Origin: a virus | Taxonomy: Duplodnaviria > Caudoviricetes | Strand: one strand, 5' to 3' | IMG/VR virus record: IMGVR_UViG_3300038379_000086 | Coordinates: 1-33,431 of that record | Length of the DNA: 33,431 bases | Shown here: positions 1-33,431 of the stretch, piece after piece | Layout: each line of letters begins with the position of its first letter | Numbering within the stretch: the stretch's first letter is position 1 | The notes under the pieces: model-generated | Told to the model about the DNA's origin: nothing | Database searches by the model: none | The model's input: only the letters and a program-made list of their open reading frames with translations | Translations under genes and position numbers: made by a program

Positions 1-252
1 CGTGGCGTCGCCCGTGGCGGAGACCGTGGCGGCGGCCGTGGCGGCGAGCGTGGCGGCGTCCGTGGCGGCGCGCGTGGCAGCGCGCGTGGCGGCGTCCGTG
101 GCGTCGAACGTGGCGGCGACCGTGGCGGCGTACGTGGCGTCGACTGTGGCGGTGACCGTGGCGGCGTCCGTGGCGTCGACCGTGGCGGTGACCGTGGCGT
201 CGAACGTGGCGGCGCGCGTGGCGGCGACCGTGGCGGCGCGCGTGGCGGCGCC
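1..252 (-). repeat. Degenerate 12-bp tandem repeat (NNC NNC GCC ACG on the minus strand), about 21 units, coding X-X-A-T
   Basis: cgtggc/cgtggcg recurs every 12 nt from position 1 to about 250. Confidence 0.95.
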
Positions 253-516
253 CCCCTTTCTCACGTGCCAAATTGCAGCCGCAAATCCGCCCGCAAGTCG
301 TAGCACTATCGGCGATGGCACAAAAACAATCCGATGATCCGGGGGCGGCGTTAGATTGGCAGCCTCATAGAGGCCACGAACCGCTCGACGCATAATCTCG
401 CGCTCGTCATTGTCCATCGCCTTTGTGCTCATGGCGTTGGCGATCCACTTGTCACGCCACGCGGACAATTGCGCACGATGCTCGTCAGTCAGCGTGTATT
501 TTTTAGCCTTGGCCAT
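1..516 (-). CDS. Phage protein with xxAT tetrapeptide repeats (resembles DUF6745-type proteins); runs off the window
   Basis: Not in the ORF track. Read by hand from ATG at 516: [31 protein letters not shown]...[13 protein letters not shown]...[21 protein letters not shown]..., with no stop down to position 1. Starts 8 nt after the stop of the 525-860 gene. Confidence 0.85.
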
Positions 517-524
517 GGTGTCAC

Positions 525-860
525 CTAGTCCGCCACATTGCGAAGCGCTTGAGGGGAATACTCTGTCTGTCTCACCACGCGATATTTTCCGACCTCGTGC
601 GGGATTGTCTTGTGCTCCTCGTGCTTCAACTCGGCCAACTCCGTGCCGGTAATTTCGAGATACATGCGGCCAGCTTCCGTCGTCTTGAGCGATGCGCCTT
701 TGTCGGCGATGGTGTGGGCATGTCCGGTCAATTCGCCATGCGCGAGCACCACGCGCCCGCCCTCACGCGCAACCGGCGTTACGTCACTCGGTACAGCGTC
801 AACCTTGATGGTCAACACGTCGCCCTGCCTGTAGTGCTTTCCAATCTTCTTCACGGTCAT
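525..860 (-). CDS. Conserved phage hypothetical protein (RQGDV...HGE.TGHAH...HEEH type)
   Basis: 111 aa with His-rich motifs YRQGDV, LAHGELTGHAH, HEEH; RBS AAGGAG upstream. Confidence 0.8.
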   Translation of the reverse strand: MTVKKIGKHYRQGDVLTIKVDAVPSDVTPVAREGGRVVLAHGELTGHAHTIADKGASLKTTEAGRMYLEITGTELAELKHEEHKTIPHEVGKYRVVRQTEYSPQALRNVAD

Positions 861-876
861 CTCCTTGGGTTGATGG

Positions 877-1209
877 TTATTCTGCGGCCTTCACTTCATT
901 CCGTTTCGTCAACAGCAACGGCTCGGGCGGTTTCGCCGCTCGCCACAGCTTGGCAAGCTCGTTTGCTAGTTCCTCGGTGTACGTCAATCCGCCCTTGCCG
1001 AACAGCGGATCAGCCTTGGCCTTAGCGAAGACGGCATCGATCTTGTCCGCTGGCACCATGTGCCCGGCAAGCTTGAACATCTTGAACAGCTCGTTCGTCG
1101 TCTCTTCTTCGCGCGTCCACCGCCCCTCGCCAAGCGACGGATCAGCATCGATGATTGAGAGGCGGTTGAGGATCGTTGTGTAAGCGCTCGGCTTGGGAAA
1201 CAGCTTCAT
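877..1209 (-). CDS. Hypothetical protein
   Basis: 110 aa; ATGA overlap with upstream HTH gene; RBS GGAGGTG. Confidence 0.7.
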   Translation of the reverse strand: MKLFPKPSAYTTILNRLSIIDADPSLGEGRWTREEETTNELFKMFKLAGHMVPADKIDAVFAKAKADPLFGKGGLTYTEELANELAKLWRAAKPPEPLLLTKRNEVKAAE

Positions 1210-1526
1210 TTCGTCACCTCCTCAACCGCGACAATCGCCGCAATCAGCGCGTCTTCCGCTTGCATCCTGTCCTCTTGCTCTGACCGCGCCACACTGCCGG
1301 GGCCGCCGATAGGCTTGCCGCGATAGACCCTGTTCGTAGCGACCGTTTCCTGTCTCTCAAACTGTTGTATCGCGCGCGTCGCCAGCCGCGAGGGCTTGCG
1401 CTTAGCGCTACCCTTAGCCTCTTCCCACCGCCACACCGCAATCCGTGTCACGCCAAGCCGTTCCGCGAACTCTTCGCGGGACAACCCAAGCCGCAGCCGA
1501 AGCGCTTTGATCCGTTTTCCGTTCAC
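1206..1526 (-). CDS. XRE-family helix-turn-helix regulator (Cro/repressor-like)
   Basis: IKALRLRLGLSREEFAERLGVTRIAVWRWE is a typical HTH_3 pattern. Start placed at GTG 1526; the track ORF extends to 1541. Confidence 0.85.
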   Translation of the reverse strand: MNGKRIKALRLRLGLSREEFAERLGVTRIAVWRWEEAKGSAKRKPSRLATRAIQQFERQETVATNRVYRGKPIGGPGSVARSEQEDRMQAEDALIAAIVAVEEVTK

Positions 1527-1546
1527 GCAACATAGCTGCACCGTTT

Positions 1547-1622
1547 CGTTGCCACTGTCAACGCCGCATTAGGTCAGCACTGCTGACATAATTCTGTTGC
1601 CAGCCCGTTGACACTGGCAACG
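1547..1622. promoter_or_regulatory. Divergent promoter pair with three operator-like palindromes (GT-N3-CACTG-N3-AC)
   Basis: GTTGCCACTGTCAAC 1548-1562, GTCAGCACTGCTGAC 1573-1587, GTTGACACTGGCAAC 1607-1621. TTGACA on + at 1608-1613 (17 nt, then CACATT) and on - at 1561-1556. Confidence 0.75.
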
Positions 1623-1683
1623 AACGCGCGCACATTCCCACCACGGCAGGGCAATCAGGCCCGCCGCACTAACGGACGGACAA

Positions 1684-1866
1684 ATGACCGAACCGACGAA
1701 CCAACAGACGGACAAGCTGAAAACGGCCTTGGCCGACGCGAAGAAGGCCGCACGCGCCATCGTCAAGGCGATCGAGGCGAACGACGTGCAGCGGCTCGAC
1801 TACCACCGCAAGGACGCGATTGCGCAACTGGAATTTGCGCTAACATCGCTGCGGGCAGCGGGATAA
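1684..1866 (+). CDS. Hypothetical protein, first gene of the rightward operon
   Basis: 60 aa, helical composition, downstream of the TTGACA promoter and followed by a terminator. Confidence 0.7.
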   Translation: MTEPTNQQTDKLKTALADAKKAARAIVKAIEANDVQRLDYHRKDAIAQLEFALTSLRAAG

Positions 1867-1871
1867 CCAGT

Positions 1872-1903
1872 GCGGCGCGTGTGACAGCGCGCCGCTTTTT
1901 GTT
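1872..1903 (+). terminator. Rho-independent terminator
   Basis: GCGGCGCG-tgtgacag-CGCGCCGC followed by TTTTTGTT. Confidence 0.8.
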
Positions 1904-1915
1904 GGGATGAACGCG

Positions 1916-2053
1916 ATGTCAACGATTGTAGCCGGATACGCGATAGGCGTGCTGATCATGACGGCGTGGTTGCGCAGGGATGCCATCTACGAGAGCACGC
2001 ACTACTTCGCGGTCGCCGCGGCCCTTGCTGCCGTCACGTATCTAGCGCCATGA
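1916..2053 (+). CDS. Small putative membrane protein (45 aa)
   Basis: MSTIVAGYAIGVLIMTAWLRRDAIYESTHYFAVAAALAAVTYLAP; two hydrophobic stretches; TGA overlaps the next ATG (ATGA). Alternative start at 1907. Confidence 0.55.
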   Translation: MSTIVAGYAIGVLIMTAWLRRDAIYESTHYFAVAAALAAVTYLAP

Positions 2054-2253
2054 ACCTCAGGGAACACATGGCCAGCGCCGCCGCGAGTATTCTGGAAATG
2101 CGCATCTCCGACCGGATGCAGCGCATCAATACGGCGAAAGAGCTATACCGCACCACGCCGGAAATGACGGTGGAGTTTGCCGTCGCGCTGCTTGTGTCGG
2201 CGGGGATGAACGAGGATACGGCGCGGAAAACGATTGAGGAGATTGTGCGGTGA
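2050..2253 (+). CDS. Hypothetical protein
   Basis: MNLREHMASAAAS...; 4-nt overlaps with both neighbours. Confidence 0.65.
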   Translation: MNLREHMASAAASILEMRISDRMQRINTAKELYRTTPEMTVEFAVALLVSAGMNEDTARKTIEEIVR

Positions 2254-2441
2254 GGCTCGACGATTTCAAGCCCGGCGACCACGTGCGCTATGTGCCGTAC
2301 CACGCGCACGAGGATGTTGGGCACAAGGACTGCGAGGACGGCGTTGTTACGCGAGTGAACGAGCACTACGTGTTCGTCAAGTTCAGCTTGTTCTCGGAAC
2401 ACGGGCAGGCTTGTCATCCTGATCGACTGCGGAAAATATGA
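2250..2441 (+). CDS. Hypothetical protein, possibly a small SH3/KOW-like beta-barrel
   Basis: FKPGDHVRYVP...GVVTRVN...YVFVKF; coupled overlaps. Confidence 0.7.
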   Translation: MRLDDFKPGDHVRYVPYHAHEDVGHKDCEDGVVTRVNEHYVFVKFSLFSEHGQACHPDRLRKI

Positions 2442-2716
2442 CTGAGCCATTCGAGATTTACATCACAAAATGGTGCCTGTCCGCTGGCATCGAGAAGGCG
2501 ACCGCGTACCATCACCCGGTCAATGCGGAATGGGTGATCGTCGCGGACGGACGGTTTCGCAGCATGATCCTTAGCGGAGATCAGTGGCACGCGACGGAAG
2601 AGGCGGCAGTGAAATGGGCGGAGAAATTGCGCAAGCGGGTGATCGAGCAAGACCGTAAACGGCTTTCCGAGCTTGAAGCGCTGACATTTGGTGGGAAGAC
2701 GGAAGACGAGGAATGA
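2438..2716 (+). CDS. Hypothetical phage protein
   Basis: 92 aa; ATGA overlaps at both ends. Confidence 0.7.
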   Translation: MTEPFEIYITKWCLSAGIEKATAYHHPVNAEWVIVADGRFRSMILSGDQWHATEEAAVKWAEKLRKRVIEQDRKRLSELEALTFGGKTEDEE

Positions 2717-3426
2717 GCGAGCAACCAATGCCGAAGCAGATCGCGGAAGTGATCCTGTCGGTTATGAAAGAGGTCGGTTACGTGCAGAAGAAGGGCACGA
2801 ACACCTTTCACGGCTACAAATACGCGAGCATCGAGGATGTGCTCGAAAAGGTGCAGCCTGAGCTGGCCAAGGCCGGGCTCGTTATCACTCAGAATGAGCT
2901 AGATCACGCCATCGTCGCGGACAATCACTTGATGGAAGCGCGCTATGCGTTTCATCTATCGAGCCGCGACGGTGCGACGTGGGGTCCGCTGATCCACACC
3001 GGGCTTGCGAGCGTGCGCAATCAGAAGGGCGGATATGATGACAAGGCGCTGAACAAATGTCACACGACGGCGCGCAAATACTTCATTCTGGCGCTGTTCC
3101 AAATCCCGACCGGCCTCGCGGCTGATCCAGACGACGACGAGGATCGGCCGGCCGCGCTTGTTACATACCCTGAGGCGCGTGGGAATGCGCAAACGATGGT
3201 CGGGCGCAAGAACGAGGCCAAAGGAATTTCCGATGCGCGCGAGTGGGTGAACACGGCGATCGCGCGGCTCGGGAAGCTCACCACAACTGCGATGCTTGAC
3301 GCATTCGTCGACAAAAACAACGCAACGATGGAAAAAATCAGGGAGATTGTGCCGGAGGAATACGCGGCACTTGCGAAGCGCATCGACGAGGCGGCAGCGC
3401 GGCTGAACGTGTTGGCGGCGGGGTAA
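2713..3426 (+). CDS. erf: ERF-family single-strand annealing protein (recombinase)
   Basis: VQKKGTN.FHGYKYASIEDVL...L.KAGL, DKALNKCHTTARKYFILALFQIPTG...DPD matches the ERF pattern. Confidence 0.88.
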   Translation: MSEQPMPKQIAEVILSVMKEVGYVQKKGTNTFHGYKYASIEDVLEKVQPELAKAGLVITQNELDHAIVADNHLMEARYAFHLSSRDGATWGPLIHTGLASVRNQKGGYDDKALNKCHTTARKYFILALFQIPTGLAADPDDDEDRPAALVTYPEARGNAQTMVGRKNEAKGISDAREWVNTAIARLGKLTTTAMLDAFVDKNNATMEKIREIVPEEYAALAKRIDEAAARLNVLAAG

Positions 3427-3429
3427 TAT

Positions 3430-3879
3430 ATGCAAAGAGATTGGCACCGCAACAGATCGCCTCGGTTCAAAGTTGAGCGCGAGCGCGGGGATCTTGTGGA
3501 GTTTGAGCGCGGTGGCCGGTGGGGCGAGCGGTTCTATGTGTCGGCGATATGGCCGTATCAGTACGCGCCATACTACGAGGATGAGGAAATATGTGACGTA
3601 TGTGACGGAAAGCGGCAGGCGACAGCGCGACGCTCGCGGCTTGAGTTTTGCTTCCGTCATGTGTGGGATGAGCACCCATTCTATTACACACATTACCCGA
3701 ACTGGTGGCTCGTTAGCGTATGCTGGTCTTGCTTTAACAAGCTTCGCCATCACGTGACGCGACGAGTGGAATTGGAAGAGACAGACAGATTGATACGGAA
3801 GGCGCAACGGGAGATAGCAAGTGAGCGAAAAAACCGCAAAGATCAAAACAACGGGCGAGTTGCGTCAGTTTCTGGTTGA
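3430..3879 (+). CDS. Hypothetical Cys-motif protein, possibly degenerate HNH/zinc-binding
   Basis: CDVC and CWSC pairs; aromatic-rich; overlaps the next ORF by 59 nt. Confidence 0.5.
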   Translation: MQRDWHRNRSPRFKVERERGDLVEFERGGRWGERFYVSAIWPYQYAPYYEDEEICDVCDGKRQATARRSRLEFCFRHVWDEHPFYYTHYPNWWLVSVCWSCFNKLRHHVTRRVELEETDRLIRKAQREIASERKNRKDQNNGRVASVSG

Positions 3880-4054
3880 TATGATGGTCGGGGTGAAGAA
3901 CGGTCACCTTGACCTTGACCAGGCTGGCCGCATCACAAAGCTTGCGGCTCAGGTGAATGAAAACCTGTATGCCGAGGTTAAGATTGCGAAGATCAAAACT
4001 GACATGGGCGAGAAAATGCCAACGCTCGGTAATTTGCAGCTCGGGCCAACATGA
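3821..4054 (+). CDS. Hypothetical phage protein
   Basis: 77 aa; RBS GGGAG; ATGA overlap with the next gene. Confidence 0.7.
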   Translation: MSEKTAKIKTTGELRQFLVDMMVGVKNGHLDLDQAGRITKLAAQVNENLYAEVKIAKIKTDMGEKMPTLGNLQLGPT

Positions 4055-4584
4055 CCGACAAAGCAGCCATCGACGGCGATTACTGCGACTTCCGCCTTGT
4101 GCGTACGCGCAAGGTCTGTCAGGTCGTTGTGGAGTTTCCGATCGAGCGCGCTGGCGAGGTGACGCAAGCGCTCGGTTGGCCGAAGCCGGACGGCACGACG
4201 CGTTGCGCCGTTGCACTGATTAACGACGGCGTTATGGAAGGTGCCGCTACCCGTGAGGATGCGGTAACAGCGCAATGCGACGTAGCTGGCAGCTCAGCGC
4301 TTAAAGCCACCTCACCTTCCGCCAAATCCCCGCGCAAGTGGGCTGATCTGCCGCCCTCGTCGCGCGCGGCACTGCTGTGCAAAGAGCCAGAATTTTGGGG
4401 ATACCTCAGCGCGAACGGCTATATGAGCGGTAACGAGCACCAAGCATCAGCAACGCTCAAATCTGTCTGCGGCGTCTCAAGCCGTGCCGAGATTGTCAAG
4501 GGATCGCGCGCGGCTGCGGAGCTGTCGCGCATCATCGGGAACTACAACGCCTGGAAACAAGCGAAGGGATTGGGTGCGATATGA
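4051..4584 (+). CDS. Hypothetical phage protein
   Basis: 177 aa, C-terminal AALLCKEPEFWGYL...CGVSSRAEI; coupled overlaps. Confidence 0.75.
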   Translation: MTDKAAIDGDYCDFRLVRTRKVCQVVVEFPIERAGEVTQALGWPKPDGTTRCAVALINDGVMEGAATREDAVTAQCDVAGSSALKATSPSAKSPRKWADLPPSSRAALLCKEPEFWGYLSANGYMSGNEHQASATLKSVCGVSSRAEIVKGSRAAAELSRIIGNYNAWKQAKGLGAI

Positions 4585-4769
4585 CCATACACAAAGACGA
4601 TGTGCGCTTCGTGCTGTTTCTCATCGCGCTCGTTCTGACCTACGTCTGCGCATCCATCGCGTGGCATATCGGCGTGGATCACGGGCGGCAGATGCGGGAG
4701 AAATGGCGACCGGTGCCGACAATAGCGGAGATTGCGTCAGACGGGTTTAAGGGAGGGTTTGTGGAATGA
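4581..4769 (+). CDS. Small membrane protein
   Basis: One TM segment FVLFLIALVLTYVCASIAWHIGV. Confidence 0.65.
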   Translation: MTIHKDDVRFVLFLIALVLTYVCASIAWHIGVDHGRQMREKWRPVPTIAEIASDGFKGGFVE

Positions 4770-4837
4770 GCGAATTTGCGAAGCTGCGGGAAGGATGCAG
4801 TGCGAATAAAGAGCATTTGCGCGGAGGGATTTGAGCC

Positions 4838-5380
4838 ATGACCACCCCAGACACGAGCAAGGCGATGACGGCGGAGCGTGACAGGGAGATTTTAATCGCG
4901 GAGGGCCTGCCTGATTGGAGAGTTGTGCGGACAAATCTCGTCGAAGCATATTGCTGGCCCGACCTGAGTAAGATTGAGTTGCCGCAAGATGGTGACCTCG
5001 CGCTACTCCTGCACGAAATAGCGCACGCCAAAGCTGGGGCAGCGACCGCAGGTCATAGCGCGGATTGGGCCAACATATTCACGGACTTGGTGCGAAAGCA
5101 TTTCGACGCCCAAGCCGAAGAGATCGCCGCACTCAAAGCGGAGTTGGCGACGACGTGGGAGAGTGCTCTCGAAGAGGCGGCACGTGCAATTGAGAGTGAG
5201 GAGTCTGAACCGCAATGGGGTGAGGACAGAAACACAAGGGTTGCGAGAGAGTCCTACTCCGAATGCACCAAGATCGTCCGCGCCCTCAAGGACCAAACGC
5301 CAAGCGAAAGCGACGCCGATAGGCGCACTCGCATCATCCGTGAGCGCGCCGCCGAAATCGCAAGGGATTATGAACCATGA
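4838..5380 (+). CDS. Protein with HExxH zinc-metallopeptidase-like (SprT-like) motif plus coiled coil
   Basis: LLLHEIAHAKAG...GHSADW; RBS GGAGG. Confidence 0.6.
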   Translation: MTTPDTSKAMTAERDREILIAEGLPDWRVVRTNLVEAYCWPDLSKIELPQDGDLALLLHEIAHAKAGAATAGHSADWANIFTDLVRKHFDAQAEEIAALKAELATTWESALEEAARAIESEESEPQWGEDRNTRVARESYSECTKIVRALKDQTPSESDADRRTRIIRERAAEIARDYEP

Positions 5381-5709
5381 CCGACCAAACGAGAGACGCA
5401 ATCGAGCGAGTGCGGAAAGCACTACTGGAGCGCGACCTCACCACCTATGAGGATGCCTGGGTTCTGCTTGATGAGTTCGACCGCCTGGAACAGGCGGGGC
5501 GAGAATTGGACCTGGAGATGTCCGCACTCAAGGCAGAGTTGACGACGGCTCAGGAGGCGGGCTTAAGACACGCAATCGTCCCCGACTACGACTATCCCGG
5601 TGATGCGGAGGTGTTGGCTGGCTACACCTGTCACGAATGCGGCGGCTCAGGCGACCGGCGAGAGAGTGTCGAGCACAAGAACTGCGCCCTCAAAGGACAA
5701 ACGCCATGA
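5377..5709 (+). CDS. Hypothetical protein with coiled coil and C-terminal CxxC...HxxC motif
   Basis: CHEC...VEHKNC; ATGA overlaps. Confidence 0.65.
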   Translation: MTDQTRDAIERVRKALLERDLTTYEDAWVLLDEFDRLEQAGRELDLEMSALKAELTTAQEAGLRHAIVPDYDYPGDAEVLAGYTCHECGGSGDRRESVEHKNCALKGQTP

Positions 5710-5924
5710 CCGACCAGGCAGAACCAGTTCCGATGCTACTGCATTGCCCTACCGGAGGCGATCAGCGATGATGAGACGGACGCGGCGATGGATGCGTTTT
5801 GGGCCATGTCATCGGCGGCAACATATAACCGCGCGGCGTATCGCGACTCGTTTCGCCGCGCAATCGCCGCAAGCCGTCGCGCAGCAGCAGGAGTGCGCGA
5901 AAAGGGAATTTCCGCGCATGATCG

Positions 5925-6227
5925 CTAGCGTGCCCACCCGCAATGCGCCTGACCCCAGCCAATAAGCGCGGCGTGCCGATCGCGCAGCACGCGGTGCGCC
6001 TGGATGTCATTCAGCCAGGCGACGACGGCATCCTCTTGCGTCAGCTCACGGTCCGGTAGTTGCGGAAGAAATAATGGCTCCGCCAACAGTTGGCCTGGGG
6101 GCGGCGGGCAGTTGACCGTCACCACGTCGGGCATCGTTGAGCACGCCGACAAGCTCGCGGCCGAAAGCACAAGCTTTAGAGTTGTTGACCAAGACAGGAA
6201 CGCGGCTCTTGAGCAATGCGATTTCAT
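5925..6227 (-). CDS. o-spanin (Rz1-like lipoprotein)
   Basis: Lipobox LSAC, Pro-rich CPPPP segment; overlaps the i-spanin in another frame. Start at ATG 6227 is inferred. Confidence 0.8.
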   Translation of the reverse strand: MKSHCSRAAFLSWSTTLKLVLSAASLSACSTMPDVVTVNCPPPPGQLLAEPLFLPQLPDRELTQEDAVVAWLNDIQAHRVLRDRHAALIGWGQAHCGWAR

Positions 6228-6459
6228 CTTCGGTTCGCTCCCGATAGGTCTCAAGCTGCAGCGAGGCCAGCGTGCGCGCGTCGTCCGCCTCTTTGCGCGC
6301 ACGCTCCGATGCGGCACGCGCGTTGCGCTCTTTGACGAGATCAGCCTCTACGGTAGGCAGTCTGGCTGCCTGGACGCGCCAGTTATTGACCGTCCAGCCG
6401 AGCCACAGGAGTGCAAGGGCGGCAATGAGGTAGCCGCCAAGCTTAAGACTGCCGATCAT
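6046..6459 (-). CDS. i-spanin (Rz-like)
   Basis: N-terminal TM helix, Ala/Arg/Glu coiled coil, C-terminal Cys; position in the lysis cassette. Confidence 0.8.
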   Translation of the reverse strand: MIGSLKLGGYLIAALALLWLGWTVNNWRVQAARLPTVEADLVKERNARAASERARKEADDARTLASLQLETYRERTEDEIALLKSRVPVLVNNSKACAFGRELVGVLNDARRGDGQLPAAPRPTVGGAIISSATTGP

Positions 6460-6689
6460 CCCTTGCCAGTGTTCGTCGGCTGGTTGGCCGCGCCGACCGC
6501 CGTCAGTGCGATGAGAACGGCGTTGATCTCGTTGAGATACGGTATCTCAAACGATGCGCCGAACTGCGCCAACACTGCCGATACGGCGACGATCAGCGCG
6601 GAGATGACAGAGGCGACGGCCGCGAGCTTTGTCTTGATGCCGGGGAAAAAGTTCAGCCCGCTGACTATCGCCGACAGAATTGCATTCAT
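6456..6689 (-). CDS. Putative holin
   Basis: 77 aa, two hydrophobic helices, immediately upstream of the spanins. Confidence 0.6.
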   Translation of the reverse strand: MNAILSAIVSGLNFFPGIKTKLAAVASVISALIVAVSAVLAQFGASFEIPYLNEINAVLIALTAVGAANQPTNTGKG

Positions 6690-6746
6690 GGTTCAACCCT
6701 CTGTGAAAGCGGGGTTACCTACCGCCACCCCGTGAGGCGGAAACAT

Positions 6747-7322
6747 TTACAACGCGACGCGAAGCTCCAGGATGGCCGAGTGGTTGCGGCCGTCGGAAAG
6801 CTCCGTACCCAGAACATCAATGGTTGGGGCCTGCAGGAACCGGTAACCAAGCCCGGCCGTGACGCCTGGCGCGAGCGGTGCCATGACGCCTGCGCCGGCC
6901 TGCCAGGCGAACCCGGCAGAGGACAGGCTCAGAATGCTCACATCCTCGAACCGCGCTTCCGTGTGGCCGTAGCCCGCGCCGAGCAGCGCGTAAGGCTTCA
7001 CGCCGTTCAACCCAACGTCGGCCGCGTACATCACATTACCGAGTAAGGTGAAAGTGTCGTGATCGGCGGTCAACGCACCGCCGAACAAGTCAACCTCGTT
7101 CTGGCGAAATGACACGTCTGCTTCGACGTACAGACCCGGCACAGAGGGGATGGATGTGCCGAGAACGCCGCCGATCACGATCCCAGGATTGTCGGAAACC
7201 GTCGGATGTTCGATCACATCGTCGAAGTTCGCGCCGCCATAGACACCAACGTATGTGTCGCGCGCTTGCGCGGATGCGGCGAAGGAAACGACGGACAAAA
7301 GAACGATGCCTGAAAGACGCAT
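6747..7322 (-). CDS. Outer-membrane beta-barrel protein (8-stranded OmpA-TM/Ail/Lom-like)
   Basis: Signal peptide ending AQA; amphipathic strands YVGVYGG, YVEADVSFR, VKPYALLGAGY, FAWQAGAGV, GLGYRF. Confidence 0.85.
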   Translation of the reverse strand: MRLSGIVLLSVVSFAASAQARDTYVGVYGGANFDDVIEHPTVSDNPGIVIGGVLGTSIPSVPGLYVEADVSFRQNEVDLFGGALTADHDTFTLLGNVMYAADVGLNGVKPYALLGAGYGHTEARFEDVSILSLSSAGFAWQAGAGVMAPLAPGVTAGLGYRFLQAPTIDVLGTELSDGRNHSAILELRVAL

Positions 7323-7424
7323 TTCAAATCACTCCAATCTGATTGATTGAGCGCTGTTGCCTCAAGACGCGGGCAACGGCAAGCAACTAGCGCGTCGCGT
7401 AACCAATGCGACACATGATTTTGC

Positions 7425-7643
7425 CTAACGACAGAACACTTCCGGGAGGTTTTTCAGTAGTTTCTTGATGTTGTCAATCTCGCATCCAAGACGATCGACT
7501 TGCCGCTCAAGCACCGCAACGCGCAGCGGCTGACCGCGCACCTCGCTCTCGACCTCGCCGATGCGATAGAGCGCGACCGACGCGGACGCAATGGCGGCGG
7601 CGATGGCGATGATGATAGCCCAATAGTCCTTGAGCATTTTCAC
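7425..7643 (-). CDS. Small membrane protein with coiled coil (holin/antiholin-like candidate)
   Basis: One N-terminal TM segment; lies in the lysis region. Confidence 0.6.
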   Translation of the reverse strand: MKMLKDYWAIIIAIAAAIASASVALYRIGEVESEVRGQPLRVAVLERQVDRLGCEIDNIKKLLKNLPEVFCR

Positions 7644-7957
7644 TTCTGCTTCCCCTCGTCCTTGGCTGGCGACCGCTTGACCGCCTGTTGCAGCTTCACG
7701 AGTTCCTTCAGCTCGATCACATCGTCTTTGATCGTGTCGAGCTTCGCCCCAAGGTTGTCGATACGCTGTGCATCAGTCAACGGTTCCGCGCGTTGCGTAT
7801 CGGGACGGATGTCAACGCTCTCAACCACACTTTCGCTTGCAGGTTGTTTTTCGCTTGGCTGCGGCTCCGGCTTTGGGCTGGGCAAGATGATTAATGCACC
7901 GAGAAAGACGGCAATGGCAAGCATGACGGTGCTCGTCGCCTCAATCGTGTTCATCAT
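7640..7957 (-). CDS. Membrane-anchored hypothetical protein
   Basis: MMNTIEATSTVMLAIAVFLGALIILP then Pro/Glu linker and coiled coil. Start uncertain (the track ORF begins at 8023). Confidence 0.6.
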   Translation of the reverse strand: MMNTIEATSTVMLAIAVFLGALIILPSPKPEPQPSEKQPASESVVESVDIRPDTQRAEPLTDAQRIDNLGAKLDTIKDDVIELKELVKLQQAVKRSPAKDEGKQK

Positions 7958-8035
7958 GGGACAACCACCCTCTTGCACTGATCGCCATGCCAACGGGCAT
8001 ACATACATTGAGGCCGCCTTCAACGATCGGCAACG

Positions 8036-8413
8036 TCATGGGTAATATTTCCTGTCTAACTCGATATGCGGCCCGTCCTTGAAGGTTTTGAAATCTCCTC
8101 CCCACAAGATCGGAACGCCTAGCGATTTTGATGCCTTCTTGAATGCAGCTGCAACAGGATAGAACGCAGGCCACTTCCAAGTAACTTGCCCGTCCACAAC
8201 CGGTGCAAAATCAACCGCATGGCCCGTGAGATGACGTGATTTCATCGTGCGCGATGCGCCTGCCGCCACAAGCTGCTTCTGCCTCTCAAGCGTGCGCCGC
8301 CCTTCCGTCACGATGAACGGCGTCTCGCTGATGCCCGCCGCGCGCACAACCACCTTCACGAGGTCAGGATGCACACCGTTTAGGCGCTTCATGCTTGTGG
8401 CGTTGAGTGTCAT
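8036..8413 (-). CDS. Endolysin, M15-family (L-Ala-D-Glu type) peptidase
   Basis: TEGRRT, SRHLTGHAVD, WGGDF...DGPHIEL zinc-binding motifs. Confidence 0.92.
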   Translation of the reverse strand: MTLNATSMKRLNGVHPDLVKVVVRAAGISETPFIVTEGRRTLERQKQLVAAGASRTMKSRHLTGHAVDFAPVVDGQVTWKWPAFYPVAAAFKKASKSLGVPILWGGDFKTFKDGPHIELDRKYYP

Positions 8414-9216
8414 GGCATGCTTGTAAAGCGGCGTGCTTTCAGCCGTGTGTAAATCTGATTAAGTTGCGTCGTCGTTAAGTTCGTTGACCAAATAGCGCAA
8501 CACGCAAGCCGTGTCGTGTTCGGCAACGACGTGCTTAAATTTGTTCCTATGCGCGCAATGTCTGTGTACGGCCCCGTAAACGTCGACGCTGCCGTTGTGT
8601 GGTTGCTTGTGTTTGCGTTGATGACAAAATCAATTGTCGTTCCTGGCTCATTATATGACCAGGATATAAAATTCCATTGACTCGTAGTTGCTGTAACGGT
8701 CGACGTGATGGTCTCATTAAACAATAAGTTACTGTAAGTGTGCGCAAAGTTGATAGCCTCATTGGAGGCGAAGTAGGCAAGAATGTAGTTGTTGCCGCCG
8801 GTATTGTCGAAAATGACCTCATTACCACCCATGTTCGGCACCCACATCACGTACAGCATAGTGAATGTTGCGTTGTTGTAGGCGTAAGCTTCTGTGTCGG
8901 GGACACCATCCGTCGAGTTTTCAAAATAGTCGCCGCCGTCAAAGCTGAAATATGTGCTTTCGTCAGCTACCCCAGCAGTCCCGTTGAATGTTGGGTCAGA
9001 TGCCTCAGACGATGTGGATGCGCCACGGGTGAAATTATTCCCGTTCGCGATATCTGTCCACGTTTGCGATGTTCCGTCATATGAACGAAGATCGGCCGCA
9101 TCCATGCAAACGACGAGGTTTGAGGTCAGCCCTAATTCCTGGATGATATCGTACAGAAATTTAGAGCTAGGCTCTTGCCCACCAAATCCAACTAGCTGCG
9201 TGTTGACGAGCGTCAT
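8410..9216 (-). CDS. Tail-associated LamG/concanavalin-A-like domain protein (candidate receptor-binding protein)
   Basis: LVVCMDAAD.RSY.G..QTWTD, YFSFDGGDY, WNFISWSY, LTTTQLNQIY; follows the tail fibre gene. Confidence 0.7.
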   Translation of the reverse strand: MTLVNTQLVGFGGQEPSSKFLYDIIQELGLTSNLVVCMDAADLRSYDGTSQTWTDIANGNNFTRGASTSSEASDPTFNGTAGVADESTYFSFDGGDYFENSTDGVPDTEAYAYNNATFTMLYVMWVPNMGGNEVIFDNTGGNNYILAYFASNEAINFAHTYSNLLFNETITSTVTATTSQWNFISWSYNEPGTTIDFVINANTSNHTTAASTFTGPYTDIARIGTNLSTSLPNTTRLACCAIWSTNLTTTQLNQIYTRLKARRFTSMP

Positions 9217-10463
9217 CAGCGATCCGTCGCGGTGTCGTAGGTGATGAACACGGCAACGCCGTGCAGACGCGCATCAACGGCCATTGTGTCAGATCCATTC
9301 GCCGGATCGCGCCCAACCTGGAAAATCACCAGGTCGCTCTCCGCAGGCGTGCCACCGATCGTGACGGCGGAGCTTTCCGCGCCTCGATAAAGATCGTTCG
9401 TCGTGCCGCCCGTATCCGTCACCGTGATTGCCGTGCCGAACGCCTGATCCAGCGCATCGTCATCGCTGAAGGCAAAACCTGCGAGCGTCCATGCAACTCC
9501 GAAGTTTGTCGCGGTGGACGGATGCGACCACACAGGAACGAATGTCACCGTTCCCTCGTTCCACCCCTTCGGCATCTGCACCGAGAATTGCGCGAATTCT
9601 GCCGTCGACGCATCGAAATCCAAGGTCTTGATCATCACCTTGTTCGTCGTAGTCTCAACCGTACCGCTCGCCGCGCCGTTCGTTGTGCGCGCGACCATCG
9701 AGCCGGCAGGAACCCATATCGTCGATTTTCCCGGCGCACCGCCACGCAACGCGCGGTAGTTCGTGCCGTCCGAGGTGATCAGCGCCCATTGATTGGTTTG
9801 AAGCACCAGAGTTGCCGCGCCGTTGATCGTGCTCGTCGTCGGCGTGTAGGTCACCTCGCCAGCGCCGATGTTCTCCGCAAAGTGGAACCACCCGCTTGCG
9901 AACGTCGTCGAGTTGGCTTGCGGCTGCGTGACTGCGATTGCGGATGCGTTGGAGTAGGTAACGTGCTTGCCCCGGTCGCCGGTTAGAACCGTGTACGTTG
10001 TGCCGGTCTGCGCGTTACGCGGAAACTGCTGCTCATAGAACCGCGACGACGAAAGCAGGATCATGTCCGTTCCGTCGTATGCGAACAGAAGCATGTCGTT
10101 CGTCGCCCACTCGGGCACGGACAAAGCACTGCCACCGAGCTTCTTGATCGTCTTCGCGCCGACGCTCGAGACATTCAGTGTCGGATTGCTGACCGTGTTC
10201 GCACCGGTTGCTTTGATCAGGTACCGCTGATTGGTGGCATAGGCCGTGAGAGCCGGCGTCACGGTGAGTGTGATAGCGTCCGCCGTGCCGCCGACGGTCC
10301 CTGTGGTCGTACCGTTGGCGAGCATGTCACGCATGACGGCCAGTTCCGCGATGAAGCCGCGAATGGCATCGTTGACCGCGCTAGGGTTCATTCCCTCGGC
10401 GATAGAGATACCGCCTACGGTCGTGTTCGATGCGGCAGTTGTTGACCAATCTCTGAGCGTCAT
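9216..10463 (-). CDS. Tail fibre protein
   Basis: WSTTAASN...IAEGMNPSAVNDAIR N-terminal anchor; Thr/Gly-rich beta modules (NAQTGTTYTV..GDRG, SDGTNY). Confidence 0.8.
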   Translation of the reverse strand: MTLRDWSTTAASNTTVGGISIAEGMNPSAVNDAIRGFIAELAVMRDMLANGTTTGTVGGTADAITLTVTPALTAYATNQRYLIKATGANTVSNPTLNVSSVGAKTIKKLGGSALSVPEWATNDMLLFAYDGTDMILLSSSRFYEQQFPRNAQTGTTYTVLTGDRGKHVTYSNASAIAVTQPQANSTTFASGWFHFAENIGAGEVTYTPTTSTINGAATLVLQTNQWALITSDGTNYRALRGGAPGKSTIWVPAGSMVARTTNGAASGTVETTTNKVMIKTLDFDASTAEFAQFSVQMPKGWNEGTVTFVPVWSHPSTATNFGVAWTLAGFAFSDDDALDQAFGTAITVTDTGGTTNDLYRGAESSAVTIGGTPAESDLVIFQVGRDPANGSDTMAVDARLHGVAVFITYDTATDR

Positions 10464-10560
10464 CGCGTTTCGTTCTTTGCTGTGTTAGGTGTGCGGAATG
10501 ACGCACGTCATCCCGTTTTTGATCGGCCGTCTGATCGTGTTCGCTGTGAAGCAGTGCGCG

Positions 10561-12294
10561 CTATGGCGCAAGCAGCCCCGTGTGAAAGTATTGCGGGGAG
10601 ACATATTGCCGCCCCAAAAGCCCAACCGTACCGGGAGCGGCACGCGCATACGCCTGCCCGACCCCACCGAGAGCGCCAAGCAATCCGGGATTAGGCTGCG
10701 GTAGAGCTTTGTTGATCATGGCACGTGCAAACGTCTGACTGTCGAGCAGTCCCCGAACAGCTGGCGGAGCCGTCAGAGCAACACCTAAACCTGTCGGGCC
10801 ACCGGCTAAAAAACCACCCCCAGCCACGCCACCACTCGTTGCCCAAGCGGCTAGCCCGCGTTGCGATGTCCCTGAATTCGGTAATTCCGTAAGCACATCT
10901 TTTGCAGCCGAAGCAATTTGTCCTAAATCGCTCCGCACATGCCCTTGCTCGCTTTTAACCGCAGCGAGCAAGCTCTCTGGAGAAATAAACCCGCGTTTTC
11001 CTTTTGTCGCAACGCGCTCCAACGTTTTAAGATTGGAGTATTGCTGATTGAGGCCGCGCAATTCCGTCCTAAATTGCGCAGGCGCATTGTCAGCCATTGC
11101 GTCAAGAATTGCACTCTTGATTTGGCGGCCAAGCGTAGAGACTGTCGGATCAGCACTGTTGATCGCCGCATTCAGCGGATCAATAGAGCCTGTTTTGAAC
11201 CTGTTCCAAACGATATTGCCGGGCGTTGGTCCCATCTGCACCAAATCATCGAAAGTGCCGTTTATTGCCCTTTCAACAACGCCAAATTGTTCATTTCCTA
11301 GACTGCGCCGAGCAGTCGCTTCAATCGTCGAAAGCGCATTCACCAAATTCGGCTGGTTCGCGATATCAACCGTGGTGCCAGCATATGTCCGCTCAAGATT
11401 GCCTGCGATGCGTGCTCGGGCACGATCAAGAACTTGTTGCGTAATCCTTGGCTCACTTTCTCCAATAGTCGTTGAGAGCAAGCGAACAAATTCCCTGTTT
11501 TGCCGCTGCGGAAAGTTCGAAGGTAAGAGCGATGCTGTGTCAGCACCTGATCGCCAATAACCAGGCATGTCGCTCTCAGCCATTTGAACCGGACTGACGG
11601 GAACACCTCTATCAGCGAGAAATCGTGCACTTTGCGCAATATCTTCTCGCACGCGTGGCAATGCAGCCCTGCCAACGGCCTTCACACCCTCGTGCACTAG
11701 TGGCCCCACCAGAAGCCCGCCAACCTCACCGTAGCCACCCGTGACGCCTGCCTTGTCAAGGGCGCGGCCAATTTCCGAGGTTGCGGTTGCCGTGAGGCCA
11801 GCGCCTGCACCGGCGGGACCGCCCCCAAACACAAGTTGCCCGGCCTTGCGTCCTATCCGCTCGCCCTCTGTGGCAGGTTCCTGGCCAACGATAGGCGGTA
11901 AGCCTAAGCCGCCCTGGCCCGCCAGAAACCGCCCGGCAATCTCTAGCGGCTGCGAAATTCCAATTGGGGCAAATTGTGGCGCTGCTACTGGCTTTTGAGC
12001 CGCACGCAGCCAATCTGCTTGCGTCATACCGCTTTGCGCCGGGTCCATCCCAGGCCGCCACTCGCGCCCTGTGAGCCAATTGAGACCCTGTCCAAGCAGT
12101 CCAAAAACGTCCATAGGAAGGCCGGGCGCACCGCCTGCCAATTGCAGGGCGCTAACGCCGGGAGCCAACGCAAGGTCGGTTAGCGAGCCGGACGATTGCG
12201 GTGGCGGAACTTGATCTGCGCCATCGAATTGATCGAACGGGTTCGCATCCTTCTTTGCAGGAGCGTCGAATTGATCGAACGGGTTTGCCATCAC
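10561..12294 (-). CDS. Internal virion / DNA ejection protein
   Basis: Gly/Ala-rich 577 aa, duplicated ANPFDQFD at the N-terminus, LPNSGTSQR motif; third gene of the ejection cluster. Confidence 0.7.
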   Translation of the reverse strand: MMANPFDQFDAPAKKDANPFDQFDGADQVPPPQSSGSLTDLALAPGVSALQLAGGAPGLPMDVFGLLGQGLNWLTGREWRPGMDPAQSGMTQADWLRAAQKPVAAPQFAPIGISQPLEIAGRFLAGQGGLGLPPIVGQEPATEGERIGRKAGQLVFGGGPAGAGAGLTATATSEIGRALDKAGVTGGYGEVGGLLVGPLVHEGVKAVGRAALPRVREDIAQSARFLADRGVPVSPVQMAESDMPGYWRSGADTASLLPSNFPQRQNREFVRLLSTTIGESEPRITQQVLDRARARIAGNLERTYAGTTVDIANQPNLVNALSTIEATARRSLGNEQFGVVERAINGTFDDLVQMGPTPGNIVWNRFKTGSIDPLNAAINSADPTVSTLGRQIKSAILDAMADNAPAQFRTELRGLNQQYSNLKTLERVATKGKRGFISPESLLAAVKSEQGHVRSDLGQIASAAKDVLTELPNSGTSQRGLAAWATSGGVAGGGFLAGGPTGLGVALTAPPAVRGLLDSQTFARAMINKALPQPNPGLLGALGGVGQAYARAAPGTVGLLGRQYVSPQYFHTGLLAP

Positions 12295-13994
12295 TTGCCC
12301 AGCAGCCGCGCAGCCGCGCCCTGTCCGTACTTTGCATCGAACTGTGCGGCTAACTCAGGATGCGCCATCAAATGCTCAATCGCTTGGGGCGGAATTGCGA
12401 CTGGCATTTTCGCTCCGCCCTGGCCAGGCGCAACCTTCACGTCAGATTTATCTTGCGTTGGCCGCTTTGGTTTCTCGCGCCGTGAAATACCGCGCGCGTA
12501 ATCCTTCACGATCCGGCCGGGCTCAAAGCCGTACTGTTTAGCAAGGTCAGTGTAGTCCGACTTCAAGTTTTCGTAGCCGGTCAGCGCAGCGCCATATAAC
12601 TCGTCAGCGCTGTTCAAGAAATCTTCACGTGCACCAGGCGTAAGTCTTTGACCTTTCCAAACCGCGCCAACTTTATCCCAAGAAATGCCGAGCCGCTCAA
12701 GCAGCGGCGCCGCTGTCTCAGCAAGTGCAAACTCGCTTTCACGAACAACTGACCCAGGGTCAAGCATTTTCACGAACGAGTAGATTAGAGCCAGATCTCC
12801 AGCAGCTGAGTCTGGCGAGCGATTAATGCGGGTGAACGCATCGCGCACTGTGACGAAATCCTTCGCCTTATCGCCGTACTCAGTACGCAATCCCTTTTCG
12901 TTGTCGAATGCTTCATTTGGCGATGGTGGAAGCTGATTTTTTTCCTTCGCAAGGCGCATCTGTTGATCAAACTCGCCAGACGATTTAGCCGCCTGCATCT
13001 GCCACTCAAGCATCCGCTTCATCTTGCTCTCGGCAAACGCAACGCCTGCGTTACCACCCTTCGCCGCCGCCTGCTGCGCATCAGCATACGCAATCATGTT
13101 GATTTGCTTCTCGATGTGCTTCGGGATCGGCACCTCGGAGAATTGCTGCGGCGACGGTTGCGCAGGCGGTGCTGTTTGCGGTGCAACGGCAGGTGCGGCT
13201 TGTGCCGCCATCGGCGCTTGCAGCCCAGCAAGCTCAAGCACCGTATCGGCATACTTGCCGCCAGCAGGATTGTCAGGGCTCGCGTTGTAGCGCCATAGCG
13301 CCTGACGCATGTCACCTTTGTTCTGCTTCAACAGATCCGCCATGTAACGGCCCTGCGCCTCGATCGACTTCTCGGGATTGGCGCGATAGTCGAAATCCTT
13401 GCCGATCAAGCCATACTGGCGCGCTGTGTCCGGGATGAACTGCGAGAGGCCAAGCTCGCCAGCCTTGCCGGTGATGTTCGGATTCCACGAACTTTCGTGT
13501 TGAATTTGTGCCGCCAACACCTCGCGCGGAATACCGGTGTTCATCGCAACGCGGTTGATGATCGGCGCGTATTGCTCGGGGATTTGCAGCTTCGCGCTGC
13601 GCTGCGGTGCTGGCATCGCGGCAGGCGGTTGCGCGCCTTCCATCGGTGGCGGCGCAATATTAGGCGCGGGCGGTGTCATCACCTCACCACCGCCCATCTG
13701 CGCCATCATGTCGGGAATGCGCCTCATAAAGTCGGCATTTGAGAGGGCGTTCCGCTCCGCCAATTCCTGCTCGCGTTGCAGCTTCTCAAGATGAATACGC
13801 CGCAGTTCACTCTCGGCCGTAACTTGGTCCTGCTCTTGCATTGACCCGAACGCGCGCGAGATGTCTTGCCCGACCGAGTGTGGCCTCGGCGACGGACCGC
13901 CTTGCTCAAGCAGTGCCATGCCGAGGCGAAACCACGGGTCTGCCATCAGGCCGGGCAGGAAGCCTTTCTGCGGAGGGGAGAGCAATCCGGCCAT
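12291..13994 (-). CDS. Internal virion / ejection protein with lytic transglycosylase (SLT) domain
   Basis: QHESSWNP...GELGLSQFIPDTA...ALWRYNA SLT motifs; C-terminal GDLALIYSFVKMLDPGSVVRESEF region. Confidence 0.85.
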   Translation of the reverse strand: MAGLLSPPQKGFLPGLMADPWFRLGMALLEQGGPSPRPHSVGQDISRAFGSMQEQDQVTAESELRRIHLEKLQREQELAERNALSNADFMRRIPDMMAQMGGGEVMTPPAPNIAPPPMEGAQPPAAMPAPQRSAKLQIPEQYAPIINRVAMNTGIPREVLAAQIQHESSWNPNITGKAGELGLSQFIPDTARQYGLIGKDFDYRANPEKSIEAQGRYMADLLKQNKGDMRQALWRYNASPDNPAGGKYADTVLELAGLQAPMAAQAAPAVAPQTAPPAQPSPQQFSEVPIPKHIEKQINMIAYADAQQAAAKGGNAGVAFAESKMKRMLEWQMQAAKSSGEFDQQMRLAKEKNQLPPSPNEAFDNEKGLRTEYGDKAKDFVTVRDAFTRINRSPDSAAGDLALIYSFVKMLDPGSVVRESEFALAETAAPLLERLGISWDKVGAVWKGQRLTPGAREDFLNSADELYGAALTGYENLKSDYTDLAKQYGFEPGRIVKDYARGISRREKPKRPTQDKSDVKVAPGQGGAKMPVAIPPQAIEHLMAHPELAAQFDAKYGQGAAARLLGK

Positions 13995-15155
13995 CTATGC
14001 CGCCACCTTCTCTTCAAGAGCCTCAATCTTACGCGTGAGCGCCGGCACTGCGGCCCAAAGCACACCGAGCAGCTTCGGCATCGGGATCGTGTGTCCATCG
14101 CCGCCGAACTCGCGCGCGAAATCATCCGCCATCGGCCCGACGCGCAAGCCGCCAAACCGTGGCCCCAACTCTTCCTTGTAACGATACTCGCTCGCTGGCG
14201 TGCGCTTGAACTTGTCCAACACGTCGTCGTCAGCAACCAGCTTGATGTCGGTTTTGACATTCGGATCAGAGAAGACACTTGCAGCCAATGCCGCGCCCTC
14301 AATTCCTGCTGTGTATGCTGGCGCTGCCATGAATGCGAGCGCGGCCGGAGAAAGCGCAGCTGCGCCGCCACCAAACAATCCAAGCGTATTGCCGATGCCA
14401 GCAAGACCGGAACCAACGCCGAGAATGTTGCTCAATGCATTCTGATTGTTCGGCCCCGTTGTCGTTGACGACGACGTTTGACCTTGACCAGCAACCGGCG
14501 AGACGATACCGAAGAAATCACGCAAGCGGTTGAGCGGCTCATTCTGATAGAACGAATACCGATTTTGAGCGTCTGTCAGGTAGTTCCCGGCTTGCTGCTC
14601 ATAAGCGCCGCCAACGCCAGCCAACTGGCTTGCATCAAAGTAGTCTTGCTGCGCCATTTGCGGCGCGAAGAACATGCCCTGAATTTGCCGCTGACGCTCC
14701 GTGTCATACGCACCGCCATAGAGCTTCGTCGCCAAATCGCCAAGGTTCTCGGCCATCGCGCCTTGATGCAGCGAACCACCGTAACCGCCGGCGCTGTTGA
14801 ACTGACTGTCGAGCGCGCTACGCATCTTTCCAGCAGCAAGGTCGAACGTGCCTGAAAGCCACGGATTGCTATTCGGATCGAGGTACTTGCCCGCAAGAGT
14901 GTCGGAAAGTGTGCCCTGTGCCGCACGAGTGAGCGGCGAGCCGGAAAGCGCGCGCTGCGCAGTCATTCCAAGCGCTTGCTCAGTGAGCGGATTGAATGGG
15001 ACGACAGTTGAGCCTGGAAACGGTGACCGCCCGTAGTCGCTGCGATACCACTTCGCAAGGTCGCCAAGACCGCCGCTTAGATACGGCGTTGCACCGCTCC
15101 ACGGATCAGCCTTTTGGATCGTCTGTGTGGAGTTAGACCCGCCGCCTTTGCTCAA
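13995..15155 (-). CDS. Internal virion / ejection protein with C-terminal peptidase S74-like (intramolecular chaperone) domain
   Basis: MSKGGGS..TQT N-terminus, Gly/Gln/Ala-rich body, FSDPNVKTDI...YRYK...GPMADD...terminal coiled coil. Confidence 0.75.
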   Translation of the reverse strand: MSKGGGSNSTQTIQKADPWSGATPYLSGGLGDLAKWYRSDYGRSPFPGSTVVPFNPLTEQALGMTAQRALSGSPLTRAAQGTLSDTLAGKYLDPNSNPWLSGTFDLAAGKMRSALDSQFNSAGGYGGSLHQGAMAENLGDLATKLYGGAYDTERQRQIQGMFFAPQMAQQDYFDASQLAGVGGAYEQQAGNYLTDAQNRYSFYQNEPLNRLRDFFGIVSPVAGQGQTSSSTTTGPNNQNALSNILGVGSGLAGIGNTLGLFGGGAAALSPAALAFMAAPAYTAGIEGAALAASVFSDPNVKTDIKLVADDDVLDKFKRTPASEYRYKEELGPRFGGLRVGPMADDFAREFGGDGHTIPMPKLLGVLWAAVPALTRKIEALEEKVAA

Positions 15156-15571
15156 TGACTTAACTCCTTCGAAAACAACACGCCGTCTTGGCGAAACCCG
15201 AAGCCGCTAAGCCATCCGGCACGCCCGCCACCGGTCAGCAGCGCAGCATCCCACTCGCGACCCCACTTACCCAACTCGTCAATCATCGCTTTCAGCCACT
15301 CGCGACCCTTGCCGCGCTCGCCACCGGCCCAACGCGCAACCATGAGCGTCATGCGCGGGTACTTCTCCAGCGTCGTGATCGCCATGCCAATGATCCTCTC
15401 CGCATCGATCGCGACCCAGAGGATCATTTCCTTCTTCTCGCACGCCTCACGCACATCGCTCGGATCGTACAAGCGCGGACCGTGTTCCATCGCCTTTTCA
15501 AGCCACGGCTCGATCGTGTCCCACGCAACGGCGATACGGTCAGGGCGAACGGGAACGATGCTGACGCTCAT
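15152..15571 (-). CDS. Conserved phage protein, possible GNAT-like fold
   Basis: 139 aa, ILWVA...IGMAIT...GRAGW..FGF; usual position before podoviral ejection genes. Confidence 0.65.
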   Translation of the reverse strand: MSVSIVPVRPDRIAVAWDTIEPWLEKAMEHGPRLYDPSDVREACEKKEMILWVAIDAERIIGMAITTLEKYPRMTLMVARWAGGERGKGREWLKAMIDELGKWGREWDAALLTGGGRAGWLSGFGFRQDGVLFSKELSH

Positions 15572-16098
15572 CCGTTCTGGAACCTGTCAAGCAATCCGCC
15601 AAGCTGCGGAAAACGGCCTTGGAGTTGGCTGAACAAGCCGCTATTGCGAAATTTATCGACCAAACCGCTCACGCGCGGATCATTACGCAAACCGCTAAGC
15701 AGACCGGCTAAGCCTTGATGCTGCTGACCTTGCGGCTGTGGCGACGCAGCACCAGGCTGCGCAACAGGTGGAGATTGACCGCCGAGAACGCCTTGCAAGC
15801 CCGGAAAGCGCTCGCCGACGCTTGAAGTCATCAGCGGCGAGCCAGAAACGCCTGGAGCCATGAAGTTGCCGCCCTGCCAGTAGTTCTGCGGCGGCGTGAG
15901 ACTGAACCCGCCTGCAGGCGGCGGACGAAAGCCGGACTGAAACCCGCCGTTCGCGCCGCCATCACCCCCAAAGTTGCCAGATATTTGACTGTTTACGAAC
16001 GGCCACAGATTGCCGAACGTCATGTCGTAGAACTGTGACGCGTTGGGATCGCCAAACTGGCCGATGAAGTTTCTGAGACCGCTGTCGTCGATTGCCAT
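15568..16098 (-). CDS. Gly/Gln/Pro-rich hypothetical virion-region protein
   Basis: 176 aa, low complexity, coupled to neighbours. Confidence 0.6.
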   Translation of the reverse strand: MAIDDSGLRNFIGQFGDPNASQFYDMTFGNLWPFVNSQISGNFGGDGGANGGFQSGFRPPPAGGFSLTPPQNYWQGGNFMAPGVSGSPLMTSSVGERFPGLQGVLGGQSPPVAQPGAASPQPQGQQHQGLAGLLSGLRNDPRVSGLVDKFRNSGLFSQLQGRFPQLGGLLDRFQNG

Positions 16099-16103
16099 GC
16101 TGA

Positions 16104-16436
16104 TTACCCTATGATGACGACGCGGAACGTCCGGTCGGTTTGAGCATTATTTGCGTGCGTTATGACGAGCGAGCCGTTCACGCGACCTGTCTCGCTCATG
16201 TACAGCGTACCAGCGCCGATCTCAGCCGCTGCATTCGCCGTCGTCGGTACGAGCACAACGGTGCTGTCGACACTGATCCGATCATCCGTCATCGTCGAGC
16301 TTGCAACGTTCGCGGTCAGAGTGAACAGCCCACCGGTATTCATGTGCCCGTGCGTCATGTCGTTGACGCGGCGCGATACTTTCAGTAGCCATTCACGCCA
16401 ATCCGTACCGGTCTCTGGGACCGCTGGTTTAGCCAC
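16104..16436 (-). CDS. Small tail-associated protein
   Basis: 110 aa, beta-rich, directly after the tail tube gene. Confidence 0.7.
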   Translation of the reverse strand: MAKPAVPETGTDWREWLLKVSRRVNDMTHGHMNTGGLFTLTANVASSTMTDDRISVDSTVVLVPTTANAAAEIGAGTLYMSETGRVNGSLVITHANNAQTDRTFRVVIIG

Positions 16437-17938
16437 TACGCACCGCCAGCATCATCCATCAGCGGTTCGCCGCCGTTCGCGTGCGTCCAATCGGATGCCG
16501 CCGCGATGTCCGTCACAAACCGTGGGTGGCGCGTGTTTTTGCGCATCGGAGCGACTTTCATGCGGTTCAAGCTCGTCGACGATCCGTAAGTCACGCTCTC
16601 GTTTTGCGTCTCGCGATACCCGAGCTTGGCCGTCACGGTCGCGGTTGCGCCCGACACGATCGGCCGATAGCCACGCACGAAGAACCGCCGCCCCTGCCCG
16701 TCCGCATCACCGGTTTCAAGCTGTGCCGCCATGTTTGAGCCGGTGAAGAACCCAAGCTGATGCGAGGAATTGAACGCTGCAAGCGCAGGCTTGCCGTTTC
16801 CGGCCCAAATGCGGCTATCAAGCGACGCGGGGAGCGTTTCGAGCGTACCGAACGCATCGAGTTGCTCGAGCGTGTAGCCAACGCTTCCTAGCGTGGTCAG
16901 AAACTCCGTTGTGACGCTTGTCGGCGGGCTCCACTGCTGCGCCGCCCACGAGTACATGAGCAGCGTATCCGGGTCGCCACCGCTCGACACAGACGGATAG
17001 GCCACGATGTAGAGCTTATTGATCGGATCAATGACAGCGGCAATGCGGTAAAGCAGGCTTTGGTTGACCGTTTGATAGAACGTCTTGTCTACCTTACCCG
17101 CGCCGATCGGATGCGAGGTCGTCCCATCGCACAGGTAGAACCCATCCTCACCCAGATAGATGAACCACCCCTTGAACCGAGCAACGCTGCCTGGCGATGG
17201 CGTGCCGATACCGCCTTCCATCGGTTGAAAGGCGAACACCTCGGGTGTGCCGACGTAGATGCAACGAAACACCGCTCGCTCTTGTAGGATTACCGCATCG
17301 AGCGTGCCGACACGCGGAATGATCTTCTGCACCCATCCGCCATTGCCGTAAATGTTGACGCGCCCGGATTGCACCGCAGCCGCGGCCGACGTTCCAGCCG
17401 TCGGAAAGCTTGTCGGGTCGCCGATGGCGCTCCACCACATGCCATCCGTCTGCGCGCCATACGTACCGTCGTTCGTGTTCCCCAACATGAGGAAGTTTGC
17501 CACAACGTCCATGTGCCGCGCTTTTGGCTGCGCCCCGGACGAAAGCAGGTTGTCGAATAGCGAGGACGAACCGAGCGTGTAGGTCTGGATCGCGTCCGCA
17601 ACATTTGTCGCGAGAACGCGCTGCCCGAATTGCGTAAATTCCCAAAACTCGTTCGATGCGCACGCGTACGTCGTTGCCGACTTAGAGACGTCTGAAAACG
17701 TCGCGCCGGACGACGATTTGTAGAGTTTGCCGGCTGTTCCGGCCCAGAGCGCGACGTTACCGCCGCTGTCGTTCGAATAGAACGCGCCCTGACACCGCTG
17801 CGCGAGCGCCGTGAATGCCGCCATGAACGAGGCAACTGGCCCGTAGGTCTTGTTCGGGCGAGCGAAAACGTTCGAGCCACCAACCAACACGCTTAGATTG
17901 CCAGGCGCATCTGGAACGTACTCGCCGAACGGTATCAT
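16436..17938 (-). CDS. Tail tubular protein B / nozzle (P22 gp10-like position)
   Basis: 500 aa, beta-propeller-like (WWSAIGDPTSF, FIYLGEDGFY..DG...PIG); synteny. Confidence 0.75.
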   Translation of the reverse strand: MIPFGEYVPDAPGNLSVLVGGSNVFARPNKTYGPVASFMAAFTALAQRCQGAFYSNDSGGNVALWAGTAGKLYKSSSGATFSDVSKSATTYACASNEFWEFTQFGQRVLATNVADAIQTYTLGSSSLFDNLLSSGAQPKARHMDVVANFLMLGNTNDGTYGAQTDGMWWSAIGDPTSFPTAGTSAAAAVQSGRVNIYGNGGWVQKIIPRVGTLDAVILQERAVFRCIYVGTPEVFAFQPMEGGIGTPSPGSVARFKGWFIYLGEDGFYLCDGTTSHPIGAGKVDKTFYQTVNQSLLYRIAAVIDPINKLYIVAYPSVSSGGDPDTLLMYSWAAQQWSPPTSVTTEFLTTLGSVGYTLEQLDAFGTLETLPASLDSRIWAGNGKPALAAFNSSHQLGFFTGSNMAAQLETGDADGQGRRFFVRGYRPIVSGATATVTAKLGYRETQNESVTYGSSTSLNRMKVAPMRKNTRHPRFVTDIAAASDWTHANGGEPLMDDAGGA

Positions 17939-18231
17939 TCCGCGTCTTGCCCTCTTATCACCGCATCAATCGCCGCTTGCGGCGTTTCATAGACACCTGC
18001 CTCGTACAATCTTTTCGCACGTGCTATACTTCGTTCTGAAAACCAATCAATACAGGCGGCACACTTTGGGGACATAAAAAACGCACGGTAAGCAGAGAAC
18101 AGCGTTCGCCAAGCACGCGGTCGGTTACGTTCGAGCAATTCATCATTCTCGGCTACAATAATGCGCTCGCGACGTTTGCAACACATCATTTCAAGCTTCG
18201 AAACTCTCGCACTTAACGAGCGTAAACTCAT
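17935..18231 (-). CDS. Hypothetical protein (98 aa) inserted between adaptor and nozzle genes
   Basis: ATG at 18231 overlaps the upstream TGA and the stop overlaps the downstream ATG; visibly more AT-rich than the flanks. Confidence 0.5.
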   Translation of the reverse strand: MSLRSLSARVSKLEMMCCKRRERIIVAENDELLERNRPRAWRTLFSAYRAFFMSPKCAACIDWFSERSIARAKRLYEAGVYETPQAAIDAVIRGQDAE

Positions 18232-18899
18232 GTGACCGTCACCCCGACCGCGCGCGAGACCATGGCAGTGCCGGAATGCGCTCGCTTCTCGGCCATGATC
18301 AAGCCCTTCAGGCCTGTGATGAAGCCGGCCTGCCACATGCCGAGGAGGTTCGGTGCCGCGTCGATAAACGGCGCTAAGTGACGCAAGGCCCCGTATAAAT
18401 AGACGTTCGGCGCACGCGTCATGAGCCAGTTCGTCGAGTTTGCAACAAGACCAGGGACGCTTGCGTAGTAGATCAGCCGCAACGTATCCGATGCGCTTGC
18501 GCCGGGACCCACACGGATCTGCGCGCCAACGATGGAATAGGCAATCGGCGGCCCGCTTTCCGTCGAACCGTAAAGGCTGTCGTAGGTGTGCGGCGGCGTA
18601 TACGAGAGCGGCATCCAATCGGCTTGCGAGGAAAGCCACACCTCGCGCATCTCCAGGAAATCGGTCGGGAGCGTGTTGAACTCGCCTGACAGCACAAACG
18701 CTGAATTGACCGTTTCCATGCTCTTGACGCGCAGTGGCGGCGCAATCTCGAAGCCGGTCGTGGCGTCATAAACGCCATTCTGGATGTCCGCCTCGGCCAT
18801 CGTGATGCAATCGTCCACACGCGACGTACTCAAGTCGGTACGGTCGCCGGCCCAGTCCTTCAGCGCGCTTTCGAGGTCTGTCAGGTTCGCAAGCGCCAT
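18228..18899 (-). CDS. Head-tail adaptor / tail tubular protein A
   Basis: LPTDFLEMR, GPPIAYSI, IYYA, TNWLMTRAPNVYLYGAL motifs typical of podoviral adaptors. Confidence 0.8.
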   Translation of the reverse strand: MALANLTDLESALKDWAGDRTDLSTSRVDDCITMAEADIQNGVYDATTGFEIAPPLRVKSMETVNSAFVLSGEFNTLPTDFLEMREVWLSSQADWMPLSYTPPHTYDSLYGSTESGPPIAYSIVGAQIRVGPGASASDTLRLIYYASVPGLVANSTNWLMTRAPNVYLYGALRHLAPFIDAAPNLLGMWQAGFITGLKGLIMAEKRAHSGTAMVSRAVGVTVT

Positions 18900-19243
18900 C
18901 AGGTCGCTTCCTTGAAGTCAACGCGCCCAGGTGCCGTGCGCAGCCAAGCCCACTCAGGATCGTTCAGCAGCCGTGTCAGCAGCCGCTCCTGCCCGCGCGA
19001 AAGCGGATCGACGCCGTAGATAGCCTTCCACATCTCGACAACGCCGATAGGGATCGAGGCAACGCGGCGCAAATCGCGCGACGGCGAGTAACCGTCACCG
19101 CTTGCTGCAAGCCGTTTGTTGCTATCGAGAACCGGTTCAACGTCGTGACATGTGCGCTTCAGGATGAATTTTCCGTCCGCGTCAACGCCGACGAAATCCT
19201 CGATGCCGTTCGCGTCGATGCCGGTCGAAACGAGCTGCGTCAT
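18899..19243 (-). CDS. Conserved phage head-region protein
   Basis: DVEPVLDSNK...RRVASIP...LLNDPEWAWLRT. Confidence 0.75.
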   Translation of the reverse strand: MTQLVSTGIDANGIEDFVGVDADGKFILKRTCHDVEPVLDSNKRLAASGDGYSPSRDLRRVASIPIGVVEMWKAIYGVDPLSRGQERLLTRLLNDPEWAWLRTAPGRVDFKEAT

Positions 19244-19548
19244 CAGCCAACCTCGATCGGCGTGATCTGGATGATTGATGCCGATGTTTCCTGGATGTAG
19301 GCGATGTGTGTGAACGCCTGCACATTCAGGTAGATGCTCTCGGCAGCGATGATCAGAATGCCGTTGGACGCCGCAACCGTCGTGCCGGTCTGCACAGGAC
19401 GAATGTAGGCGTTGCCCTTCGACGTAATGCGCACGAACCGCGCTTTATTGCCGTCCGCGGCGTTCGGAATGGCAACCTCGGCCGATGCCGCGCCGCTTGT
19501 AACTTGTGCGCTGGCCGCGCCAACGGTCAGGAAGTCATTTGCAAGCAT
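19243..19548 (-). CDS. Small beta-rich protein, possible minor virion protein
   Basis: 101 aa; RBS AAGGGA. Confidence 0.7.
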   Translation of the reverse strand: MLANDFLTVGAASAQVTSGAASAEVAIPNAADGNKARFVRITSKGNAYIRPVQTGTTVAASNGILIIAAESIYLNVQAFTHIAYIQETSASIIQITPIEVG

Positions 19549-19562
19549 TTCATGTCCCTTTG

Positions 19563-19601
19563 AAAAAGAAAGGGGCGCGCGCCCGTTCAGAGGCGCGCCC
19601 C
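19563..19601 (-). terminator. Rho-independent terminator after the capsid and decoration genes
   Basis: Minus strand GGGGCGCGC-loop-GCGCGCCCC followed by TTTCTTTTT. Confidence 0.75.
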
Positions 19602-19641
19602 AAGTTGGCCCACCGGAGGATGGTGCGTGGGCTACGGGAGA

Positions 19642-20073
19642 CTACTTGAGGCAAAGGGCGACAGTCACCGCGCCCGTTGCCGATGTGAGTGTTCCGGTGA
19701 AGTCAATCGCAAGAGCCGCTCCCGCCGCCACGTCCAAGTCCGTTGACGCTGTAGACAACGTCAACGTTTGGTTTGTATCTGCGGTGCCCTTCAGATTGAA
19801 CGTACCGGAGTGCAGCGCCGTGCCGGACGTAATGGCCGTGCCTGACGCAACCTTGCGCAATGTCGCTGTTACTGAACCGCCATCGGTACCAGCCACAGTG
19901 ACGCGGCCAGTGATGCCGACAACGCGCAATGCGCGCGGCGCAACAAGAAAAGTCTTGTCGACCGACGAAGCGTTATACTCCGCCGTCGCGAAGACGAACG
20001 GACCGTCGCCGCTGTCTTCACCGACAAGACCCATGTAGCCGTCATCTTCCTGACGAATATTGACGTTTCCCAT
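19642..20073 (-). CDS. Putative capsid decoration / minor capsid protein
   Basis: Start ATG 20073 with strong RBS AAAGGAGG; Thr/Ala/Gly-rich beta protein directly after the capsid gene and before a terminator. Confidence 0.7.
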   Translation of the reverse strand: MGNVNIRQEDDGYMGLVGEDSGDGPFVFATAEYNASSVDKTFLVAPRALRVVGITGRVTVAGTDGGSVTATLRKVASGTAITSGTALHSGTFNLKGTADTNQTLTLSTASTDLDVAAGAALAIDFTGTLTSATGAVTVALCLK

Positions 20074-20098
20074 GAGGGAACCCTCCTTTCTCGTCAGA

Positions 20099-20902
20099 TT
20101 ACGACGTGGTAAGCGAGCGGATCGCCGTCGAAGACGCTTCGTTCTTGCACACAAGCGTGTACTCAACCGTAAGCAGCTTCTTGTTGCTGTCGCCGGTCTT
20201 GCCGAGATCCGTCGGCGTGATCGGATCAAGATATGCCACCTGGAACATATCCATTTGCAACGCAAAGGCCGTGCGTTCCCGCTGGAAGCGGTTCGGCTTA
20301 ACCTTCAGGCTGCCCCAATCAGACACGTAGACATCGATCGCCGTTACCAGCTTCATCTCCTCCGCATCGCCCATGCGGGTTTGATTGCCGGTGAAAGCCG
20401 AAACGACGGTCTTGTTGAACGGCCCGACCATGATGCAGTCCGGCTCACCGCCTGAGGTGAAACAGTTCTGCAACCCGGTCTTCAGAAGGCTCTCAGTGAA
20501 AGCGCGCTGCGTGCCGTCCGAGATGACAACCCAGTTGCCGGACGAGAAGCCGCCGCCTGTGTCGCCGTTCACGACGTCGTTCGTCGTCAACATCGTCTCA
20601 AGACTGCCGAGCTTGCGCGCAGTCGTGGTATTGCCGGTCACCGACGCTTGGTTCTGCGTCATGATGGCTTCCATGTCGCGCTTCAGCTCTTTCGTCTTTT
20701 TGACGAGCTGATAGGCCATTTCAGTGCCGCGCCCGGCCTTGTTGATGATGTCTTCCGTGCGCGTGATGGTGAACGGCTTCGCGCTGATCTGACAGCGGTT
20801 GCCGATGCGTGTCGTCGGCGTGATTGCCGCCGCCGAGTAGTCGTCGCCTTCGAGTTGGGCATTCGACGTGCTGGCCGCAGCCAACGCATCAGTCTGCCAT
20901 TC
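20099..20902 (-). CDS. Major capsid protein, exon 2 (SU10-MCP/DUF5309-like)
   Basis: Begins GAA TGG CAG ACT GAT (EWQTDALAAA) right after the intron terminal G; NAQLEGDD, RIGNRCQI, KELKRDME, IDVYVSDWG, LGKTGDS motifs. Confidence 0.93.
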   Translation of the reverse strand, partial: EWQTDALAAASTSNAQLEGDDYSAAAITPTTRIGNRCQISAKPFTITRTEDIINKAGRGTEMAYQLVKKTKELKRDMEAIMTQNQASVTGNTTTARKLGSLETMLTTNDVVNGDTGGGFSSGNWVVISDGTQRAFTESLLKTGLQNCFTSGGEPDCIMVGPFNKTVVSAFTGNQTRMGDAEEMKLVTAIDVYVSDWGSLKVKPNRFQRERTAFALQMDMFQVAYLDPITPTDLGKTGDSNKKLLTVEYTLVCKNEASSTAIRSLTTS

Positions 20903-21780
20903 CTTTTTGTTACTTTCGCTTGCGCGAAGGATTGGACATTTCTGCCAACCTCAGCATCTTTCGATTGCTGTTCGGACTATATCATCAGCCGAAGACTTTA
21001 CTCGGCTGTCTGTCGTGTAGTCTCTGAGCTTAGCCTACGCGGATAACGCGACCGCTCGCTGTACGGCTCTGTTGCCGCCCAACGATCCACGCGGTCTTGC
21101 TTCCTACGAATGTTGAAATACGCGCCTGCGTCAACCCAACTCTGCATCTTGATGCGAAACCGCGTTGGCACCTTGTAGCTAGGCTTTCTAGGAATTTCCT
21201 GACTAATCTTGCCAACACGAATTCCAACTGATTGCAGAATTTGAATGAACTCAGGCACCCAAACGTCACACGATTTGAAGCCCATATAGAACGAGCGGCC
21301 GATTATCCCGCCAGTTTTGTGAGCAACAAACCCCTCACTGTCCATGAGACCAGCGATGAATGCCAGCTTCAGATCAGCGTCCCATGAATGAACATAGTCC
21401 GGTATCTTCTGCTTCTTTTCCGTGTCTCGTTGCAGCTTGGCGCATAGCGCCTCGTCACCGCACCGAAGACAGGTTTTTGGCTTTCCTCGCGGCTCAGGAT
21501 AAGTGCGGTACCACACGCTTTGCGTCGTCAGGCACCGAAACGCCGCCGCAACCGCCTCGATGAAATCGAGGTCAATCGCGCTTTGGGTATATCTCAACCT
21601 TCGATATTTCCCGTTGTCGTCGTACTCATCAACGCTACCGTCTCCGAGGTAGACGCCCAACAGGTATGCGTAGCTCTTAGCTGCTGATCGGCCAATCATC
21701 ACGATTTTTCCGCTGCGGGACGTGAAGCTCTAAGGCTATTCCAGCATATAGACAGATTTCAGTTCGTCAAATGGTGATCA
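20903..21780 (-). ncRNA. Group I self-splicing intron (878 nt) in the major capsid gene
   Basis: P1 GTTCGTT/GACGAAC with U-G at the 5' splice site; P10 CCATTT/GAATGG; P element ATGCTGGAA, Q GATCAGCAG, R TCAGAGACTACA, S GATATAGTCC; P3 TCTGTC/GACAGA; P7 GACTA/TAGTC; terminal G; splicing restores the frame. Confidence 0.95.
20998..21702 (-). CDS. Intron-encoded LAGLIDADG homing endonuclease (double motif)
   Basis: Motifs YLLGVYLGDG and AFIAGLMDSEG, with K.IPDY between them; lies wholly within the intron. Confidence 0.92.
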   Translation of the reverse strand: MMIGRSAAKSYAYLLGVYLGDGSVDEYDDNGKYRRLRYTQSAIDLDFIEAVAAAFRCLTTQSVWYRTYPEPRGKPKTCLRCGDEALCAKLQRDTEKKQKIPDYVHSWDADLKLAFIAGLMDSEGFVAHKTGGIIGRSFYMGFKSCDVWVPEFIQILQSVGIRVGKISQEIPRKPSYKVPTRFRIKMQSWVDAGAYFNIRRKQDRVDRWAATEPYSERSRYPRRLSSETTRQTAE

Positions 21781-21924
21781 AACGAACGTCGCCGTCGCCT
21801 TCGCCTTACCGATGCCAGACATGAAGGGCGTATCGGTTGGCGAGATATTCGCGATGTAGTCCAACAGCTGTTCGCGGTTGCCGATGCTGTCGAACGTGGT
21901 GAAAGCATTGGTAGGGATAGCCAT
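21781..21924 (-). CDS. Major capsid protein, exon 1 (48 codons)
   Basis: Not in the ORF track. MAIPTNAFTTFDSIGNREQLLDYIANISPTDTPFMSGIGKAKATATFV; starts 3 nt after the scaffold stop and meets an in-frame TGA at the intron start. Confidence 0.93.
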
Positions 21925-21927
21925 TTC

Positions 21928-22920
21928 TTACAGTCCTTGCAGTATCCTCGCCATGGCGTTCACCTGCTTATCGGTATTGCCACTGCGAAGAGCGGTTTTG
22001 AGGGATGCGTTGTCGAGCCCGTTTGGTGCCGACTTCTCGCCCTGCCCAGGTCTTGCAACCTTCGCAGGCGTCGCCTTATCGGCCTTGCCCTTTGCCTTTT
22101 CCAACGCCGCGATGGCCTTGCGACCTTCCACGGCATCCTTGAGCACCATGACCAAGCGGTGATCGGCCAGCCCATTCACTTCCGCATCTGAGAACCCGCG
22201 CTCTTTGGCGTAGTTGCTCAGATCGGAGCGAATTGCCGGACCTTTCGTTTGATCCACGAAGTCGGGCCACACTTTCGCCAGCGCTTCCGCCTCCTTGCCG
22301 AGATACTCGGCATGGCGCGCTTGCGCTTCGGCTTGCCGCTGATACTGAACCTGCGAGAGTTCGTTCAAGACAGAAGCCGCTTGCTGTTGGAACGCGGTGT
22401 ACCGCGCGGCAAGGGCTGGGTCTTTCTTTGAAACCTCGTAGAGATCGGCAGGCGACTTGATGGCCTTGAATTCGTCGGGGATCGACGCTTCCAGGTGCTT
22501 GGCGTGAGCGATTAATCGTTGCTCGTACGCGGTACGGTACTGATTGGCCCGTTCGGCTTCGGCTTCCGCCTTCTTCCGCACTTCGGCCGCTTCTTGAAGC
22601 TTGAGGTTGACGCCTTTTTCGCGCTCCGCCTCGCGCGAATTCAGGAATTCCTGAACGTTGCGAGGTAGCGTTCTGAACGTCTCCTTGGCTTCGGCATCCC
22701 ATGAGGTCGGGGGCTCGATGGCCGGCTCAGCCGGTTCGCGCTTGGCCTTTTCCTCTCCGCTGGCCGCCTTCTCAGGCGGTGCATCATCGTCCGAACCGGG
22801 ATCAGGCTCGTCCGAATTCCGTTCATCGTCGACAAGCGTGCCGCCCTGCAGAAGCCCTGCGAGCTTTGACACATCATCGCCTTCAACCGTGCCGGCTGGC
22901 ACGTCGTTCTTGTCTGTCAT
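21928..22920 (-). CDS. Capsid scaffolding protein
   Basis: Acidic N-terminus, EPPTSW..EAKETF..LP, long coiled coils, directly upstream of the capsid gene. Confidence 0.8.
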   Translation of the reverse strand: MTDKNDVPAGTVEGDDVSKLAGLLQGGTLVDDERNSDEPDPGSDDDAPPEKAASGEEKAKREPAEPAIEPPTSWDAEAKETFRTLPRNVQEFLNSREAEREKGVNLKLQEAAEVRKKAEAEAERANQYRTAYEQRLIAHAKHLEASIPDEFKAIKSPADLYEVSKKDPALAARYTAFQQQAASVLNELSQVQYQRQAEAQARHAEYLGKEAEALAKVWPDFVDQTKGPAIRSDLSNYAKERGFSDAEVNGLADHRLVMVLKDAVEGRKAIAALEKAKGKADKATPAKVARPGQGEKSAPNGLDNASLKTALRSGNTDKQVNAMARILQGL

Positions 22921-22933
22921 CTCAATCGACCTT

Positions 22934-23227
22934 TCAGATTATGCCGAGGATTTTCTTGCGCTCTCCGAGGTCGGAAAGCTGCTTAGAGGCCAGGCGCCCC
23001 GTCTCGGCGAAACTGCGGATGTAGTCCTCGTACAGATCCGCAATGCGGATCATGAGGTAGATGCGCTCACGGCCTTCCGTGTCACGCGGCGGTGAATTCT
23101 TCCACTCTTCCATGAATTTCTTACGGATCGCCGATCGCGCTTCGACCCAGAGCGGATTTTCGAGCAAAGCCTCGGCGTCATGACCACGCTTGCGCTCGCC
23201 TTCCAACTTGTCCTCGTCAGCGGCCAA
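22934..23227 (-). CDS. Conserved small head-region protein
   Basis: ERKRGHDAEALLENP...W.NS...D.EGRERIY. TTG start at 23227 is inferred from the GGAGG RBS. Confidence 0.75.
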   Translation of the reverse strand: MAADEDKLEGERKRGHDAEALLENPLWVEARSAIRKKFMEEWKNSPPRDTEGRERIYLMIRIADLYEDYIRSFAETGRLASKQLSDLGERKKILGII

Positions 23228-24776
23228 ACAATGCCTCCAATGCCGCCATGAGCAAGATGCGCTCTTCCTCGATTTCACGCCTGCGGCGTTTCACGTGAAA
23301 CTCTTCAGCCATGTGCTGCGCTTCCAAGAGTTGCTCGTCTTGCCACTCTTGGAACACCCGCTCCGCCGTCTCAACGTAGAGGCGGCGCGCTTCCTCTTCC
23401 TGCTTGCGCCGCTCAAGTTCGGCCGCCGCTTCCTCGCCAATTGCGGCAAAGAATGCGGATAGATCGGCGCGTACAGGCCGGACAACCGGCTTCGGTGCCT
23501 CGGCTTGCGGCTCAAGTAGTGCACGCGCGAGAAGAGCGGCGGGACGGCGGCTGCGAATGGGGGAAACACTAGCCGCCGCCCCTGCCTCTGCATCGTCCTC
23601 ACCGCGGGGATCATCAGCGGGGTCGAGAGGTGGCGATGCAGTTCTGTCTTTGCGCCGCTTCAAGCGCTTGATTTTGCGCTTGCTGAACGGCGGCACCTTG
23701 CCGGCTGTAGGTGCAGCTACTTCCGGCGTGTCTTCAAGCGGCGAGCCGGTAAACCCGTCCGCGTATGCCTGCGGATATTCGTCCTCCAGGTCGTCATCGA
23801 CCGGGAACGAGACCGCATTGATGTCGTCATTCGCGCCGGGCGCATTCTCAAGAGGCGCGCCGAACCAGCCATTCGTGACCGGCTCATCGTCGTCGAACAC
23901 CTCGCCGAGCAGACGACCGAGAATGTCATCGTTCGGCGTTTCCTCGAGCGGTTCACTGAACCACCCCTCGGAAACAGGATCGTCATCGTCGTAAACTTCG
24001 CCGAGAAGCTGCCCAAGGATTGCATCCTCTGGCGTTTCCTCAATCGGTGAAGCAAACGAGCCGTCCGTGACGAGCTCATCGTCGTCGTAAATCTGGCCGC
24101 TTTCCTGCGGCCCGACGTCATCGACTGCTGCGCCTGGCGCGTCTTCGATCGGCCACGCAAACGAGCCGTCGGTAACCGGCTCGTCCTCGTCGACGTGATC
24201 GTTATTCGACGTATCTGCCGTCGTTTCGCCGGTTTCGTCGCTCGGAAACGCGGTTGGCGTCGCCGTAACGAACTCAACGATAGGTTCGTCATCGTCGAAC
24301 ACCTCGCCAAGCAGCTTGCTTAGCGGTGCATTCTCCTCGAAGTCGGGCGGGGAACTGAATGTCCCGTCAGTTACCGGCTCGTCTTCGTCAACCCAGTCGT
24401 TGTTCGAGACTTGGCCGCGCGTTTCGCCTGTTTCGTCGGCGATGTCCTTCGGCGGGGCTTGCGCCCAGTCAGGAGTCCATTCGTCTTTGTCTATGATCCA
24501 GACCGGATCGTCGAACACCTTGTTGGCCGGCGTCGTGTCAACCGGCGTGTCTTCAAGCGGCGATGCCGTCACGCCTTCGTACAGTAGTCCGGCATCTTCG
24601 ATTTCATCGCCATAGGACGCATCGGCAAATGCCGATGTCATTTGAACCGGTATGGTTTCCTCTGTGGCCGCCGGATCTTCGAGCGGCAGCGTATCGTCAA
24701 CCGTCTCATGGAAATTGTAGAGGTGAGCCCAGAACTCGCCGAGAAATCTTCCGAAGATGTTTCCGACGGTCGCCAT
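23217..24776 (-). CDS. Very acidic repeat-containing protein, function unknown
   Basis: 519 aa; repeated (GEV/GQI)(F/Y)DDDEPVTDGxFxxPLExxP units, then a basic patch and a C-terminal coiled coil. Confidence 0.8.
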   Translation of the reverse strand: MATVGNIFGRFLGEFWAHLYNFHETVDDTLPLEDPAATEETIPVQMTSAFADASYGDEIEDAGLLYEGVTASPLEDTPVDTTPANKVFDDPVWIIDKDEWTPDWAQAPPKDIADETGETRGQVSNNDWVDEDEPVTDGTFSSPPDFEENAPLSKLLGEVFDDDEPIVEFVTATPTAFPSDETGETTADTSNNDHVDEDEPVTDGSFAWPIEDAPGAAVDDVGPQESGQIYDDDELVTDGSFASPIEETPEDAILGQLLGEVYDDDDPVSEGWFSEPLEETPNDDILGRLLGEVFDDDEPVTNGWFGAPLENAPGANDDINAVSFPVDDDLEDEYPQAYADGFTGSPLEDTPEVAAPTAGKVPPFSKRKIKRLKRRKDRTASPPLDPADDPRGEDDAEAGAAASVSPIRSRRPAALLARALLEPQAEAPKPVVRPVRADLSAFFAAIGEEAAAELERRKQEEEARRLYVETAERVFQEWQDEQLLEAQHMAEEFHVKRRRREIEEERILLMAALEALFGR

Positions 24777-24780
24777 CGGA

Positions 24781-25950
24781 TCAGCCGTCCACGGTCGTGA
24801 AAGTACCGCGCCAATCCGTTACGCCGGTCGAGCTTGCCGGGCTTGGCATAATAAGAGCTAGACACGCGTCGTCGAAGATGCGCACCAAATTATGCGTCTG
24901 CAGCCAATGAAACGGCCAAACGAAGTTCGCTATCGGAACTGGCATCCAAGCGATGGGATGGCCAATCACGAAATTAGGCGAACCCGTCACCGACGCCGAG
25001 CATTGCATCTGCTCCAAGTCTTTGATGCCCGTGTCGCCGCTCGCGAGCGGCGCAAACCATTGCCCAGCCGGATGGTCGTAGTCACCGACGGTATCGCTGT
25101 CAGTGTTTCCGGCGAGGGATGGTAGCGTCGCGCCTGTATTGCCGGACTGATCTTCGTAAAGGCACACCGTCCAATTGTGAGCAACGGCTCCCATAGTTGC
25201 GGCGACTTCGACGAATAGGAAATTGCCCTCTGCGCTGTCCTGCGCGCCCTGTGTTGTAGACTGATAGCGCGTGGGGACACCGGTGACCGCTTCCGTCGCG
25301 GTCGACGATGCTGTTTTGGCAACGTGAAACAAACGATCATAAAGCAATAGCGTGTTCGGCTGCGTCGCCACCAATGACGCACGAACGAAGTGCCGCGTAT
25401 CGCCGGCAAGCGGATTTTCAAACCTGAAGGCTCCAGTCGTTGTTCGGGTTGGGGCGTTCCCGCCTGGCGCTGCTGGTGCACTAACCGCTCCGGCCGGTGG
25501 CAATGCGCCCAAGGCCCAAAGCGAAACAGAACGCTGCGCTTTGGGATCCGTACTGTTCTTCAAAAACGGAAAGACCAGCTCCTTTCCGTGCTCACTTTCC
25601 GACACAAGATCAGCGAGCCCAGAAAACCCTGTCCCCATAACCAATTGCGCGCGCTTAGGTGCGCGCCGCCAGATGCGACGCAACCGGGCCGCGCCATCGG
25701 CCAGCCAATCCTGAAGTGTGGCCTCGTAACCCGCGCGCAAGACGCCGCGAAAATCCCCGCCCTTGTGGATATAGACCGCACCCGGCACACCGCTGACCGC
25801 TATCGGCGGGCCATACCAGTCGCGCATGTTCTGTGAAAGATGCTCGGTCGTTTCCCTTCCGAGCCAGCGTTCAAGCCGCGAGGCGTTGACCGAGCGTCCC
25901 CCGACATGAACGCCGGAATGCTGAACCGTCCGCCCCTTGATGATCTGCAT
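24781..25950 (-). CDS. Hypothetical protein, paralog B of a tandem pair
   Basis: 389 aa, colinear and highly similar to 25957-27111. Confidence 0.85.
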   Translation of the reverse strand: MQIIKGRTVQHSGVHVGGRSVNASRLERWLGRETTEHLSQNMRDWYGPPIAVSGVPGAVYIHKGGDFRGVLRAGYEATLQDWLADGAARLRRIWRRAPKRAQLVMGTGFSGLADLVSESEHGKELVFPFLKNSTDPKAQRSVSLWALGALPPAGAVSAPAAPGGNAPTRTTTGAFRFENPLAGDTRHFVRASLVATQPNTLLLYDRLFHVAKTASSTATEAVTGVPTRYQSTTQGAQDSAEGNFLFVEVAATMGAVAHNWTVCLYEDQSGNTGATLPSLAGNTDSDTVGDYDHPAGQWFAPLASGDTGIKDLEQMQCSASVTGSPNFVIGHPIAWMPVPIANFVWPFHWLQTHNLVRIFDDACLALIMPSPASSTGVTDWRGTFTTVDG

Positions 25951-25956
25951 CAGACA

Positions 25957-27111
25957 CTAGCCCCTAATTGTGGCGAATGTGCCTGTGTAAGTGGTGGCCC
26001 CGGTCGCTGGCTTCGACACTTCGAGAAACGCCAACGCAGCGTCGTCAAAAATGCGCGTCAGCTTGAAGATCGAGCGGTAGTCTGTCGGGCACACGATATT
26101 CACTATCGGGCAAGGCATCCAGGCAATCGGGTGTCCAATGACAAAACTGACTGTGCCCGTGACCGAGGCCGAACATTGCATCTGTTCGAGGTCTTGAATG
26201 CCCGTGTCGCCGCTCGCGAGCGGCGCGAACCATTGCTGAACTGGATGGTCAAGGCGGTTGATGATACCAGATGAGTTGCCGGTTAAGGACGGCAGCGTTT
26301 GCCCCGTGTTCCCGGACTGATCTTCATAGAGGCACGTGGTCCAGTTGTGAGCGGTCGCGCCGAGTGCGGCTTGAATTTCGACGAAGAGAAAATTGCCCTC
26401 TGCGCTGTCCGCCGCACCAGCCGTTCCCGATTGATACCGCGTCGGAACGCCGGTAACCGCCTCGGCGGCCGTGCTTGACATCGTTTTTTGCACTTGGAAG
26501 ATGCGGTCATAGAGCAACAGTGTATTGGCAAGGCTCGCCAGCGGCCAAGCGCTCAAGATGTGCTGCGTATCGCCGCCCGTCGGATTGTCGAATGCGAAAG
26601 CCCCAGTAGTTGCATCGGTTGGAGCGTCACCGCCAGGGGCCGCCGACGACGCGCCTGCTGCAATTGGCTGATTACCAACGCGCCACAGCGAGTTGGTTGC
26701 GCCGACAACGCCGGTGGTGCCGACCTTTTGGAATGAGAACTCGCGCTGCTTACCTGCCGTCGCCTCTGCGATCATGTCTGAGAGCGACGTGAAACCTGCG
26801 CCCATAATCAACTGGCTGCGCTTGGGCGCGATCCGAAACGCTCTAGCGATGCGACGGAAACGGTCGCGCACGAAGTCAAGCGCCGTCGCCTCGTAGCCTG
26901 AACGCAGAACGCCGCGAAAGTCACCGCCCTTATGCGCGTACACTGCCCCAGGAACATTCGCAACCGCTATCGGAGGGCCATACCAATCTTTCATCAACGC
27001 AGAAACATGTTCGCATTCCTCCACGCCGAGCCAGCGTTCCAATTGCGAAGCATTGACCGAGCGGTGTTTGATCGTCGGCGGGGCCGGCAAGCTGATCACT
27101 TTATTGGACAT
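25957..27111 (-). CDS. Hypothetical protein, paralog A of a tandem pair
   Basis: Start at ATG 27111 (MSNKVISLP) inferred; shares SVNASxLERWLG, DWYGPPIAV, NTLLLYDR, WFAPLASGDTGI, RIFDDA with paralog B. Confidence 0.85.
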   Translation of the reverse strand: MSNKVISLPAPPTIKHRSVNASQLERWLGVEECEHVSALMKDWYGPPIAVANVPGAVYAHKGGDFRGVLRSGYEATALDFVRDRFRRIARAFRIAPKRSQLIMGAGFTSLSDMIAEATAGKQREFSFQKVGTTGVVGATNSLWRVGNQPIAAGASSAAPGGDAPTDATTGAFAFDNPTGGDTQHILSAWPLASLANTLLLYDRIFQVQKTMSSTAAEAVTGVPTRYQSGTAGAADSAEGNFLFVEIQAALGATAHNWTTCLYEDQSGNTGQTLPSLTGNSSGIINRLDHPVQQWFAPLASGDTGIQDLEQMQCSASVTGTVSFVIGHPIAWMPCPIVNIVCPTDYRSIFKLTRIFDDAALAFLEVSKPATGATTYTGTFATIRG

Positions 27112-27115
27112 GGGC

Positions 27116-27232
27116 TCATCCACTTCCCTGGCCAGGCTTGGCGAAAGCAATCAGATCGCCGCATTTCAAGCACTCGAATAGCACTTCGTCGTCGTCTTCC
27201 TTGACGAAGACAAGTGCGTGCGCGGCCATCAT
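27116..27232 (-). CDS. 38-aa CxxC mini-protein
   Basis: MMAAHALVFVKEDDDEVLFECLKCGDLIAFAKPGQGSG; exactly fills the gap between two genes. Confidence 0.5.
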   Translation of the reverse strand: MMAAHALVFVKEDDDEVLFECLKCGDLIAFAKPGQGSG

Positions 27233-27237
27233 TGCTA

Positions 27238-27723
27238 TTATAACTCGTCCCAAATCGTGTGAAATGTATATGTGCCGGACGTGAGCGCCGTAGTCTGGCG
27301 GCAGCACAACGAGCCTGAGCCGCCGGCGCCGGTTGCCGCAATGTTGCGAATGACAACCTCGCCGTTTGGACGAGCCGTCCAACGATAGATACCACCGTAC
27401 AAATTGCAGCCGACGACAAAGCTTGAGACACCGGCCGTCGCGTCTGTCGTCACTGTGTGATTGGTGAAACACGCGCTTGCCGCGCTGTCCGCCTCAAACT
27501 TAGTCGGTGTGATAGCCGTGCCCGCCGCGCCCGCCGCGCCGGTTGCGAGCTTCATGCCATACTCAAGATAAGCCGCCGCCGCGCTCGTCGAGCCGTTGCC
27601 GATCAGGCTGAATTCGTTCATCTTCATCTTGCGCGAAGTCACCGCCGTGATGAAAAGCGCATCAGTCGATCCCGTCGTGGTCGAGGGCGTCGCCTGCGGA
27701 CGGGTCGTGCCAAACAATGCCAT
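27238..27723 (-). CDS. Thr/Ala/Gly-rich beta protein, possible virion protein
   Basis: 161 aa; RBS AAGGAG. Confidence 0.75.
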   Translation of the reverse strand: MALFGTTRPQATPSTTTGSTDALFITAVTSRKMKMNEFSLIGNGSTSAAAAYLEYGMKLATGAAGAAGTAITPTKFEADSAASACFTNHTVTTDATAGVSSFVVGCNLYGGIYRWTARPNGEVVIRNIAATGAGGSGSLCCRQTTALTSGTYTFHTIWDEL

Positions 27724-27740
27724 TCCAGTCTACTCCTTCG

Positions 27741-28103
27741 TTATGGATTAGGATTGGGCGCTAACGCCTCATCCCATACGCCGCCGTTGTCCAAGCGCTC
27801 GCCCATGCCTGACGGCAGCATCAAACGAGCCTGTTTCTTGTCGTGCAATTCATACCGCCGACCGATGCGCCGACGCTCATCGGCCATCGCTTCAGCGAAA
27901 TAGTGGTGAAGAACCTTTGCCATCTCGGCCTTGGCTTCGAGCACCTTCAGCTTCAGCGGCAACGGGTAATTCTTCGCGCTCTCGAACAGCGCCGTCATGC
28001 ACATATCGGCGTACTGCTCAGGCGTGAACCCACCATCAGAGCCAACGTAGAAGCGGCCAGCGACACCTCGCATCAGCGGATTGTCTGGCAGTTGCTCGCT
28101 CAC
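27741..28103 (-). CDS. Hypothetical protein
   Basis: 120 aa; GTGA overlap with the upstream gene. Confidence 0.7.
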   Translation of the reverse strand: MSEQLPDNPLMRGVAGRFYVGSDGGFTPEQYADMCMTALFESAKNYPLPLKLKVLEAKAEMAKVLHHYFAEAMADERRRIGRRYELHDKKQARLMLPSGMGERLDNGGVWDEALAPNPNP

Positions 28104-28327
28104 TCCGTCGGCGCTCCGTTGCCTGCAAATCTGTGCTCACGCGACGCCCATTGCTCGAACTCCAGCACGGTCGCCGTCTGCGCGCTCAACTCCGCGCCGC
28201 AATACATGCACGTACCGTCCTGTGACGACAGGAAATCGGCCGCGAACTGATCCGCACTGTCTGGGTTCGTCTTGAGCGTCACGAGCAAGTGACCACGGGC
28301 ACAAACAATGCGTCTAGCGTCCATCAT
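28100..28327 (-). CDS. Small putative zinc-ribbon protein
   Basis: CARGH and CMYC motifs; ATGA overlap with the portal stop. Confidence 0.65.
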   Translation of the reverse strand: MMDARRIVCARGHLLVTLKTNPDSADQFAADFLSSQDGTCMYCGAELSAQTATVLEFEQWASREHRFAGNGAPTE

Positions 28328-30516
28328 GGGAGCGTCATCCCAGCCAACTGCCCGCCCTCGTCCATCGCTTCCTCGTAAATGAAGTCCACGAATTGCATCT
28401 CGCCCGTGTGCGGATTGCGCACGATGTTCATTCGCCGCGGCTTCGCGCGCCCTTCCGAAGCCTTCTCGCTCTTTCCACCGCCCTCAGTGCCATCATTGTT
28501 CGTCGCGTTCATCTGATCCTTGATGAACCCGGCAGCAATTTGCTGTGCCGCAATCTTCTCGCGGCTCTGTATCTCCGCACGCGTCTCGACAAGCGAGAGC
28601 AGTGCTTTACGCTCATCGCTCGCTGTTTTCATGCGCGCCGTTTCGGTTGCGGTCTCCGCCTTCATTTTCTCAGTTGCAATCTGCGCTGCCGCAAGCGTCT
28701 GCTCCGGGCTCTCCTTCTGCGGCTGTTGCTGCGCCTGCGCCGGATCGGTGAAGTACGCGCCGACGTTCTTCAGCCCAGCCGTCTCGACCAGCTTTCCGAG
28801 CGTGTTGTAGATGTTGTCCCACGTGACGATAGGCGCGCTGGCGGCCATTGCCTCGCGCTGAATGCCAAGCAACTGCATCAGCATTGCCGTCATGACTTGC
28901 GCATTCTGAGTGCCGAGCGCGACGTCGACGCTCGTTTCCATCTCCGCGTTCCACTTCGATGGGTCCATCGGAACCCATTTATTGCGAAGCTTGATCATTC
29001 GCGGCTTGTCTTGGTGACGAACCATAAGCCGCAGCAACTGCCGGAATATTTCAGATACGCCGGTCTCCGCAAAGATGCGCGCGATAAGCAGGATGCGTTC
29101 CTGCGCTGCGCTCATGATCTGCGAGATGCCGGATGCGGTCTTGTTCAGCGAGTTGGCGTCGAGCCCTTGGTTGTACTTCGTAATTCCCATGCGGTTTTCG
29201 TTGATCGTGTCTATGTATTCCATGGCCGGGATCAAGATGCCGCCAAGCGGCTGCGGCGCGAGCGGCATGATGGTCTGCATGGGTACGCCGGTTGTGCGCA
29301 CCACGCCGCCTGGCCGAACGGTCAGAAGATCGTCAAGGTTGACCATGCCATCCTGCACGGCCGTGCGGTTGTTGTTGAGCTGATAGAGATTGTCGAGAAA
29401 CGCGCGCGTCAGTGTCGACTTGATGCGCTGAATGTCCTTGACCAGATCATAGACGCTCTTACCGAAGAACTTGTGCGGCATCGGAACCGGCGTACACGAG
29501 GCGAACGGCCACGGATCGTCAAAGCGCTCTTTGCTCAACAGCTTGTATTGCGAGCCGGCACACTTGAACATCCAGCGCTCGGCAATGCCGTCGCCGTCCG
29601 TGTCCATGAGCATGTACACTTCGGAATATTTGACGTTCGTCAACGCATGCTGCACCGCATCCGTGTCGGCGAGCGTTGCGCCGTCCTCAGCGAAGCGCTG
29701 TTGCCGCTCTGTAGCCTGCTGCAGCTCCTCCTCGCCCACGAGGTCCCAAACGTCTTCACGCTTGAAGCCCATCTCGATCAAGTCGCTGATCGTCGTCGGC
29801 GGCTGATGCGCGACGAAGCGAGCGTCCTTGATGCTAGCTGCGCGTGCTGAGATTAGAAACTCGTCGGGCGGGACCGGCACAACCTTCGCACATCCGCGCT
29901 TGTGCGTGCGCTTGATCTTGACGTTGTAGAGCGTGACCGGCGTATTGGGCAGCGGCATACCAATCTGGTCGACGCCAACCGGTAGGTTTTCTTGGTAGCT
30001 CTCAAGCTCAAGCGCCTCGACCTCGTCGTCATTGAGGAGCGCTTTTAGCTCAATCTCCAACAGACAGCGGTAGGTCTCTTCCTTCGTGGTTTCCGTCTCG
30101 TCCCAATAGGTTTTGACGATGCCGTTTTTGTTGAGCAGTGCATCCTTAAACAGTGTGTAGAACAACATGAATGCGTCGTTGTCATGCTTTAATACATACT
30201 GCACGCCATCCGTTGCCTGATCCGCGCCTTCCTCGTCTTCTGGTCCGTTCGGCTCGAACTGCACAATGCGATCGGCGCCGAGGAATATCTTGATCAACTG
30301 CGGTAGGACGCTTTCGATCGTATCGCGCACCTCGGTGGTGACCACCTTCGATCGCTCGTCCAACTCATCGCCATACGGCTCGGCGTTGTAGTATTTCAGC
30401 GCATCAATGCGATCCTGCTGTATTTGCGACGTTTGGTAGGACGTGGCTTGATCGGCTTCGATGCGGATCAGCGAGACGATTTCGTCGTTGGTGAGTTTCT
30501 CAGTTTTCCGCGCCAC
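28324..30516 (-). CDS. Portal protein (P22-like podoviral type)
   Basis: 730 aa; RSKVV..EVRDTIE, DALLNKNGIVK, P.PHKFFGKS..D.VKDIQ, NKTASGI, IARIFAETG; follows the terminase. Confidence 0.93.
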   Translation of the reverse strand: MARKTEKLTNDEIVSLIRIEADQATSYQTSQIQQDRIDALKYYNAEPYGDELDERSKVVTTEVRDTIESVLPQLIKIFLGADRIVQFEPNGPEDEEGADQATDGVQYVLKHDNDAFMLFYTLFKDALLNKNGIVKTYWDETETTKEETYRCLLEIELKALLNDDEVEALELESYQENLPVGVDQIGMPLPNTPVTLYNVKIKRTHKRGCAKVVPVPPDEFLISARAASIKDARFVAHQPPTTISDLIEMGFKREDVWDLVGEEELQQATERQQRFAEDGATLADTDAVQHALTNVKYSEVYMLMDTDGDGIAERWMFKCAGSQYKLLSKERFDDPWPFASCTPVPMPHKFFGKSVYDLVKDIQRIKSTLTRAFLDNLYQLNNNRTAVQDGMVNLDDLLTVRPGGVVRTTGVPMQTIMPLAPQPLGGILIPAMEYIDTINENRMGITKYNQGLDANSLNKTASGISQIMSAAQERILLIARIFAETGVSEIFRQLLRLMVRHQDKPRMIKLRNKWVPMDPSKWNAEMETSVDVALGTQNAQVMTAMLMQLLGIQREAMAASAPIVTWDNIYNTLGKLVETAGLKNVGAYFTDPAQAQQQPQKESPEQTLAAAQIATEKMKAETATETARMKTASDERKALLSLVETRAEIQSREKIAAQQIAAGFIKDQMNATNNDGTEGGGKSEKASEGRAKPRRMNIVRNPHTGEMQFVDFIYEEAMDEGGQLAGMTLP

Positions 30517-30679
30517 GGACCTCGCCCTTCCGCTTACGCCGATCCGGCACGATCACCACCTCGTCACGCTCGCGCTCGAGCGCAAACAGCCGCTTTTCAA
30601 GCTCGGCAATGCGCAGCAATAGTGAGCCGCGCTCTGCAATCATCTCGCAAAGCGTTTGCTGCTGGGCGCGTGAGAACAT
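30500..30679 (-). CDS. Small coiled-coil hypothetical protein
   Basis: MFSRAQQQ...; start overlaps the upstream stop. Confidence 0.55.
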   Translation of the reverse strand: MFSRAQQQTLCEMIAERGSLLLRIAELEKRLFALERERDEVVIVPDRRKRKGEVRGAEN

Positions 30680-30927
30680 CAGGCCATCTCGTCCCAGATC
30701 TTGGCCCAAATCACGCCAGGGTCCTGGCTGCACAGCGACACGTCGCGCGTGCCGTCCGGCTTCTCGCCGCTCATGTCGAGCACCACCTCGCGGCTCTCGC
30801 CGATGTCACGTGCGGTGACCTTGTATCCATGATTGCGCAACGCCATGTGCAAGCCGTTTGCCTGCTCGACGCTCATGTCGACGCCGACGGCGCGAGCGCG
30901 TGCGCGTAGGATTTCAGCGGGGCTCAT
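30679..30927 (-). CDS. Hypothetical protein
   Basis: 82 aa; coupled overlaps. Confidence 0.6.
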   Translation of the reverse strand: MSPAEILRARARAVGVDMSVEQANGLHMALRNHGYKVTARDIGESREVVLDMSGEKPDGTRDVSLCSQDPGVIWAKIWDEMA

Positions 30928-31028
30928 TTCTTCACCTTCCGTTTTCCCGCTCGCTTCTTGTTTGGCGCAATGTGTTTGTACGCCGATTTCATCAATCCCC
31001 GTTTGGTTTTTGGATCGGCGAACTTCAT
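30924..31028 (-). CDS. Very basic 34-aa peptide
   Basis: MKFADPKTKRGLMKSAYKHIAPNKKRAGKRKVKK; fills the gap after the terminase; ATGA overlap downstream. Confidence 0.5.
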   Translation of the reverse strand: MKFADPKTKRGLMKSAYKHIAPNKKRAGKRKVKK

Positions 31029-31041
31029 GCCGTTGCCGGTA

Positions 31042-32307
31042 TCATACGATGCCGCGGTTTTCATACTTGATCGCCACCTTCTTTTGGTCCGCTCGCAGCC
31101 CGACTGCGAGGTAGCGGAATGCATCAGCCGCATCGCTCGCCCAGTCGTGGAGAGGATTATCTTTGAATACCTTGCGCTTGGCGTCGTAGTCGCGGCGGTA
31201 GTTGCGCAGCGCCTCAACGCCTTGGCTTGTCTTCTCCGCATCGAACCAACACCGATTGAGGATCATGCGGGCGGCGTTGATGCCGTCCTCTCGATCGTCA
31301 CGCGGTAGCACACGCGGGCTTAAGCCAAGCGAGCGTGCGGTTTGCTCGCGCGTGCGGCCAGAGCCCAGCTCCGTTGCACCACCGTCATGCGGCCAGATGT
31401 GCTCGCCGTACATGTACGGCTTGTTACGCACCTGCGCGATGTACCAGTCGAGCCCGACGCCCTTGTTCTCGATGAAATCGATCAAGTGTATCTCGCGCCC
31501 GATCGTTTGGGCGAACCAGATGGCGGTGCTGTCACCGACGCCCAAGTCCCATGCCGTGTGCACGAGTGCGGCCTTGTCGTACGGCACGCGCGTGATGCGG
31601 CGCTCTTTCTCCGCGATCTCGATGTCCTGGCCGTAGTAGCTGCCGATCACAGGGGCCGCGAACGAGCACTCGTATTCCGCCGCGTACTGCTCGGGCGTCA
31701 TCGACTTGCGGGCGTCTTCGAGTTCGCCGCGTGGTAAGATGCGCGTTTGGCTTGCCGGCAACTGCAACGTAAACCAATCAGGATCGGCTAGTGCTCGTGT
31801 CCACTGATCAGCGAAGTGATTGCGACCGCGCGGGGTGCCGATGAACACGGCCCAACCGCCACGATCGGACAGGGCCGGGCGAATGACTTCCTCCCACGCG
31901 CGCGGCTCCATATCGCCGTACTCGTCTAGGATCACGCCATCTAGGTAGATGCCTCGCATGCGGTCGTAGTTGTCTGCGCCGTAGAGCCTGATGCGTCCTT
32001 TATTTGGCAGGTCGACGCGCAGTTCGGTCTCGTGCGCCGTTGCCTTTGGTATTTCAGCCGTATAGTAGCGCAGGTAGGACCACGCCACGTCTTTTGCTTG
32101 GCCGTAGGTCGGTGCCACGTACGCAAATCGCGGCTCACGATTAGGGCAAAGCCATGCGGCGCGGATCAGATCGTTAATGCAAGCGACGGTCTTGCCGGCG
32201 CGGCGGTGTGCAACGACAATTGCCCATCGTTGGTGCCGATCGTGCAATGGCTCAAACTGTATCCTTGGCTGGTACGGTATCGTGACCTGCACCGTTGCTA
32301 GCGTCAT
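31042..32307 (-). CDS. terL: Terminase large subunit
   Basis: Walker A HRRAGKT, YVAPTYGQAK, Walker B GVILDE, IGTPRG, nuclease WDLG..D and ASDAADAFRY. Confidence 0.96.
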   Translation of the reverse strand: MTLATVQVTIPYQPRIQFEPLHDRHQRWAIVVAHRRAGKTVACINDLIRAAWLCPNREPRFAYVAPTYGQAKDVAWSYLRYYTAEIPKATAHETELRVDLPNKGRIRLYGADNYDRMRGIYLDGVILDEYGDMEPRAWEEVIRPALSDRGGWAVFIGTPRGRNHFADQWTRALADPDWFTLQLPASQTRILPRGELEDARKSMTPEQYAAEYECSFAAPVIGSYYGQDIEIAEKERRITRVPYDKAALVHTAWDLGVGDSTAIWFAQTIGREIHLIDFIENKGVGLDWYIAQVRNKPYMYGEHIWPHDGGATELGSGRTREQTARSLGLSPRVLPRDDREDGINAARMILNRCWFDAEKTSQGVEALRNYRRDYDAKRKVFKDNPLHDWASDAADAFRYLAVGLRADQKKVAIKYENRGIV

Positions 32308-32638
32308 GTCCGTTTGCGTGTCCGTTTGCGTGTCCGTTGACGCGCGGTTTTGCTCCTTGCCAGCCTAGCAGGATTTGGCCGAGCTGCTCGGATGCATCGT
32401 GCTCGTGTTCTTGACGCGGTTTGCCGTCAAGTCGATCGCCCAATTCCTTGAGAGCCGCCATAGCCTCGGTTGCATCATTTGACGCCGCAAACCGCAACAA
32501 TTGATCGGCAAGCTTTTCGAGCGCTTTGGGGTCACTATCTTCGCGCCGTTTGATCGCGCGCTGGATGGCGTCACCCCAGATTTTGGCGCGTTTTGGACGC
32601 CCGGCCGGGTTGCCTGATTGCCCTGGTTCAAAGGGCAT
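32252..32638 (-). CDS. Putative terminase small subunit (DUF5681-like N-terminus)
   Basis: FEPGQSGNPAGRPK, ELGDRLDGKPRQ; immediately upstream of terL. Confidence 0.8.
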   Translation of the reverse strand: MPFEPGQSGNPAGRPKRAKIWGDAIQRAIKRREDSDPKALEKLADQLLRFAASNDATEAMAALKELGDRLDGKPRQEHEHDASEQLGQILLGWQGAKPRVNGHANGHANGHDASNGAGHDTVPAKDTV

Positions 32639-32828
32639 TGTTCACACTCCGTAAGCTATTGATTTCGTTACACGTTTTGTAGGGCGGAAATGTGCGTGCA
32701 ATTCTCGCCCTGATTTGCGTCACAAACAACGCAAGAACGTTGCTCACTTTGCCATTGCGTCCTAGGGCATTTGCCCCTATCTTATCCTCATCGCAACGGG
32801 CAATCACGCCCACTCTCAGGAGGCCGCG

Positions 32829-33029
32829 ATGTCGAACCAACCTAACGAACGCCTAGCGCGTGAAGCTGCCATAGAGGCACGCGAGCATGTGATTAAGGCG
32901 CTGTACATCCTGGAAAAACTTGAGCCAGGGATAGCAACCGATCACCTTGAGGCCGCACGCGATTTCATCGCGAACGCTCTCATTGGCACGCGCTGGACTG
33001 ATGCCAGCGGTCAACAGCACTGCTTGTAG
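32829..33029 (+). CDS. Hypothetical protein
   Basis: 66 aa; RBS AGGAGG; divergent from the terminase genes. Confidence 0.65.
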   Translation: MSNQPNERLAREAAIEAREHVIKALYILEKLEPGIATDHLEAARDFIANALIGTRWTDASGQQHCL

Positions 33030-33037
33030 GAATTGGC

Positions 33038-33328
33038 GTGATGACCACGATGCACGTTAGCCACAACTTCCGCGCCCCCACCGAAATCCGCGAGCTTGGC
33101 GAGGCTTACCCGGTGATCAAGGTCGCGGACGACGCGGTGCGCGAGTTTCGCAAGTGCCTCGAATTGCTCCGCACCTCTGACAATGACGGCTTGCGCAAAT
33201 GTGCGCAAGAGTTGGACGAGGTGATCAGCGATGCGTTGCACGATGCCTCTTGGGCGTACTGGCGCGATCGGGCGATGGATGCGCACGGCGAAGCGATGGT
33301 GCGGCCCGTTAAGGTGACGCGGCCATGA
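33038..33328 (+). CDS. Hypothetical protein
   Basis: 96 aa; RBS AGGA; ATGA overlap with the next gene. Confidence 0.65.
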   Translation: MMTTMHVSHNFRAPTEIRELGEAYPVIKVADDAVREFRKCLELLRTSDNDGLRKCAQELDEVISDALHDASWAYWRDRAMDAHGEAMVRPVKVTRP

Positions 33329-33431
33329 CGCCCGCCGAGTTTCGCACGATCCGTAAGCGGCTCAAGCTGTCCACGCGCAACATGGGCCTGGCGCTTGGGA
33401 TGCGGGCGAGCGGTGATCCGGGGCGTACCGT
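33325..33431 (+). CDS. Putative XRE-type HTH protein (partial)
   Basis: MTPAEFRTIRKRLKLSTRNMGLALG...; runs off the window end. Confidence 0.7.
   Translation, partial: MTPAEFRTIRKRLKLSTRNMGLALGMRASGDPGRT

Follow-up and report, generated by a model that had tools for sequence, protein, structure and literature searches.

A split capsid gene on a podovirus-like contig

We analysed the whole of a viral contig (hereafter, the window; 33,431 bases), which has no exact terminal repeat and may be an incomplete genome. Pfam and PHROG profiles identified a podovirus-like morphogenesis block on the minus strand that comprises terminase, SU10 portal, scaffold, capsid, SU10 adaptor, DNA-ejection proteins and endolysin. 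Between the portal and scaffold genes lies a gene for a 519-aa protein (23217-24776, minus strand) with 24% Asp + Glu and repeated DDDEPVT-like motifs, for which there was no Pfam, PHROG or usable Atlas match. Two adjacent genes (24781-25950 and 25957-27150, minus strand) form a paralogous pair; their products, of ~390 aa each, are alike lengthwise by eye, and neither matched a Pfam or PHROG family. The contig has a single major capsid gene, which is in two pieces, the break falling after codon 48. The features of the capsid locus are as follows:

21928..22920, minus strand: head scaffolding gene (phrog_3927), directly upstream of capsid exon 1
21781..21924, minus strand: major capsid exon 1, 48 codons with an ATG start (Pfam SU10_MCP, E 8e-08; phrog_1328, E 9e-11)
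20903..21780, minus strand: group I intron, 878 nt, IB4-like, starting with an in-frame TGA and ending in G
20998..21702, minus strand: ORF of 705 nt for a two-motif LAGLIDADG homing endonuclease of 234 aa (PF14528 LAGLIDADG_3, above cut-off)
20099..20902, minus strand: major capsid exon 2, 267 codons and the stop (Pfam SU10_MCP, E 7e-76; phrog_1328, E 2e-76)

Exon 1 is preceded by an AAGGA motif resembling a ribosome-binding site. When joined, the exons read as one open frame of 315 aa, the spliced product that an initial annotation of this DNA had proposed, and both pieces match SU10_MCP (PF17236) above cut-off, exon 1 over positions 3-41 and exon 2 over positions 44-292. The closest annotated capsids, all less than 47% identical, belong to Pelagibacter phage HTVC106P, Sinorhizobium phage phiM5, a Bradyrhizobium phage and uncultured phages from freshwater; exon 2 has matches in 297 GenBank phage records, every one at below 60% identity.

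We scanned for relatives of exon 2, which yielded at least 595 in 29 of 64 parts scanned, and kept the best 80. All 80 of these best relatives (of at least 595) are uninterrupted at x|EWQTD and colinear across the junction with a 0-nt gap, as the initial annotation had expected of homologous capsids. The residue before the junction in this set of 80 intronless relatives, again the best of at least 595, is His in 72, Glu in three, Phe in three, Lys in one and Thr in one. Val, encoded by the pre-junction codon of the window (exon end TTC GTT), occurs in none of these best 80, and hence confirmation of the junction does not extend to every residue. The pre-junction codon requires a U, and the guide sequence of the intron matches the window's exon end. 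Many alternative junctions also leave an open frame, but only 21781|20902 unites the U-G pair of P1, the terminal G and a zero gap. We discarded a conservation peak at the insertion site as circular, because EWQTDALA had served as a seed in the search for relatives.

The insert has the anatomy of a group I intron

The insert, which is 51.5% G+C compared with 58.7% for the window, contains the following ribozyme elements, all on the minus strand:

21762..21787: P1 (7 bp, with U-G at the 5′ splice site; strands 21787-21781/21768-21762) and the internal guide sequence
21774-21769/20902-20897: P10, 6 bp, from pairing
21680..21756: 5′ half of the ribozyme, with the P3 5′ strand, P4, P5, P5a, P5b and the P6 5′ strand, from pairing and family co-variation
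21756-21751/21014-21009: P3, from pairing
21746-21742/21686-21682: P4, from pairing
21041..21667: P6a loop of 627 nt, holding most of the endonuclease gene (helix 21675-21668/21040-21032)
20903..21029: 3′ half of the ribozyme, with the P6 3′ strand, P7, the P3 3′ strand, P8, P9, P9.1, P9.2, GTAACA and the terminal G, from pairing and conservation
21022-21018/20979-20975: P7, from pairing
21008-21001/20993-20986: P8, from pairing
20903: terminal G, from the sequence

The motifs named in the initial annotation (P1, P10, P3, P4, P7, P8, the terminal G and the in-frame TGA) all lie where it placed them and pair as it described. It was also right that P2 is absent, since only 5 nt separate P1 from P3. 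The P4-P5-P6 domain is present, as is the P3/P7/P8 core with its pseudoknot and the G-binding G-C pair. The annotation needs correction at the 3′ end: the P9 hairpins capped by GAAA and GCAA tetraloops exist, but there are three 3′ hairpins (loops GAAA, GAAA and GCAA) rather than two. Similarly, its description of the splice signals as fully readable holds for P1, P10 and the terminal G, but not for P9.0, an optional element that does not form in the window's intron, where AA faces AA. The covariance-model search that it had suggested gave a match to Rfam RF00028 (31.8 bits, E 1.5e-4), but one below the gathering score of 50; only the 3′ half is sensibly aligned, and the 627-nt insert splits the model.

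By eye, the intron appears to be IB4-like. Its P3-P4, P4-P6, P7-P3, S-element, P9.1 and 3′-end motifs look near-identical to those published for IB4.5 (Nawrocki et al. 2018, PMC6125680), and like IB4.5 it has no P7.1 or P7.2; P5 is extended, and the gap between P7 and P3 is just 3 nt. We rejected assignment to subgroup IA (IA2/IA3) because the extra helices expected between P7 and P3 are missing. An ORF in P6 has been reported for IA3.1, but that intron has two additional helices after P7 that the window's intron lacks (PMC6125680). The archaeal IB4 and IA3 introns of that study carry LAGLIDADG genes; the archaeal IB4 introns reside in rRNA, whereas the intron described here is in a phage mRNA (PMC6125680). 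A GTAACA motif a few bases 5′ of the 3′ splice site (20914-20908, minus strand) is kept in most introns of the family described below and in IB4.5; no pairing partner for it was identified.

The intron carries a LAGLIDADG endonuclease gene

The initial annotation overlooked the main cargo of the intron, the 705-nt LAGLIDADG ORF, which occupies most of the intron and overlaps the ribozyme core. The ORF starts with GTG in P5a, runs through P4, P6, P7 and P3, and stops with TAA in the P8 loop. Both core overlap of this kind, accompanied by tightly controlled expression, and stop codons that follow the upstream exon in frame have been described as recurrent features (PMC3984707). The enzymes encoded in phage introns are mostly of the GIY-YIG, HNH, PD-(D/E)xK and EDxHD types (PMC3984707), although one phage group I intron that carries a LAGLIDADG gene has been published (PMC11878797).

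The 234-aa protein has the motifs LGVYLGDG and IAGLMDSEG, and its acidic residues D21 and E123 are invariant in all 12 aligned sequences. Its predicted structure has a pLDDT of 86.6, and the top Foldseek matches are PI-PfuI, PI-SceI and I-DmoI (TM by query 0.55-0.68, E 6e-09 to 2e-08). These monomeric LAGLIDADG enzymes share its two-motif fold, but they are only 13-20% identical to it and derive from an archaeal intron and from inteins, whereas the predicted target of the window's enzyme is the capsid-gene junction. Because it contains a LAGLIDADG gene, the intron is likely to be a mobile element. Relative to 56 family members, the enzyme has a rough median identity of ~34% for its N-terminal domain but 65% for its C-terminal one; such N-terminal divergence would be consistent with a domain that follows the exon-1 half of the target, which is variable.

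Splicing might need help from a protein, with the LAGLIDADG protein or a host chaperone acting as maturase. There is precedent in the maturase-like activity of a LAGLIDADG protein in a Thermotoga 23S intron and in the host chaperones that assist T4 introns (PMC3984707); the absence of P2 and P9.0, and the C-terminal 20 residues of the endonuclease, which are basic and modelled with low confidence, point in the same direction. However, the intron has a complete set of core helices and of tetraloop hairpins in P9, and the same capsid gene in locus L091 contains an ORF-less group I intron (L091:2566-2804, 78.7 bits), albeit a different intron from that of the family. We consider a requirement for protein help improbable.

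A family of related introns co-varies with its exons

The first 12 relatives of the endonuclease that we found all lie inside the same capsid gene. Alignment searches with the endonuclease then gave 168 loci (57 viral, 80 metagenome and 31 genome, overlapping each other and the first 12), and a capsid match lies beside the enzyme in 110 of them. No endonuclease relative was found among the GenBank phage records of the collection; alphaproteobacterial MAGs carry two, one of which is inside a capsid intron. Both exons could be identified at the junction in 80 of the 110 loci and in the window, and removal of duplicates left 60 distinct introns, including that of the window; for 11 of the 60, boundaries were placed manually at the colinear junction.

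P1 has at least 6 bp with its own exon in 58 of the 60 introns, across 24 different exon heptamers; for guides set against the exons of other introns, the share is 17% (3540 cross pairs), or 35% where both introns occupy the same site (1680 cross pairs). Against the other 59 exons, the window's guide never forms more than 2 bp. Its fit to the window's own unusual exon end is the best sign that this copy has been kept working, and we regard the intron as very likely to be functional.

In the core, pairs in P3 are kept in 58-60 of the 60 introns, with up to six pair types; the first P7 pair is G-C in all 60 and the outer P7 pair forms in 35; P6 is paired in all 60 and P5 in 59-60; the outer P5b pair forms in 21 of 60 and the distal P6a pairs in 43-52. 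Compensatory changes occur across the family in P3, P4, P5, P5a, P6 and P7. For the 5′ structure we used 17 sequences chosen for spread, three rows of which are misaligned in P1; 90.5% of cells are paired and the covariation is 0.592, compared with 0.04-0.114 when slid, and none of 500 shuffles reached this value. Co-variation of the helices beyond chance across 60 introns thus upholds the identification of a group I intron and its splice sites. An in-frame stop lies no more than two codons from the 5′ site in 58 of 60 introns, an in-frame endonuclease start is found shortly before motif 1 in 59, and the second catalytic motif is present in 58.

We weighed the possibility that the element is dead, the window being a defective phage contig with a broken capsid gene. 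The sub-threshold Rfam score and the long terminal branch of the endonuclease (0.58-0.81) would be compatible with decay. However, the guide is a base-for-base match to this phage's own unusual exon end and suits none of the other exons. No core helix is broken, the reading frames of the two exons and of the endonuclease are open, and the portal, terminase, scaffold and adaptor genes are all present. We therefore consider a dead element very improbable.

Even less probable, to the point of being nearly negligible, is that there is no intron at all, and that a free-standing endonuclease gene separates two capsid pieces that are made separately, or that ribosomes bypass the insert. Exon 2 does contain an ORF of 261 aa starting with TTG, and close homologues of the endonuclease (51-71% identity; L231, L168, L195, L198, L202 and L209) occur without a capsid gene or a visible intron core. 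On either side, these six loci look alike, with a conserved stretch upstream and a small gene downstream, and their endonucleases may represent an escaped, free-standing form. Against the absence of an intron, the insert is spanned by a long-range P3/P7 pseudoknot that shows co-variation, each of the insert's three frames contains stops (5, 11 and 19), and the nearest AGGA is ~16 nt from the TTG.

A proposed model for splicing and homing

We consider it highly probable, from the sequence comparisons above, that an 878-nt IB4-like group I intron in the sole capsid gene self-splices from the late mRNA, and that it encodes a LAGLIDADG protein predicted to cut intron-free alleles and thereby to spread the intron. 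Group I chemistry consists of two transesterifications started by free guanosine (PMC6545197). By analogy, free guanosine bound at the P7 G-C pair would attack after the U-G pair of P1, and P10 and the terminal G would then set the 3′ site; the ligated mRNA would encode the 315-aa capsid protein. Ribosomes would come off at the in-frame TGA that follows exon 1, allowing the RNA to fold, and the location of the start codon in P5a and of a weak GGA in P5b suggests that RNA folding would limit synthesis of the enzyme. The enzyme, predicted to be monomeric, would act on intronless alleles carried by co-infecting phages, cutting at or close to the H/x-E-W-Q-T-D codons, after which repair would copy the intron into the cut allele. 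Dependence of the capsid protein on splicing, as claimed by the initial annotation, is well supported by comparison with relatives, and production of the phage's most abundant virion protein probably requires precise splicing of the RNA. A search of sequencing runs returned none from RNA. Annotation blind to the intron would give a capsid protein lacking its first 48 or more residues.

The endonuclease could double as a weapon, in that cutting the capsid gene of co-infecting relatives would lower their yield and so cause the intron to be retained. Such a role has been shown for an intron endonuclease of PhiPA3 (PMC11620839), the target gene here is essential, and the second catalytic motif is kept in nearly all introns of the family. 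However, ordinary homing accounts for the same data, and the nearest intronless capsids found are just 54-61% identical in protein sequence to that of the window, so that no natural target was found among them. A weapon role is possible but doubtful.

Insertion at closely spaced sites

Relative to the Glu codon, the 60 introns occupy five positions within 13 nt: -4 (one intron, L224), -1 (one, L219), 0 (36, including that of the window), +4 (21: L095, L098, L101 and 18 more) and +8 (one, L204). At site +4, the stop codon consists of the exon's U followed by two bases from the start of the intron. Repeated jumps between sites 0 and +4 may have occurred, a first tree implying 5-6 changes, but an AU test does not reject a single +4 origin (p 0.1).

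We mapped intron presence onto a capsid tree of 118 proteins, 49 with and 69 without an intron, the two sets having been gathered by different searches. Intron presence changes eight times on this tree, of which at least six changes are forced, and the window's capsid groups with three intronless capsids. This patchy distribution fits homing, although it could also reflect loss.

Family introns without a terminal G have P9.0

The final base of the 60 distinct introns is G in 50, A in nine (L104, L110, L112, L116, L118, L119, L166, L181 and L200) and C in one (L103). Both P9.0 pairs are present in all ten non-G introns but in only 20 of the 50 that end in G (Fisher p 8e-4, kinship ignored). The P9.0 of the non-G introns uses several different dinucleotide pairs, and the P7 G-C pair is kept in all of them. 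The presence of P9.0 in every non-G intron supports the boundaries set by hand, and suggests that P9.0 compensates for the missing terminal G. Splicing of group I introns without a terminal G has been published, which provides a precedent for the ten A- or C-ending relatives: the hexacoral ND5-717 intron, which lacks this base, ligates its exons exactly (PMC6545197), although ND5-717 is mitochondrial whereas the window's intron is phage-borne and ends in G.

Nine of the ten non-G introns form a single clade (SH-aLRT 97), with L104 separate. The window's enzyme is sister to the A-ending clade with an SH-aLRT of 95 under one model, but under LG+G4 this grouping is not among the starred sets, so that a sister relationship to the main A-ending lineage is weakly indicated. 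We tentatively propose, with somewhat less than even confidence, that the window's intron, which ends in G and has no P9.0, is sister to a phage lineage that dropped the terminal G and relies on P9.0 and P10 to fix its 3′ site, and that the family moved to five positions within 13 nt of a capsid motif by rewriting its guide while the endonuclease family stayed constant. If true, the G-less sister lineage and the re-targeting would provide a natural series both for splicing without a terminal G and for moves to neighbouring sites.

Relation to published introns

The initial annotation overrated the rarity of capsid-gene introns. This kind of element is already known, since group I introns in capsid genes have been published for LittleE (PMC3706429) and for crAss-like phages (PMC7886860). 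RT-PCR together with N-terminal sequencing has demonstrated splicing of the LittleE major capsid intron (Pope et al. 2013, PMC3706429). Like the window's intron, this one lies near the start of the major capsid gene, follows an exon-end U, ends in G and has a homing-endonuclease ORF. However, the LittleE ORF, described as similar to LAGLIDADG in the text of that report and as HNH in a legend, is on the opposite strand, whereas that of the window runs in the sense direction within P6a and overlaps with the core; the capsids and the phage types also differ. A capsid-gene intron in Tuc2009 is cited second-hand in the same report. In Delta and Zeta crAss-like phages, group I introns lie in the major capsid genes, which can be broken into as many as five ORF fragments each (Yutin et al. 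2021, PMC7886860). These, too, are capsid-gene introns of uncultured phages, but the phages are much larger and from the gut, and the introns were detected via endonuclease domains, with RNA structure and site-level analysis not given in the parts of that report covered here.

Coverage of mostly open literature gave no published description of introns in SU10-type capsid genes or of the five-site cluster. The parts covered of PMC12350094, PMC12880540 and PMC11835236 do not mention the family, and their supplements could list such introns. The window's copy adds a large intron family, in small podovirus-like phages, for which we found no description in print. The family offers particularly clear guide-exon co-variation, closely spaced sites, and matched G- and A-ending relatives for the study of 3′ splice-site choice.

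Several further observations concern the relatives. A rare C-G pair in P6 occurs in five of the 60 introns, namely that of the window and, by eye, L103, L112, L166 and L181. Six introns (L103, L105, L112, L166, L181 and L200) have ~100 extra nt in P6a, apparently encoding a zinc-finger-like Cys/His tail of the enzyme, and the enzymes of five of these six are 270-276 aa long. The same capsid gene is further broken near codons 20, 31, 73-86, 111, 160 and 242 in L091, L109, L150, L110, L119, L131, L179 and L181. Distant relatives of the enzyme (31-37% identity; L132, L135, L136 and L218) are found in introns resembling group I, hosted by a capsid-like gene that is itself more distant; some of them apparently occur in tandem.
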